Both the position numbers and the translations under genes were made by a program. The notes beneath the pieces are model-generated. The model was given only the letters and a program-made list of their open reading frames with translations, searched no databases and was not told the origin of the DNA. Shown piece after piece: positions 1-50,609 of a DNA stretch of 50,609 nucleotides (positions are counted from its first letter, which is position 1; every line of letters starts with the position of its first letter). The stretch comes from an uncultured Fibrobacterota bacterium (GTDB lineage: Bacteria > Fibrobacterota > Chitinivibrionia > Chitinivibrionales > FEN-1185): positions 1 to 50,609 of the forward strand of contig CAVWBU010000020.1 in the NCBI GenBank assembly GCA_963753345.1, in the 5' to 3' direction.

Positions 1-81
1 TAGTGTCAATTAGAGGCAACAATACCACTCAGTATTCGCCGTTTGTTGTGACGAAATAACCAGCATGCAAGGAGGGTCTCT

Positions 82-1314
82 ATGAAAAACACTATTGGAA
101 ATCTTATCGTAGGTGTGGGAATTCTGGTTTTATTTTCGCATACGGTAAGCGCTCAATGGCTGCAAATTGACCATAATCGTTTTGTCGGTGCCGCTGAAAT
201 GTGCCTTGCCGCGAGCAACGGCAACATCTTTGCCGGGATTCTTGGCGGTGGCGTTTTTCGATGCGCCGAAAACGACACCAACTGGACTGCCGTCAATTCC
301 GGCGGCTCGGGGATGGTTTGGTCTCTTGCCGTAAACGGCAGCAACATCTTTGCCGGGGCTGGTGGCGGCGTCTTTCTTTCCACCAACAACGGTACAAGCT
401 GGACTGCGGTCAATTCCGGCTTACCTGCGAATATTTCGGTCTATTCTCTTGCCGTGAGCGGCAGCAACATCTTTGCCGGGACTGATAATCGCAAAGTTTT
501 TCTCTCCACCAATAACGGGACAAGTTGGACCGAGGCCGACTCCGGACTCACGGGTGCGGCCGTTTATTCTTTTGCAGTAAGCGACGGAAATGTTTTTGCC
601 GGAACCAATGGCAGTGGTGTTTTCCATTCCTCCAATAACGGGGCAACCTGGACCCCGGTCAATTCGGGCTTGCCTGCTTTAAACTGCTGGCATCTTGCCG
701 CGAGCGGCAACAACATCTTTGCCGGGAGTTGTGAGGGTGGCGTTTACCGCTTCTCCAATAACGGGGCAACCTGGGCTGAGGTCAATTCCGGCTTGCCTGA
801 GAGTACTTGGGTCTTTTCTTTTGCCGTGAGCGGCAGCCACATCTTTGTCGGGACTGGTGCCGGCAGTGTTTTTCTGTCCACCGATAGCGGTACAAGCTGG
901 GCAGGACTTTATGATGGTTTACCAGGATGGGGTGTCGACGGTCTTGCAGTAGGTGAAAGCAATATTTTTGCCTCAGTAACTGCACATGCCATGCATCAAA
1001 TATGGCGGCGACCACTTTCAGAAATAGTTGGGACAATTAGTGGTAAACAACAGCAAGGGATGGTAAAGCCCTATGCTGGCGGATTCAAAATCAATATCAG
1101 AAAAAGCGATATTGCCATATCCTTGCCCTCGTCTGATGGCCCAGTCACCATTGGACTGTTTACTATTGCCGGAAAAAGAATCTATTCAGCCACCCATCAG
1201 GCATATAACGGAACCCTGAATATCCCAGTATCGGGATTGTCAATGGGCACCTATCTAATGTCAATTACCGGCAGGAGATCAACGATGTCCTCGTCGTTTG
1301 TCGTGACGAGATGA
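82..1314 (+). CDS. Secreted BNR/Asp-box repeat (beta-propeller) protein with T9SS-like C-terminal domain
   Basis: N-terminal signal peptide; repeats of about 41-43 aa of the form GVFLSTNNGTSWTAVNSGL...SLAVSGSNIFAG; C-terminus IGLFTIAGKRI...LSMGTYLMSI resembles a Por/T9SS sorting domain; RBS ggagg upstream. Confidence 0.85.
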   Translation: MKNTIGNLIVGVGILVLFSHTVSAQWLQIDHNRFVGAAEMCLAASNGNIFAGILGGGVFRCAENDTNWTAVNSGGSGMVWSLAVNGSNIFAGAGGGVFLSTNNGTSWTAVNSGLPANISVYSLAVSGSNIFAGTDNRKVFLSTNNGTSWTEADSGLTGAAVYSFAVSDGNVFAGTNGSGVFHSSNNGATWTPVNSGLPALNCWHLAASGNNIFAGSCEGGVYRFSNNGATWAEVNSGLPESTWVFSFAVSGSHIFVGTGAGSVFLSTDSGTSWAGLYDGLPGWGVDGLAVGESNIFASVTAHAMHQIWRRPLSEIVGTISGKQQQGMVKPYAGGFKINIRKSDIAISLPSSDGPVTIGLFTIAGKRIYSATHQAYNGTLNIPVSGLSMGTYLMSITGRRSTMSSSFVVTR

Positions 1315-1377
1315 GCGGGATGCCATGACAGGAAAACTCGCCGACCAACGATCGGCGGATTTTGCACGCATCCAAAA

Positions 1378-1411
1378 AAAATAGCCCGGCTTATCCGCTC
1401 CGGGCTATTTT
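1378..1411. terminator. Bidirectional intrinsic terminator
   Basis: aaaatagcccgg-loop-ccgggctatttt hairpin with A/T tracts on both sides, between convergent genes. Confidence 0.8.
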
Positions 1412-1431
1412 CTGTCAATGCAAACAGCAGG

Positions 1432-2577
1432 CTATTTTGCGGTCACAAATCTCTCCGACAAGTACCTGCCGCCATCAGAAAGTCTTGCCACATACACGCC
1501 GTTCGGAAGCGTTGAGGGCAGCATGTTCATCACCTTGTCGCCTGTCTTCATCCGCCGCAACACGCTGGAATAATCGGCGACCACCTTTCCGCTCACGTCG
1601 TACACCTTGAGCTGGGCCGTTGCTGGATTTACAAGAGCACAGGACTGCAGCGGCATATGATTGACGCCATTGACGATTACACCGGTGGGGACGAAGCCCC
1701 TCTGGTACACCCTGACATAATCGAGGTCCATATGTAAAGGGAAGCATGAGGCGTCGATATTCTGCCCCTGGTAATTGCCGCCTATCGCGGAGTTAATGAT
1801 CCAGAAGAACGGCGAAGAAAATGCCGCTTGATTCGACGACTGGAGAATGCTTGGAGCGCCGCAACCGGTTGGGTAATTCGGGCCCCAGAATTGTACGTCA
1901 TCGAAGAAATATTTTACATAAGTTGTATCCCAAAGAATACCATATTTGTGAAAACCGTCGCACAGGCACTTTCCGTAATCATGCGCGCAGCTGTTATAGA
2001 CTGGGCCCCCGCCTCCGTTTCCGAAGTGACAGGTCCCGATAAAAAGATTGTCTCCTGGTGCGGCAGGATAACAACTACCACCTTCATCCTGAGTTCCGGT
2101 TCTCTGTTCGTAGAGTTCCATCTCTCCGCACGTGGGCCATGCAACGCCATGATTGATGCTGTTGCCCAGAAGCCATACAGCGGACCACAGAGCCGGCCCA
2201 TTCTTGCCTCCTGTTCCTATCGGACCTTGGATGGCAGCTTCGAAATAGCCGTAGGTGAAAATCTGCTTGTCATGGGTATCAATGCGGCCGGACGCATATT
2301 GTACCCCGTAGGTATTAAGCTTGGACCAAATCTTCAAGGTGCCGTTACTCACTTCAACGCAAGCACGTTTGTAATGTTCCTGTTCTGCATTAGGCTCCGG
2401 GTATGTCGTGTCGTAGCTCCAGTTGTTCACGGTATCCAGGGAGGTGCCGTTGAACTCGTCGGACCATGCAAGGCCCATTTGTCCAACGCGTTGGAAACTG
2501 TCAATTACGGCTGGAAAAGCATGCGCCGCCCCTGTGCCGAAAACCAGCATCGAGAGAAAAACGATGTACTTCTTCAT
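1432..2577 (-). CDS. Secreted GH16 glycoside hydrolase (laminarinase/beta-glucanase-like) with T9SS-like C-terminal domain
   Basis: Start moved to MKKYIVF (signal peptide); motifs WSDEFNG, YASGRI, FTYGYFEA, WPTCGEMELYE, FHKYGILW, MDLDYVRVYQ; CTD LKVYDVSGKVV...LPNGVYVARL. Confidence 0.88.
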   Translation of the reverse strand: MKKYIVFLSMLVFGTGAAHAFPAVIDSFQRVGQMGLAWSDEFNGTSLDTVNNWSYDTTYPEPNAEQEHYKRACVEVSNGTLKIWSKLNTYGVQYASGRIDTHDKQIFTYGYFEAAIQGPIGTGGKNGPALWSAVWLLGNSINHGVAWPTCGEMELYEQRTGTQDEGGSCYPAAPGDNLFIGTCHFGNGGGGPVYNSCAHDYGKCLCDGFHKYGILWDTTYVKYFFDDVQFWGPNYPTGCGAPSILQSSNQAAFSSPFFWIINSAIGGNYQGQNIDASCFPLHMDLDYVRVYQRGFVPTGVIVNGVNHMPLQSCALVNPATAQLKVYDVSGKVVADYSSVLRRMKTGDKVMNMLPSTLPNGVYVARLSDGGRYLSERFVTAK

Positions 2578-2721
2578 GCGCGTCCCCTTTCGTGGTATGG
2601 AATTGAAAATAATGAAAGGCAGCAACGTAAAAAACAAAAATTTTTCACCCGCAGCCCTGCTGACTCCTCGGAAATCCACCCCGCCCGTTTCCCTGGCGAA
2701 TTCGCCGCCGTATTTCACGGT

Positions 2722-3885
2722 CTAAGCAAACTCCTCTTTGTCCTCGTAGGCCTCGTTCTTTGCTCCCGTAAACCGCAGCAGGAACCCCGCGCCAAGGCCT
2801 CCCGCAAGGGCGAGCGCGACCGTGAATACAATGCCCGCAAGCTGCGCCTTCGCGATGCCGGGGATCACGACGATCGCGGCAAGCCCGCCGAGAAGCCCGG
2901 GCATGCCGTGCAGGTTATGGACGCCGCATGTGTCAACGATCTTGAACACTTTCGTGATTTTCGCCTGCACGACCGCGTACCCGAACACGCACAGCACACC
3001 GGCGAGCGCGCCGATCACCAGCGCGGTGGGCGCGTTCACCACATTGCATGACGCGCCGATGGCAACGCCGCCGGCGAGCGCCGCGTTCGCCATGTCGCCG
3101 ATCACCACTTTGCCTTTGCCGAAATAGGCGCTTGCCAGAAACGTGGACACGGTCGCTCCGCACAGGGCAAGAATAGTATTGACCGCGGTAGCGGCGACCT
3201 GTGCGGGCGGGACGACGGCGCTGCAGAAACTCGGCCAGAAAAGCCACAGCACGAGCGACCCGATCATGGAAAACCGGTTCGACGCGGCATCGCTCGGGAT
3301 CTTCTCTTCGAGATGATTCTCTTGTGTCAATGCGACGGCAAGCCCGAGACCGAAGTACGCGCCGAAGGCATGGATGATGATCGAGCCTGCCGAATCCACG
3401 AACCCTTTGGTGATGCCAAGCCCGCCATCGAGGACCAACCACTCGTTGAGCATGTACAAAGGGACCATGATAAGCGCGAGAAGACCGTACTGGTGAAGCC
3501 TGACGCGCCCCAGCACCGCTCCCGTGGAAATGAGCGCGGAGGCGACTGCAAATTCCGCGAGCAGGAGCCCTTTGATGGTATGGATGGGCACTGCATCCGC
3601 GGTGAGCACGCCGAGCGACCGCAGAATGAAATACACGGGCAGTCCCACGGCAACCACAAGGTAGGTACCGGTGAGCGCGCTGTATCCGTACCGCTGCACA
3701 AAGACCATGAGAAACCCGAATCCCACGAGCAGCATAGCTAGGATGTGAATGGCGAAGTTATACTGCTGCACGTCGCGGAGCGCGCCGGCAAACCCGCCCG
3801 CAGACAGGGTTTCCGCCGCGACAAGAGCCGGGGCGAGAAGAAGTCCGAAGCAGAGGAGCTTAAAGACGTTCGAAGTCTTTTCCAT
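2722..3885 (-). CDS. Rh (Rhesus/Rh50)-type ammonium transporter
   Basis: Rh-specific motifs MLLVGFGFLM, IHAFGAYFGL, FSMIGSLVLWLFWPSF, NAALAGGVAIG, DTCGVHNLHGMPGLLGG; start at MEKTS with RBS aaaggtg. Confidence 0.9.
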   Translation of the reverse strand: MEKTSNVFKLLCFGLLLAPALVAAETLSAGGFAGALRDVQQYNFAIHILAMLLVGFGFLMVFVQRYGYSALTGTYLVVAVGLPVYFILRSLGVLTADAVPIHTIKGLLLAEFAVASALISTGAVLGRVRLHQYGLLALIMVPLYMLNEWLVLDGGLGITKGFVDSAGSIIIHAFGAYFGLGLAVALTQENHLEEKIPSDAASNRFSMIGSLVLWLFWPSFCSAVVPPAQVAATAVNTILALCGATVSTFLASAYFGKGKVVIGDMANAALAGGVAIGASCNVVNAPTALVIGALAGVLCVFGYAVVQAKITKVFKIVDTCGVHNLHGMPGLLGGLAAIVVIPGIAKAQLAGIVFTVALALAGGLGAGFLLRFTGAKNEAYEDKEEFA

Positions 3886-4044
3886 GACGTCACCTTTCTC
3901 TCGATCCGCTGCTGGAGGCTGTTCGGCAGTGGCAGTTGTGTAAAATACCATTCATGTGAAGGCGGGCAAAAGATTTATTTGCCAAAAAAAATGCCCCTAT
4001 GCGGACAGCGCTGTTTCCGCTTGCCGCAGCCCCCGCCCTGCCGG

Positions 4045-4470
4045 TCAATCGTCATCGGGGATTGCTCCCCGCCGGAACCGCTTCTTCTCCGCGTGCAGCC
4101 GTTTGCTTGCAACCCGTCTGGAGCGGGAGGCATAGGTCGGTTTCGTGGCCTTGCGGTTTTTCGGTTCGGCAAGCGCCCTGCGAATGAGCAGCACCAGGCG
4201 CTCGATCGCATCGCTGCGGTTGCGCTCCTGGGTCCGGAACCTGCTCGCCGCAATGACAATCTCGCCGTCCAGCGTGGCGCGCGATCCTGCGCGGTCAAGC
4301 AGGCGGCGCTTTACATGATCGGAAAGCGATGGCGACGCCGCGACATTGAACCTGAGCCGGGCCGCCGTGGAGACCTTGTTCACGTTCTGCCCGCCCGGCC
4401 CGCCGGAACGCACAAACGAGAACGACAGTTCTTTTTCGTCAATGCTGCACTGGGGGGTGACGGCGATCAT
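4045..4470 (-). CDS. arfB: Alternative ribosome rescue peptidyl-tRNA hydrolase ArfB (YaeJ)
   Basis: FVRSGGPGGQNVNKVST GGQ motif, RTQERNR, and basic tail RKATKPTYASRSRR. Confidence 0.93.
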   Translation of the reverse strand: MIAVTPQCSIDEKELSFSFVRSGGPGGQNVNKVSTAARLRFNVAASPSLSDHVKRRLLDRAGSRATLDGEIVIAASRFRTQERNRSDAIERLVLLIRRALAEPKNRKATKPTYASRSRRVASKRLHAEKKRFRRGAIPDDD

Positions 4471-4471
4471 G

Positions 4472-5755
4472 CTAGGCCCCGGACGCCCGCCGGTTGAAAC
4501 GCTCGATGCGCTGCGCCAGGAGCCTCGATAGAAAGAGCGCGTAGTGCGGCTTGCGCTTGACCGCCTTTACAAAAGCCTCTTTCGAAATGGGAATAAGCGT
4601 GCCCGCCGTCCGTGCCTTTACGGTCGCGTTCCGTTTGTTGTTGAGGAGAAAGGCCATCTCCCCCATGAACACGTCGTCCGGGGAAAGGGTCGACACCACC
4701 TGGTCGTTGACGACGACGTCGTACTGGCCCTTGACAATGTAGTACATAAAGTTCCCGGACTCGCCGTTTTGGAAAACCACCTGGCCCGGGCTCACGGTCT
4801 GCGGGCCGATGGACCTGAACAGGGCGGGCGTTTTCACGCTCACATCCTCCGGGTAGGCGATCTCGAAGCTCACCTCGTTGCCGGCCTCGTTGTACCGCAG
4901 GTTTCGCATCAGGTGTTTTGCCATCACAATGCCGCGGCCGTGGAGTTCCAGTTCCGCGGCCTGCCGCTCTCCGCTCACAAACCCCCGCCAGTCAAAACCC
5001 GCGCCCTCGTCGGCCACAAAAAAGCGCGCGCATTCCGGAAGAATGGCATACTCGAACGTGATTCGTTTCGCCGCAACCGCCGGATTCCTGTTCTTGAGAT
5101 CGATAAGCTTTTGAATGGGCTCGCCGTCTTCGAGCCACGCGGATTTTTCCTCGTAGGTGATGCCGCAATTGCCGTGCTCGATCGCATTCATGAGCATCTC
5201 GAAAATCGCCGTGGTGAGGACCGGCTTTTCATCCTGGCCGATCCGGTTGGCGTTGCACAGAAAATTGCTGATGAGATTGGCAAAGCAGCTCGCCTCGAGC
5301 GGGTCGTTTTCCAGTTTGAACGATCCGGAAATGTTCTTTACGAGGTCCATGCCCAGCTCACGCTGGAACAGAATCCTGCTGTTGTTGCGCACGATATCGA
5401 TGACCTTGGGAAACCGGTTCTCCAGGTCCTCCGCCATTATCACCACGATGATGTTCGCGCCCGTTATTTCTTCCAGCCGGACATAGTGGTCGTAACTGCC
5501 GCACAGCGCGATGATGCCGCCGTGGAAAATCCACGGATCGGCCATGATGTTCCTCATGAGCGAAAACGCGTCGAAATTCGCGTCCGAAAAGTCGATGCAG
5601 ACAAGCTCCGGCATTTCCAGGTTGAGGATGTCGAGGGCCCGGCCGGGGTCCATGAGCGTTGCGGTGGTGAATTCGTCGGAATTCTTGTCCGCGGTAAGGA
5701 GCCTCACCCGCTCAAACAGGTCCGCGTTCGTGGAAATGAAGGGAAGCGTGTTCAC
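4472..5755 (-). CDS. Signal-transduction protein: receiver-like N-terminus, RsbW-type HATPase, C-terminal cNMP-binding domain
   Basis: EMLMNAIEHGN (N box), VADEGAGFDW (G1), HGRGI (G2); C-terminal FQNGESGNFMYYIVKG...FMGEMAFL...RNATVKA; GTG start at 5755 with RBS aaggag. Confidence 0.8.
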   Translation of the reverse strand: MNTLPFISTNADLFERVRLLTADKNSDEFTTATLMDPGRALDILNLEMPELVCIDFSDANFDAFSLMRNIMADPWIFHGGIIALCGSYDHYVRLEEITGANIIVVIMAEDLENRFPKVIDIVRNNSRILFQRELGMDLVKNISGSFKLENDPLEASCFANLISNFLCNANRIGQDEKPVLTTAIFEMLMNAIEHGNCGITYEEKSAWLEDGEPIQKLIDLKNRNPAVAAKRITFEYAILPECARFFVADEGAGFDWRGFVSGERQAAELELHGRGIVMAKHLMRNLRYNEAGNEVSFEIAYPEDVSVKTPALFRSIGPQTVSPGQVVFQNGESGNFMYYIVKGQYDVVVNDQVVSTLSPDDVFMGEMAFLLNNKRNATVKARTAGTLIPISKEAFVKAVKRKPHYALFLSRLLAQRIERFNRRASGA

Positions 5756-5839
5756 CGACGAAACTCCTTTACCGGCGAGCCTGGACGACCGCGCCGCACC
5801 AACCCGTTCCGGCCACGGGAACAACGCGCGCCGCTTTCG

Positions 5840-6367
5840 TTATTGAATGTCCCTGTAGTCCGCGCAATACTGCTTGCGCCCGCAGGCGGCGCAATGCTGC
5901 CCCATCCACACGGCGTCGAACTTGGCCATGATCCCGCGCACCAGCGCCGCGGCGGTGGTTGCGATTCCCATTTCGAAATTGCGGCGCCCCCCGCTTTTTG
6001 CGCCCATGCCGGCGCCCGTGAGGTTGGCGCTCCCCATGTAGGCGAACCGGCCGTCCGTGACGACGCATTTGAAATGCACCCGGGGGCACAGGATGCGTTC
6101 CAGTCCGTCAATAAGGGCCGGATAACGGTCGAAGTCACGGCGGAACGCTTCGCCCGGCTCCTTCGCGTGAATGAGGCGCACCGCCACTCCCCGCTGTGCA
6201 CAATCGGAAAGGATTTCCAGAAAAGGGACCATGCGCTTCTTTTTCGAGACATAGAGGTCTTTCAGGTCGCTCGTGCCCAGCCAGACGAAGCGCTGCGCCT
6301 TCGGTATCTCTTCGAGCACTACCGTTTCGTAAATGTCGCGGTCGATGATGAGGCGCAGGGTATCCAC
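5840..6367 (-). CDS. Single-domain phospholipase D/nuclease family protein
   Basis: One HxKxxxxD motif (HFKCVVTD) followed by GSANLT and RRNFEMG; C-terminal CAACGRKQYC. Confidence 0.85.
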   Translation of the reverse strand: MDTLRLIIDRDIYETVVLEEIPKAQRFVWLGTSDLKDLYVSKKKRMVPFLEILSDCAQRGVAVRLIHAKEPGEAFRRDFDRYPALIDGLERILCPRVHFKCVVTDGRFAYMGSANLTGAGMGAKSGGRRNFEMGIATTAAALVRGIMAKFDAVWMGQHCAACGRKQYCADYRDIQ

Positions 6368-6446
6368 TCAGGCCTTGAGCTGCGCGACGATGAGGTTAAA
6401 CGGTGCCGCCTTCAGGGTATGATAATGCCGGAAGAAAAGAAGACGT

Positions 6447-6548
6447 TCACCGCAGAGACGCAGAGAACGCAAAGGGAGAAAAAAGGTGTTCGGACGCCGA
6501 AACCCAAGAAAACTTGTTTCGTTTGCTACCGGTGCGCCTTTGCGGTGA
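6447..6548. repeat. REP-like imperfect inverted repeat
   Basis: tcaccgcagagacgca (6447-6462) pairs with tgcgcctttgcggtga (6533-6548); intergenic. Confidence 0.5.
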
Positions 6549-6557
6549 CGATACAAG

Positions 6558-6689
6558 TCAGATGCTCATGGTGGGAATGCCGCCGCCGTATTTCGCGGCC
6601 CGCTTCGCCTGCTTCTCAAGCCTTTTTTCCTTGAGCGTTTTTGTCGGTTGTTTCTTCGACTCTTTCTTGATGTCCTGGTTGTGAGACAT
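6558..6689 (-). CDS. Small lysine-rich basic protein (43 aa)
   Basis: MSHNQDIKKESKKQPTKTLKEKRLEKQAKR...; RBS aaggag 8 nt upstream of the ATG. Confidence 0.7.
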   Translation of the reverse strand: MSHNQDIKKESKKQPTKTLKEKRLEKQAKRAAKYGGGIPTMSI

Positions 6690-6789
6690 ACACATCACTC
6701 CTTTTGTTTGTGGGTTAAGGACGCATGCATGCGCGCCAAACACTATAAATATAACAGCCGGAAAAGCCTTTGTAAACCCCGGGAAAGAA

Positions 6790-7020
6790 TCAGCAGCAGT
6801 GTTTCCTGAACATCTCCTCGGACATTTTTGCTCCCTCTTCGGTGAGCACCACCGACTTCGACTTGCTCTTGGGGTTCCCGATGTACCCTTTGTTGTACAA
6901 GCGTTCCATGGTGGCCCAGTCAATGCCTTTCCACGCCCTCGCACCTATTTCCGAACCGAACGACGTCAGGTGCAGGAGGGCCAGGGCCAGTTCATCGACC
7001 TTGTCCTTGTTATATTCCAC
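6790..7020 (-). CDS. DUF6429-like small protein
   Basis: GTG start; DKVDELALALLHL, RAWKGIDW, LYNKGYIGNPKSKSKSVVLTEEG resembles this family as I recall it. Confidence 0.75.
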   Translation of the reverse strand: MEYNKDKVDELALALLHLTSFGSEIGARAWKGIDWATMERLYNKGYIGNPKSKSKSVVLTEEGAKMSEEMFRKHCC

Positions 7021-7320
7021 GGGCAAATCCTTGGTTAAAGGTGGCGTGGAGAAATGGCATCGCACTCCCGATGCGCCGGTTCTCATCACTCGGACCGGAA
7101 AAACACCCAGCCCCGGGGCTGCGCCCCGCTCCAATAAGATACATTTTTGCTCATGCAGATGCATGAAGGACGCTCGATCGGCTTCGGCGTTGTTGCTTGA
7201 GTCTCGGTGCCCGATCATATTATATTGTCAATACCGCGGCCGGTGTGGAAGCTGAACATCGCCCGATCCATCCATTGACTTCCTGCCGTGTGCTGTGTTA
7301 TTCAAGGAAGAACGGGAGCT

Positions 7321-10071
7321 ATGAAAAGAAAGCCTGCCGGCACTCCCGGAAAAAACACTCCCAAAGACGACACTCCTCCTGCGGCGCGCAAAGAGCTGCG
7401 TCAAGGCCTCAAGGAATACGAGGACCTGTTCAACAACCTGAACGATGCCGCATCGCTGTTTGAGATGCGCAACAACGGGCTTCCCGGCCGATACCTCAAA
7501 GTCAACGACACGCTGTGCCGGTGGCTCGGGTATTCCCGCAAAGAACTGCTCACGAAATCACCGCTTGACATAAGCGACAAACTTGACGATACCGTCAACA
7601 GTAAAGTCGCCTCCGCGTTTGCGAAAAAAGGAAGCCACATCATCGAGCGCACGCTTGTCGCAAAGGACGGCACCAAGATCCCGGTCGAAGTGAATTTCCA
7701 CCGCATCATCCATAAGGGCAAACCGGTCGTGCTCTCGATTTCCCGCGACGTCTCGGATCGGAAAGCGGCCGAGGCGGCCCAGCGGGAAAGCGAGGAGAAG
7801 TTCAGAAAGACGTTTCATGTTAGCCCAGACGCCCTGACCGTTAATCGTCTGAGCGACGGCTTGTACGTTGACGTCAACAAGGCGTTCTGCAGGCTCTCGG
7901 GATACCGCGAAGAGGAAGTTCTTGGAAAAACCTCCGCCGACTTCAAAATCTGGAACAACCGCGATGAGAGGAAAAACCTGGTGCGGAGTCTGCAAGAAAA
8001 CGGCATTGCAGATAATTTTCGGGCCTGGTTTCGCATGAAAGACGGTACGCTGCAGTACGGCAGCGTGTCGGCGATTGTTTTTGAAATCGGCGGAGAACCT
8101 CACGTTATGAACATCATCCGCGACCTCACAAAGGAGAAAAAGGCCGAAGACGCCTTGCGCGAAAGCGAAGAAAAATTCCGCGCCACGGTCGAGCAGAGTC
8201 TTGAAGGCATTTCGCTTATTGACGAAAAGGGAATTATCCTCGAATGGAACGGTGCGCTCGAAAGCATCACCGGCGTTGCGCGCGGCACGGCAATCGGCAA
8301 AACACTGTGGGACGTGCAGGAGATGATGAGAAAGCCGGAAGAGCGCACCCCGGAACGTCTCGAAAGGGGCAAAACGAACATTCTCGGTTCGCTGCGGCAC
8401 ATGGATTCGCCCTTTGTGGGCAAACATCAAGAAAGCGTTATATACAGACCGGACGGAGCGTCGGTGGATATTCAACAGATCGTTTATCCTATAAAAACCG
8501 CCATCGGAATCAGGCTAGGGTCTGTCATCCGTGATGTTACCTTGCAGAAAGCATCGCAGAAGGCGCTCAAACAAAGCGAGGAATTGTATCGTGCGCTCAT
8601 AGAGACCACCGGCACAGGGTACGTGGTGATCGACGATGCCGGCCATGTGCTGGACGCGAACCCGGAATACGTACGGCTTACCGGCCATGGCCATCTGAAT
8701 GACATACGCGGCAGGACCGTGTTCGAATGGACTGCTCCCGATCACCAGGAGAAAAACCGCAAAGCGGTAAAGCAATGCGCACAGGACGGGAGCATAAGGA
8801 ACTTTGAGGTGGACTATATTGACAAAAACGGCAGGATCACCCCGATTTTGATCAACGCGACCGTCGCGGAAATGGACGGGACCCGGCGAATCCTGACTCT
8901 GTGCCGCGACATTACCGACAAGAAACGGATGGAGGAAAACCTTAACAAGTCGGAAAAACTCGAATCGCTCGGCATTCTCGCCGGCGGCATCGCGCACGAC
9001 TTCAACAATCTGCTCACCGGTATCTTCGGCTTCATCGACGTGGCGAGGCTGTACAACACGTCGGGCGCTTCCGACAAGGTGTCGGTGAACCTCACCAAGG
9101 CCCTCGACGTTTTCAACCGGGCGCGCGCGCTCACCCAGCAGCTGCTCACGTTCTCCAAGGGCGGGCTGCCGGTCAAGAAGGTTCTGGCCCTTCCCCAGCT
9201 CCTGACAAACACGACTAACTTCGTTCTGAGCGGGTCAATGGTGGGCGCGCGTTTCAGCTTTCCCGAAAATCTGTGGCCCTGCGAAATCGACGAGAACCAG
9301 ATCGGGCAGGTAATCGACAACATCGTCATCAACGCGCGGCAGGCCATGCCCACGGGCGGCGCCCTCGTGATCACGGCCGAAAACGTGCCGAGGGGCAGCC
9401 CGGTCCCCGCGCCCCTTGCGCCCGGTGATTACGTGAAAGTTTCGGTGCGCGATTCCGGCACCGGCATCTCCAGAGAATATCTGCCCCGCATCTTCGACCC
9501 GTTCTTCACCACCAAGCAGGAAGGCAGCGGGCTCGGCCTTGCCACGGCGTATTCCATCATCAAAAAGCACGAAGGCATCATTGAAGCGGAATCCGAACTC
9601 GGCACAGGCGCCACATTCCATATCTATCTTCCCGCGCTTCCGTCCGCCGCGATTGAAACGCCGTCTTCGGGAACAAAGAAACACCGCGGCGAGGGCGCCG
9701 TTCTTGTCATGGACGATGAGGACTTCGTGCGGGACGTGGCGGTGGAGCTGTTGAAGACCATGGGGTATTCGGTTGACACTGCGGCAAGCGGCGCCGAGGC
9801 GATAGAAAAATACCGCGCCGCGCTCGCGTCGCCCACACCCTACCGGTTCTGCATCCTCGACCTCACGATCCCGAACGGCATGGGCGGCAAGGACGCGGTG
9901 CAGGCGCTTCTTTCACTCGACCCCTCCGTCACCGCCGTCGCCGCGAGCGGCTACTCGCAGGACCCGGTGATGACCGACCCGCAGGCGTTCGGTTTCAGGG
10001 ACAAGATAAGGAAGCCGTTTACAAAAGAGGAACTCGGCGAGGTGCTGGAGAGAGTGACGGGCGGGAAATAA
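7321..10071 (+). CDS. Cytoplasmic hybrid sensor histidine kinase (4 PAS, HisKA, HATPase, REC)
   Basis: Four PAS/PAC units; LAGGIAHDFNN H-box, NIVINARQAM, DSGTGI, FDPFFTTK, GSGLGL; receiver VLVMDDE...ILDLTIP...KPF. Confidence 0.93.
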   Translation: MKRKPAGTPGKNTPKDDTPPAARKELRQGLKEYEDLFNNLNDAASLFEMRNNGLPGRYLKVNDTLCRWLGYSRKELLTKSPLDISDKLDDTVNSKVASAFAKKGSHIIERTLVAKDGTKIPVEVNFHRIIHKGKPVVLSISRDVSDRKAAEAAQRESEEKFRKTFHVSPDALTVNRLSDGLYVDVNKAFCRLSGYREEEVLGKTSADFKIWNNRDERKNLVRSLQENGIADNFRAWFRMKDGTLQYGSVSAIVFEIGGEPHVMNIIRDLTKEKKAEDALRESEEKFRATVEQSLEGISLIDEKGIILEWNGALESITGVARGTAIGKTLWDVQEMMRKPEERTPERLERGKTNILGSLRHMDSPFVGKHQESVIYRPDGASVDIQQIVYPIKTAIGIRLGSVIRDVTLQKASQKALKQSEELYRALIETTGTGYVVIDDAGHVLDANPEYVRLTGHGHLNDIRGRTVFEWTAPDHQEKNRKAVKQCAQDGSIRNFEVDYIDKNGRITPILINATVAEMDGTRRILTLCRDITDKKRMEENLNKSEKLESLGILAGGIAHDFNNLLTGIFGFIDVARLYNTSGASDKVSVNLTKALDVFNRARALTQQLLTFSKGGLPVKKVLALPQLLTNTTNFVLSGSMVGARFSFPENLWPCEIDENQIGQVIDNIVINARQAMPTGGALVITAENVPRGSPVPAPLAPGDYVKVSVRDSGTGISREYLPRIFDPFFTTKQEGSGLGLATAYSIIKKHEGIIEAESELGTGATFHIYLPALPSAAIETPSSGTKKHRGEGAVLVMDDEDFVRDVAVELLKTMGYSVDTAASGAEAIEKYRAALASPTPYRFCILDLTIPNGMGGKDAVQALLSLDPSVTAVAASGYSQDPVMTDPQAFGFRDKIRKPFTKEELGEVLERVTGGK

Positions 10072-10079
10072 ACGAACCA

Positions 10080-10586
10080 ATGCTCAACCTCACTCCAGAA
10101 CAAACCTCCCAGTACCTCCAGCGAAGCTACACCGCGGTTGACGGCCTGTGGTTCATGAAAGTTGAGGACGCGCACGGGTTCGATTCCGCGCTTGACATAG
10201 ACGAGAATGTCTGGCAGGTGATGCCCAAGATCCAGGCCCGCGCGCTTAAGGCGTTCTGCGGAAAAAATAGCGGGCTGGACGCGCTGGTCGACTGCTTTGA
10301 AACCAAATTGTCGCTTGATGGCTTTGCGTTTTCGTCAAACCGATCCGCAGAAGCTGCCGATATAACTTTGACAAAATGTCCGTGGTTCGACAGACTCGTG
10401 AAATCAAACCGGACGCACCTGGCGGAAAAAATCGGTGCCAAGGTCTGCACCGCCGAGTACTCGGGATGGGCAGCGGAATTCGGATGCACGTTTTCGTTTG
10501 AGGGAAAAGACAGGATCTGCCGCGGGTGCGACAGGTGCGGATTGAAATTCTCGGTGGTTAAGGACGTGCAGGGCTCAAAAGACTAA
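10080..10586 (+). CDS. DUF6125-like protein (V4R/ATC-hydrolase-like, Cys-containing)
   Basis: YTAVDGLWFMKVE, TKCPW, VCTAEY, C-x-x-C near the C-terminus; 8 nt downstream of the kinase. Confidence 0.65.
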   Translation: MLNLTPEQTSQYLQRSYTAVDGLWFMKVEDAHGFDSALDIDENVWQVMPKIQARALKAFCGKNSGLDALVDCFETKLSLDGFAFSSNRSAEAADITLTKCPWFDRLVKSNRTHLAEKIGAKVCTAEYSGWAAEFGCTFSFEGKDRICRGCDRCGLKFSVVKDVQGSKD

Positions 10587-10618
10587 TCAAGCTGAACGAT
10601 AATCCTCTAGATTGTTCT

Positions 10619-12052
10619 TCATTTCTTCACACCCTTCAAGTACCCGTCAATCGCCTTTGCCGCCTCTCTCCCGTGAAAAATTGCCCTCACCACAAGCGAC
10701 GCGCCGATGTCCGCGTCTCCGGCGGCGAACACACCGTCAACCGATGTCGCATAGTTCTTGGTGTCGATGTTGCCGCGCGGATCAAAGGCGACCTTGAAGT
10801 CGTCGAGCAGCCTGTTGTGCGCCACGTGGAGGAACCCCATCGCAAGGAGAACGAGGCCCACATCGAGCGAGAACTCGCTGCCGGCAATTTCCTTCATTAC
10901 GGGCGGCTTGCCCGCCTGCGGCGCACTCCATTCAACCTTCAGGCAGCGGATCTGCTTGACGCCCGTGCTGTCGCCGGTAAATTGCTTTGTGAGAATCCCC
11001 CATTGCCGCTCGCAGCCCTCCTCGTGCGACGTGGACGTGCGCAGGATCTGCGGCCATGCGGGCCACTCCGGATTGCTGCCGTCGGTCCATTCGCGCGGCC
11101 GGGGCAGAATTTCAAATTGACAAATGTTTCTGGCGCCCTGACGCCGCGCGGTTCCAACGCAGTCGGAACCCGTGTCTCCCCCGCCGATCACGAGCACATT
11201 TTTTCCCTGTGCGGAAACAAAAGTCCGTTCGTCGGGTAGCCCCGCCACGCGCCTGTTCGACATTCTGAGGTAATCCATGGCGAAATAGATGCCCGCGCAG
11301 TCGCGGCCGGGGACGCTCAGGTCGCGGGGCTGTCCCGCGCCCATGGCGACGAGCACGGCGTCGAACGCGCGCCCGAGGTACCGCGCCGAAAGGTCGTCGC
11401 CGATATGCACCGACGTCTGGAAGTTGATCCCCTCCTCAACGAGCTGCTCCAGCCGTCTGTCAATCACCCATTTTTCCAGCTTGAAATCGGGAATGCCGTT
11501 GCGGAGGATGCCGCCGATCCGGTCCTCTTTTTCAAAGACCGTCACCGCATGGCCCATGCGGCGCAGCTGCTGCGCAGCGCAAATACCCGCCGGCCCGGAG
11601 CCGATGACCGCCACCTTCTTCCCGCTCTCCACGAACGGCGGCCGCGCCGTGACCCACCCCCTGGCGAAGGCATTTTCTATTATGGCAAGCTCTATCTGCT
11701 TGATGGTGACCGGGCTTGCGTTGATCGACAGCGTGCACGACGCCTCGCACGGCGCCGGGCATATCCTGCCCGTTATTTCGGGCAGGTTGTTGGTCATTTC
11801 GAGGCGCTCGTACGCCTCCTGCCATTTCCCTCGGTAAACAAGGTCGTTCCACTCGGGAATAAGGTTGTACACCGGGCAGCCCATGGCATGACAAAAAGGA
11901 ATCCCGCAGTCCATGCACCGCGCCGCCTGCGTAGAGACCTCCCCGTTGGAAAGCGGCACAATGATTTCCTTGTAGTCGCGCACGCGCTCATCCGCAGGCC
12001 TGTTGGAATAGGTCTTTCTGTCAAATTCGAGGAACCCGGTGACTTTCCCCAT
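10619..12052 (-). CDS. gltD: Glutamate synthase small subunit
   Basis: QAARCMDCGIPFCH, GRICPAPCE, VIGSGPAG, VIGGGDTGSDC, GVFAAGD...SLVVRAI. Confidence 0.96.
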   Translation of the reverse strand: MGKVTGFLEFDRKTYSNRPADERVRDYKEIIVPLSNGEVSTQAARCMDCGIPFCHAMGCPVYNLIPEWNDLVYRGKWQEAYERLEMTNNLPEITGRICPAPCEASCTLSINASPVTIKQIELAIIENAFARGWVTARPPFVESGKKVAVIGSGPAGICAAQQLRRMGHAVTVFEKEDRIGGILRNGIPDFKLEKWVIDRRLEQLVEEGINFQTSVHIGDDLSARYLGRAFDAVLVAMGAGQPRDLSVPGRDCAGIYFAMDYLRMSNRRVAGLPDERTFVSAQGKNVLVIGGGDTGSDCVGTARRQGARNICQFEILPRPREWTDGSNPEWPAWPQILRTSTSHEEGCERQWGILTKQFTGDSTGVKQIRCLKVEWSAPQAGKPPVMKEIAGSEFSLDVGLVLLAMGFLHVAHNRLLDDFKVAFDPRGNIDTKNYATSVDGVFAAGDADIGASLVVRAIFHGREAAKAIDGYLKGVKK

Positions 12053-12053
12053 G

Positions 12054-15000
12054 TCAATACACCTCCTCGGTGATCGGCACGACTTCGGTCTCGCGCGACT
12101 GGTCCTTGCGGATGCGTTCCAGCGCGCTCCGGTAATCGATGGGGATCACCTTTACAAAACGCGGGAGCATTTCGGTCCAGTCGTTCAGGAGCTGGCGCGC
12201 ATAGGGGCTCTGCGTATAGCGCACGTGGTTGTTGACAAGCGCGTGCAGCAGCTTCTTGTCCTCTTCTTCACGCACCGCTTCAAGATCGACCATCTCGAGG
12301 TTGCACCTCGTGTCGAACAGCTGGTTTTCGTCGAGCACATAGGCGATGCCGCCGCTCATTCCCGCGCCGAAATTCACGCCGGTCTTGCCCAGCACCACCA
12401 CCGTGCCGCCGGTCATGTATTCGCACCCGTGATCGCCCACGCCCTCCACCACGGCGACGGCGCCGCTGTTGCGCACCGCGAACCGCTCGCCCGCCATGCC
12501 GTGGACGTACATTTCGCCGCCGGTCGCTCCAAACAGGTTCACGTTGCCGGTTACAATATTGTTGTGCGCCCTGTATGCTGCATCCCGCGGAGGATAAATA
12601 ATAATGGTGCCGCCGCACAAGCCTTTGCCTACATAGTCGTTTGCGTCTCCCTCGAGTTCGAAGGTTATTCCCGGCGCAAGAAACGCGCCGAAGCTCTGGC
12701 CTGCCGCGCCGGTAAATTTGACCTTGATGGTGTCGGGCGGAAGCCCGGCCGATCCATACCGCTTCGAGATTTCGGCAGACAGCATTGCCCCCACTGTTCT
12801 GTTACGGTTACGAATGGGCATGGACAGAGCAATGGGTGTTTTCTTGTCAAGAGCTTTTGCAGCCTGTTCGATGATCGCAGGATCGAGCGAATTTGAAAAA
12901 TCGTGCACCTGTTTCGACGTGCAGCGAATCGGTTGACCGGCTTCGCGTTCCGGCGGAGCAAACAGGGCGGAAAAGTCGAGACCGCGAGCTTTCCAGTGCG
13001 CGACCGCATGGTTTACTTCCAGCAAATCCGAACGGCCTACCATCTCGTCCATGGTGCGGAACCCGAGCCCTGCCATGTGCTGCCGCACTTCCTGCGCCAC
13101 AAATCGCATGAAGTTGATGACATACTCGGGTTTGCCCGTAAACCGTTTGCGGAGCCGCGGGTCCTGTGTGGCAACGCCTACGGGGCAGGTATTGAGATGA
13201 CACTTGCGCATCATGACGCAGCCGAGCGTGACGAGCGCGGCCGTACCGAACCCGAATTCCTCCGCGCCGAGCAACGCCGCGATCACCACGTCGCGGCCGG
13301 TCTTCATCTGGCCGTCGCATTGCACGCGTAAAAAACCGCGTAGCCGATTCTTTACAAGCACCTGCTGCGTTTCCGCGAGCCCTATTTCCCATGGAATGCC
13401 GGCGTGTTTAATGGACGACAGCGGCGATGCGCCGGTTCCTCCGTCGTGGCCGGAAATGAGCACCATGTCGGCCAGGCCTTTCGCGACGCCCGCTGCGACC
13501 GTGCCCACGCCGACTTCGGCAACGAGCTTTACGGAAATGCGCGCCTCGCGGTTCGCGTTCTTGAGATCGAAAATGAGCTGCGCAAGGTCTTCAATCGAAT
13601 AGATGTCGTGGTGCGGCGGCGGCGAAATGAGCATCACGCCCGGCGTGCTGTGCCGCACTTTTGCTATCGCCTTGTCAACCTTGTTGCCCGGAAGCTGTCC
13701 GCCCTCGCCCGGCTTGGCGCCCTGGGCCATTTTTATCTGAAGCTCTCTCGAATTAACAAGGTAATTGCTCGTCACACCGAACCGCGCCGAGGCCACCTGC
13801 TTTATCGCGCTCTTGAGCGAATCGCCGTTGGCAAGCGGGACATAACGCTCTTCGTCTTCGCCGCCCTCGCCGGAATTGCTCGCCGCGCCGAGCCGGTTCA
13901 TGGCAATGGCAAGCGTCTCGTGAGCCTCTTTGCTGATGGAACCGAACGACATTGCCGACGTCACAAACCGCTTTACAATTGATTCAACCGGCTCGACCTC
14001 GTCGAGCGGCACGGGCTGCGTCTTCTTGAAGGAAAACAGGCCGCGCAGCGTGCAGAGGTTCGCGCCCGCGTCGTTGACATGAGCGGAATATTGCGAGAAG
14101 ACGGCGGGATCATTTGTCGCGCACCGCTTTCTGCAGGAGCGCAACCGCAACCGGCGTGAGCAGGTGCTTCTCGCCGAATTCGCGGTAGTGGTATCTGCCG
14201 CCGGGGTCGAGGCCCGTTCGGCGCTGCGCCGTTTTCGAACGCCGCCGCATGTCGCGCAACAGCTTCCCGCGCAACAGCCTCAATGCCTATGCCGCCGATC
14301 CGCGACGGCGTGCCGGGAAAATAGGCGTCGATCAGGTCCTTGCCAAGCCCGACGGCCTCGAAAATCTGCGCTCCCTTGTAGGAGCGGATGGTCGAGACCC
14401 CCATCTTCGACATGATTTTAAGAAGTCCTTTTTTCACCGCGGTGATGTAATTCTCTATTGCGGTTTCGAGCGAAAGATCCGCAGCCAGTTCCTTCCTCTC
14501 CGCGAGATCGGCGATCACCTCAAAGGCAAGATACGGATTGATGGCGCTCGCACCGAAGCCCATGAGGCATGCGAAGTGCATCACCTCGCGGGCCTCGCCG
14601 GTCTCGATCACAATGGCGGTGAGCTGGCGCTTTCCGGTCCTCACCAGGTGGTGGTGCACCGCGGCAACGGCCAGCAGCGACGGAATGGGAACATGCGTTT
14701 TGTCAACCCCGCGGTCGCTCAGAATAACAAGCGAACACCCTTCGTCAACTTTTTTCTCGACGCCCGCGGCGACCTCGTTAAGGGCCTGCCCACAAGACTG
14801 CCTTGCCGGCTCGAAAAGGATCGGCTGCACGCAGGAGCAAAACCCCCGCACCGACATGGCGCGCAGCTTGTCGACATCGTCGTTCGACAGGATTGGATGC
14901 GACAGCTTGAGCTGGCGGCAGTGCTGCTCGCTTTCGTCAAGAAGGTTGCTCTCCCTGCCCACAAAGCTCATGAGCGACATCACGAGGTTTTCGCGGTACG

Positions 15001-16577
15001 GGTCGATGGGCGGGTTGGTCACCTGCGCGAACTGCTGCTTGAAGTAGTTGAACAGAAGCTGCGGCCGCTCCGACAGCACGGCGAGCGCCTCGTCGTTTCC
15101 CATGGAGCCCACGGGCTCCTGCGCGTTCTCGGCCATGGGCGCGATGATAAGGCTCACGTCCTCCAGCGAGTAGCCGAACGCCTTTTCGTTGGCAACCAGC
15201 GACTCCCGCTCGATGCGCACCGGACCGGGAACGCCGAACAGCCCCTTGAGCTCGATCCTGTTGCTTTCCAGCCACCGGCGGTAGGGTTTGCGGCGCGAGA
15301 CCGACGCTTTTATTTCGTTGTCGGACACCACGCGATTGCGCGCGGTGTCGACCAGCATCATTTTGCCTGGAGCGAGCCTTCCCTTTTCCAGCACGTCGCT
15401 GGCGGGGATGTCGAGCACGCCTATCTCGGACGCGAGCACCACGAGCCCGCTGCGCGTGACCACGTAGCGCGCGGGACGCAGGCCGTTGCGATCCAGCGCG
15501 GCGCCGACGATTGTCCCGTCTGTAAAGGAGATTGCCGCGGGCCCGTCCCAAGGCTCCATGATGGCCGCATGGTACTCGTAGAACGCGCGCTTGTCCTCGC
15601 TGATGTGGTACCGCGGCCCGAACGCCTCGGGAATCATCATCATCATGGAATGTTCGAGCGACCTGCCGCCCAGAACCAGCAGCTCGAACACGTTGTCGAA
15701 CATGGCCGAATCGCTGCCGCCCGAGCGTGATAACCGGAAAAAGCTTTTTGATGTCGGGACCGAACAGCGGCGATGAAAGCGTTGCCTCGCGGGCGTTCAT
15801 CTTGTTGATGTTGCCGCGCAGGGTGTTTATCTCGCCGTTGTGCGCGCAATAGCGGAACGGCTGCGCCAGGCACCACGACGGAAACGTGTTGGTGGAATAC
15901 CGCTGGTGGACAAGCGCAATCGCGCTTGTAAAGCGTTTGTCGAGCAGGTCCGGATAAAACGCGTCGAACTGCGGGGCGACAAACATCCCCTTGTAATTGA
16001 TCGTCGCGCACGAAAGCGAAGCAATGTAGAAGTCGTCCATGGACATCCCGGCAACGGCGGCTTCGCGCTCCATGCATTTTCTGGCGATATACAGTTTGCG
16101 TTCGAGCGCGGCGCCGGACAGCCCCTCAAAGGAAACAAACGCCTGGCAGACGAACGGCATGCTCGCTGCGGCAAGTTCACCAAGACAATCGGGCTTCACC
16201 GGCACGTCGCGCCACCCCAGCAGGGTTCCGCCTTCGGTTTTCACCACAGTTTCAACGACACTGCGCGCCTCTTTGCGCTTTTTTGCGGGCTGCGGCATAA
16301 AAAGCATTGCAACGCCGTAGCTTCCCGCCGAAGGAAGCGCGAATCCCGTTTTAGCGCATTCGACGGCAAGGAATTCGTGCGGCACCTGGGTGAGCATGCC
16401 TGCGCCGTCGCCTGTTTTCCGATCGCCGCCGATGGCGCCTCGATGCACCAGGTTCTTGAGAATGCCTATGCCGTTGGTTACAATGTCGTGACTGCGGCTT
16501 CCGTTGACATGCGCGACAAACCCGACGCCGCAGCTATCGTGCTCGAAGAACGGATCATACAGGCCTTTTTGCGGCAT
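12054..16577 (-). CDS. gltB: Glutamate synthase large subunit; three apparent +1 frameshifts (~15721, ~14214, ~14119), probably assembly errors
   Basis: EHDSCGVGF (Ntn Cys), [68 protein letters not shown] domain; the three ORFs plus a bridging frame ([11 protein letters not shown]...LLQKAVR) rebuild a full-length protein. Confidence 0.93.
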
Positions 16578-16837
16578 TGTTTCCTCGCGGGAATGGACAG
16601 CGAGCACCTTGTCGCCTGAGAATAATTGACTTAAAATACAACATCCTTGTATGACGCCTGCAATAAAACCGGCATGACAGACCTGCCCCGGGTGCACCGA
16701 CAAGCATACGCAGGAGAATTCCCGGATATTGGCAGGGATGCGCCAACGGGTTGAGAGCCTGAACCTCTGAGTTCATGCGGCGGACGGACTAATGTCCACC
16801 CATTTCCCGGCAACCATCATACGCAGGTAGAGTTTCG

Positions 16838-16853
16838 TGCAACATCTGTGCCG
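16838..16853 (-). promoter_or_regulatory. sigma54 (-24/-12) promoter for gltBD
   Basis: Minus strand reads CGGCAC-AGATG-TTGCA, matching YGGCAC-N5-TTGC. Confidence 0.75.
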
Positions 16854-16898
16854 ATGCAGTCCAAGAGGTTTTCCGAAAATCATTTCTTAACCAAGTGT

Positions 16899-16945
16899 GG
16901 AACAAAACTGTATCAAATTGTCGCATATGATACAAAACCGTATCA
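16899..16945. promoter_or_regulatory. Tandem candidate enhancer-binding-protein sites between the divergent sigma54 promoters
   Basis: ggaacaaaactgtatca and tgatacaaaaccgtatca about 30 bp apart; a related pair lies upstream of glnA. Confidence 0.55.
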
Positions 16946-17075
16946 TATCACACGATTTTGAACCGGCCACGATTGCTCTTCATCCGCAGGCAACTCACAC
17001 AGACTCTTTTTCATAATTATGCATTCCGTCACAGTTCAGCGGCCTCATTCCCACAAAAAGTGCTGCATCGGTCGA

Positions 17076-17090
17076 TGGCACGACTGTTGC
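17076..17090 (+). promoter_or_regulatory. sigma54 (-24/-12) promoter for amtB-glnK
   Basis: TGGCAC-GACTG-TTGC, a perfect consensus ending 36 bp before the amtB ATG. Confidence 0.85.
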
Positions 17091-17126
17091 GTTTTGTGAA
17101 GAGACATTTTTCTCCAAGGAGACGCC

Positions 17127-18368
17127 ATGAACGCACCATTCCAGTCCCTGCAGTACGCCGGCGACACGCTCTTTCTGATGATAGGCGCTGTGCTGGTGTT
17201 TTCGATGCACGCGGGATTCGCCTTCCTCGAGGTGGGCACCGTCCGGAAGAAGAACCAGGTCAACGCACTGGTCAAAATTCTATCCGACTGGGGTGTTTCC
17301 ACGGTCATGTACTTTGTGATCGGATTCCCCATTGCCTACGGCATCAATTTCTGGATGAACTCCGGCGACCTGCTGCAGCTCGCAAACGGCAAAGTGGTTG
17401 CAGGTGTCCGCGGGTTCGACCTAGTGCATTGTTTCTTCCTTCTCACCTTTGCGGCCTGCATCCCCGCCATTGTTTCCGGAGGCATCGCGGAACGCATGAA
17501 GTTCTGGCCTCAAGTAATTGCAGGAGCAGTATTTACAGGATTTGGTTATCCGCTTTTCGAGTCAATCATGTGGGGAAGAAACACGTTTCTTCAGACATGG
17601 TTTTTATCATCATTCGGCGCTTCCTTTCACGACTACGCCGGTTCGGTTGTGGTTCATTCCATGGGCGGGTGGATCGCCCTTCCCGCGGTCGTGCTTCTCG
17701 GCCAGAGAATCGGCAGGTGGGTGAACGGAAGAAGCATGGGCATTCCGGTTTCGAATATTCCCTTCCTGGGACTGGGCTCGTGGATCCTTGCGGTCGGCTG
17801 GTTCGGCTTCAACGTGATGAGCGCCGGTAACTTCCAGGCCATTTCCGGGCTCGTGGCGGTGAATTCCCTTTTTGCAATGGTGGGTGGCATCTTGTTCGCG
17901 CTCATTTTTTCCAAGGCCGACCCCGGCTTTGTCCATAACGGCGCCCTTGCCGGACTCATAGCGATCTGTTCGGGTTCCGACGTCGTGCACCCCTTCGGCG
18001 CTTTTTTCATAGGCGGCTTTGGCGCGCTTGTGTTCATTCTCGGCTACAAGTTTGAAACCGAGAGGCTCAAGATCGACGACGTTCTCGGCGTGTGGCCGCT
18101 TCACGGGCTCGCAGGTTCCTGGGGCGGAATCGCAACAGGCATCTTTGGTCAGAAATTTCTTGGAGGCATGGGTGGTGTGAGTTTAATTTCTCAGATGGTG
18201 GGCGCGGCTTTCGGGGCCGCTTTTGCAGTCTGCATCGGACTGCTGGTGTACGGAGCGCTCAAGAAAACCGTTGGCATCCGGCTTGACGAAAAGCAGGAGC
18301 GCCTGGGTTCGGACTTGGCCATTCATAATATCGGCGCGTATCCCGAAGAAGACATGCTGTCGGCGTAA
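17127..18368 (+). CDS. amtB: Ammonium transporter AmtB
   Basis: MHAGFAFLEVG, IVSGGIAERMKF, FHDYAGSVVVHSMGG, GWFGFN, IDDVLGVWPLHG (twin His). Confidence 0.95.
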   Translation: MNAPFQSLQYAGDTLFLMIGAVLVFSMHAGFAFLEVGTVRKKNQVNALVKILSDWGVSTVMYFVIGFPIAYGINFWMNSGDLLQLANGKVVAGVRGFDLVHCFFLLTFAACIPAIVSGGIAERMKFWPQVIAGAVFTGFGYPLFESIMWGRNTFLQTWFLSSFGASFHDYAGSVVVHSMGGWIALPAVVLLGQRIGRWVNGRSMGIPVSNIPFLGLGSWILAVGWFGFNVMSAGNFQAISGLVAVNSLFAMVGGILFALIFSKADPGFVHNGALAGLIAICSGSDVVHPFGAFFIGGFGALVFILGYKFETERLKIDDVLGVWPLHGLAGSWGGIATGIFGQKFLGGMGGVSLISQMVGAAFGAAFAVCIGLLVYGALKKTVGIRLDEKQERLGSDLAIHNIGAYPEEDMLSA

Positions 18369-18409
18369 TTCCGGACATTTTGCTTTCCACTCAGGAGGAG
18401 TCACAACCA

Positions 18410-18757
18410 ATGAAGTTCATCGTAGCAATCATTCAGCCGTCCCGCCTCGAAGCCGTCAAGGAGGCGCTCAGCACCATTGAAGTGTTCAGGCTCACCGTTA
18501 CCGAGGCGCAGGGCATCGGCCGCCAGCGCGGCCACACCGAGGTGTACCGCGGCCACGAATATCATATCAACTTCATCCACAAGGTGAAACTTGAAATCGC
18601 CGTTGACGACAAGTACGTCGAGCCCACCATAGAAGCCATTGCCAACGCGGCCCGAACCGGCGCCGAGGGCAAGATCGGCGACGGCAAGATATTCATTCTG
18701 CCGCTCGAGGATGTCGTGCGGATACGCACCAGGGAGCGGGGCAGCGAGGCGTTGTAG
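18410..18757 (+). CDS. glnK: P-II nitrogen regulatory protein
   Basis: GIGRQRGHTEVYRGHEY (T-loop with uridylylatable Tyr51), RTGAEGKIGDGKIF; directly downstream of amtB; RBS aggagg. Confidence 0.93.
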   Translation: MKFIVAIIQPSRLEAVKEALSTIEVFRLTVTEAQGIGRQRGHTEVYRGHEYHINFIHKVKLEIAVDDKYVEPTIEAIANAARTGAEGKIGDGKIFILPLEDVVRIRTRERGSEAL

Positions 18758-18759
18758 AG

Positions 18760-18794
18760 GTTGAAAGTTGCATGTTGAAAGTTGAGGGTTGAAA
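18760..18794 (+). repeat. Short tandem heptamer repeat (GTTGAAA-like, x5)
   Basis: gttgaaa gttgcat gttgaaa gttgagg gttgaaa right after the glnK stop. Confidence 0.7.
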
Positions 18795-19067
18795 AGAAAA
18801 CCGGGCTTCTTCGTTAGAATATCGCGGCCATGGGTTGGGGCATGTTCTTGAGAAGACACCGCCGGGCTTCTATCACTCCCTGTTTCTGTCATACAAAATC
18901 AAGGCCGCAATTCTACCATAGGGTCGCCGCATTCGCTGTCTTGTGCCTATTCCCCTGCGTCATTTGACGTACAAAAGGCCAACTTCTGGAACCCTGACCG
19001 TTCCACTTCCGTCACCTATTCTTATCAAGCTTGGCCGGCATCTTGCTCTTTTTATCTTTTGCTAACC

Positions 19068-21560
19068 ATGAACAACTACAAAAATCGCCTCTCAGAATTG
19101 CGTGATGACATTTTTGTCCGGCAGCGCGCCCTGCCCGCGCTCAGGAGAGTACGCCTTTTTTCGGACGCCATGGATCGCTTGCTCACCGAGGCCTATTCGT
19201 CACACATGGAAGGAGGCGACATCGGCAAACAGGTGTGCCTTGTCGCGCTCGGAGGATACGGCAGGCAGGAACTGTGCCCCTATTCGGACATCGATCTGCT
19301 CGTTCTTCATTCGTCAAAGCTTGACAAAGAAAAGACCGCCTCGGCGGTGCGCTTCTTCTGGGACATGGGTTTAACGCTTGGATGCGTGGTCCGCAGCCTT
19401 GCGGAGTGCGGCAAGATTTTGGGAGAGGATTTCGCCACCGACACGGCGCTGCTGCAGGCGCGTTTCGTCGCGGGCGACCGACGGCTCTTTCAGCAGCTGG
19501 AAAACGCGGTTCTGTTCCCTTTTTTCGAACGGTCAAAAAGGCATTTCGTGAACGAAATGCACCGGATGATTCACAGCGGCATATTCTCCTCCGACAATAC
19601 GCTGTACAGGACCGAACCCGACCTCAAGAACGGCATCTGTGCGCTCCGCGACTGCCAGCGCATCCTGTGGGCCGAACGCATTATCGCCGGATCGCGCACC
19701 ATGACCGACCTTGTTCATTCTTCTCACTATGAACGCGACGACGTTCTCGCATTCGAAAAGGCGTACGAATTCCTTATGGCGCTCCGATGCGCGCTCCACA
19801 TGCTCTGCGGTCAACGCCTCGACGTCCTCGAAAGCGATCTCCAGGCCGGCGTTGCGGCTGCAATGGGGTTTGACGACGCCGGCGTCGGCGCGCTCATCGA
19901 GGCATTCTTCAAGACGGTGCGGACGGTAAAGTACTTCGCGATGTCCTTTCTGGAAAAGCGACGCCCCCGGAGCGGGCTGTGGGGATCGCTGCGTTCCTCC
20001 ATGAGCGCAGTGCAGGTAAGAAGCGGGGTCATTCTTCTGGATGGAATCTTCTTCCTGCAGAAGAACACCCTGCCGGCCGCCGGTCCGGACGCGCTGTGGA
20101 TCGTGGACATTTTCCGGCTTTCACAGGCATATCAGGCAACGCCCGGGGTGGAACTTCTCAACTTCATTCGCGCCGCGATGCAGCTGCTGGCGCCCCAGGA
20201 TTTCAGAAACCCCGCCGTGGACGGCCTTTTCCTCGAAATTCTCTCTCAGGAAAAGGACGCGGGCCGCGTTCTGGGCATCATGCACGAGACAGGAGTGCTC
20301 GCCGGCCTCATTCCGGCGTTCTCGTCACTCATTTGTAAAGTTGAATACGAAAGCAATCACGAATTCACCGTGGACCAGCATATTCTCCTTTCGCTGCAGG
20401 CGCTCGACGAACTCACCGCCGACCCTGCGCCGCACATCAGGCGTATCTTTGCGGCCCTGCCGAACAAGCGCCTGCTGCGGCTTGCCACCCTTCTTCACGA
20501 CATCGGCAAGGCCATGCCCGGCGACCATGTAAGCACAGGGACGATTATTGCCGAAGAAATGTGCGACAGGCTCGGCCTTACCGCCGAAGAAAAACGGCGC
20601 GCGTCAATGCTGGTATACAATCACCTGGAGCTTTCCACGCTCGCATTCGGCAGGGAGCTGGAAGAACACCTTGTGGCCGCGCTTGCCAAGCGGGTTGAAG
20701 ACCGGCAGAACCTCGACATGCTCTACTTACTTACGGTGGTCGACATCCGGCACGTGGGATACAAGACGTGGACCGCATGGCGCGCGAGCCTTCTGGAAGA
20801 CGCCTATGAGCGCGTTGCGGCGGCGCTTGATGCCCCTACGGTGTCGGCCGGGCCCGACCTTTCGTCGGACATCGGCATGAACTCGCCGTTTTACCTGCTG
20901 GACACGATTCCGGAGGAGCGCGAAAAGCACGCCCAGTGGCTCGAACAGCTTAACAAAGGCGAGTTCAGGATCGTCCTGGACACCTATGCCGGGTTCGACA
21001 GGCTCAGCGTTCTGTCGTTCGACCGGCTCGGCATATTCGCCGACATCACGGGATGCATTTCGTCCGAAGGGTACAGCATTCTTTCCGCGCGCGCCTATTC
21101 TGCGCCGTCGGGAAAGATCCTGGATATCTTCCACCTTGAACGCGACGGCGCCACAACCGTTTCGTCGGAGCTGCGCGTGGAGCACATCAATAGAAAATGG
21201 CGGCTCATCGAGAGTGGAGCGGCGACCGCGGAATCGCTCATCGCAGACCGCATAAGACTGTATCCGCCGAAAAAGGAACGCGGCATGACGCAGGACCCGA
21301 GCGTGCGCATCGACAATTCGCTGTCGAACACATTAACGGTGCTTGAAGTGGAAGCGCAGGACCGGTTCGGACTTCTTTTTCGTATTGCACGCTGCCTGAG
21401 CAGCCTTGGGGTCAACATCGTTTCGGCACGGCTTTCGACCCGGGTAGACCGCGCGGTGGACACGTTCTATGTGAATGGCAACAACGGCTCGAAGATCCTT
21501 GGCGCCGAGGGGATCGAAAGGATACGGGGCGGGCTTCTCGGAGCCATGGCCCGTGAATAA
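19068..21560 (+). CDS. glnD: Bifunctional P-II uridylyltransferase/uridylyl-removing enzyme
   Basis: [19 protein letters not shown] (NTase), [15 protein letters not shown]...LLHDIGK (HD), two C-terminal ACT domains (DRLGIF, DRFGLL). Confidence 0.92.
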
Positions 21561-21578
21561 CGACTGCCCGCCTTTCCC

Positions 21579-21623
21579 GGAACAAAATTGTGCCGCAATT
21601 TCACCAGTGCACAAAATTGTTGA
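21579..21623. promoter_or_regulatory. Tandem candidate NtrC-like enhancer sites upstream of glnA
   Basis: ggaACAAAATTGTgcc and tgcACAAAATTGTtga, 29 bp apart and about 80-120 bp upstream of the -24 box. Confidence 0.6.
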
Positions 21624-21699
21624 AAAAAAACCTGACGGAGCCGCAGCCAATTTATATTTCTTCACCCCGCAATTCTGATCGAAGACGACGGGGACATGC

Positions 21700-21714
21700 T
21701 GGCACAGGAATTGC
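21700..21714 (+). promoter_or_regulatory. sigma54 (-24/-12) promoter for glnA
   Basis: TGGCAC-AGGAA-TTGC, perfect consensus. Confidence 0.87.
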
Positions 21715-21799
21715 GTTTTTTTGTTCAGACACTCAACAAGGAATAGGCAAATTCCTTTCTTTTCATGCCCACATCCTCAACCCTAAAGGAGGCCCTACA

Positions 21800-23245
21800 A
21801 TGGGAAGTCCGAAAACGTCGAAAGACATCCTGGCGATGCTCAAATCGGAGAAAATCGAAGTGGTGGACTTCAGGTTCATCGATTTTCTGGGAACGTGGCA
21901 GCATTTTGCCTATCCAACCACCGAAATTGACGACGATGCATTTGAAAAAGGTCTGGGATTCGACGCGTCCAGTATCCGCGGATGGCAGGCAATCAACGAA
22001 TCGGACATGCTCATCAAGCCGATACCGGAGACCGCGTTTATCGATCCCTTCTTTGCCGCAAAGACCCTTGTCCTCATCTGCGACATCCAAGACCCCGTCA
22101 CGGGCAAAGACTATTCACGCGACCCGCGCAACATCGCCCGCAAGGCCGAAAAGTTTCTCAAGGCTTCCGGCATCGGCGACACAGCATTCTTTGGACCCGA
22201 AGCGGAATTTTTCATCTTCGATGACATTCGCTTTGGCCAGGCAACCAACTACGGTTTCTACTACATCGATTCCGACGAAGGTATTTGGAACAGCGGTCGC
22301 CAGGAATGCGTCGACGGATGCGGCGTGTCGCACAACACCGGATACAAAATCCGTCACAAGGAAGGTTATTTCCCTGTTCCGCCCGCGGATTCACTCCAGG
22401 ACATCCGCTCCGAAATGATGCTCACGCTTATCAAAATGGGCGTGCGATGCGAAAAACAGCATCACGAAGTGGCAACCGCCGGGCAGTCCGAACTCGGCAT
22501 CAGGTTCGCCCCGCTCGTGGAATGCGCCGACGCTTTGCTCAAATACAAGTACGGCATCAAGCAGGTCGCCAAGAAATACGGCAAGACCGTTACGTTCATG
22601 CCCAAGCCCCTGTTTCAGGACAACGGCAGCGGCATGCACACGCACATTTCCATTTGGAAAGGCGGCAAGAACACGTTCGCGGGCGGCGAATATGCGGGAT
22701 TGTCAAAGACCGCGCTCTACGCCATCGGCGGGATCATCAAACATGCCCCGTCTCTCCTGGCGTTCTGCACGCCCACAACCAACAGCTTCCGCCGCCTGGT
22801 GCCGGGCTTCGAGGCGCCGGTAAACCTCGCTTACTCCAGTAGAAACCGGAGCGCCGCGATCCGCATTCCCATGTACTCGGAATCGGCCAACGCCAAGCGC
22901 CTCGAGTTCCGCTGTCCCGACCCGACGTGCAACCCGTACCTGGCCTTCCCGGCCATGCTCATGGCCTGCATGGACGGAATACAGAACAAGATCGACCCCG
23001 GTAAACCGCTCGACAAGGACATCTACGAGCTTCCGCCCGAGGAACTCGCCAAGGTCCCGCACACGCCCGGCTCACTCAAGGACGTGCTGGCTTCCCTGGA
23101 AAAAGATCACGAGTACCTGCTCAAGGGCGACGTGTTTACTCAGGATGTTGTCGACACCTGGATCGAATACAAGACCAAGACCGAGGTCAATCCTATGGCT
23201 CTGCGCCCGCATCCGTGGGAGTACCATTTGTATTTCGATGCATGA
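21800..23245 (+). CDS. glnA: Type I glutamine synthetase (GSI-beta)
   Basis: [33 protein letters not shown]...[17 protein letters not shown], adenylylation loop [14 protein letters not shown] aaggagg. Confidence 0.97.
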
Positions 23246-23268
23246 TCCCAAAAGGATCGCATCTGTTG

Positions 23269-23301
23269 AAAAGCCCCAGCCGCAAGGTTGGGGCTTTTTT
23301 T
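23269..23301 (+). terminator. Intrinsic terminator after glnA (probably bidirectional)
   Basis: aaaagccccagcc-gcaa-ggttggggc followed by a T7 run. Confidence 0.88.
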
Positions 23302-23340
23302 ATGGATGCGATCGAGGCTGGCATGACGGATATGGATAAA

Positions 23341-25056
23341 TTAGCGCGGCACAAACGTTGCGAACATCATGCACGTTGCCATGCGAGAAGGCGCCTTCAG
23401 CAAGAACCTTCCATGGCTGTTCGATTCCGTGCTGTTGCTAAAAAGGAATCTTCCCTGGATGGAATACACCTTTACAGCCTTGGTATTTGCCGGCAACGTG
23501 ATGTACTGACCCGCCCCGCCGCCGTAAAGCAGAAAGCATCCTTTTCTGTCCGCAAACGCAGCATGCCCCGTGCTTGAGCTGGCAACTCCCGCACCCGCAG
23601 AATATTCAAATGCGCCTATGTCAGGTTTAGTTGTGCGCTGTCTGCCGAGTATGTCGTCGAGCGGCATGTTCGCCGCGTCGGCCGCGCCGATTGCGGCGCT
23701 CCCGGAAGCCGGACATCCGTAGGCCCACACCAGACGCTCGAATTCCTGGCGGATACTCGTGCTGCCGCTCGTAAACCGGCTGTTCGTTTCGTCCCACACC
23801 GGCAGCACCATGCCGGCCTGGTTCGTCGCAAGCAGCGGATCGGCGACGATTTTCTTTGCATCTGCGGACGGCAAAGGCGCTCCTGTTGACGGAAGCGCAT
23901 TCCCGTTGTTCCAGTACAGGTTGTTGGAGAGTGTTATCGATGCGACGTCAACGTCGCCGTAGGTGTTGACAAAGCGGGTGGTCATGGTGCCGGTCGGGTC
24001 GCACCAAATATTGTTGTAGACAAAAAATCCCGAGGCCTGCGGGTTGGTTCCTTCGGTCCCGATGCGAAACCCGTAGGAACCGCCCGGCAGATCACCCACA
24101 ATGGTGTTCGCCCTCACCGTGATGTTCTTGCATCCCTTGAGCTGGATGGGCGCAGCGAGCAGATGCGCGGAATTCCCGATCATCAGGTTGTTCTCGATGA
24201 GCGAATTGGTGATCATGTACTCCGGCATGTCGTCCTCGCCGAACTGCACTAACGCCTGGTCGGAAGCGCCGTCCCAGTTGAGAAAGACGTTTTTGTAAAC
24301 CCAGATGCGCGGGTTGCGCGCCGGCTTGTACGCCGCCGGCATCGAATCTTCCTGCACCTCGCGCTTGATCGTCATAAACGACTGCGCGAGCGGCGCGCTG
24401 CGCTCGAAAAAGATGTTCTCGTATATGTCAAGCTCGCCCGGCCGTACCGCGTCGATCAGGTCGGTGCCGCCGGCGCTCGGCCGGTCATAGAACACGTTTC
24501 CCCTTATGTGAATGTTGCGCGGATAGTACAGCGTGTCGCCGCGGTTGATCTTGAGGAGCTCGTTGCACCCGCCGGGCGCGTTGTTGCCGAACAGGATGTT
24601 GTTCTGAAACACGATGTCGCAGGCATCCTGGAAATGGACCAGGAAATTCGTCTCCCTGCCGTTTGGACATGTATAGGAGGGAGTCGCGTTTGAAACGACA
24701 AACCCTTCGATCCGAATTTTGGCAGAGCCGGGCGTGTAGACCGAGAAGGCTTCCCCGGCCTGACCGTTCTGAATGTTAGTAAGCTTTGCCTTGTACGCAT
24801 TTTCGGCCCGTATGGTCACCCAGTCGGAAAACGACCGTTCGATGTCCTTGCCGCCGTTGTACGTTCCGTTTACGACAAGGATGGTGTCCCCGCCGCTTGC
24901 CGACAGCTGCCCTGCGGCAAACCCTATCGTCGCCCACGGCTTTAGAGCGGAACCGTCGCCGCTGTTGTCGTTCCCAGCTGTCGCGACATGATAGGTGTTG
25001 GCAAGAGCAAGGCCTGCCACACTTAAAACGAGGATTGCGAGGCGTATTATTTCCAC
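23341..25056 (-). CDS. Secreted right-handed parallel beta-helix protein (pectin-lyase-like) with PDIGAFE motif and T9SS-like tail
   Basis: Signal peptide, YHVATAGNDNSGDGS..PWATI, NNxxxN repeats, DILGRQR...PDIGAFEY, VKVYSIQGR. Confidence 0.78.
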   Translation of the reverse strand: MEIIRLAILVLSVAGLALANTYHVATAGNDNSGDGSALKPWATIGFAAGQLSASGGDTILVVNGTYNGGKDIERSFSDWVTIRAENAYKAKLTNIQNGQAGEAFSVYTPGSAKIRIEGFVVSNATPSYTCPNGRETNFLVHFQDACDIVFQNNILFGNNAPGGCNELLKINRGDTLYYPRNIHIRGNVFYDRPSAGGTDLIDAVRPGELDIYENIFFERSAPLAQSFMTIKREVQEDSMPAAYKPARNPRIWVYKNVFLNWDGASDQALVQFGEDDMPEYMITNSLIENNLMIGNSAHLLAAPIQLKGCKNITVRANTIVGDLPGGSYGFRIGTEGTNPQASGFFVYNNIWCDPTGTMTTRFVNTYGDVDVASITLSNNLYWNNGNALPSTGAPLPSADAKKIVADPLLATNQAGMVLPVWDETNSRFTSGSTSIRQEFERLVWAYGCPASGSAAIGAADAANMPLDDILGRQRTTKPDIGAFEYSAGAGVASSSTGHAAFADRKGCFLLYGGGAGQYITLPANTKAVKVYSIQGRFLFSNSTESNSHGRFLLKAPSRMATCMMFATFVPR

Positions 25057-26514
25057 ATGATTTCCTTTATAACGATGCCGCCGCGATCCGGGGCCTTCAT
25101 CAAGTAAAGCCCTTGCCCGACTGTCTCCCCTTCGGCATGAGAAAGCGTCACCGCAACAATTCTTCCCCTCACATCAAAAACAGCCATTTTTCCCGACACA
25201 TGAATTGAACGATAGGGAGCTATTCGGTTAATAACGCTTCCCGCGCTCCCCTGCCATTCATACGCGCCGATGTCCCACGCAGCTCCGTAGGGCCTTGCAT
25301 TGCCTTCAATGTCCCTGGCGGGCGCATCCTTGGATGTTCCTTTGTCAATTGCGGGGCTGGCGTTCAGAAGATGAAAATTGCCGGCATCGGGATTCACGAA
25401 CAATTGCGCGGGCGTGGCGACAAGCGAGTGCTTGTCCTGGCCTGTGGACGCGCTCCAGGCGGCAAGCGTCATCACCGTGTTGTCGTCCGGCGTGAGCCTG
25501 TCCATCACGCCATTGTAATCGCTCGCAAGTCCCGGCAGGCTCGCGGAATCGAAATCGATGCTGCCGTGCCAGGAATGGTAATTGTAAAGAATGTTGTTGT
25601 ACAGAATGGTGCCGGTGGAACCGCTCTTGACGTTGACGCACCAGCGCGCATCGGAAGCTTCGATAATGGTGTTGTTCACCACGGTGTCGTTGATCGACGG
25701 TCCGCTCGCGTCGGTCTGATACAGCGAGATGCCGCTCGCGTGGTTGTTGTACAGAAGGTTGTTCTGGAAACGTGAGTTCTTCACGCCGTCGCAGTTGATG
25801 CCGGAACCTCCGGCCACGCCGTTGTCGTGAATGATGTTGTTCTCCACGAGCGCGTTGGAAATGATGCCGTCCCCGCCCATCGAGACGTCGCCGTTCATGT
25901 GGATGCCGTTGGCGTTGTTTGAGAATACGATGTTGCCGCGGATGATCGGGTTGTCCGCGCTGTTGCTGAAGTAAATGCCGTGCTGGACGACCGCGCGGGA
26001 ACAACTGTTATTCTCGATGAGGATGTTCTGGCTGAACCCGGTGATGAATGCCCCATGTGCCGCAGCTGTCGATGCTGTTGTTCCGGATCACCACGCCCGT
26101 GTCGGTCACCGCGCGTATGCCCGCGCGCGTGATGGTGCCCGCGTTCTTAACGGTAAATCCGTCAAGGATGATGTAACTCGCGCCTTCGAGATCGATGCCG
26201 TCCGCGGTCTTGCTGTTGCGGCTGTTGATGACCGCACCCTGCTGTGCAAGAAATACGATCGGCGATGCGGCGGTGCCGTTTTCCGGATTGTCCCATCCCA
26301 TTTCAAATCCAGCGTAGGTGCCGGGCTTTACCATCACCGTGTCACCGGGGCCCACGTTGTCCGCCGCGTACTGAAGGGTTTTCCATGGTGCGGCAGAGGT
26401 ACCGGCAGAGTTGTCCAGACCGGCAGTTCCGTCAACGTACCTTGTTCGAGCATTGGCCGGGATGAAACCACCAACAACGCAAAGGAAACAAATCACAAAG
26501 GAAGTCTTTTTCAT
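25047..26514 (-). CDS. Secreted right-handed beta-helix protein; one apparent frameshift at ~26047
   Basis: Signal peptide MKKTSF, YVDG...PWKTLQYAA...PGDTVMVKPGTY; after the shift ITGFSQNILIENN...HGIYFSNSADNP joins ORF 25047..25898 (SPAIDKG, WDIGAYE, VFDVRGR). Confidence 0.78.
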
Positions 26515-26551
26515 GAATGATCCTTTCCCTGTCAAAGGTCGGAAGCCAACA

Positions 26552-26576
26552 AACTGTCAACTGTTAACTGTCAACT
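26552..26576 (-). repeat. Short tandem heptamer repeat (GTTGACA-like)
   Basis: aactgtc aactgtt aactgtc aact just downstream of the stop at 26580. Confidence 0.6.
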
Positions 26577-26579
26577 CTT

Positions 26580-28094
26580 TTATTGTGTTATTATCCCCCT
26601 CATCTTCACCACCTCAAAGTCGCTTCCCACTATCTGTTTGAGCGTATTCAGCTCGTCGTCGTCAAACCTGCTGTCCGGCGCGCCCGACACATACCAGTTG
26701 GAGCCGTTGTCGGCCATGATCATGCCGTAGGTCTTGAGCGCCTTGAGGATCACCTGCATGTTTGCCGAATAGCCGGAAATGTCAACGCTCGCCTTGAGCC
26801 TTACACGCATGCCCATGGGCGGAAGTGTATCTGCGGTCTTGCTGCTCGCGTAGTGCGTGGCGGGCGGGATGTAGGCGTGCCGCGAATTAACAACCGTGAA
26901 CCGCACCGCGTGCAGTATCTGCTTCTGTTCCACCACCTCGTCATAGCGCACCAGACCGGGGAATATGGGCAGCCCGGCAGCATCGGCCGAGGTCCAGCCG
27001 GCCTGACGCAGCGAGTCGGAATCCAGTTTGAAAATCGCACCCGACCCCGCCGTCCAACCGGTTCCAGGCGGATATGCGGCATACAGCTCGTACAGGATCC
27101 AGTTGTCTCTGTCAACCATGAGAATGTGCCGGTCGCCGGTCGAGCTTGGTCCGCCCTCAATCGGCGCGTTCGCGGGAATGGGATACGGCCCCGGATCGCT
27201 TTCGTCGGCATAGTCGAACGTCACGTTGACTTTGGGCGTTTTCGCGGTCACCACAACGTACGGAATGCCGCAAACGCCGCCGTTGTACTGGCCGCAGAAG
27301 TCCGGGTGCAGCGGAACATTAAGCCCTATGCCTGCGATAATCTTGTCGGAAAGCGGGTCCACCGTGTCCTTGTCGATCGGTGTGTTCCACGGATTGTCGT
27401 CAGGAAACGGCCGCACGCCGTGGAAACTGGCGCCGATACCCGTGTCGATGAGCGAAGTTATGATGAGGTTGATGTTTGACTGGGCGTATGAATTTATTCC
27501 CTGTGTCAATGGTTTGTATCTCACGACATTTACTTTAAGGGAATCGGCAGCGGCCGACAATTTCATAAGAGAAGTCGCTGGCGGTGTGGCAGATGCCGAT
27601 GAAACCGCAGGGCCACAATGGAGATCAATGGTTCGAAACTGGTACGTCATGGAACCGATATTAATCCTCAACAGTTTTAATCCGGCTGAATTTTCTTTTT
27701 GAATATCTATTGAATGACTGCCAGCACCGAATTCCCGGTCAACAACCGTATTCAACAATACTCCTCTGCTGTTGAAAACCGAGAGTACTACGCGTGTCGC
27801 CTTTTCAAGCACGAGTTTCACAGCGCCGTTGCTTATCATTATCATGTTTGACGAAGCACGGCCGATCACGGACACTACTCCTGCATTTCCCGTAATTGAA
27901 AATGCGCCGTTCGCATCGGTGGTGTCCTTCAGACCGCCGTTCTGCAACGCCACCACCGCGCCCTTGACCGCCACCTGGTCGGTGTTGAAGACCGTGCCGG
28001 AAAGGGAAACGGACTGGGCGCGGGACGTAGAGAATACCATGAGAAGGAAAATTGCGGCAGTTACGAAACAAGGTCTGTAATATTCTGTTTTCAT
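26580..28094 (-). CDS. Secreted modular protein: carboxypeptidase-regulatory-like domain, FlgD/CTD-like domain, conserved C-terminal domain of unknown function
   Basis: Signal peptide; SLSGTVFN...DTTDANGAFSI; LSVFNSRG...FGAGSHSI; C-terminal RPFPDDNPWN, DESDPGPYPIP, GDRH, WTSADAAGLP, YGMIMADNGS. Confidence 0.7.
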   Translation of the reverse strand: MKTEYYRPCFVTAAIFLLMVFSTSRAQSVSLSGTVFNTDQVAVKGAVVALQNGGLKDTTDANGAFSITGNAGVVSVIGRASSNMIMISNGAVKLVLEKATRVVLSVFNSRGVLLNTVVDREFGAGSHSIDIQKENSAGLKLLRINIGSMTYQFRTIDLHCGPAVSSASATPPATSLMKLSAAADSLKVNVVRYKPLTQGINSYAQSNINLIITSLIDTGIGASFHGVRPFPDDNPWNTPIDKDTVDPLSDKIIAGIGLNVPLHPDFCGQYNGGVCGIPYVVVTAKTPKVNVTFDYADESDPGPYPIPANAPIEGGPSSTGDRHILMVDRDNWILYELYAAYPPGTGWTAGSGAIFKLDSDSLRQAGWTSADAAGLPIFPGLVRYDEVVEQKQILHAVRFTVVNSRHAYIPPATHYASSKTADTLPPMGMRVRLKASVDISGYSANMQVILKALKTYGMIMADNGSNWYVSGAPDSRFDDDELNTLKQIVGSDFEVVKMRGIITQ

Positions 28095-28409
28095 GTGATC
28101 AGACCATCCTTTCTTCAGATACCCGAAAAGGTGGATATAGCCTGCAAAGCAGCCAGTACCGAAGTCCCTCTCAATTGTATAATTTATGATGCCCGAAAGT
28201 ACATAGTTGTCCAGTCCGTTCCGGGTGGATGTAATTGGTAAACCAAACCGTGTTGTGTTCTTTCAACTTTTTCCCGGTTTATTTTCAACTAAGTGACGGG
28301 CCGTCTCCAGGTTAGCTGACAGTTGCGAAAAATGCCGGTTAGAATTCCCGATGATTCAGGATGGCCCAACAATATACCTTGATCTCGGAAAAACTGAGCG
28401 TTCCGAAGT

Positions 28410-29375
28410 TTAAAACGAGGTGAGGATCCTGGCAAGATCGAGCAGTCCCAACCCGCTGGGGTATTTGAGCAGGTACGAGGGCTCTGCGACCGAGGCGTGG
28501 AATTTTTTTCTGAAGTGGTACAGTTTGTGGAGATTGAAGGTGTTGTTCGCAAACCACATTCCAACATTGGCGACAACACGGGACGGACCCGAAAGCGCGC
28601 TCACGTCGAGCTTGGGGGAAATGCCGAAGGTGAGGATACCGCCGCCGTGCCGTTTGAGTTCGTCGACAACGGCCAGGGTGATGAGCTCGATGACGCCGTA
28701 CGGCGCGCCCGGGTCGCGGATGACGTCTTCCAGGAGGAACCCGTCGCGCGCGTAAATGGGAAGGCAGCTGATGAAAGCCACGGGAGTCCCGCCCACCTCG
28801 GCATAGAAATACCGTTTGAGTTCCCGGTGCTCGAACAGACTAAGACTGAGAATGTGCGCCTTGAACCGGTTGGTCTTTTTGAGCCAGCGCACGGATATTT
28901 CCTCGAATTTCTTTTCGAGCGCAGGGTCGGCGCCATGGGCGTGATCGTATTCCTTTACAACCGCTCCTGCCCTCAGCGCGTGATTTCGCGCAAGCCGGAT
29001 CATCTTGTTCTTGTCGCCCCTGGGCGCGTAGGTGGTGGTATCGAAGATGAAATCTTCGCCGATGCGGATGGAACTGAACCCGAGGTCTTCAACGTCGTTC
29101 TTGAATTTTTCGCCGCAGCAGATAAATATGAATTGGTTTCCGTTCTTTTTGCAGAACGCGATGAACTCGCTCACAGAAGCCCGGTAGTCTTTGGGATCGC
29201 ACACCGGCTCGCCGAACACGACGAGCAGCTTGCGGCCGTTGCGATATCCTATGAACCCCTCGCAGGAGGCAAGCGGAAATGACCTGACGTCGTCGTAGAG
29301 CAAAAGTGTCGAAAAAGAGTTGCTTCCGTAATTTTTGACATGGGCGAGCCTGGACGGGAAATCTGGAACAGTCAT
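28410..29375 (-). CDS. Stand-alone aminoacyl-phosphatidylglycerol synthase (MprF C-terminal/DUF2156) aminoacyl-tRNA-dependent transferase domain
   Basis: VVFGEPVC, RIGEDFIFD, AFISCLP, LEDVIRDPGAPYGVIELI, LYHFRKKF...EPSYL; no transmembrane flippase region. Confidence 0.8.
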   Translation of the reverse strand: MTVPDFPSRLAHVKNYGSNSFSTLLLYDDVRSFPLASCEGFIGYRNGRKLLVVFGEPVCDPKDYRASVSEFIAFCKKNGNQFIFICCGEKFKNDVEDLGFSSIRIGEDFIFDTTTYAPRGDKNKMIRLARNHALRAGAVVKEYDHAHGADPALEKKFEEISVRWLKKTNRFKAHILSLSLFEHRELKRYFYAEVGGTPVAFISCLPIYARDGFLLEDVIRDPGAPYGVIELITLAVVDELKRHGGGILTFGISPKLDVSALSGPSRVVANVGMWFANNTFNLHKLYHFRKKFHASVAEPSYLLKYPSGLGLLDLARILTSF

Positions 29376-29478
29376 GCGATGTGGGCTCTTTCGGGCAGAG
29401 GGATTGCACTAAACTGACAGGCATAAAAATAATATAATGGCCTCAGCGGGGTGAAGATTCGTATATTTACTGGTCTTT

Positions 29479-29551
29479 GAGCTGCTAGCTTAAGTGGTAG
29501 AGCACGACATTCTTTCTGTCGGAGATCGGGGTTCGAATCCTTGGCGGCTCA
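29479..29551 (+). tRNA. Atypical tRNA-Lys(CTT)-like gene
   Basis: Full cloverleaf: acceptor GAGCTGC/GCGGCTC, D arm GCTT-AAGTGGTA-GAGC, anticodon stem CGACA/TGTCG with loop TTCTTTC (CTT at 29512-29514), variable loop GAGAT, T arm CGGGG-TTCGAAT-CCTTG, discriminator A; CCA not encoded. Confidence 0.8.
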
Positions 29552-29563
29552 CTTTCCCTCTCC

Positions 29564-30913
29564 TTAAAAGACAAACACCGTGCCCGCGCGCAGCGAAAGC
29601 GCCGCCCCCATGTCCACGGTTCCCGCGGCCCATCCCTTCGTCTTTGCCTCCAGTTCCGTATAGAGGCTCGCAAACCGCGACAGCCTGATATCCAGCCGCT
29701 GCGACATGAGTCCCCCGGCGGCAGCAGCGTTGTCGTAGAAACGCTGATCCGACGGCTGCAACCACAGCGACAGCCGCGGCGACCAGAAGAGCCCCGGCGA
29801 GGCGAACACGACCGGAACATCGACCAGCGAGACGTCGATTCCCGGAAGCGCGAGGCGGCCGTTTGCATACATGTTGACTCCTGCGACTATCCCCGCGCCC
29901 GGCGCGCGCGCCATTCCGTACGCGCCGATCATGTATCCGAACGGCGTTAGGTAGTGCGTGAGGCCGCCGGTAAGCGCGCACTGCCCGCCGCCGAAGGCGC
30001 ATTGCCACGGCTTTACGCCGTACAACTGCGGCCGGATAAAATTGACAAGAGAGAGAGCGGCCTGCAATCGAAGATAGCTCTGCTCCGAGGAGGTCAACTG
30101 CGACCACAGTATATACCGGTTGATTCCCGTGCCGCTCGGATGAATGCCGCGCGCCGCATAGGGTTCGTTTGGCCGGTGAAGATCGTAGGTCCACGCCGAA
30201 AAGTCCCACCCGACAATGTCGCGCTGGTCAATCGTGGTTTCTTTGGCGTTGAATTCGCGGGTTTCCTCGTCGGCGTAGGAGGTGGTATTGAACCAGATGT
30301 AAAACGAAATCGAGAACAACGAATACAGCGCGGACGGTTCGACTAAGCGTGCGCCGTGCATCATGCCGTCCCGCAACAGCGCATCGGTAAGGTCCACCTG
30401 GGCTTCGTACCCGGCTTCTTCACACCGCACCAGTTCCTCCGGATGTTCTGCCTTGAGATTTTCCAGGGCCTCGTCGGAAACGTGGTACACCGAAACCGCG
30501 GTTGCGTCGAGGTTGAAATCGTACACCCCGTCGTAGGACGAAATGCCCCGGCCCGACAGCACTGCGCGGTGGTATTCCTCGTGCATCCACGTTACGCCGA
30601 AGGGAACGTAGACGTTCAGGAGAAGCGCGCACGCCTCGAGGCCGAGGGTCGCGCCGGTCTGCACAAACGGATTGCGGATCCCTGAGGTGCCGAGAAGAAT
30701 CGAGGAATTCATCAGCTCGCAGAATGACGCGGTAATCGATCTGGTCTGGGACATTGCGGGCCAATAGGCGCCGCGCCCGGCATTGGCCGGCATGTCGGCG
30801 AGCGCGAGGTCGAGCCTGAACATACCATCGGCGACCGAATCGGTCTGGGCCGCCCCGACTGTTGCAGCGGACAACACCACCGCGCACCAGACGGCTGCCG
30901 TTGCACGCGTCAC
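29564..30913 (-). CDS. Exported hypothetical protein, probably outer-membrane, with an HEExH motif
   Basis: Signal peptide; WMHEEYHR; amphipathic beta-rich C-terminal part ending in Phe. Confidence 0.6.
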   Translation of the reverse strand: MTRATAAVWCAVVLSAATVGAAQTDSVADGMFRLDLALADMPANAGRGAYWPAMSQTRSITASFCELMNSSILLGTSGIRNPFVQTGATLGLEACALLLNVYVPFGVTWMHEEYHRAVLSGRGISSYDGVYDFNLDATAVSVYHVSDEALENLKAEHPEELVRCEEAGYEAQVDLTDALLRDGMMHGARLVEPSALYSLFSISFYIWFNTTSYADEETREFNAKETTIDQRDIVGWDFSAWTYDLHRPNEPYAARGIHPSGTGINRYILWSQLTSSEQSYLRLQAALSLVNFIRPQLYGVKPWQCAFGGGQCALTGGLTHYLTPFGYMIGAYGMARAPGAGIVAGVNMYANGRLALPGIDVSLVDVPVVFASPGLFWSPRLSLWLQPSDQRFYDNAAAAGGLMSQRLDIRLSRFASLYTELEAKTKGWAAGTVDMGAALSLRAGTVFVF

Positions 30914-31918
30914 TCAGCGTCCTCCGCTTGCAGGAACGGTTTCGGAAACGATGCTCTCGCGCAGATCGTAGAGCAGCCACTTCCCGGCGAGAATGCTGTC
31001 GCGGTGAGCGCGGACAAGGTCGAAAAAACGTTTGATGCCGTAGGGCTCGTTGCCGTTGGCATGGACGAGCACAATGGATCCGTTGTGAGGTTGTTGATTT
31101 TTGGCAAGCCAGGCGTCGCTTCCGACCGGGATCAGGCCGTAGGCCGTGATTCTGGCAAACAGCAGGCTGTCCGAAACAAGGCCTGGAAACCGGAAGAACA
31201 CCGACGGCGTTATCCCGTATTCAAGCATTTTCCGCTCGGTCTTGAGCACTTCCACGTCGAGATTGGTCCCCTTGATCTCCAGAAAGTTCTTTGCGATGGG
31301 CATACTGTCGGACCAACGGTGATTGTACGAGTGGTTGATCCACGTGATGTTCAATTCGCCGCTGTCCTGGAGAGCCTTGAGCCAGCGCAGGTCTTCCTGA
31401 TGATCGTACATCCAGTTCCCGGTGACCGCCAGCGCTATGGGGACCGGCTTTTCTTCAGGCAGGAAACGCTCCAGAAGATCGGTGAAGAACTTTCTCGCAA
31501 GCGGAAGCCTGGACGGGCACAGGTCTGCGGTGAGGTCGATGCCGTTTTCGCGCGACAGGCCGTGCACGATCCCGGCATCCAGTTCAAGCGCGGACCGTCT
31601 TTCCGCACTGTCAAGCGCGAGCACGTACGGCGTGAGCCCGAACCGTTTTCGCACGGCGGAAAGCGTCGCGGGTTCGCAGGTCACGCTGTCGCGGTCCACG
31701 ACGCGCGTCGCAAGGGTGCTCATGTCGACCGTCAGGAGAAACCGTCTCCCGCCCCGCGCAAAGGAGCGCATTGCCATGCAGGGAGCGCTGTCGCCGTGAA
31801 CCGTGCACGAGCCGAAGAAAACCGCGTACTTTTCCAACGGCTGAGCGGATGGATTGGTAGACGCAAGCATCAGGAGCGCGGGGATTGTTGCGGTAATTGC
31901 ACGGTGTATTCTTGTCAT
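30914..31918 (-). CDS. Exported polysaccharide deacetylase (NodB)-like protein
   Basis: DLTADLCP, WINHSYNH, FFRFPG and IVLVHANG align with CE4 motifs 1, 2, 3 and 5; signal peptide. Confidence 0.7.
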   Translation of the reverse strand: MTRIHRAITATIPALLMLASTNPSAQPLEKYAVFFGSCTVHGDSAPCMAMRSFARGGRRFLLTVDMSTLATRVVDRDSVTCEPATLSAVRKRFGLTPYVLALDSAERRSALELDAGIVHGLSRENGIDLTADLCPSRLPLARKFFTDLLERFLPEEKPVPIALAVTGNWMYDHQEDLRWLKALQDSGELNITWINHSYNHRWSDSMPIAKNFLEIKGTNLDVEVLKTERKMLEYGITPSVFFRFPGLVSDSLLFARITAYGLIPVGSDAWLAKNQQPHNGSIVLVHANGNEPYGIKRFFDLVRAHRDSILAGKWLLYDLRESIVSETVPASGGR

Positions 31919-32015
31919 GGCAAGCTAACCCTGCGGGTGTGGCCGAATCCTTCTCATGGGTGCGGCATCCCGGCCGGGAACCGGAAGAAGGTTGACAGTT
32001 GCAAGCACGACAACG

Positions 32016-32573
32016 TCACTTGCTGCCGGTCAACGCCGCCAGAAACTTCCGTGCATCAACCGAGGCCTTCTGCGCGGAATCGTATCCTGTCAATATCATC
32101 TCGACGTAAAATGCCTTGACGCTCGCATACGCCACGCACCCGCCGATTACTCCGTCAAAAAACGCGCCTCCGGCCTTTGGGGTTTCCAGTGATTTTGGTT
32201 CGGACGCGTTCTTCCGCTTCCCTTTCACCATGCCCTGAGCGCGGGATGGAGCGCCAAAGTCTTCTATGTAAATTTCGGCGGATTCCTTGCTCGGGCCCGA
32301 CATGACAACAAGGATTCCTCCTATCAGTCCCGGTTTTTCATACTCAACCGCCCCGCCGTCGATGAGTTCGTACAATTCCTTGGTGCCGAATGAATGATAA
32401 CGGTCTTTCTGCTCAATCCATCCCGGAACCGCCGTCACGGAGGCGCGCAGCGCTCCGAGCCTGAGCGAATCGGGCTTTGCGGCAAACGAACCGGCAGTGC
32501 ACAAGCAGACAATGACGGCCGCCAACCCCGCAAATCGTGCGGTTGTTTTCACGGTTCTTCCCTCCCCGATCAT
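32016..32573 (-). CDS. Exported DUF6599-like protein
   Basis: Signal peptide; FGTKELYELIDGGAVEY, IYIEDFG; ATGA overlap with the upstream DUF362 gene. Confidence 0.6.
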   Translation of the reverse strand: MIGEGRTVKTTARFAGLAAVIVCLCTAGSFAAKPDSLRLGALRASVTAVPGWIEQKDRYHSFGTKELYELIDGGAVEYEKPGLIGGILVVMSGPSKESAEIYIEDFGAPSRAQGMVKGKRKNASEPKSLETPKAGGAFFDGVIGGCVAYASVKAFYVEMILTGYDSAQKASVDARKFLAALTGSK

Positions 32574-33643
32574 CCGGCAGACTCCACTTTGACAAAATCA
32601 AGTTTTTCGAAATTGGAATATCCGAAATCCGAAAGCACCCGGTTCAGCGCCGGAGGATGGGTGCATCCCATGAGCGGCTCGCGCACGCGCTTGGCGGTGA
32701 CGAAGTCGACGGCAGGCGAAAACGTTCCCATGGAGAGCACCGTGGGCCGTTTGTTGGGAATGCCGAAAGGCCCTCCCGTGTTGGCCCAGATCGAATCGAC
32801 GATGCACAGCTGCTGGCGCACAGGGTCCCCGCCAAGCACCGCGTCGGACTTGCTGAACGCGATAATGTAATCCAGTCCGCCGCCCAGGTGTATGGGCATT
32901 GCCTCGAAGGTGCCCGCGTGGTTTTTCATGGTCATGGTGATGCCGGTAAACGAGTGAGCCTTGTTGACCGCGATGTTCACAAGGATGTCGATGTCTCCGC
33001 GGGCAATTGCAGCCGTGCATTTGAACATCCCCGGGTGCGGTGCGGGAACAGGAGCGAGAACTGTGCCGCCGAGCAGGCCGTTTCTGTCGCTTGCGAGAAC
33101 GCCTGCAATGATCCCCTTTCCAACGAAGGGGCCGTACATGCCGCCGACGTTGTTGCTGCCGTCGTACAGGATGATGCCGGACGGCGGCACGCCCAGCGAT
33201 ACGAGCGCGCGGCACACTGCGTTGACAACAGCGACTCTCGGATGGTTGTCGCCGAGGCAGTTGAGCTTGACCGCGGCCTTGACATCGGACCATTCTTTGG
33301 CCGCGGGCTTCCGGAAAATCGTTCCCCATGCCTCGTGCGCGGAGTCCTTCTGGGCGAGGCCGCATGCCAGGGCATCCATGTCGGCAAGCACTTGCTCCGC
33401 CGCGACCGGCGCGTTCTGGGACGCCATGTCCCACTTCCGCGGGTCCGACACAATCATTTTCGGATCCAGGCAGCTCACCACGCGCAGGTTGTCGATGTGC
33501 GGGTTGATTTGTTTTCCGGGAAACCAGCCGCTTTTCCGCTCAAAGGCGCTTGCAGGAAACGCGTTGGCTGCAAGAAGACTCCCCGCACCGGCCGCGGCGG
33601 CGGAAAGGAAACCGCGTCGGGATATGGAATGCATATTCTTCAT
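32570..33643 (-). CDS. Tat-exported DUF362 domain protein
   Basis: SRRGFL twin-arginine signal; AVKLNC, DILVNIAVNKAH, GITMTMKNHAG, LCIVDSI...GGP, SPAVD. Confidence 0.75.
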   Translation of the reverse strand: MKNMHSISRRGFLSAAAAGAGSLLAANAFPASAFERKSGWFPGKQINPHIDNLRVVSCLDPKMIVSDPRKWDMASQNAPVAAEQVLADMDALACGLAQKDSAHEAWGTIFRKPAAKEWSDVKAAVKLNCLGDNHPRVAVVNAVCRALVSLGVPPSGIILYDGSNNVGGMYGPFVGKGIIAGVLASDRNGLLGGTVLAPVPAPHPGMFKCTAAIARGDIDILVNIAVNKAHSFTGITMTMKNHAGTFEAMPIHLGGGLDYIIAFSKSDAVLGGDPVRQQLCIVDSIWANTGGPFGIPNKRPTVLSMGTFSPAVDFVTAKRVREPLMGCTHPPALNRVLSDFGYSNFEKLDFVKVESAG

Positions 33644-33727
33644 GAGGAAGCCCACGAAAAGAAATCAGGTTCACATTTGTCGGCAGTAAAATACATCTCC
33701 TTTGGGCTCTTTGGAGCACTGAACTGC

Positions 33728-34616
33728 CTACTCCACGGGCTTGGGCTGTTTCCCCCGTGACAAGGGCTTGGTTTCCCTCGTGTAGTACACGGCAGTTGAG
33801 CTTCCGGTCCGTAAAGCCATGCCGATGCGAAATACGGGAAACCAGGTATTGTTGTATAACTTGCTGCCGTCGCCGAACTGCATGCCGTTAATGCTATACG
33901 CCGCGCCAATCTCGGCAAAGAAAGTTTGCATGATCACCTGCCATGGTCTCAAACCCCAGGATACCCGGGAATACATAATAATCGGTCTGCCTCCTCGGCG
34001 TATGGAGATCGTAATCAACATACAGGACGGAAAGAAGGTACAACGCCATACTTCGGCTGCGTCCCATTCGATAGGCAAGGGAGTTGTCAAATGTCGCAAC
34101 AAATGAGCGATCGTCGAACCGCAGGTCGTTTCTTATGGTGATATCATGCACCTTGTATCCGGCGCTCAATTCATTTGACCAGAAAAACGCTTCGGATTTT
34201 CGTGTCTTCAGGTTCTCCATCCGGCTCCGAACAAACGTCTGGAAAACGCCTGCGTTCGCGCCTATGTCGTAGCCGATGTCCCACCAATAGAAAATGCCGT
34301 AGCGGTACCCAAGCATGGTGGGCTGAGGGATCAGATCACCATCGGCATATAACTCAAAGGCGTGTTCTCCCTTGTTGAGCATTCCCGCCCCTCGAACAAA
34401 GGATGGTTGTCGGACAAAACCGATGGGCGTATAGTCTGTTGACAACCGGTTCTTGGGCAAAGCGGCACTGTACATGGTGCCATTTCCGGCAACGTATCGA
34501 AAGGAATCGCAGTCTGTCCCGGCTGTAATGTGGTCGGGCAGCGGATCGGCGTGCACAATTGCAAAAACCGCCAATGCAAACCCTTCAGCGAGCAGAAGTC
34601 GTCGTCCGTTGTTCAT
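33728..34616 (-). CDS. Exported hypothetical protein (beta-barrel-like); apparent frameshift at ~33922
   Basis: RBS aggagga, signal peptide; HANF/FAEIGAAYSINGMQF continues in the adjacent frame after an extra T. Confidence 0.55.
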
Positions 34617-34649
34617 AGAGTCCTCCTGGCCTTTTATACATTATTATTG

Positions 34650-34665
34650 AGCAATACCCGTGCCC
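34650..34665 (-). promoter_or_regulatory. Possible sigma54 promoter
   Basis: Minus strand GGGCAC-GGGTA-TTGCT, about 35 bp upstream of the ATG at 34616. Confidence 0.55.
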
Positions 34666-34872
34666 AAGGGTGATTGTTGAAAAAACCAGATGGATCACCC
34701 ACGCGCCGGCTCTTACGGCCTCACTTTACATCGAATCAGCAATCCGGTATTTTTGATGACGAATTCTGTTTATGACATGCATTATGAGAAAACCTGTCTC
34801 CATGACAAAAGGCAACTTTTCCGTTGTGCGGGGCGATGCGGTGAAACCCGCGGTCTCGAATGGAAAACGGCA

Positions 34873-35295
34873 ATGAGCGCCGGCCGCTTCGAACTGCCCA
34901 TTGCCGTGCTTTCAGAAGACATCGACGTGCACGGCCATGTGAACAACGTGGTGTACCTTCGCTGGGTGCAGGACGCGGCGGTCGCGCACTGGCGTGCGCT
35001 TGCGACGCCGGAACAGCAGGCTGCGATTTCATGGGTGGTGGTGCGCCACGAAATCGATTACAAGCGACCAGCGCAGCCGAAAGATTCCATCATTGCGATA
35101 ACGTGGGTCGGTGCTGCAACTGCGGGAACATTCGAGCGGTTCACCGAAATTCTCAGGGCGGCCGACCGAAAGGTGCTTGCCCGCGCGAGGACCGTGTGGT
35201 GTCCCATTGATGCAACGACGGGAAAACCGGTGCGGGTGGATCAGGACATTCGAGACCGTTTTTCGGTTGCAGCGGGCGACACCAAAGCGCAGTAA
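34873..35295 (+). CDS. Acyl-CoA thioesterase (4HBT hot-dog fold)
   Basis: EDIDVHGHVNNVVYLRW, WVVVRHEIDYKRPA, ARTVWCPID..TGKP. Confidence 0.88.
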   Translation: MSAGRFELPIAVLSEDIDVHGHVNNVVYLRWVQDAAVAHWRALATPEQQAAISWVVVRHEIDYKRPAQPKDSIIAITWVGAATAGTFERFTEILRAADRKVLARARTVWCPIDATTGKPVRVDQDIRDRFSVAAGDTKAQ

Positions 35296-35298
35296 ACG

Positions 35299-36525
35299 TC
35301 ATTCTTGCCCGTCAAATAGACTCAATTGCCTCACCTTCTCTTCCGACTGCGTCCTCTTTGCCTTGCCGAACACCGTTATTCCCCCGTATTCGTGCGAATG
35401 CTCCCGCTCGTGCCGTATCACTTTATCAACGTCCGCGAACGGATCGCACCGCTGTTCGATGCGCCGCGCCATGCGGCCGAGCGCCTGCAGCCCCGCGAGC
35501 CTGTCGCTTCGGCCGATGCGCGCCTTGTCAACAGCCCTGCGCAGGACCGCAATGCTCTCGTCGTACACCGCAAGGGGCACGGGAAACGGGTGTCCGTCCT
35601 TGCCGCCGTGCGCGAATGCGAAGCGCGCCGGATCGGTGAACCGGCTCGGCCCGCCCCAGATCACCTCGCTCACAAGCGCAAGCGACTGCACGGTGCGCGG
35701 CCCCACACCCGGGAGAAGGAGAGCGTCGACGAAATTCCTGAACTGCTTTTCGTATGCGAGCGCGAGCACGGCGCCGAGCCGCTTTGAATCCACGTGCCGG
35801 CTGCTTATTGCGTGGCCGGCATCGAGCACAAGCCGCTTCAGCTCGCGGTGCTGGGTGTCCGGGTGCGCCGACAGAAATTCCACAATGCCGCTTCTGTTTC
35901 TTTCCGCGCGCGAATCGCTCAGGTTCGTGATCTCGCCCACGTTCTCGCCGACGATCGCTGAGTGCGGGTCGTCCACGAAGGACTTGACCGTTGCGGAATG
36001 CCAGTGATACCTCCGGGCCATTTTCGTTTCGGTGTTCATGCCCTGCTGGACAACCGCCCACTCCCCTGTCTTCGACACCACGAACGCGTGGAGATACAGG
36101 TTGAATCCGTCAAGCACGCAGGTGTTGTCCACTTTCGCGCTCAGTTTTGACGCACGGACGAGCGCGTTTCCGTCGCAGCCGGTGCGGTCGGAGAAATCGA
36201 GCAACTCCTGTGGCGTCCTCAGCGAATGCCTTCCCCTGCCGCCGCATAGGTAAAGGCCCAGTTCATCAAACAGCGGATTGATTGCCGCCTTGAGCGCGCC
36301 CATCACCGAGGTCGTGACGCCGGACGAATGCCAGTCCATGCCCAGGACGCACCCGAGCGCCTGGAACCAGAATGGATCCGACAGGCGCGTAAGCACCTCG
36401 GATGTCCCACGCTCTGCAACGAGTGCGCGGACGATCTCGCGGCCGAGCGCGGTCATGCGGCTGTGGAGCCAATCGGGCACATGACCGCCATGCAGCGGAA
36501 GATCGGCGGTGCCGGATCGTTTCAT
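35299..36525 (-). CDS. DUF763 domain protein
   Basis: MKRSGTADLPLHGG, RLSDPFWFQALGCVLGMDWHSSGVTT, WAVVQQGMN, FAHGGKDGHPFPV. Confidence 0.88.
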   Translation of the reverse strand: MKRSGTADLPLHGGHVPDWLHSRMTALGREIVRALVAERGTSEVLTRLSDPFWFQALGCVLGMDWHSSGVTTSVMGALKAAINPLFDELGLYLCGGRGRHSLRTPQELLDFSDRTGCDGNALVRASKLSAKVDNTCVLDGFNLYLHAFVVSKTGEWAVVQQGMNTETKMARRYHWHSATVKSFVDDPHSAIVGENVGEITNLSDSRAERNRSGIVEFLSAHPDTQHRELKRLVLDAGHAISSRHVDSKRLGAVLALAYEKQFRNFVDALLLPGVGPRTVQSLALVSEVIWGGPSRFTDPARFAFAHGGKDGHPFPVPLAVYDESIAVLRRAVDKARIGRSDRLAGLQALGRMARRIEQRCDPFADVDKVIRHEREHSHEYGGITVFGKAKRTQSEEKVRQLSLFDGQE

Positions 36526-36755
36526 ATCGTCAAAATAATATTCCGGCCGTCCGTATTGTGTCCGCCATTTCTCCCTCGGCGATAATCCCCAATGTATATT
36601 AGATGGCCTTTTATTGCAGTCGCTCGCTTTTTCCAGGGTACCCCGAGAAGCCTTGCTCCGATTCGAAATCCCTCGATATCTCGCGGTCGCTGTATTTTTC
36701 GGGAAAGCGTCTTTTAGCATATCGTGCAGATTGTCAACCATGCAAGAATGATGAC

Positions 36756-38531
36756 ATGAGCCAGCGTTATATCCGCAACATCGCCATCATCGCCCACGTG
36801 GACCACGGCAAGACCACGCTCGTTGACCAGCTTTTCAAACAGAGCGGCATGTTCCGCGACAACCAGGTGGTCGCGGAACGCCTCATGGATTCCATGGACC
36901 TCGAGCGCGAGCGCGGCATCACCATCGCCTCCAAAAACGGGTCGTTCAAATACCGGAGCCACCTGATCAACATCATCGACACCCCGGGCCACGCCGATTT
37001 CGGCGGCCAGGTGGAGCGCGTGCTCAAGATGGCCGACGGCGCGCTCCTGCTCGTTGACGCGCAGGAAGGCCCCATGCCGCAGACGTATTTCGTGCTCAAG
37101 AAGGCGCTGGCGCTTTCCCTGCCCGTGATCGTGGTGGTCAACAAGATCGACAAGCCGGCGGCGCGGCCGGTGTGGACCGTAAACCAGGTGTTCGACCTGT
37201 TTGTCAAGCTTGAAGCGCCCGACCACGTGCTCGATTTTCCGGTTATCTATGCTTCGGCGAAGGACGGCTACGCGCGCAACGACCCGGACGACGATTCCAC
37301 GACCATGGGACCGCTGTACGACATGATCATCAGCCGCATTCCGCCGCCGTCGGGCGACCCGAACGCGCCGCTCCAGATGCTCGTGAGTTCCATCGACTAT
37401 TCGCCGTACCTGGGCAGGCTCGGGATCGGCAAGATCACCAACGGAACGCTCAACATCAACAAGGATATCGCGGTCGCATTGCGCAACGGGTCGCTCATTC
37501 CCGCGCGCATCACCAAGGTGTACCGATTTGAGGGCAACGTGAAGGTCCCCACCGAAACCGCGTCGGTCGGCGAAATCGTCGCGGTCGCGGGAATGGAGGA
37601 AGTCACGGTGGGCGTCACGTTCACCGATCCGCTCTTGCCGACGCCGCTGCCTCCCACGGTAATCGATCCGCCCACGATTTCGATGAACTTCATCCCCAAC
37701 GATTCCCCTTTTGCCGGCACCGAGGGACAGTTCGTGACCTCCCGCCACGTGCAGGAACGTCTCCAGCGCGAAATTCTGTCCGACGTCGCGCTCCAGGTTG
37801 AGCCCTTGACGGACAGGATCGGCAGCAAGGTGTCGGGCCGCGGCGAGCTGCATCTGTCAATCCTCATCGAACGCATGCGGCGCGAGGGGTACGAATTGCA
37901 GGTGACGCGGCCGCAGGTGATCATGAAGAAGGAAAACGGGAAGCTGCTCGAACCGTACGAGGAACTCACCGTGGACGTTGACGAAAGGTATGTGGGCGTG
38001 GTGATCGAAAAGCTCGGCCGCAGAAAAGGCCAGATGCTGAGCATGGACACCCACAGCGGCATGGCGCGGCTGGTTTTCAAAATTCCCACGCGCGGGCTGC
38101 TCGGGTACCGCGCCGAATTCATGACCGACACCAAAGGCATGGGCACCCTGAACTACGTATTCGCGGAATACGGACCGTATGCCGGTGATTTCCGCACGCG
38201 GACCAACGGGGTCATGGTGACAAAAGACCCCTGCACCAGCGTGGCGTTCGCGCTGTTTCACCTGCAGGAACGCGGCGTGATGTTCATCACGCCCCAGGTG
38301 AAACTTTACAGAGGGCAAATCGTCGGCGAGCACAGCCGCGAAAACGACCTCACGGTAAACCCGGGCAAGGATAAACGGCTCACCAACATGCGGACCACGG
38401 CCTCCGACGAGCACATTATTCTTATCCCCCGCCGCGAAATGACGCTCGAAGACTGTATCGCCTATATCAACGAGGACGAACTGGTGGAAATCACGCCGCT
38501 GGCGGTCCGGCTTCGCAAACGGTCGTCCTGA
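36756..38531 (+). CDS. typA: Translational GTPase TypA/BipA
   Basis: [48 protein letters not shown]. Confidence 0.96.
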
Positions 38532-38646
38532 GGCCGCGGGCCTTTGCCTTGTCCCGGCCGGACGTGATCAACTATTTTTGAGGTTCGACGACGGTGCGGT
38601 CCGGCAGGAGATTCATTACTTGTTGTCAACATATCGAGGCAGGCAC

Positions 38647-38962
38647 ATGTGGACCTTTGCCGCAAAGGAAAAAGACGTGCGGGCAAACCGCATTAACCGT
38701 GCCTACCCGAAAGGCGTGGCGGTGCTTATTGTCAAAGTGAACGGACGACTGCATTCACTCTCGTCGAACTGCCCCCACATGGGGTGCTCCCTGGGCGGCG
38801 CAATTCTGGAAGGAACCGTGGTGCAATGCCCCTGTCACGACTGGCGGTTCGATGTCACTCACCGGCCGATTTATCGATGCGCCGGAAATCCGCCTGGAAA
38901 CCTACGAGCTTAAAACCGAAAACGGCGACGTCTTCATAAACCTTGAAAAGGAACGCGCATGA
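38647..38962 (+). CDS. Rieske [2Fe-2S] ferredoxin; apparent frameshift at ~38860
   Basis: CPHMG...CPCHDWRFDVT; the shifted frame continues TGRFIDAPEIRLETYELKTENGDVFINL to a TGA overlapping the next ATG. Confidence 0.82.
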
Positions 38963-39213
38963 AGAAAGTCAAACTCTACACGCTAAGCACCTGCCCGTGG
39001 TGCAGGAAGGCAAAGGCCTATTTCACCAAGAACAAGATCCCCTTCGAGCACGTCGATTACGACCTTGTTTCCGGGGAGAAGCAGGAGGAGATCATGGACG
39101 AGATGAACGAGTGCGGCGGCACCGGCGAATTCCCCTTTGTCATCATCGGAAAGGATTCGGTGTGCGGGTATGATCCCGACGAGTACGCCAGGCTCCTGGA
39201 AAAACACCGATGA
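38959..39213 (+). CDS. Glutaredoxin/NrdH-like redoxin
   Basis: LYTLSTCPWCRKAK, cis-Pro motif FPFVII, GYD. Confidence 0.9.
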   Translation: MKKVKLYTLSTCPWCRKAKAYFTKNKIPFEHVDYDLVSGEKQEEIMDEMNECGGTGEFPFVIIGKDSVCGYDPDEYARLLEKHR

Positions 39214-39366
39214 CCTTCTAATGTGTGGAATCGCTCGTGCGGCACAATTATTTTGGTACTCCCTGAGATACCTCCCACGGGGTGTTTCGCATTTTCGCGG
39301 CGACATCATCTGCCCCGGGCAAATGGCTTTCCCCCGAAAAGAAAAACGCGCAAAGGGATGTTTCGT

Positions 39367-39678
39367 ATGAGCTACCTCTTTCTGGCATTGGGAATTCTGT
39401 TTGAAGTTCTTGGCACGATATGCATGAAATTCGCGGACGGGTTCACACGGCTTGTCCCGTCAATCCTTGTTTTCATCTTCTATTCGCTCAGCCTGGTATG
39501 CCTCATTTTTGTGCTCAAGAAGCTCCCCGTGAGCGTCGCCTACGCCATCTGGGCAGGGCTCGGAACCGCGCTTATCGCCGTTATCGGAATATTCTGGTTA
39601 AAGGAACCGTTCACGCTCGTCAAGCTTGTGTCGATACTCTTCATTGTTTTAGGCATCGTCGGCCTGGAATTGTGGTAG
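39367..39678 (+). CDS. SMR family transporter (EmrE/Qac-like)
   Basis: TM1 Glu (FEVLGT), MKFADGFT, VAYAIWAGLG; 4 hydrophobic helices. Confidence 0.9.
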   Translation: MSYLFLALGILFEVLGTICMKFADGFTRLVPSILVFIFYSLSLVCLIFVLKKLPVSVAYAIWAGLGTALIAVIGIFWLKEPFTLVKLVSILFIVLGIVGLELW

Positions 39679-39685
39679 AAGCAGC

Positions 39686-40846
39686 ATGAATATTCTCATC
39701 ACCGGCGCAACAGGATTTCTGGGCGGGGAGATCCTCGTCTATTGTGCAAAACGGCCGGAAGTTGACAAAATTTACTGCCTGGTAAGGGCCAAAACCGGCG
39801 ATGACGCCGACAAACGCATCCGCAAGGTCTTCGCGCTCCACAACGACGCGTTCGATCCGGACAAGATCGTTGCCGTGCGGGGCGACCTTGTGGATCCGCA
39901 TCTCGCCGAGGTCCTGAAACAGCACCCGGGCCTCTCCACGGTCAACGTCATCATCCACGCGGCGGCAAACACGTCGTTCAGCAGGATCTACGACCTGCTT
40001 GTCGAGGAGATCAACATTAAGGGGCTCAAGAAAGTCCTTGCCTGGGCGCAGACGCTTCCCCACCTGCAGCTGTTTGAATACATCGGGACCGCGACCATCT
40101 GCGGGACCGACATCGCAAACCGGTTGATTCACGAATCGGAATCGCCGAATCTCGCGACAAAGCACCTGGTCAAATACACCAAGACCAAACTCATGGGAGA
40201 ACTTGCTTTATCGGAATACCTGCCGCCCGAAAAGATCCTTGTTGCGCGGCCGTCAATCGTGATGGGCGACAGCAGGGATGTCGTTGCGCGTTCGAGCGTC
40301 ATTCTCTGGGCCCTGGCGGTTTCCAACCTGGTCCGCCTGGTCCCGACATATCCCGACGTGTCCCTGGACATCATTCCGGTCGACTATGCGGCAAAGGCGA
40401 TTTCCGATCTCATTTTTGTCAAGCGCAACCACCGCGTGTATCATGTTTCCACCGGGACCGTTTCCATGACAACGCCCCGGCAACTGGGGAGCGCCATTAC
40501 ACCCTATTTTCCCGACAAACCGGACCTTACCTTTGTCGATCCCGCAATGATTTCCCAGATGAAGTTCTGGTCGAAAGGCGTGCTGTCGGACGACAGCGGG
40601 CTCCATAAGTACAAAGATCATCTTGCGTACTGGAAAAGTTCGTTCGGCAACCCTCTCGCCTTGCGGGTCCTTTTTGCGGGGTGGGAGCCGTACCTCCATT
40701 TCATGAATCTCGGTCACCTGTTTGACAACACGAGACTGTTACAGGATCTTCCGATCGGGCCGCCGCCGCCCGCGCATTGCTACGTCAAGAAGTGCGTTCC
40801 CTTCCTTCGCACCATCGATGTGTTTGAAGGCGCGTTGGACCCCTGA
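39686..40846 (+). CDS. Extended SDR, fatty acyl-CoA/thioester reductase-like (NAD_binding_4)
   Basis: ITGATGFLG, YCLVRA, VRGDL, IIHAAA, YTKTK (YxxxK), ARPSIVMG, DIIPVDY. Confidence 0.85.
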   Translation: MNILITGATGFLGGEILVYCAKRPEVDKIYCLVRAKTGDDADKRIRKVFALHNDAFDPDKIVAVRGDLVDPHLAEVLKQHPGLSTVNVIIHAAANTSFSRIYDLLVEEINIKGLKKVLAWAQTLPHLQLFEYIGTATICGTDIANRLIHESESPNLATKHLVKYTKTKLMGELALSEYLPPEKILVARPSIVMGDSRDVVARSSVILWALAVSNLVRLVPTYPDVSLDIIPVDYAAKAISDLIFVKRNHRVYHVSTGTVSMTTPRQLGSAITPYFPDKPDLTFVDPAMISQMKFWSKGVLSDDSGLHKYKDHLAYWKSSFGNPLALRVLFAGWEPYLHFMNLGHLFDNTRLLQDLPIGPPPPAHCYVKKCVPFLRTIDVFEGALDP

Positions 40847-40879
40847 GCCATACGGGAAACCGCGACAAGGATGTGACGC

Positions 40880-41224
40880 ATGGACGTTGCCTCACGAAAA
40901 CAGGACCTGAAATTTCTGTTCGGTCCCATTGTTGACGCTCTCGGGTACAAGTTCAGCCCGGACGAGGAGCTTGTCGATTTCTGTCTCGAGCAGGAAGTCA
41001 ACCTCGAGGAAAAACACGGGGTCCCGTTCTGCCCCTGCCAGGCGCTCACCAAAGACAGGGCGCGCAACATGAAAATCGTGTGCCCCTGCATCCCGTTCCA
41101 CCGGAAACATTACGACGCTATGAAGCGGTGCTGGTGCGGCCTGTACGTGCACAAGGACGTGACCGACCCGGATAAGCTAAAGCAGATTCCGGCGTCGGCG
41201 GTGAAAGAAAAAGTCGAAAGTTGA
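40880..41224 (+). CDS. Ferredoxin-thioredoxin reductase catalytic-subunit-like protein
   Basis: GVPFCPC, VCPC and RCWCGLYV triple Cys-pair signature. Confidence 0.88.
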   Translation: MDVASRKQDLKFLFGPIVDALGYKFSPDEELVDFCLEQEVNLEEKHGVPFCPCQALTKDRARNMKIVCPCIPFHRKHYDAMKRCWCGLYVHKDVTDPDKLKQIPASAVKEKVES

Positions 41225-41240
41225 AAGTTGGAAGTTGGAA
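41213..41240 (+). repeat. Short tandem heptamer repeat (GTTGAAA-like, x4)
   Basis: gtcgaaa gttgaaa gttggaa gttggaa spanning the FTR stop codon. Confidence 0.6.
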
Positions 41241-41314
41241 GCCAAAACAGTCTTCAATTTTACCAATCTGGAATTTGCAATCTGGAATTGATCAATCAGC
41301 AGAGGATATTCTGT

Positions 41315-41698
41315 ATGATTAGAAAAATCGCATCAATCTCCGACATTGCCGTCGGCGGCATCAAGGCGTTTGAAGTTGACGGGAAAGAAATTCTGGTCGG
41401 CAATGTGGACGGAACATTTTACGCCGTGGAGCGACGCTGCGGCCACATGAACGCGCCATGCGAGATGGGCACCCTGCGCGGCCACATCCTCACCTGCCCC
41501 ATGCACTACGCGCAGTTCGACATGCGCACGGGGAAAACGCTCAAGAAACCGTTTATCAAGTCCGAGCCAGAGGGGCTGCCGGACAAATTCAGGAACTTCT
41601 TTGAGCACAAGGAAGAAATGATGGAGAAGATCAGTACGTATGATTTGAAGACATTCAAGGTGATCGTTGAGGGCGGGGATATTTTCCTGAAGCCGTGA
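41315..41698 (+). CDS. Rieske [2Fe-2S] ferredoxin
   Basis: FYAVERRCGHMNA...LTCPMHYAQFDMRTG; RBS gagga. Confidence 0.88.
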   Translation: MIRKIASISDIAVGGIKAFEVDGKEILVGNVDGTFYAVERRCGHMNAPCEMGTLRGHILTCPMHYAQFDMRTGKTLKKPFIKSEPEGLPDKFRNFFEHKEEMMEKISTYDLKTFKVIVEGGDIFLKP

Positions 41699-41752
41699 CC
41701 ACAAGTTCACCTTTTGGCATTGCAGAGAAAAACCTAAATTGACGGACGGCAA

Positions 41753-42163
41753 TTACCCTCCGCTTAATACAGAAATAACGGAATCAATTCTCACCGTATC
41801 TTGTATAGTAAAATATGCGGTTGAATCGCCGGGTTTTGAAAGAAATATCCGCATTATGATATTTCCGCCGATCATTCTACAGGTATCGCAATCCGAATGG
41901 TAATTGAATTCTCCTTTTGAATTTGTCATTATCCTGCTTGAATCAACAATCGTGTTGGACGAACAAATAAAATCAACTTCGGAATTGGCGTAAATGCCCG
42001 AATCAATTGGCGTTCTCAATCTCCCCACAACTCCGCCATAAGCCGTCTCATATTTAATGAAGTACAACTTACCATCGATATTTATTTTTGGCTTCGTTTC
42101 ATTTTGCAATCCATTTTGACACGCAATAAAACAGAGCATAAATATTGCTAATACCATTCTCAT
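41753..42163 (-). CDS. Low-GC hypothetical lipoprotein
   Basis: MRMVLAIFMLCFIAC lipobox-like signal; RBS aaggag; AT-rich. Confidence 0.65.
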   Translation of the reverse strand: MRMVLAIFMLCFIACQNGLQNETKPKINIDGKLYFIKYETAYGGVVGRLRTPIDSGIYANSEVDFICSSNTIVDSSRIMTNSKGEFNYHSDCDTCRMIGGNIIMRIFLSKPGDSTAYFTIQDTVRIDSVISVLSGG

Positions 42164-42276
42164 AGTTAGCTCCTTTTCTTGGTTAACTTCAACGGAACAT
42201 TACTTTGCCATGATAGTCACAGAAAACCCTTTGACCGATGAACCGCCATTTCAAATTCGCCTAGTTTACAAGCGAT

Positions 42277-42797
42277 CTACCTGCTTACAATGCTGAAATT
42301 TCCCACGCAATTGTACGTCGGAAAGTAAAAACAATAGCAATATTCCGTAATATTTGCAACGAATTTGTAGTTTCCGGCCGTTAGCGAATTGGCAAAATGA
42401 ATCGTTGCGTTAAGCGAATATTTGCGTACCTGGGGCAGAATCCCGATGGCGTCGCTTACGTCCCAGTTGTAATCTCCAATGATAACAGTTGTATCTCCCT
42501 TGCTCAATGCGTGCATGCGGACAATGTTGAATGACTGGTAATTCTCATCATCCTCAAAAGACATAAAGGAGAGTCTGACTCGTTGAGTCGCGCATTTATC
42601 AACAGCGCGGTTGAATCACCAGTGTAATCGGTATCGCTTGATGTATCGTAGGTGAAAGCAATGGACGGATACGCAGTATCTGAGAACAGCCCGTCCGATT
42701 TCACGAGTTGTACTCTGGACGGACCAACAAGATGACTGGTTGTTGTCGGATTAGCACAGCACAGCATGAGAGCGAGAAGAAACACCATTTTCCTCAT
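42277..42797 (-). CDS. Low-GC hypothetical lipoprotein; apparent frameshift near 42570-42590
   Basis: RBS aggagga, MRKMVFLLALMLCC signal; overlapping ORFs 42504..42830 and 42277..42564 appear to be one gene. Confidence 0.5.
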
Positions 42798-43016
42798 TGT
42801 TATCCTCCTGCACGTTTTCCAATCGTGCAAACTGCAATCACATTCTCATCGGCGCTTTTCACACTCATTTTTGAACTTGGAAAATCTTGGCGACGATTCT
42901 GTACATCAGTACCATTATGTAAATACCCACCCGCAGCAATGTGCCGGCTCTGTCATAACAGTCGCTGAAATCGCCTGCAGGGTACAAACGGTGAGATTAC
43001 AAACAACAAAGACCGG

Positions 43017-43772
43017 CTAGAAATTGTCTTTTCTCTGCCGCAGCTCGGCGAACACCGCGATCCCGTTCGCGTCTTCCATGCCGAGCCTCTTCCTGATGGC
43101 GGGACTGCCGGTGCGGAGGAACGGGTTGGTGGCCCGCTCCACGAGGATGGTCGACGGAACCGTGGGCATGTTGCGGGCCTGGAGGTACTTTACATCCGCA
43201 AGTCGCTGCCAGAGGTCCTTGTTTTCGGTCTCCACGGTCGTGGCGAACAGAAGATTTTCCTCGGTGTATTCGTGGCCGCAGTACACCGACGTGATGTCCT
43301 CGACGCCGGTGCACTTGATGAGCGACCGGAGCATGTCTGCCGGCGTGCCCTCAATGACGCTTCCGCACCCGCCGCCGAACAGCGTGTCGCCCGTGAACAG
43401 CGCACGCAGGGCCGGAAAATGATACACCACGTGCGTCATGGTGTGGCCCGGCGTGTGGATCACCTCCACACTTTCATCGAGGACCGAATGCACTCCCTCG
43501 TCCCGCGCTATATCATCCACAAACGGCAGGCCCATGTCGCCGGGCCCGATGATCCTGCACCCGTGCGCACGCTTGAGTTCAACCGCGCCCGCGCAATGAT
43601 CGGCGTGGTGGTGCGTGATGAGAATGTGCGTCAGCTTCAGCTTGTAGCGGCCCAGGAACCGCTGGACAACCTGGGAGTCCCCCGGATCGACGGCCGCGGC
43701 TTCTGCGCCGTTATGCAGCACCCACGCGTAGTTGTCGGCCATCATGGGGAGTATGGCAATGGTAATTTCCGT
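43017..43772 (-). CDS. gloB: Hydroxyacylglutathione hydrolase (glyoxalase II)
   Basis: DNYAW, VDPG, THHHADH, HTPGHT, LFTGDTLF, CGHEYT, ERATNPFLR, LRQRKDNF; start placed at an ACG 7 nt after aaggagg. Confidence 0.92.
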   Translation of the reverse strand, partial: TEITIAILPMMADNYAWVLHNGAEAAAVDPGDSQVVQRFLGRYKLKLTHILITHHHADHCAGAVELKRAHGCRIIGPGDMGLPFVDDIARDEGVHSVLDESVEVIHTPGHTMTHVVYHFPALRALFTGDTLFGGGCGSVIEGTPADMLRSLIKCTGVEDITSVYCGHEYTEENLLFATTVETENKDLWQRLADVKYLQARNMPTVPSTILVERATNPFLRTGSPAIRKRLGMEDANGIAVFAELRQRKDNF

Positions 43773-43892
43773 ACGAACGCCTCCTTGGAACCGCTGTCCA
43801 GAAAAATAGGGCTTTTGATGCAGGAAAAGCAACCGGTAGATTATTTTCTTTCTCCGTACGGGCGACTGTTTACAAATCACACCGTTGCACCC

Positions 43893-45074
43893 ATGCATTA
43901 TTCCGGCATCGATATCTTTTGCCATGTCGTCGACAATTTCGGCGACGCAGGCGTGGCCTACCGCTTCGCGCGTGAGCTCTGTCTCGCCCGCCCGTTGTGC
44001 AGGACGCGGCTGTTCTGCGACGACCTCGCGCCGCTTTCGGCCATGTGGCCCGGGCTTGATCCGCGCGCCGCTCTCCAGGAATGCAACGGCATTGTCGTCG
44101 TCGACGCAACGAAGCTCGACGGTTCTCTCATAAATCAACTTGGCCCCGCCGAGCTTGTCGTGGAGGCGTTCGGCTGCGACATTCCCGCGCCGTATGCGGC
44201 CGCATTGCTGCCGGCGGCCTCGGCGTGGATCAACCTCGAACATCTGTCGGCCGAACCGTGGGTCGGCGGATACCACCGACGGCAGTCGATGCTGGGAACG
44301 GGCGGGCCCGCAAAATATTTCTTTATGCCCGGATTTACAGAAGACACCGGGGGCGTGATCGTTGACACGCGTGTTGAAAAAGTCAAGCAAACGCTGCCGG
44401 TGCGGCGCATGGAACTTCTTTACGGATTTCTGTCGCCGTTCGGAATTTCCGCGCCCTCCGCCGAAGGCGCGCTGTTCGGCGTCGTCTTCACCTATCTGCG
44501 GGGGTTCGACTCCCTGCTCCGCGATCTTCAACAGTCGTGCGACAAGACCTATTTGTTCGTATGCGGAGACAAGAGCACAACCGGAATGATTGCAACCGCA
44601 CAAAGAACGGGCGGCAAAACCCTCGGCGCATCCCGTCTCCGCGTCGGCACCGTCGACATCCTCCTGATGCCCTTTTTGCCGCAGCACCGTTTCGACACGC
44701 TTTTGTGCCTCGCGGATTTCAACCTCGTGCGCGGCGAGGACTCGCTGGTGCGCGCCATATTCGCGGAAAAGCCGTTTGTCTGGAATGCCTATATTCAGAA
44801 AGAAAAACACCACCTTGTCAAGGTGCGCGCCTTCTGCGACAATTTTGCCGGGTACTTTGACGACAAGGCAGCGCTTGCGCGATACCGGGAGCTGTCGGCG
44901 GCCTTCAACGATTCCGGGAAAGAAACAGCCGGACCTGCCGCATCGGAACGTTTCGACGGATTCTTCGGCGACCTTAAAAAAATCGAGCATTCGACAAGGA
45001 GGATGAGTTATTTTATGGCGCACAAATGCAGCCTGATTGACAAGTTCATTGGTTTTCTCGAAAGCATTCCATAG
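43893..45074 (+). CDS. earP: EF-P arginine rhamnosyltransferase EarP (alternative start at 43818)
   Basis: DIFCHVVDNFGDAGV, EAFGC, WINLEHLSAE, KYFFMPGF...GG, DFNLVRGEDSLVRA, PFVWNAYIQ; directly upstream of efp. Confidence 0.93.
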   Translation: MHYSGIDIFCHVVDNFGDAGVAYRFARELCLARPLCRTRLFCDDLAPLSAMWPGLDPRAALQECNGIVVVDATKLDGSLINQLGPAELVVEAFGCDIPAPYAAALLPAASAWINLEHLSAEPWVGGYHRRQSMLGTGGPAKYFFMPGFTEDTGGVIVDTRVEKVKQTLPVRRMELLYGFLSPFGISAPSAEGALFGVVFTYLRGFDSLLRDLQQSCDKTYLFVCGDKSTTGMIATAQRTGGKTLGASRLRVGTVDILLMPFLPQHRFDTLLCLADFNLVRGEDSLVRAIFAEKPFVWNAYIQKEKHHLVKVRAFCDNFAGYFDDKAALARYRELSAAFNDSGKETAGPAASERFDGFFGDLKKIEHSTRRMSYFMAHKCSLIDKFIGFLESIP

Positions 45075-45096
45075 TACACGAGCGGAGGATGTCCAA

Positions 45097-45657
45097 GTGA
45101 GAGAAGCACAAGACCTTAGGGCGGGCAACACCGTCAAGATCGGAAACGACCTTTTTCTGGTCACCAAGTTTACCTACAACAAGGGCGCGCGCAATGCTTC
45201 GATGGTGAAAATGAAGCTCAAGAACCTTTCCACCGGGAACATTGCCGAGTCGGTGTGCAAGGCTGCCGACAAGTTCGAGGACGTGGTCCTCGAACGCCGC
45301 ACCATGCAGTTTCTCTACGCGTCCGGTGATTTTTACACGTTTATGGACCAGGAAAATTTCGAACAGATGGACTTGACAAAAGAAGACCTCGGCGACGCTC
45401 TCAATTATCTCAAGGAACAGATGTCCATCGACGTGGTGCTCTACGGTGCGCGTGCCGTGGGCGTTGAAATGCCCATCAATGTCGAACTGAAGGTGACCTA
45501 CTCGGAGCCGGCGACTCGGGGCGACACCTCGGGCGGCAAGGTGCTCAAGGCGGCGAAGACGGAGACCGGCTACGAGCTTCAGGTGCCGCTGTACGTCAAC
45601 GTGGGCGACCTTATCCGCATCGACACCCGCAACGGAGAATTCGTCGCGCGAGCTTGA
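45097..45657 (+). CDS. efp: Elongation factor P (Arg32 type)
   Basis: GTG start with RBS ggagga; NKGARNAS loop, KLKNL, EPATRGDTS, VPLYV..GD.IRIDTR.GEF. Confidence 0.95.
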   Translation: MREAQDLRAGNTVKIGNDLFLVTKFTYNKGARNASMVKMKLKNLSTGNIAESVCKAADKFEDVVLERRTMQFLYASGDFYTFMDQENFEQMDLTKEDLGDALNYLKEQMSIDVVLYGARAVGVEMPINVELKVTYSEPATRGDTSGGKVLKAAKTETGYELQVPLYVNVGDLIRIDTRNGEFVARA

Positions 45658-45979
45658 ACCTATTGCATCACGCAACATCGTATAATTCAATTGAAAATCT
45701 GGGCGCCTTTTTCCGTTTACTCCAACCATAGTAATTCGGCTGTCTGATCATTCTTGACAGTAATCATGCCAGTCTATTTGGAGATGCGGGAAACGGAGGC
45801 GTACTCATCAATAGTGATCAGTACGTTTTTCAACGACTCACCAACCCTCGTACGCAAAAGCCTTGCCGCACCACCATTAGAATCAGTAGCTTGACAATGA
45901 GGATTGTCACCATACGGAAATCGAGAAGAACCGGTTTGCCACTTTCGTATTGCCTGTGGATGTAAAAAGGCAGTTTCTT

Positions 45980-46112
45980 GCGCCAGGGGCGACTGGAGGC
46001 CGCGCTGGAGCGCGGTGCCGCCCGGACCCGGCCCTGTGGGCCATAGGGCCGAGGCGGCCCGAGGCCGAAGGCCGAGACCGGAAGGAGAACCGGTGCCAAC
46101 TGGCAGGCGCCC
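45980..46112 (-). repeat. GC-rich structured repeat, copy 1
   Basis: Minus strand gggcg...ggttctccttccggtctcggccttcggcctcg...ccctatggcc...cgggtccgggcggca...cctccagtc...cgc aligns by eye with 47884-48021. Confidence 0.6.
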
Positions 46113-46226
46113 AGATTCCATTGAATAATGAGACACTGCACTGTTTTTTCCTTCCTTGAATATTTGACAAATAATGTGCGCTGGAATGTAGTTTATTTAT
46201 AACCTTCACTCAGCGGGGCACATTTC

Positions 46227-47843
46227 ATGGCACTCTTCAAGAAAAAAGACACGCTTGACGCGATGAAAAACCTGGACCGCACGGGCCAGCTCCTCTCCGA
46301 CTACAAGCGCATAACCGTGGTTTTCAAGTCCCACCCCCACATTTCCATCAAGGAAATCGTCGGCGCTCCGCCGGAGAAATATCAACTGTTGTACAAGATC
46401 GAGGGGCTGGAAAAAAACAAGAATGCGATCGAGGTGAAAGACGAGCACGTGGTGGAAATAAGCCTTCCGCCCAAATACCCGGTAGAGCCGCCCGTTTGCA
46501 AACGGGTGACGGCGTTGTTTCACCCGAACATTTCCGACGACGGCATCGACATCAAGCAGTACTGGAAGCCCGACATGCCGCTCGCCGATCTTATCGTTAC
46601 CATCGGCGAGATGATCGCTTTTCAGAAATACAGCACCACAAACCCGCTGAGCTACGAGGCGGCGAAATGGGCCGACCGGAACAGATCGATGCTTCCGCTG
46701 TCAACGGCCAACCTGAAATACCGGGAACCCCAGCCCACGCAGGACAACGCGCCGGCGACCGAAGTCATGGTGCGCGAGCATGAATCCGGCGGTTCACCTC
46801 CTCCTGATGACGGCCGCAAGACCGAAGGAATCCTGATCGACTCAGGCACCGACCGGATCGACATTGAGACGGAACCAGCCGAGGTGACGCCTTCTCTGAG
46901 TGCGGAACTACGAAAGACCGCCATGTTGCAGGAAGACAAGGCAGATACCACCATCATTTCGCCGGCCTTTTTGGAAGAGCTGCCGGCAAAGCCGCAGCAG
47001 CCGCAACCGTCGAAAAAGGTCAAACCCGCGCCCAAGCCCGAGCCGGCAAAGGTCGCGCCCAAGGCCGAACCGACCAGGGCCTCGCCCGCTCCCGCGGCAC
47101 CCGCGCCCCAGCCGCGCGCTATGCCGCCGGTGAAGGAAAAGGAAACGGAAATGTCCGTGCCCGTGGTTACCAGGGAAAACACCGGGACACGCCCCCAGGC
47201 GGATGCAGGGCCGGTTTCCCCGAGCGAAGGGATGATATGCCCCAAGTGCGGAAGCAGGAACCCCGGCACCTCCAACTTCTGCACAAATTGCGGAACAAGA
47301 ATCCGCCGTGATTTCCATCCCGGATGTCCGATAACCAAGGTTCTCCTGCTCTCCTTTCTTATATCCCTGCCCGTGGCGGTCATTGCCGTGGGCATGACGC
47401 TCATCATCACAAGCCACAGCCGGTCGGCCGCGGTGATTGTGCAGCCCGTACCGGCCGCGCCCACGCCAGCGCCTGCCGCCCAGGTCGCCGCGCCCGTGCA
47501 GGCCGCGCAGGTCGCAGCACCTGCCCCCGCTCCTGCTCCGGCGCCGGCAAAGACTGCGGCGGCCGCGACCGCAGATTCTTCTGCTGTCAAGGCCGCTCCC
47601 GCGGCGTCCGCTGTCCCCAAACCCCCGCGGTCCGCGGGTATGTCGGCCGAAAAGAAAAAGTCGGCCATCGACGACGCGCTCAAGACCGCCCAGATCTATC
47701 TGAACATTGGGTCCTTCGACGAAGCGCTGAACAAGTACATGTACGTACTCAAACTCGATCCCCAGAACGACGATGCGCTCGACGGGCTCAGGATGATCCG
47801 GGATGCGAAGGATAAGGCTGCGGCGGATTCGGCGAAGAAATAG
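46227..47843 (+). CDS. Ubiquitin-conjugating enzyme (E2/UBC)-fold protein lacking the catalytic Cys, with zinc ribbon, single TM helix and C-terminal TPR
   Basis: ISLPPKYPVEPP...TALFHPNI-SDDGIDI...WKP..PLADLIVTIGEMI...NPLSYEAA; Pro/Ala/Lys linker; CPKC-x10-CTNC; hydrophobic VLLLSFLISLPVAVIAVGMTLII; TPR AQIYLNIGSFDEALNKYMYVLKLDPQNDDA. Confidence 0.8.
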   Translation: MALFKKKDTLDAMKNLDRTGQLLSDYKRITVVFKSHPHISIKEIVGAPPEKYQLLYKIEGLEKNKNAIEVKDEHVVEISLPPKYPVEPPVCKRVTALFHPNISDDGIDIKQYWKPDMPLADLIVTIGEMIAFQKYSTTNPLSYEAAKWADRNRSMLPLSTANLKYREPQPTQDNAPATEVMVREHESGGSPPPDDGRKTEGILIDSGTDRIDIETEPAEVTPSLSAELRKTAMLQEDKADTTIISPAFLEELPAKPQQPQPSKKVKPAPKPEPAKVAPKAEPTRASPAPAAPAPQPRAMPPVKEKETEMSVPVVTRENTGTRPQADAGPVSPSEGMICPKCGSRNPGTSNFCTNCGTRIRRDFHPGCPITKVLLLSFLISLPVAVIAVGMTLIITSHSRSAAVIVQPVPAAPTPAPAAQVAAPVQAAQVAAPAPAPAPAPAKTAAAATADSSAVKAAPAASAVPKPPRSAGMSAEKKKSAIDDALKTAQIYLNIGSFDEALNKYMYVLKLDPQNDDALDGLRMIRDAKDKAAADSAKK

Positions 47844-47883
47844 CTACCATTTTATGTTTGTTTGCAGGTAGTAAGCAAGATAT

Positions 47884-48021
47884 GGGCGTTCCCCTCGCTG
47901 CGCTCGGGTCGGTCTCCCTCCGGGCTCGGCTTCTCGCCTCGTTGCCGGACCGCCCCGATGGCCTCCGGCCGGGGTCGGCCGGCAATTCGCTATGGCTCAC
48001 CCTCCGGTCCACCTAACGCGC
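47884..48021 (+). repeat. GC-rich structured repeat, copy 2
   Basis: gggcgttcccctcgctgcgctcgggtcggtctccctccgggctcggcttctcgcctcg...cccgatggcc...ggggtcggccggca...cctccggtc...aacgcgc; REP-like palindromic content. Confidence 0.65.
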
Positions 48022-48222
48022 GGCAACGGACTTCTATTCAGTCAATTACTTCTTTTCGCGCCAATTGGCATCCGCTTGATATCTACTATCAACCGTCAAC
48101 TTGTTCTCGTCTTTTCTTCTCAACTCCTCAACTTCTCAACCTTTCATTTTTTTTCCAGGGCCGAAGCGAGGGCGAGCCTTCCCCCCATAGATTATTGTTC
48201 TATTTTGTCCACAGTTACTGCT

Positions 48223-50401
48223 TTACCTCTCGGCCTTTTTCTCCACCACTTCCAAATCCCTCTTCGCCGCCTTATTCCCCGGCTCAGCCTTCAGCACCGC
48301 GCTGAACTGCTGCTCCGCCTCCCCTATCCTGCCTATTGATGCCAGCAGCGCCCCGTAATTAAGCCTCGCCTCGACGTTGACGGAATCGAGCCCGATCGCG
48401 GTTTCGTAGCACGCAATCGCCGCGCCGGTGTCTCCCAGCGCGGCAAGCGCGCGGCCGAGGTCCGATTGCGCCTCGGCGTTTTTCGGATTGATGCGCACCG
48501 CTTCCCTGAAATGACCGGCCGCCTCTTTCATGGCGCCCTTCATTGCCAGCGCCACGCCAAGATTTACATGAGCGACTCCGAGGTCGGGCCGCAGCCGCAG
48601 GGCTTTTGAAAACCACGCGATTGCTTCGTCGAGGCTGCCGGCGTCGGCCAGAAGCCTGCCCAGACCGCACATCGCGAGGGCGGCATCGGGTCTGATGCGC
48701 AGCGCGGATTTGTATTCGTCAATTGCCTCGGACGCTTTCCCGCTTCGCGCCAGCAGGTCAGCGAGCCTGCTGTGCGCGTCGAAATCGTTTGGGCTGCGGC
48801 GCAGCCCCTGCCGAAAGCTTTCCAGCGGCCTCCGGCAGCTTTCCCCTGTCCGCGAGCACGGCCGCAAGATTGAAGTGCGCCTCGGCCAGTTCCGGCGCCG
48901 TGGCCAGGGCCTTCCTGTAGCATTCGAGTGCATCGCCCATTTTGCCCTGGCGGGAAAGCGCTATGCCGATGTTGTTGTAGACATCGTAGGCAACGCCCGG
49001 GTCGCCGGGCTTTGCCGCGAGCGCGCGGTGAAAGCTTGCTATTGCGGAATCGGTCTTCCCCAGCGACGACAGCGCGACGCCGAGGTTGAGATAGGCGACG
49101 TCGTTGTTTTTGGTGACCCTTGCCGCGTGCTCGAACAGCGACACACTGTTGTTCCAGTATGCGGCCTCTGTGTGCGTTATTAATATGAGAACAGCAAGCA
49201 CAGCCACGGCGCACGCAAACAGAACGGGCCGCAAAAAACGCCAACGCGCAAGCGCGGCGGGAATCCCCCACGCGATCATGATGAATGTCCCAATATACGG
49301 AACATAGGTGTACCGGTCGGCCATGGACTGCACACCAACCTGCACGAGACCGATCACCGGCACGAGCGTGCCAACGTACCACAGCCATCCTGCGAGCAGA
49401 TACGGCATTGTGCGCCTTGCTTTTAGGCAGAAGACCGAGATTGCGACAAGCACGCACAGCGACACAACAATGGATGCCGTCGGAAGCCGCGGCGGGAAAG
49501 GATAGAAACACGCAAGATTGACAGGCGCGACCATTTTCCATAGATACGCGCCGTACGAATTGATTGCGTTCGCAACGCGCTCCAAAAGTGAAAGACTCGA
49601 AACCGCCACAACGGCGTTCTTGTTGCTCTGCGCAATGACGGCAACGATACATGAAACAGCGGATACAGCAAAAAAGGGTATCTTCTCGATGATTAACGGT
49701 CGATAATCTCTCCAGCCAGGCTTCCTATTGGAATTCAGCTTTTTTTCTTTTTGATTTGTCTTTTGCATACCGAGACGGTCCAGCGGCCACACATCCAGCA
49801 GGAGCAGGGTAAAGGGCAGGGTCACCAGCATGGGTTTTGCCATGAGGCCGAGGGCGAAGCATGCAAGCGCCGCAGCATACCATGTCTTTCCCCTCGCGGG
49901 AACCTTTACATATCGGATATAGCACAGCGTGGCAAGCAGCCAGAACATGGCGCTCAACACGTCCTTGCGTTCCGCGACCCACGCCACCGACTCCACGTGC
50001 ATCGGGTGCAGCGCGAACAGGGCCGCGACAAACGCGCTTTTCCAACCAGCGCCCGTTGCCAGCCACAGCAAATAAAAAAGCAGGACCACGTTCAGAACGT
50101 GCAGGGCAAGGTTGACGCAATGGTGCGCCCGCGGCCGCACACCGAACAAACGGCAGTCAAGCATGTGCGAAACCCAGGTGAGCGGGTGCCAGTTGCCGGT
50201 GTCGAACGTGGAAAATGCCCAGGCGAGATTTGCGGGCGTCGGCCCGGAAACCACGTGAGGGTTGCGGGTGACATAGAGCTCGTCGTCGTAGCTAACGAGA
50301 AAAGACGCGCCGGAAACCGGCCAATACGCAACAACGGCAACGGCGCATACAAGCGCGCATACTGCCGCAAACCGGAAACGGTCTGCCGATGCCCTCATCA
50401 T
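48223..50401 (-). CDS. TMTC-like multi-pass membrane GT-C (O-mannosyltransferase-like) protein with TPR repeats; apparent frameshift at ~48826
   Basis: YDDELYV, NWHPLTWVSH, LFALHPMHVESVAWVAERKD, LMAKPM, MADRYTY; TPRs continue LESFRQGLRRSPND in the adjacent frame. Confidence 0.85.
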
Positions 50402-50572
50402 GCATTTCCTGTCTTGTGTTCGTGAAACCGTCCGGCCGTCCACAAAATATACCGCACCCGCGCGCGCGTGTCAAACCGCTTTGGAAGCATGCGGTGCAGG
50501 CCTTTGACGAAAGCGGGACCAGGATGCAAGAGCATGAGTACTCGGCAAGAAGAATGTATATTTTCATCTTTC

Positions 50573-50609
50573 GCGCCCTTAGCTCAACTGGATAGAGCAT
50601 CTGGCTTCG
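50573..50609 (+). tRNA. tRNA-Arg(TCG), truncated by the window edge
   Basis: GCGCCCT-TA-GCTC-AACTGGATA-GAGC-A-TCTGG-CT-TCG; typical Arg D loop with A20. Confidence 0.8.

Follow-up and report, generated by a model that had tools for sequence, protein, structure and literature searches.

For enzymes of the MprF type, the supply of charged tRNA in competition with EF-Tu is presented as an open question in the accessible text of PMC9976931. A contig from an uncultured Fibrobacterota bacterium (GCA_963753345.1, CAVWBU010000020.1) brings this question down to a single locus. Within the window, by which we mean the entire analyzed stretch of 50,609 nt, a gene for a stand-alone DUF2156/MprF-type transferase lies head to head with a gene for a tRNA that carries a lysine anticodon in an unusual loop. 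We therefore ask whether this tRNA serves the neighboring enzyme as a dedicated aminoacyl donor, whether it is one more translating tRNA-Lys, or whether it is something else.

A supernumerary tRNA with an atypical anticodon loop

ARAGORN calls a single tRNA in the window, a tRNA-Lys(ctt) at 29479-29552 (+), and Rfam RF00005 covers 29479..29551 (+) end to end (model positions 1-71 of 71; 48.8 bits, E 1.7e-7, against a gathering score of 29). Direct reading yields a complete 73-nt cloverleaf with stems of 7, 4, 5 and 5 bp, which keeps the tertiary nucleotides U8, A14, G18 G19, U33, U54 U55 C56 and A58 and has A15:U48 as its Levitt pair 15:48. The T stem consists of C49-G65, G50-U64, G51-U63, G52-C62 and G53-C61, and the discriminator A73 is followed by CTT in the DNA, so CCA is not encoded. 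The 73-nt cloverleaf with its structural hallmarks, the U37/C38 dinucleotide, the tandem G-U pairs and the missing CCA had all been pointed out in the initial annotation of this locus, and direct reading confirms every one of them. Contigs from two independent runs, belonging to two other studies, show zero differences inside the tRNA, and its single-sequence folding z-score of -1.8 is unremarkable. Absence of CCA is common in this genome, where about 20 of the 52 ARAGORN tRNAs encode it and the others do not.

The anticodon loop reads UUCUUUC (U32 U33 C34 U35 U36 U37 C38). A purine at position 37 is a criterion for elongator, that is, translating, tRNAs; among 51 ARAGORN tRNAs of the genome this is the only one with a pyrimidine there, the other 50 having A or G, and U37 is found in 8/8 aligned copies of the atypical tRNA. 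According to the accessible part of PMC13276492, t6A strictly requires 36-UAA-38, and because the atypical tRNA has U36-U37-C38 in that place, it cannot carry t6A37. Both features speak against one alternative, namely an extra tRNA-Lys(CUU) isodecoder of ordinary, though inefficient, type that translates AAG and became a neighbor of the DUF2156 gene only through arrival in the same small insertion. We consider this alternative rather unlikely, although the molecule departs in no way from the canonical cloverleaf and tertiary nucleotides and has U33, an anticodon loop of 7 nt and the anticodon CUU.

The reading in the initial annotation presupposed a separate canonical tRNA-Lys, and the same genome has both a tRNA-Lys(CUU) (C40:87974, loop CUCUUAA) and a tRNA-Lys(UUU) (C26:71434), which makes the atypical tRNA supernumerary. 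The two normal Lys tRNAs occur at 92-100% identity in G002, G004, G005 and G003 (the CUU copy of G003 is cut by the contig end) and are present in genus members with and without the atypical tRNA; the fact that no genome examined is without a canonical tRNA-Lys(CUU) is a further point against an additional AAG-translating copy. Recent duplication of a resident Lys tRNA was ruled out, as only 49-50 of 74 nt are identical. We conclude that this is a supernumerary tRNA, and one that is probably functional and transcribed separately.

Lysine identity elements and probable charging

Class II LysRS identity rests on the anticodon and A73 according to the accessible text of PMC9976931, and this set (C34 U35 U36 + A73) is complete in the atypical tRNA, whose putative lysine assignment is based solely on these nucleotides. 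The remainder of the molecule, compared as sequence, appears no nearer to the Lys tRNAs of its own genome than to tRNA-Ala (identities over 74 nt of 52 for tRNA-Ala, 50 for Lys UUU and 49 for Lys CUU), a proxy that is uninformative on isotype. One class II LysRS is present per genome, the three copies in G000 sitting on the duplicate contigs C19 (at 164298-165749), C38 and C42, and class I LysRS was not found in the genomes searched. A cassette-specific synthetase was rejected on the same grounds, there being one class II LysRS per genome and none extra in the block.

A donor tRNA loaded with some amino acid that is not lysine, or one whose charging does not depend on the anticodon, would suit a tRNA body that is not nearer to Lys than to other isotypes. 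It would also suit the range of donors on record for DUF2156 enzymes, which in the accessible literature comprises Lys, Ala, Asp and Gly, and the order of the sequence matches of the transferase among solved structures, where the aspartyl-sterol synthase ErdS comes first (E 1.3e-25) and LysPGS slightly behind (3e-23), followed by AlaPGS (3e-17). We nevertheless regard such a donor as quite improbable, since every identity element known for class II LysRS is there, the block encodes no extra synthetase, and direct reading shows neither the G3-U70 pair of AlaRS substrates nor the long variable arm associated with SerRS and LeuRS.

Predicted affinity for EF-Tu

T-stem pairs carry EF-Tu free-energy terms, which are listed in Table 2 of PMC3239215, a source accessible in part. 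For the atypical T stem these terms are 0.0, +1.4 and +0.8, giving a sum of +2.2 kcal/mol where the maximum is +2.5. The calculated EF-Tu energy is then about -7.9 against a tRNA-Lys(CUU) class mean of -9.4, i.e. 1.5 kcal/mol weaker, and the authors of PMC3239215 draw their line for outliers at 1.3 kcal/mol weaker than the class mean. In the same calculation the canonical Lys tRNAs of the genome score +0.7 and 0.0, and among 49 scorable genome tRNAs only two tRNA-Gln(CUG) copies (+2.3) come out weaker than the atypical tRNA. By published rules, therefore, the atypical tRNA is an outlier with a predicted weak affinity for EF-Tu, in line with the initial annotation, which had singled out these T-stem pairs as the ones that tune EF-Tu binding. 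The shortfall from the class mean argues against a translating isodecoder, but T stems equally weak are found in the tRNA-Gln and tRNA-Tyr of the same genome, which do translate, and for this reason the EF-Tu argument depends on the amino acid truly being lysine.

The same criterion, more than 1.3 kcal/mol weaker together with a normal second copy, defines the outlier tRNAs of Schrader and Uhlenbeck 2011 (PMC3239215), which these authors, in the accessible text, proposed as amino-acid donors outside translation. Their candidates are given there without an assigned enzyme, whereas here a transferase gene adjoins the tRNA gene and the anticodon loop is abnormal as well.

Conservation of the atypical tRNA

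Across 7 distinct sequences, only 5 of the 73 tRNA positions vary (16, 20, 22, 57 and 59). All 21 stem pairs stay paired in every sequence (100% of cells), 20 of them never varying, and the anticodon loop including U37/C38, both G-U pairs and G18 G19 are invariant across copies. The flanks of the tRNA diverge immediately, and the DUF2156 proteins of the carriers are 73-93% identical. This pattern indicates strong purifying selection on the tRNA, with U37/C38 and the tandem G-U pairs included, and it argues against a translating isodecoder, the invariant U37, C38 and G-U pairs being selected features and not decay. Random decay of the tRNA, which the initial annotation had named as grounds for abandoning its reading, is contradicted by the same data. 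The covariation that it had hoped for was not seen: among the 7 distinct sequences the stems show no compensatory change because they essentially do not vary, so the alignment adds nothing beyond the single-sequence fold.

A free-standing DUF2156 transferase

The divergent gene (28410..29375, -) encodes a 321-aa protein, and 103 bp separate its ATG (29375) from the first base of the tRNA (29479), the arrangement and gene identity given in the initial annotation. The protein matches PF09924 (LPG_synthase_C) at full length (profile positions 4-297 of 298) with E 8.2e-38 and 130.6 bits, where the cut-off is 27.5 bits. The NCBIfam model for bifunctional MprF, whose cut-off is 600 bits, reaches 94.5 bits and aligns at model positions 525-812 only, and the LysX model reaches 34.5 bits against a cut-off of 742; upstream of the start, the open frame continues for only 11 more codons. 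The product is accordingly the catalytic domain only, lacking both the N-terminal multi-pass membrane domain of MprF and a fused aminoacyl-tRNA synthetase. Its AlphaFold2 model (pLDDT 89.3) aligns in Foldseek with 4v36, 5vrv, 7duw, 4v35 and 6lv0 at TM 0.78-0.83 (E 1e-21 to 1e-18 for 5vrv, 4v36, 6lv0 and 4v35), and the predicted structure is that of a tandem-GNAT aminoacyl-tRNA transferase as in LysPGS, AlaPGS and MprF. MprF-type enzymes recognize mainly the aminoacyl moiety, according to the accessible text of PMC4052509, which counts against a dedicated donor tRNA.

Proteins of PF03706, which are candidates for a separate flippase, are present in 4 to 6 copies in each of the five genus genomes tested. 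As partners of the 321-aa protein they were set aside, since they occur with or without the block and are hence uninformative.

Linkage of the tRNA and transferase genes

The carriers are few, all of them uncultured bacteria from peat and sediment. Wherever the DUF2156 protein is at least 73% identical and the locus can be tested, the tRNA lies divergently upstream (9/9 loci: G000, G001, G002, G004 and L013-L017), and the recurrence of this tRNA beside this gene in 8 further loci takes the association beyond chance. Both genes are present in three and neither in two of the other five genus members. Among 296 genomes of the phylum, the loop and T-arm type occurs only in the 4 that hold a close DUF2156 orthologue, and a metagenome scan with a 21-sequence alignment returned 6 loci, all at least 60% identical, one of them without its upstream end.

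Farther afield the linkage is not seen. In G037, where the orthologue is 46% identical, the 875 bp upstream of it contain no tRNA, and the loop pattern was not found in that genome. The 22 remaining DUF2156 loci of the phylum likewise have no tRNA in flanks of ~1.5 kb; clearly, the enzyme family can do without a tRNA of its own. The expectation in the initial annotation that homologues would share this neighborhood thus held as strict linkage and co-absence within the lineage and failed at the G037 orthologue and the 22 distant loci. As the carriers all come from a single narrow lineage in which synteny is conserved, the linkage represents a single evolutionary event and not a repeated independent association. 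This restriction to one syntenic lineage, with tRNA-less homologues beyond it, would also suit a translating tRNA-Lys that merely shares an insertion with the enzyme gene.

A viral origin was rejected, as a 17-nt anticodon-arm pattern matched 10 viral contigs, none with a tRNA, which identifies these as chance matches. No DUF2156 relatives were found in viral contigs.

A three-gene block and an empty site

On the other side of the tRNA, a gene at 29564..30913 (-) encodes a 449-aa secreted protein with a signal peptide, a helical domain with an invariant HEExH motif and a C-terminal outer-membrane beta-barrel. The protein has no Pfam or NCBIfam match; its AlphaFold2 model (pLDDT 90.6) contains a porin-like barrel (Z ~8) and gives a weak RseP-like match for the helical part (Z 6.3). 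The gene stands beside the tRNA in 6/6 loci with enough flank. The tRNA itself is antisense within a run of four same-strand genes.

At the syntenic site in G005, the 334-aa and 504-aa neighbors directly adjoin each other and nothing of the block lies between them, and from this clean gap it follows that the 449-aa gene, the tRNA and the DUF2156 gene were gained or lost as a unit. The presence or absence of the block between conserved neighbors, and half-copies of tRNA-Lys(CUU) elsewhere in G002, could suggest that the tRNA is a decaying pseudogene or the remnant of a mobile-element integration site. We find this extremely improbable: the empty G005 site shows no integrase, direct repeat or tRNA fragment, the 21 pairs are intact in every copy with variation confined to 5 loop or wobble positions, and only 49-50 of 74 nt are identical to the resident Lys tRNAs.

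Membership of the 449-aa protein in a tRNA-transferase system is uncertain. Its family occurs in 19 of 296 genomes, several of which lack a close DUF2156 orthologue (both the count and the latter statement rest partly on G253, which is flagged as unpublished), and co-carriers have the two genes on different contigs. Among relatives outside the genus, 0 of 8 loci checked have a tRNA, and the gene is not beside DUF2156. A role as a general DUF2156 partner is unsupported outside the genus.

Conserved blocks upstream of the tRNA

Two short blocks precede the tRNA. The first, AAATAATATAAT[G/A]GCC, is AT-rich (29427..29442, +; 52 to 37 nt before the tRNA 5' end) and has 15 of its 16 positions invariant in 8/8 loci, within intergenic sequence that is otherwise unalignable and variable in length. 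The second, GTATATT (29461..29467, +; 18 to 12 nt before the tRNA 5' end), is likewise invariant in 8/8 loci. Judged by sequence and position, GTATATT is a candidate -10-like element of a promoter belonging to the tRNA itself, and the AT-rich block is a candidate promoter or operator; no match to the sigma-70 consensus was found in the 103-bp spacer, the AT-rich block included. Both blocks keep a constant distance from the tRNA, and the DUF2156 start is 99 to 266 bp away, differing by locus. The co-regulation of tRNA and transferase that the initial annotation had envisaged is thus unsupported, for the blocks track the tRNA and not the DUF2156 start.

A tRNA with its own conserved upstream blocks, an antisense position in a four-gene run and a conserved odd loop might also be a regulatory or decoy RNA, for instance a sensor of LysRS activity or of the supply of lysine, or a ligand that controls the transferase, and not a donor. 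To this we give little weight, because an intact and invariant acceptor stem with A73 and a canonical L-shape point to aminoacylation and go beyond what a decoy would need, and because an Rfam search found no T-box or any other Rfam element in the window.

Discussion

We favor, with a probability of roughly one half, the interpretation that the atypical tRNA is a dedicated, poorly decoding lysyl donor for the DUF2156 transferase. This is the overall reading of the initial annotation, of which the extra copy, the selection, the linkage and the calculated weakness of EF-Tu binding have stood, and the co-regulation, the covariation and the wider linkage have not.

We infer the course of events, from transcription through lysylation, exclusion from translation and use by the enzyme to the acceptor, as follows. 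The single housekeeping LysRS would most likely lysylate the atypical tRNA by way of C34 U35 U36 and A73. Its U37/C38 loop would be without t6A37 and without the stack of a purine at 37, and C49-G65, G50-U64 and G51-U63 would come close to the weakest combination for EF-Tu; we propose that, as a consequence of the odd loop and the weak T stem, most of the Lys-tRNA would be kept from the ribosome and remain available to the transferase. The cytosolic DUF2156 enzyme encoded 103 bp away would then transfer the aminoacyl group to an acceptor with a hydroxyl or amino function, by family analogy most likely a membrane lipid. More tentatively, and at somewhat less than even odds, the tRNA may be a strictly non-decoding, private aminoacyl carrier of a free-standing MprF-type transferase, recharged by the housekeeping LysRS, its U37/C38 loop and the tandem G-U pairs of its T stem keeping it away from both EF-Tu and ribosome.

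The closest precedent for the atypical tRNA is the non-proteogenic tRNA-Gly of staphylococci, which in S. aureus provides donors for FmhB, FemA and FemB according to the accessible texts of PMC7826273, PMC4052509 and PMC9976931. As described there, these are extra genes beside translating isoacceptors, their T-stem pairs weaken EF-Tu binding, and they are charged by the single housekeeping synthetase and act as donors outside translation; the first two features have counterparts here, and we propose the third likewise. The systems differ in enzyme family and amino acid, Fem and glycine in staphylococci as opposed to DUF2156 and putatively lysine here. They also differ in the tRNA, where G18 G19 are replaced by pyrimidines in the staphylococcal molecules, as far as the accessible texts describe them, but are kept here together with a canonical elbow, the most striking change being U37/C38. 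Unlike in staphylococci, the tRNA gene is directly beside the enzyme gene, and the poor EF-Tu binding and enzyme preference that these texts report as measured are predictions in the present case.

On the side of the enzyme, MprF and the aminoacyl-phosphatidylglycerol synthases (LysPGS 4v36, AlaPGS 4v34/4v35, MprF 7duw) share the fold, the Pfam family and the use of an aminoacyl-tRNA donor, and MprF has in addition a membrane flippase domain that the 321-aa protein lacks. To our knowledge, no private tRNA for MprF has been described. Bacillus cereus tRNA-Other, a tRNA-like RNA, receives lysine without being part of the normal decoding set; its anticodon is not one for Lys, and its charging depends on a class I / class II LysRS pair, whereas class I LysRS was not found in the genomes searched here. 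[quoted passage not shown] There the synthetase is fused and an ordinary tRNA is trapped; here we find no fusion and no second LysRS, and it is the tRNA itself that is altered. A search of the accessible literature, mostly outside subscription journals, returned no account of DUF2156 or MprF genes having a tRNA gene as partner.

Two answers to the problem of charged-tRNA supply appear in the accessible literature, the non-proteogenic tRNA-Gly for Fem enzymes and the synthetase fusions of ErdS and LysX. If the interpretation favored here is true, an altered tRNA encoded beside a free-standing DUF2156 enzyme would be a third answer. Should the tRNA be a private carrier in the strict sense, DUF2156 enzymes would have a third substrate route beside synthetase fusion and the common pool, and this would be the first case in which an enzyme and its dedicated tRNA are gained or lost together as one small block. 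A 73-nt RNA and a 321-aa soluble enzyme would make a compact, testable pair for studying how a tRNA can be charged yet kept from translation, and the tRNA may serve as a natural ribosome-shy Lys-tRNA scaffold.

Sequence and conservation of an atypical tRNA gene

ARAGORN calls a single tRNA in the window, a tRNA-Lys(ctt) at 29479–29552 (+), and the Rfam tRNA model matches 29479–29551 from end to end with 48.8 bits (threshold 29), ranking 48th by score among the 53 tRNA matches in the genome. Read directly, the gene forms a regular 7/4/5/5 cloverleaf with U8, A14, G18 G19, U33, a UUCGAAU T loop, an A15:U48 pair and discriminator A73. The anticodon loop reads UUCUUUC (U32, anticodon CUU, U37, C38), and the T stem opens with C49-G65, G50-U64 and G51-U63. 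The gene encodes no CCA, which is ordinary here, as only ~20 of the 52 predicted tRNAs of the genome do; CCA encoding varies even inside the atypical lineage, since it follows A73 in two of nine copies (metagenome locus L014, and L004 in genus member G002) and is absent from the rest. At a distance of 103 bp and on the opposite strand lies a DUF2156 gene (28410–29375, −), whose 321-aa product matches nearly the whole PF09924 model (LPG_synthase_C, E 8.2e-38) and has neither a membrane domain nor a synthetase fusion. Every item of the initial annotation's description of these two genes proved correct.

Among eight aligned copies of the tRNA, only positions 16, 20, 22, 57 and 59 vary, and position 22 is G or A opposite U13, so that the pair is retained. 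All 21 stem pairs are intact in seven distinct sequences, 20 of them without any variation, whereas both flanks diverge at once outside the gene. Contigs assembled from runs of two different studies differ just outside the tRNA and nowhere inside it. These near-invariant copies, diverging flanks and a lineage-specific loop and T-arm type argue that the atypical tRNA is a selected, functional gene in which U37, C38 and the tandem G-U pairs are actively retained. Covariation, for which a test had been proposed, is absent from the seven sequences because their stems never vary, and this counts against a dedicated donor role.

Linkage to the transferase and a gene block present or absent as one

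Close DUF2156 orthologues (77–93% identical) occur in three of the five other genus members (G001, G002 and G004), and exactly these carry the atypical tRNA, 97–99% identical and adjoining the DUF2156 gene; G003 and G005 have neither. A metagenome scan added six loci, of which the five that include the upstream side (73–93% protein identity) all have the divergent tRNA; the sixth ends inside the DUF2156 gene and was left out of the linkage count, giving 9/9 testable close loci. Over 296 genomes of the phylum, the loop and T arm pattern (TTCTTTCTGTCGGAGATCGGGG...) found this tRNA type only in the source genome and the same three relatives. A tRNA beside DUF2156 homologues is present at all nine close loci (≥73% identical) and missing farther out: the next orthologue (46% identical, genome G037) has no tRNA upstream by ARAGORN or a permissive Rfam scan, only a 170-bp spacer and then a divergent ORF, its genome has no match to the loop pattern, and 22 more distant DUF2156 loci of the phylum lack a tRNA in flanks of about 1.5 kb. 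These tRNA-free loci weigh against a dedicated donor, as does the restriction of all carriers to one narrow, syntenic lineage, for which the association counts once.

Two upstream blocks (29427–29442 and 29461–29467) are invariant in 8/8 loci and keep a fixed distance to the tRNA in all of them, whereas the distance to the DUF2156 start, altered by enzyme-side insertions, lies anywhere between 99 and 266 bp. This spacing argues for a dedicated tRNA promoter and does not support the co-regulation of tRNA and enzyme suggested initially. A sigma-70 consensus scan of the upstream region found nothing.

The four protein genes around the tRNA (334 aa, 449 aa, DUF2156 and 504 aa) all lie on the minus strand, leaving the tRNA as the sole plus-strand gene among them. 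In 6/6 loci whose flank is long enough, the 449-aa gene adjoins the tRNA, and the conserved neighbourhood also includes the 334-aa and 504-aa genes. G005 has its 334-aa orthologue (C46:49337-50278) immediately next to the 504-aa one (C46:50553-52016), and the spacer between them contains a terminator-like hairpin and no tRNA. This empty site indicates that the 449-aa gene, the tRNA and DUF2156 are present or absent as a single piece, and hence that they would form one unit of gain and loss. The 449-aa protein (29564–30913, −) has no Pfam or NCBIfam match but belongs to a family of 36 hits with an invariant W-x-H-E-E-x-H-R motif. Its model comprises a signal peptide, a helical domain (residues 54–298) weakly resembling the site-2 proteases RseP and SpoIVFB (Z 5.7–6.3, 18% identity), and a C-terminal beta-barrel resembling porins (Z about 8); it may represent a new outer-membrane metalloenzyme architecture. 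Both neighbours are secreted: the 334-aa protein (30914–31918, −) has no family match, and the 504-aa protein (26580–28094, −) carries a CarboxypepD_reg-like domain at its N terminus and is rich in paralogues, each genome of the genus giving 10 to 22 matches.

Resident lysine tRNAs, decoding and charging

The source assembly (4.5 Mb, 55 contigs, 94% complete) does hold the separate canonical tRNA-Lys that the initial annotation had wanted established, with a CUU gene on C40 (loop CUCUUAA, CCA encoded) and a UUU gene on C26. Other genus members have both, whether or not they carry the atypical tRNA, at 99–100% identity to the source genome in G002 and G004 and 92–94% in G005 and G003; in G003 a contig end interrupts the CUU copy. 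Over its 74 nt the atypical tRNA shares 49–50 identities with the Lys tRNAs of its own genome and is not recently copied from one of them. A tRNA-Ala matches it at 52 positions, so that its body gives no measurable isotype signal.

Several other tRNA loci stood out. Canonical tRNA-Lys(UUU) (C26:71435-71506) carries G2-U71, a pair that, according to a review, class I LysRS cannot do without and that acts as an antideterminant for the class II enzyme of E. coli. Only class II LysRS was found in the genus. Perfect half-copies of tRNA-Lys(CUU) in G002 (C28:247107-247148, positions 32–73; C28:273939-273981, positions 1–43), with the full gene ~10 and 17 kb away at C28:256765, look like attachment-site duplications from elements integrated at that tRNA. 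Of two source-genome calls, at C3:16610-16695 and C29:790-872, one is a tRNA-Asn(att) with mismatched stems and an aberrant T loop, probably a false call, and the other a second tRNA-Ser(cga) scoring just 31.7 bits by Rfam, which may be another atypical tRNA.

Purine 37 is given as a general tRNA rule (PMC5699536), and ANN-reading tRNAs are reported to carry t6A37, made by an enzyme that strictly requires 36-UAA-38 (PMC13276492), where the atypical tRNA has U-U-C. It alone has a pyrimidine at 37 among 51 ARAGORN predictions, the other 50 having a purine. From Table 2 of Schrader and Uhlenbeck 2011 (PMC3239215; C49-G65 0.0, G50-U64 +1.4, G51-U63 +0.8), its T stem sums to a calculated +2.2 kcal/mol out of a possible +2.5, or about −7.9 from a baseline of about −10.1 taken from one row of Table 3; the Lys class means in the same source are −9.4 (CUU) and −9.7 (UUU), and its outlier line is 1.3 kcal/mol. 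Applied to the whole genome, this table gives the canonical Lys tRNAs +0.7 and 0.0, makes only the two tRNA-Gln(CUG) copies (+2.3) weaker than the atypical tRNA among 49 scorable tRNAs, and reproduces the known compensation, with Gly, Asp, Ala and Glu tRNAs tight and Gln and Tyr weak. Judged by these features, the atypical tRNA probably decodes poorly, in keeping with the ribosome evasion first proposed.

Class II LysRS identity is reported to reside in the three anticodon bases and A73 (PMC9976931), all of which the atypical tRNA has. A search of five genus genomes found a single class II LysRS in each and no class I enzyme, and the block has no synthetase gene, so the simplest inference is that the housekeeping LysRS would charge the atypical tRNA with lysine. 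The source assembly contains LysRS next to tRNA-Glu(UUC) on three contigs (C19, C38 and C42) with near-identical scores; these are probably redundant strain-variant contigs and not true paralogues.

Discussion

A selected, supernumerary, enzyme-linked tRNA whose features should hamper decoding and EF-Tu binding is real, and the initial interpretation is thereby supported in part. Its best explanation, to which we assign a probability of about one half, is that it serves as a private lysyl donor for the DUF2156 transferase; weak outliers with a normal second copy have been proposed as amino-acid donors outside translation (PMC3239215). The closest precedent is S. aureus, with three non-proteogenic tRNA-Gly (PMC7826273, PMC4052509, PMC9976931) whose EF-Tu pairs are weak and which FmhB, FemA and FemB prefer (PMC7826273). 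Against a private donor stand the canonical elbow of the atypical tRNA and the report that MprF-type enzymes recognise mainly the aminoacyl group (PMC4052509); in addition, a search of sequencing runs listed none from RNA.

The entire AlphaFold2 model of the enzyme (pLDDT 89.3) can be superposed on the LysPGS, AlaPGS and MprF catalytic domains (Foldseek E 1e-21 to 1e-18, TM 0.78–0.83), with FemX and other aminoacyl-tRNA-dependent enzymes next (about 1e-10). Profile comparison of the sequence puts the fungal aspartyl-sterol synthase ErdS first among solved relatives (1.3e-25), with LysPGS close behind (3e-23), so the family fixes neither amino acid nor acceptor; by analogy, a lipid would be the default acceptor. 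The known ways of supplying DUF2156 enzymes are the common pool and synthetase fusion, as in ErdS, where the fusion is described as trapping the tRNA as a 'swinging arm', independent of protein synthesis (PMC13219428). How aminoacyl-tRNA is diverted to MprF is called an open question in a 2023 review (PMC9976931), and the literature searched yielded no published pairing of a tRNA gene with one for DUF2156 or MprF. If the atypical tRNA is indeed a private lysyl donor, it would extend the non-proteogenic-tRNA principle, in a new variant, to a free-standing MprF-type transferase.

Follow-up and report, generated by a model that had tools for sequence, protein, structure and literature searches.

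Can a bacterium retain the fold of a ubiquitin-conjugating enzyme (E2) and put it to use once the catalytic cysteine has been lost? The question is raised by one gene in the window, the 50,609-nucleotide stretch of DNA from an uncultured Fibrobacterota bacterium that was analysed here. An earlier note, drawn from the sequence, had described its product as a membrane-anchored E2 variant with aspartate at the catalytic position and had proposed an orphan receptor resembling the eukaryotic ubiquitin E2 variants (UEVs). The analysis below suggests that the protein is probably a transmembrane scaffold whose E2-fold domain binds a ligand without catalysis, much as UEVs do.

Architecture and fold of the gene product

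From the N- to the C-terminus, the protein consists of a UBC/E2-fold domain, a Pro-rich linker, a zinc ribbon, a transmembrane (TM) helix, an Ala/Pro spacer and a TPR-like end (Table 1). Each part named in the earlier note was recovered in this order, the TPR in reduced form. The opening M-A-L-F-K-K-K is the start common to full-length orthologues, F4 and K7 in the N-terminal extension are at least 90% conserved in a 33-row alignment, and Cys-type relatives, which have cysteine at the catalytic position, can be aligned only from approximately residue 18 of the 538-residue protein. An NCBIfam search of the protein returned nothing near any cut-off; its matches to Amuc_1098 (23.6 bits), SgmX (17.5 bits) and GltJ (10.1 bits) were set aside as TPR similarity or low-complexity sequence.

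Table 1. Features of the gene and its product, with their positions in the window.
Feature	Residues	Position	Strand	Basis
Whole gene (P0001)	538 aa	46227..47843	+	ATG start; ORF list and translation
N-terminal extension	1-17	46227..46277	+	Low pLDDT; Asp clade only; conserved F4, K7
UBC/E2-fold domain	~18-165	46278..46721	+	Pfam UQ_con, AF2, VIA
Cys91 (PPxC), second conserved Cys of the family	91	46497..46499	+	Family counts
HPN motif, retained	H99-P100-N101	46521..46529	+	DNA read; translation
Asp108 (codon GAC), catalytic-Cys position	108	46548..46550	+	Alignments, family profile, DNA
Disordered Pro-rich linker (27 Pro in 158 residues)	173-330	46743..47216	+	pLDDT, composition
Linker motif D-D-G-R-K-T-E-G-I-x-I	194-204	46806..46838	+	Alignment
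Zinc ribbon CxxC-x10-CxxC	336-358	47232..47300	+	Zn_Ribbon_1, 29.7 bits vs cut-off 25
Single TM helix	~372-395	47340..47411	+	Hydrophobicity, AF2
Ala/Pro-rich spacer, predicted periplasmic	400-470	47424..47636	+	45/71 residues Ala or Pro
Three-helix TPR-like domain	474-537	47646..47837	+	AF2, subthreshold Pfam TPR

The N-terminal head is a genuine UBC (E2) fold. It carries the E2 signature noticed earlier (LPPKYPVEPP at residues 80-89, TALFHPNI at 95-102 and W113-K-P), and Pfam UQ_con (PF00179) matches residues 75-154 with 40.1 bits, above the cut-off of 27; the E2-like domain of the same gene scored 42.8 bits when the genome was searched. The AlphaFold and Foldseek check suggested for this domain returned the expected fold: the AF2 model of residues 1-175 has a pLDDT of 91.4 and a pTM of 0.85, and E2 entries stand at the top of the Foldseek matches listed (best 8grq_N, E 1.3e-7, probability 1.0). 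VIA-align superposed model residues 14-157 on UBE2S (7ahf_A) with a Z-score of 13.8 and an rmsd of 2.8 Å over 129 residues. Of the 16 Pfam matches obtained with an E-value limit of 1, none is to a Prok-E2 family, and the PADLOC defence models yielded zero families at E up to 0.01.

Beyond the head, the linker is mostly of pLDDT below 50 (among the AF2 segments listed, residues 173-190, 195-203, 205-259, 266-268, 271-286, 291-299 and 306-330). The motif within it is kept down to ~35% overall identity, with T199 nearly invariant; the motif region lies mostly below pLDDT 50 in the full-length AF2 model, and a predicted complex between the domain (residues 1-172) and the motif region (183-226) gave a score of 0.00 and a mark of 0.32. 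The four ribbon cysteines (C338, C341, C352 and C355) are nearly invariant, in a segment of pLDDT 77-90. A single hydrophobic segment follows, its best 19-residue window at 372-390 (mean Kyte-Doolittle 2.6) and the AF2 helix at 369-397, with a net charge of +3 before it and +1 after it. By the positive-inside rule, the E2-like domain and the zinc ribbon are predicted to be cytoplasmic and the spacer and TPR-like end to lie outside, in agreement with the topology first proposed. The spacer is again mostly of pLDDT below 50 (400-410, 417-419, 424-435 and 439-464) and leads into three helices (474-494, 497-510 and 515-537; pLDDT 91-97) with a conserved C-terminal motif, GSYDDAI..Y..VLKLDP.N. These amount to ~1.5 repeats only, and all Pfam TPR profiles stayed under their cut-offs (TPR_11, 17.8 vs 26.8 bits; TPR_2, 16.5 vs 27 bits); the earlier TPR assignment is reduced to TPR-like.

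Aspartate at the catalytic position

Among 164 proteins, the column of residue 108 contains Cys in 121, Asp in 33, Arg in three, Ser in two, and Phe, Gly, His, Tyr and Thr in one each. In the alignment that the earlier note had called for, the long orthologues show I-D-I where four short relatives (P0019-22) have I-C-I; a family profile matches that Cys to the active-site Cys of Ubc13 (PDB 2r0j). A single-sequence alignment to PDB E2s places a gap, rather than the Asp, opposite the Cys; compared with canonical E2s, the whole bacterial family is one residue shorter before the Cys and three residues shorter after it. The GAC codon is two base changes from any Cys codon, and no variant at this codon was present in the contigs of four other public runs (two studies); the substitution stands. 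Because Asp108 replaces the catalytic Cys, the domain cannot carry a thioester-linked modifier, and catalysis has presumably been lost.

The surroundings of the lost nucleophile are preserved unevenly. The HPN motif is found in 35/35 Asp/Ser-type proteins and is invariant in the 33 rows of the alignment mentioned above. Its invariance in all 35 suggests continuing constraint on the active-site region, so that some chemistry may persist there or the cleft may hold a ligand. Cys91 is neither specific to the Asp clade nor invariant within it: the position is Cys in 116/121 Cys-type and 28/35 Asp/Ser-type sequences. Its role as a substitute nucleophile was considered unconvincing and rejected: it is equally kept in Cys-type proteins, which marks it as a feature of the family, and is missing from seven of the 35 clade members.

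A tree of the 164 E2 domains, in which column 108 was masked during building, places the query within a branch of 34 rows (32 Asp and two Ser) with an SH-aLRT support of 99. A predicted TM segment accompanies 31 of the 33 Asp rows and both Ser rows, and 17 of the 121 Cys rows. Several residues that characterize the Cys-type proteins have disappeared from the Asp clade: R21 in helix 1 (99% of Cys-type; commonest in the clade is Q, 41%), D111, three residues past the Cys (98%; commonest in the clade is E, 47%), E117 (85%), N136 (96%) and S139 (96%). Conversely, F4, K7, E43, E69 and E73 are newly fixed. No other part of the protein is as well conserved as the E2-like domain, where identity to the query over residues 1-175 ranges from 83% to 46% among 17 full-architecture relatives; the four short Cys-type relatives are 40-41% identical over the same residues.

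Parent operons, pathway partners and genomic context

In the tree, the clade is closest to bacterial E2s of the Cys type, whose genes lie in Ubl-E1-JAB-FHA-RING-E2 operons of Planctomycetota, Verrucomicrobia and one genome of the same order as the window's. At locus L027, in a Planctomycetaceae-labelled MAG, the region 5' of the Cys-type E2 contains matches to YukD (a beta-grasp Ubl), ThiF, JAB and FHA, together with a zinc ribbon, a Prok-RING_1 protein and a protein combining Prok-RING_1, DUF4190 and Trypsin_2; at L044, in a Verrucomicrobia-labelled MAG, ThiF, JAB and FHA matches occupy the corresponding position. Across 77 relative loci, a ThiF cluster is found in 33 and a JAB/FHA cluster in 49, and in the genome of the same order (G032) E1, JAB, FHA and RING genes adjoin a Cys-type E2. 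The window protein is 39.7% identical to the L027 operon E2 over 146 residues (E 1e-34) and shares with the operon E2s the short-loop signature FHPNI-x4-I-[CD]-I-x3-W, the second conserved Cys and, in many of them, a Pro-rich linker leading to a zinc ribbon. It differs from them in its Asp108 and the loss of R21, D111, E117, N136 and S139, in the added TM helix and TPR-like end, and in standing outside any operon, in a genome where Ubl, E1, JAB and RING partners were not found. Judged by these sequence relationships, the protein is a derived branch of the operon E2 and not a stray eukaryote-like gene.

The parent family is already in print. E2s of bacterial Ubl-E1-JAB-FHA-RING-E2 operons were reportedly described in 2011 by Burroughs, Iyer and Aravind, in Mol Biosyst 7:2261. 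For E2 enzymes in Planctomycetes, PMC8382908 cites a second paper, Arcas, Cases & Rojas 2013 (Antonie van Leeuwenhoek 104:509). Literature searches returned no experimental study of the parent operons and no publication on the Asp clade or on any Asp-type E2 from bacteria. Cys-less versions may already be mentioned in the two parent-family papers.

The earlier remark that no E1, JAB or ubiquitin-like gene lies nearby extends to the whole of the window's genome. The genome search that it had recommended found one UQ_con match, no match to ubiquitin, JAB or YukD in profile searches of this 94.26%-complete assembly, and Prok-JAB and Prok-RING_1 below cut-off only (14.8 and 15.4 bits). Apart from the E2 itself, a tblastn search with 14 operon proteins recovered trypsin domains, a single FHA stretch and a ThiF stretch of 27% identity, and nothing else. 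The only two ThiF genes of the genome are of MoeB/ThiF type and of TcdA type. The MoeB-type E1 resembles the SAMP-activating UbaA of archaea (304.7 bits, short of the 450-bit cut-off) and scores best to MoeB/ThiF-type models. A ThiS-family beta-grasp gene is also present; the E1 gene is on contig C47 and the ThiS-family gene on contig C27, away from the window. No cognate Ubl, E1, JAB or RING emerged, absences that are not proof in themselves since the genome is 94% complete. The sister genomes agree, with JAB in 0/5 and Prok-RING_1 in 0/4 and the control G032 matched at its operon, and none of the operon proteins was found in 10 Asp-type loci.

The gene itself is retained. It is present in 7/7 other genomes of the family; in a neighbouring family it occurs in one of 46 genomes and is Cys-type there. 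All copies lying whole within a contig are intact ORFs, and the G067 copy runs off the contig end. The surroundings are not those of a mobile element or defence island: the gene lies among housekeeping genes (GloB-type, EarP with 302 bits to Pfam EarP, and EF-P), next to which there is a convergent membrane/TPR gene, with synteny kept at most loci of the genus examined (L004, L095 and L096; partly L097 and L100). EF-P as a functional partner was considered and rejected; among the Asp-type loci examined, adjacency holds at L004, L095, L096 and L100 and is absent at L097 and L099, and a 570-base spacer separates the genes. An Rfam scan of positions 40000-50609, including this upstream spacer, gave no match, and a promoter scan of 45500-48400 gave one site vs 0.7 expected by chance, to which no weight is attached.

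Probable role and its alternatives

Having an E2 fold without the Cys and persisting without the rest of the pathway, the protein probably represents, in a bacterium, what the non-catalytic E2 variants are in eukaryotes. It would be a bitopic inner-membrane protein with a cytoplasmic UBC-fold head whose catalysis was lost through D108. The Asp/Ser branch split from Cys-bearing operon E2s, losing Cys-type residues and fixing new ones; nearly every member has gained a membrane anchor, and the other parts of the pathway were not found in the carrier genomes. The E2-like domain would most probably bind other proteins without catalysis, as UEVs do. The Pro-rich linker and zinc ribbon would tether this domain at the cytoplasmic face of the membrane, the TM helix and Ala/Pro spacer would couple it to the small periplasmic TPR-like domain, and the whole may act as a transmembrane scaffold or signalling adaptor. 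Of the orphan UEV-like receptor first envisaged, the orphan status and the Cys-less E2 fold hold, and "UEV-like" survives as a probable mode of action, not as a statement of descent. Since the genome encodes a MoeB-type E1 and a ThiS-family protein, a sulfur-carrier-type Ubl is a possible ligand.

The same two genes also enter a rival reading, in which the protein is still an enzyme and HPN, together with another nucleophile (Cys91, or the Asp or Ser at 108), carries or transfers a modifier, perhaps a ThiS/MoaD-type protein activated by the MoeB-like E1. Retention of HPN throughout the clade and of Cys91 in most of it, the Ser in two members and the resemblance of the E1 to UbaA would fit such an enzyme, which we nevertheless regard as unlikely: Cys91 is no better kept in the clade than in Cys-type proteins, R21, D111, N136 and S139, near-invariant in the Cys-type, have gone, the genes for the E1 and the ThiS-family protein are not on the window's contig, and the E1 is closest to MoeB/ThiF-type models. 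We know of no precedent for an acyl-aspartate carrier of a Ubl.

Dead enzymes frequently serve as inhibitors, and descent from an operon E2, with the fold and many surface positions of the Cys-type kept, is what would be expected of a decoy or regulator that binds the E1, RING or Ubl of a conjugation system acting in trans (from a phage, plasmid or neighbouring cell) without turnover. This is quite unlikely, given that the clade has lost R21 from helix 1, through which canonical E2s contact E1 and E3, that PADLOC found no defence model, and that the gene sits in syntenic housekeeping surroundings and is kept throughout the family. Very unlikely, too, is the view that the E2-like domain is degenerating and has no function of its own, the work being done by the zinc ribbon, TM helix and TPR-like module. 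Proteins with a zinc ribbon and TPR and no E2 are common, and the best ESM Atlas scores (0.79-0.81), which are leads only, fall in generic clusters of this kind; however, the E2-like domain is the most conserved part, several of its positions are invariant and the clade-specific residues listed above have become fixed, and the G064 paralogue retains the E2-like domain, zinc ribbon and TM helix and lacks the TPR-like end.

The binding module on a transmembrane scaffold that we favour can be set beside several known systems. Cys-less UEVs are known as innovations of eukaryotes and Asgard archaea, in which they act as readers and not writers of ubiquitin signals. Eukaryotic UEVs (Mms2/Uev1 and the UEV domain of Tsg101/Vps23) share with the window protein a UBC fold without the catalytic Cys, on account of which a non-catalytic binding role is expected here as well; classical eukaryotic UEVs have lost HPN, whereas the window protein keeps it, is membrane-anchored and belongs to a genome with no ubiquitin match. 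An origin independent of the eukaryotic UEVs appears likely from the tree, which contains no UEVs and has bacterial Cys-type proteins as nearest relatives, and from the PDB matches listed, which are active E2s. Ubc6 and UBE2J1/J2, tail-anchored active Cys E2s of the eukaryotic ER, likewise have a cytoplasmic UBC domain and a single C-terminal-side TM helix, but the window protein has Asp, and a predicted extracytoplasmic spacer and TPR-like domain past the helix. The Prok-E2 families, BilB and the E2 domains of CBASS Cap2 are bacterial members of the E2 fold superfamily, from which the window protein is set apart by its match to classical UQ_con with HPN and its lack of a Prok-E2 or PADLOC match. 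Asgard UEV-Vps23 reportedly works with a co-encoded ubiquitin and ESCRT system (bioRxiv 10.1101/2023.07.25.550441); it too is a prokaryotic E2-variant domain with a non-conjugating role, such as is predicted for the window protein, which differs in having no Ubl system found and in its fusion to a zinc ribbon, TM helix and TPR-like end.

A bacterial lineage would have made the same move as the UEVs independently: the E2 fold was kept and joined to a membrane scaffold, and the nucleophile disappeared, as did, it appears, the entire pathway. If a ligand were found, it would show the use of the E2 fold outside conjugation and offer a handle on the parent operons. We give only slight credence to the bolder idea that Asp108 (Ser in two relatives) and the invariant H-P-N form a working site in the old cleft, for a new chemistry or ligand. 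Were it so, a substrate other than ubiquitin, for example a peptide tail or a beta-grasp protein of sulfur-carrier type, might be held or processed in the cleft at the membrane, and an E2 scaffold would have become a transmembrane sensor or enzyme in a bacterium without a Ubl conjugation pathway.

Architecture and fold of the pseudo-E2

The pseudo-E2 gene (46227..47843, plus strand) opens with an ATG and encodes 538 residues; its start is sound, since full-length relatives share an M-A-L-F-K-K-K N-terminus. Against Pfam, UQ_con scored 40.1 bits (gathering score 27) at residues 75-154 and Zn_Ribbon_1 29.7 bits (25) at residues 338-358; none of the 16 matches at E <=1 was a Prok-E2 family, and no NCBIfam profile scored near any cut-off. 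An AF2 model of residues 1-175, computed from 101 aligned sequences, reached a pLDDT of 91.4 and a pTM of 0.85. Foldseek returned 396 PDB matches to it at E <=0.001, the top among the matches listed being E2 entries, and VIA-align superposed model residues 14-157 on UBE2S with a Z of 13.8 and an rmsd of 2.8 Å over 129 residues. Together, the AF2 confidence, the Foldseek rows and the VIA-align superposition show that the modelled N-terminal domain is a UBC fold, as the earlier note had read from its E2 signature.

The remaining parts emerge from a full-length AF2 model computed from an alignment of 33 clade members (table). The zinc ribbon and one transmembrane (TM) helix proposed earlier are both borne out, with a single hydrophobic segment whose best window is 372-390. 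The proposed TPR stands in part: three confidently modelled helices end the protein, and Pfam TPR models remain sub-threshold at residues 488-518. The spacer preceding them is Ala or Pro at 45 of 71 positions, and the linker carries a conserved motif, D-D-G-R-K-T-E-G-I-x-I (residues 194-204), with T199 nearly invariant. The net charge is +3 over the 15 residues before the TM segment and +1 over the 15 after, which by the positive-inside rule would place the E2-like domain and ribbon in the cytoplasm, and the Ala/Pro spacer and TPR-like end outside.

Segments of the pseudo-E2 and spans of operons around Cys-type relatives
Feature	Position	pLDDT (full-length AF2)
E2-like domain	residues about 20-170	above 90
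Disordered linker	residues 173-330	mostly below 50
Zinc ribbon	residues 331-360	77-90
One long helix	residues 369-397	84-89
Disordered stretch (Ala/Pro spacer)	residues 400-470	mostly below 50
Three helices (TPR-like end)	residues 474-537	91-97
Cys-type operon, locus L027	771-8765	
Cys-type operon, locus L044	3675-8474	
Cys-type operon, locus L102	G032:C237	

The catalytic-cysteine position and the Asp clade

With residues 1-175 as query, a word-indexed search picked out 22 proteins from 271 candidates of 295-942 aa. In their alignment, proteins of 500-670 aa read FHPNIS-x3-I-D-I, and the short relatives P0019-22 (295-302 aa) read FHPNIAPHA-I-C-I in matching columns. Searched exhaustively, a set of 1.84 billion representatives yielded 1118 hits at E <=0.001 (576 at <=1e-10), and the best 150 of the 1118 were used. 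Among 164 proteins, the column of D108, the Asp of the pseudo-E2, holds C in 121, D in 33, R in 3, S in 2 and F, G, H, Y and T in one each, shares that describe best-scoring hits and are not representative of the whole family. In a profile of 101 family members, the family Cys falls on the Ubc13 catalytic Cys (PDB 2r0j); single-sequence alignments to PDB E2s gap at the Cys because the whole bacterial family is shorter than canonical E2s around it, by one residue before and three after. The earlier reading of GIDI in place of GxIC was right in substance. The D108 codon, GAC (46548-46550), lies two changes from a Cys codon, and no variant at it was listed in the covering contigs of four other public runs (2 studies). 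Judged from its sequence, the domain is unable to form a thioester at the usual E2 site.

In a tree of 164 E2 domains (trait column masked, 147 columns; IQ-TREE quick search, LG+G4), the pseudo-E2 falls within a set of 34 rows with an SH-aLRT of 99; the homologue comparison suggested in the earlier note shows Asp in 32 of these rows and Ser in 2. One more Asp row, P0118, lies outside this set on a long branch. Besides C108, the Asp clade has lost R21, D111, E117, N136 and S139 (held by 99%, 98%, 85%, 96% and 96% of Cys-type relatives, respectively) and has newly fixed F4, K7, E43, E69, E73, L158 and S159. H-P-N is retained in 35/35 Asp/Ser-type members, and Cys91 in 28/35 versus 116/121 of the Cys-type. 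TM prediction finds a segment in nearly all Asp rows (31 of 33), in both Ser rows and in 17 of the 121 Cys rows. The Asp clade is derived from the Cys-type family and stands as an orphan branch of it.

Other Cys-less relatives (P0105, P0137, P0143 and P0157) have FHPD...I-R-I or I-Y-T as their active-site sequence, joined to long arrays of TPRs (588-819 aa). Given this second set, loss of the catalytic Cys seems to have occurred at least twice in this bacterial E2 family.

Parent operon, pathway partners and possible function

ORFs near Cys-type relatives were clustered over 77 loci (L007-L083), and recurrent same-strand neighbours were named by Pfam. Locus L027, labelled Planctomycetaceae, encodes in order a YukD-like beta-grasp protein, ThiF (E1), JAB, an FHA protein, a zinc-ribbon protein, Prok-RING_1, a Prok-RING_1+DUF4190+Trypsin_2 protein and the E2 (UQ_con+Zn_ribbon_4); L044, labelled Verrucomicrobia, encodes ThiF, JAB, FHA and E2. 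The ThiF cluster occurs in 33/77 loci and the JAB/FHA cluster in 49/77, several loci being shortened by contig ends. G032, a genome of the window's order, has a Cys-type E2 with E1-JAB-FHA-RING directly upstream. This neighbourhood is the bacterial eukaryote-like ubiquitin operon, which Burroughs, Iyer and Aravind reportedly described in 2011. The Ubl of L027 carries EITAG followed by 11 further residues, which would fit JAB peptidase processing, and two proteins of the Cys-type operon look membrane-associated (DUF4190). Elsewhere in the family, the E2 domain is fused to FHA, Pkinase, DUF4190, Trypsin_2, zinc ribbons or TPRs (55 proteins scanned).

The window's genome (94.26% complete, 55 contigs) contains one UQ_con match and no match to ubiquitin, JAB or YukD profiles, with Prok-JAB and Prok-RING_1 below cut-off only. 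Its two ThiF genes, of MoeB/ThiF and TcdA type, lie on other contigs than the pseudo-E2, and its ThiS-family gene on a third contig. Queried by tblastn with 14 operon proteins, it yielded only the E2-like gene, trypsin domains, one FHA stretch and a 27%-identical ThiF stretch. Sister genomes gave a JAB match in 0/5 and a Prok-RING_1 match in 0/4, and the control G032 matched at its operon. The earlier remark that no E1, JAB or Ubl gene lies nearby holds at all 10 Asp-type loci, whose flanks contain no operon protein, and the genome-wide profile searches agree. Across the loci and genomes examined, the pathway is always absent and the membrane anchor almost always present.

Eukaryotes have well-known E2 variants that lack the Cys (UEVs). 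By analogy with these, we infer that the pseudo-E2 domain would serve for binding without catalysis, mounted on a membrane-spanning scaffold that would link a periplasmic TPR-like domain with the cytoplasm. E43, E69 and E73, on or beside sheet strands drawn by the AF2 model, may form a new binding surface. Candidate sites of intra- or intermolecular contact are the basic N-terminal F-x-x-K motif and the linker's R-K-T-E-G motif; a complex prediction of the E2-like domain (1-172) with the linker motif region (183-226) gave a score of 0.00 and a mark of 0.32. The invariant HPN and the choice of Asp or Ser could instead mean that the old active-site cleft retains chemistry of some kind or holds a ligand, which we consider improbable.

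For the UEV-like module, precedent extends to Asgard archaea, for which a preprint reports Cys-less E2 variants (UEV-Vps23; bioRxiv 10.1101/2023.07.25.550441). Both the parent E2 family and the operon have already been published, Arcas et al. (2013) being cited for E2 enzymes in Planctomycetes in PMC8382908. The literature searched, apart from the Burroughs 2011 and Arcas 2013 texts, yielded no description of an orphan, membrane-anchored E2 clade of the Asp type in bacteria.

Distribution and genomic setting

Among named records, the nearest are MAGs that bear the labels Chitinivibrionales (81% identity) and Fibrobacteres/Fibrobacterota (55-58%). Planctomycetota is the label of most of the other 77 loci, and some carry Verrucomicrobia, Kiritimatiellae, Myxococcales, Aminicenantes or other labels. 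Within the window's phylum, matches occur in 9 of 296 genomes: the window's own, 7/7 others of its family and 1/46 of a neighbouring family, with none in the remaining 19 families. In G064, a genome of the window's genus, contig C52 holds a pair of Asp-type paralogues separated by about 58 kb (loci L097 and L098): a full-architecture copy (650-aa open frame) and a shorter one (402-aa open frame) that has the Asp, E2-like domain, Zn ribbon and TM helix and lacks the TPR-like end. The pseudo-E2 is kept as an intact gene across the family and wider metagenomic relatives, to about 45% domain identity.

Upstream lie a GloB-type hydrolase (minus strand), then EarP and EF-P, and downstream a convergent membrane protein with TPRs, an order kept in L004, L095 and L096 and partly in L097 and L100, all of the window's genus, and not in L099, outside it. 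With spacers of 570 bases before and 380 after, the gene looks monocistronic, and no neighbour is credible as a partner. The 570-base non-coding spacer (45658-46226) has no Rfam match, and a promoter scan of 45500-48400 found one promoter-like site (46100-46129), no more than chance.

The convergent gene (48223-50443, minus strand) encodes a multi-pass membrane protein with C-terminal TPRs, split into overlapping ORFs (48758-50443 and 48223-48933) by one extra base near 48823. This base is absent in two relatives (L004 and L095), and the L004 gene is a single 807-aa ORF; the split reflects a genuine frameshift or else a fault in the assembly. At 43899-45657 (plus strand), EarP (Pfam 302 bits) and EF-P are arranged head to tail, and the longest EF-P ORF (TTG at 45037) takes in the EarP stop (45074). 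Alignments of relatives to EF-P begin only at residue 15-17, so that the true EF-P start probably lies later. Further upstream (40880-41698, plus strand), a ferredoxin-thioredoxin reductase catalytic subunit-like gene (FeThRed_B, 83 bits) is directly followed by a Rieske [2Fe-2S] gene, a pair adjacent in two relatives too (L096 and L097).
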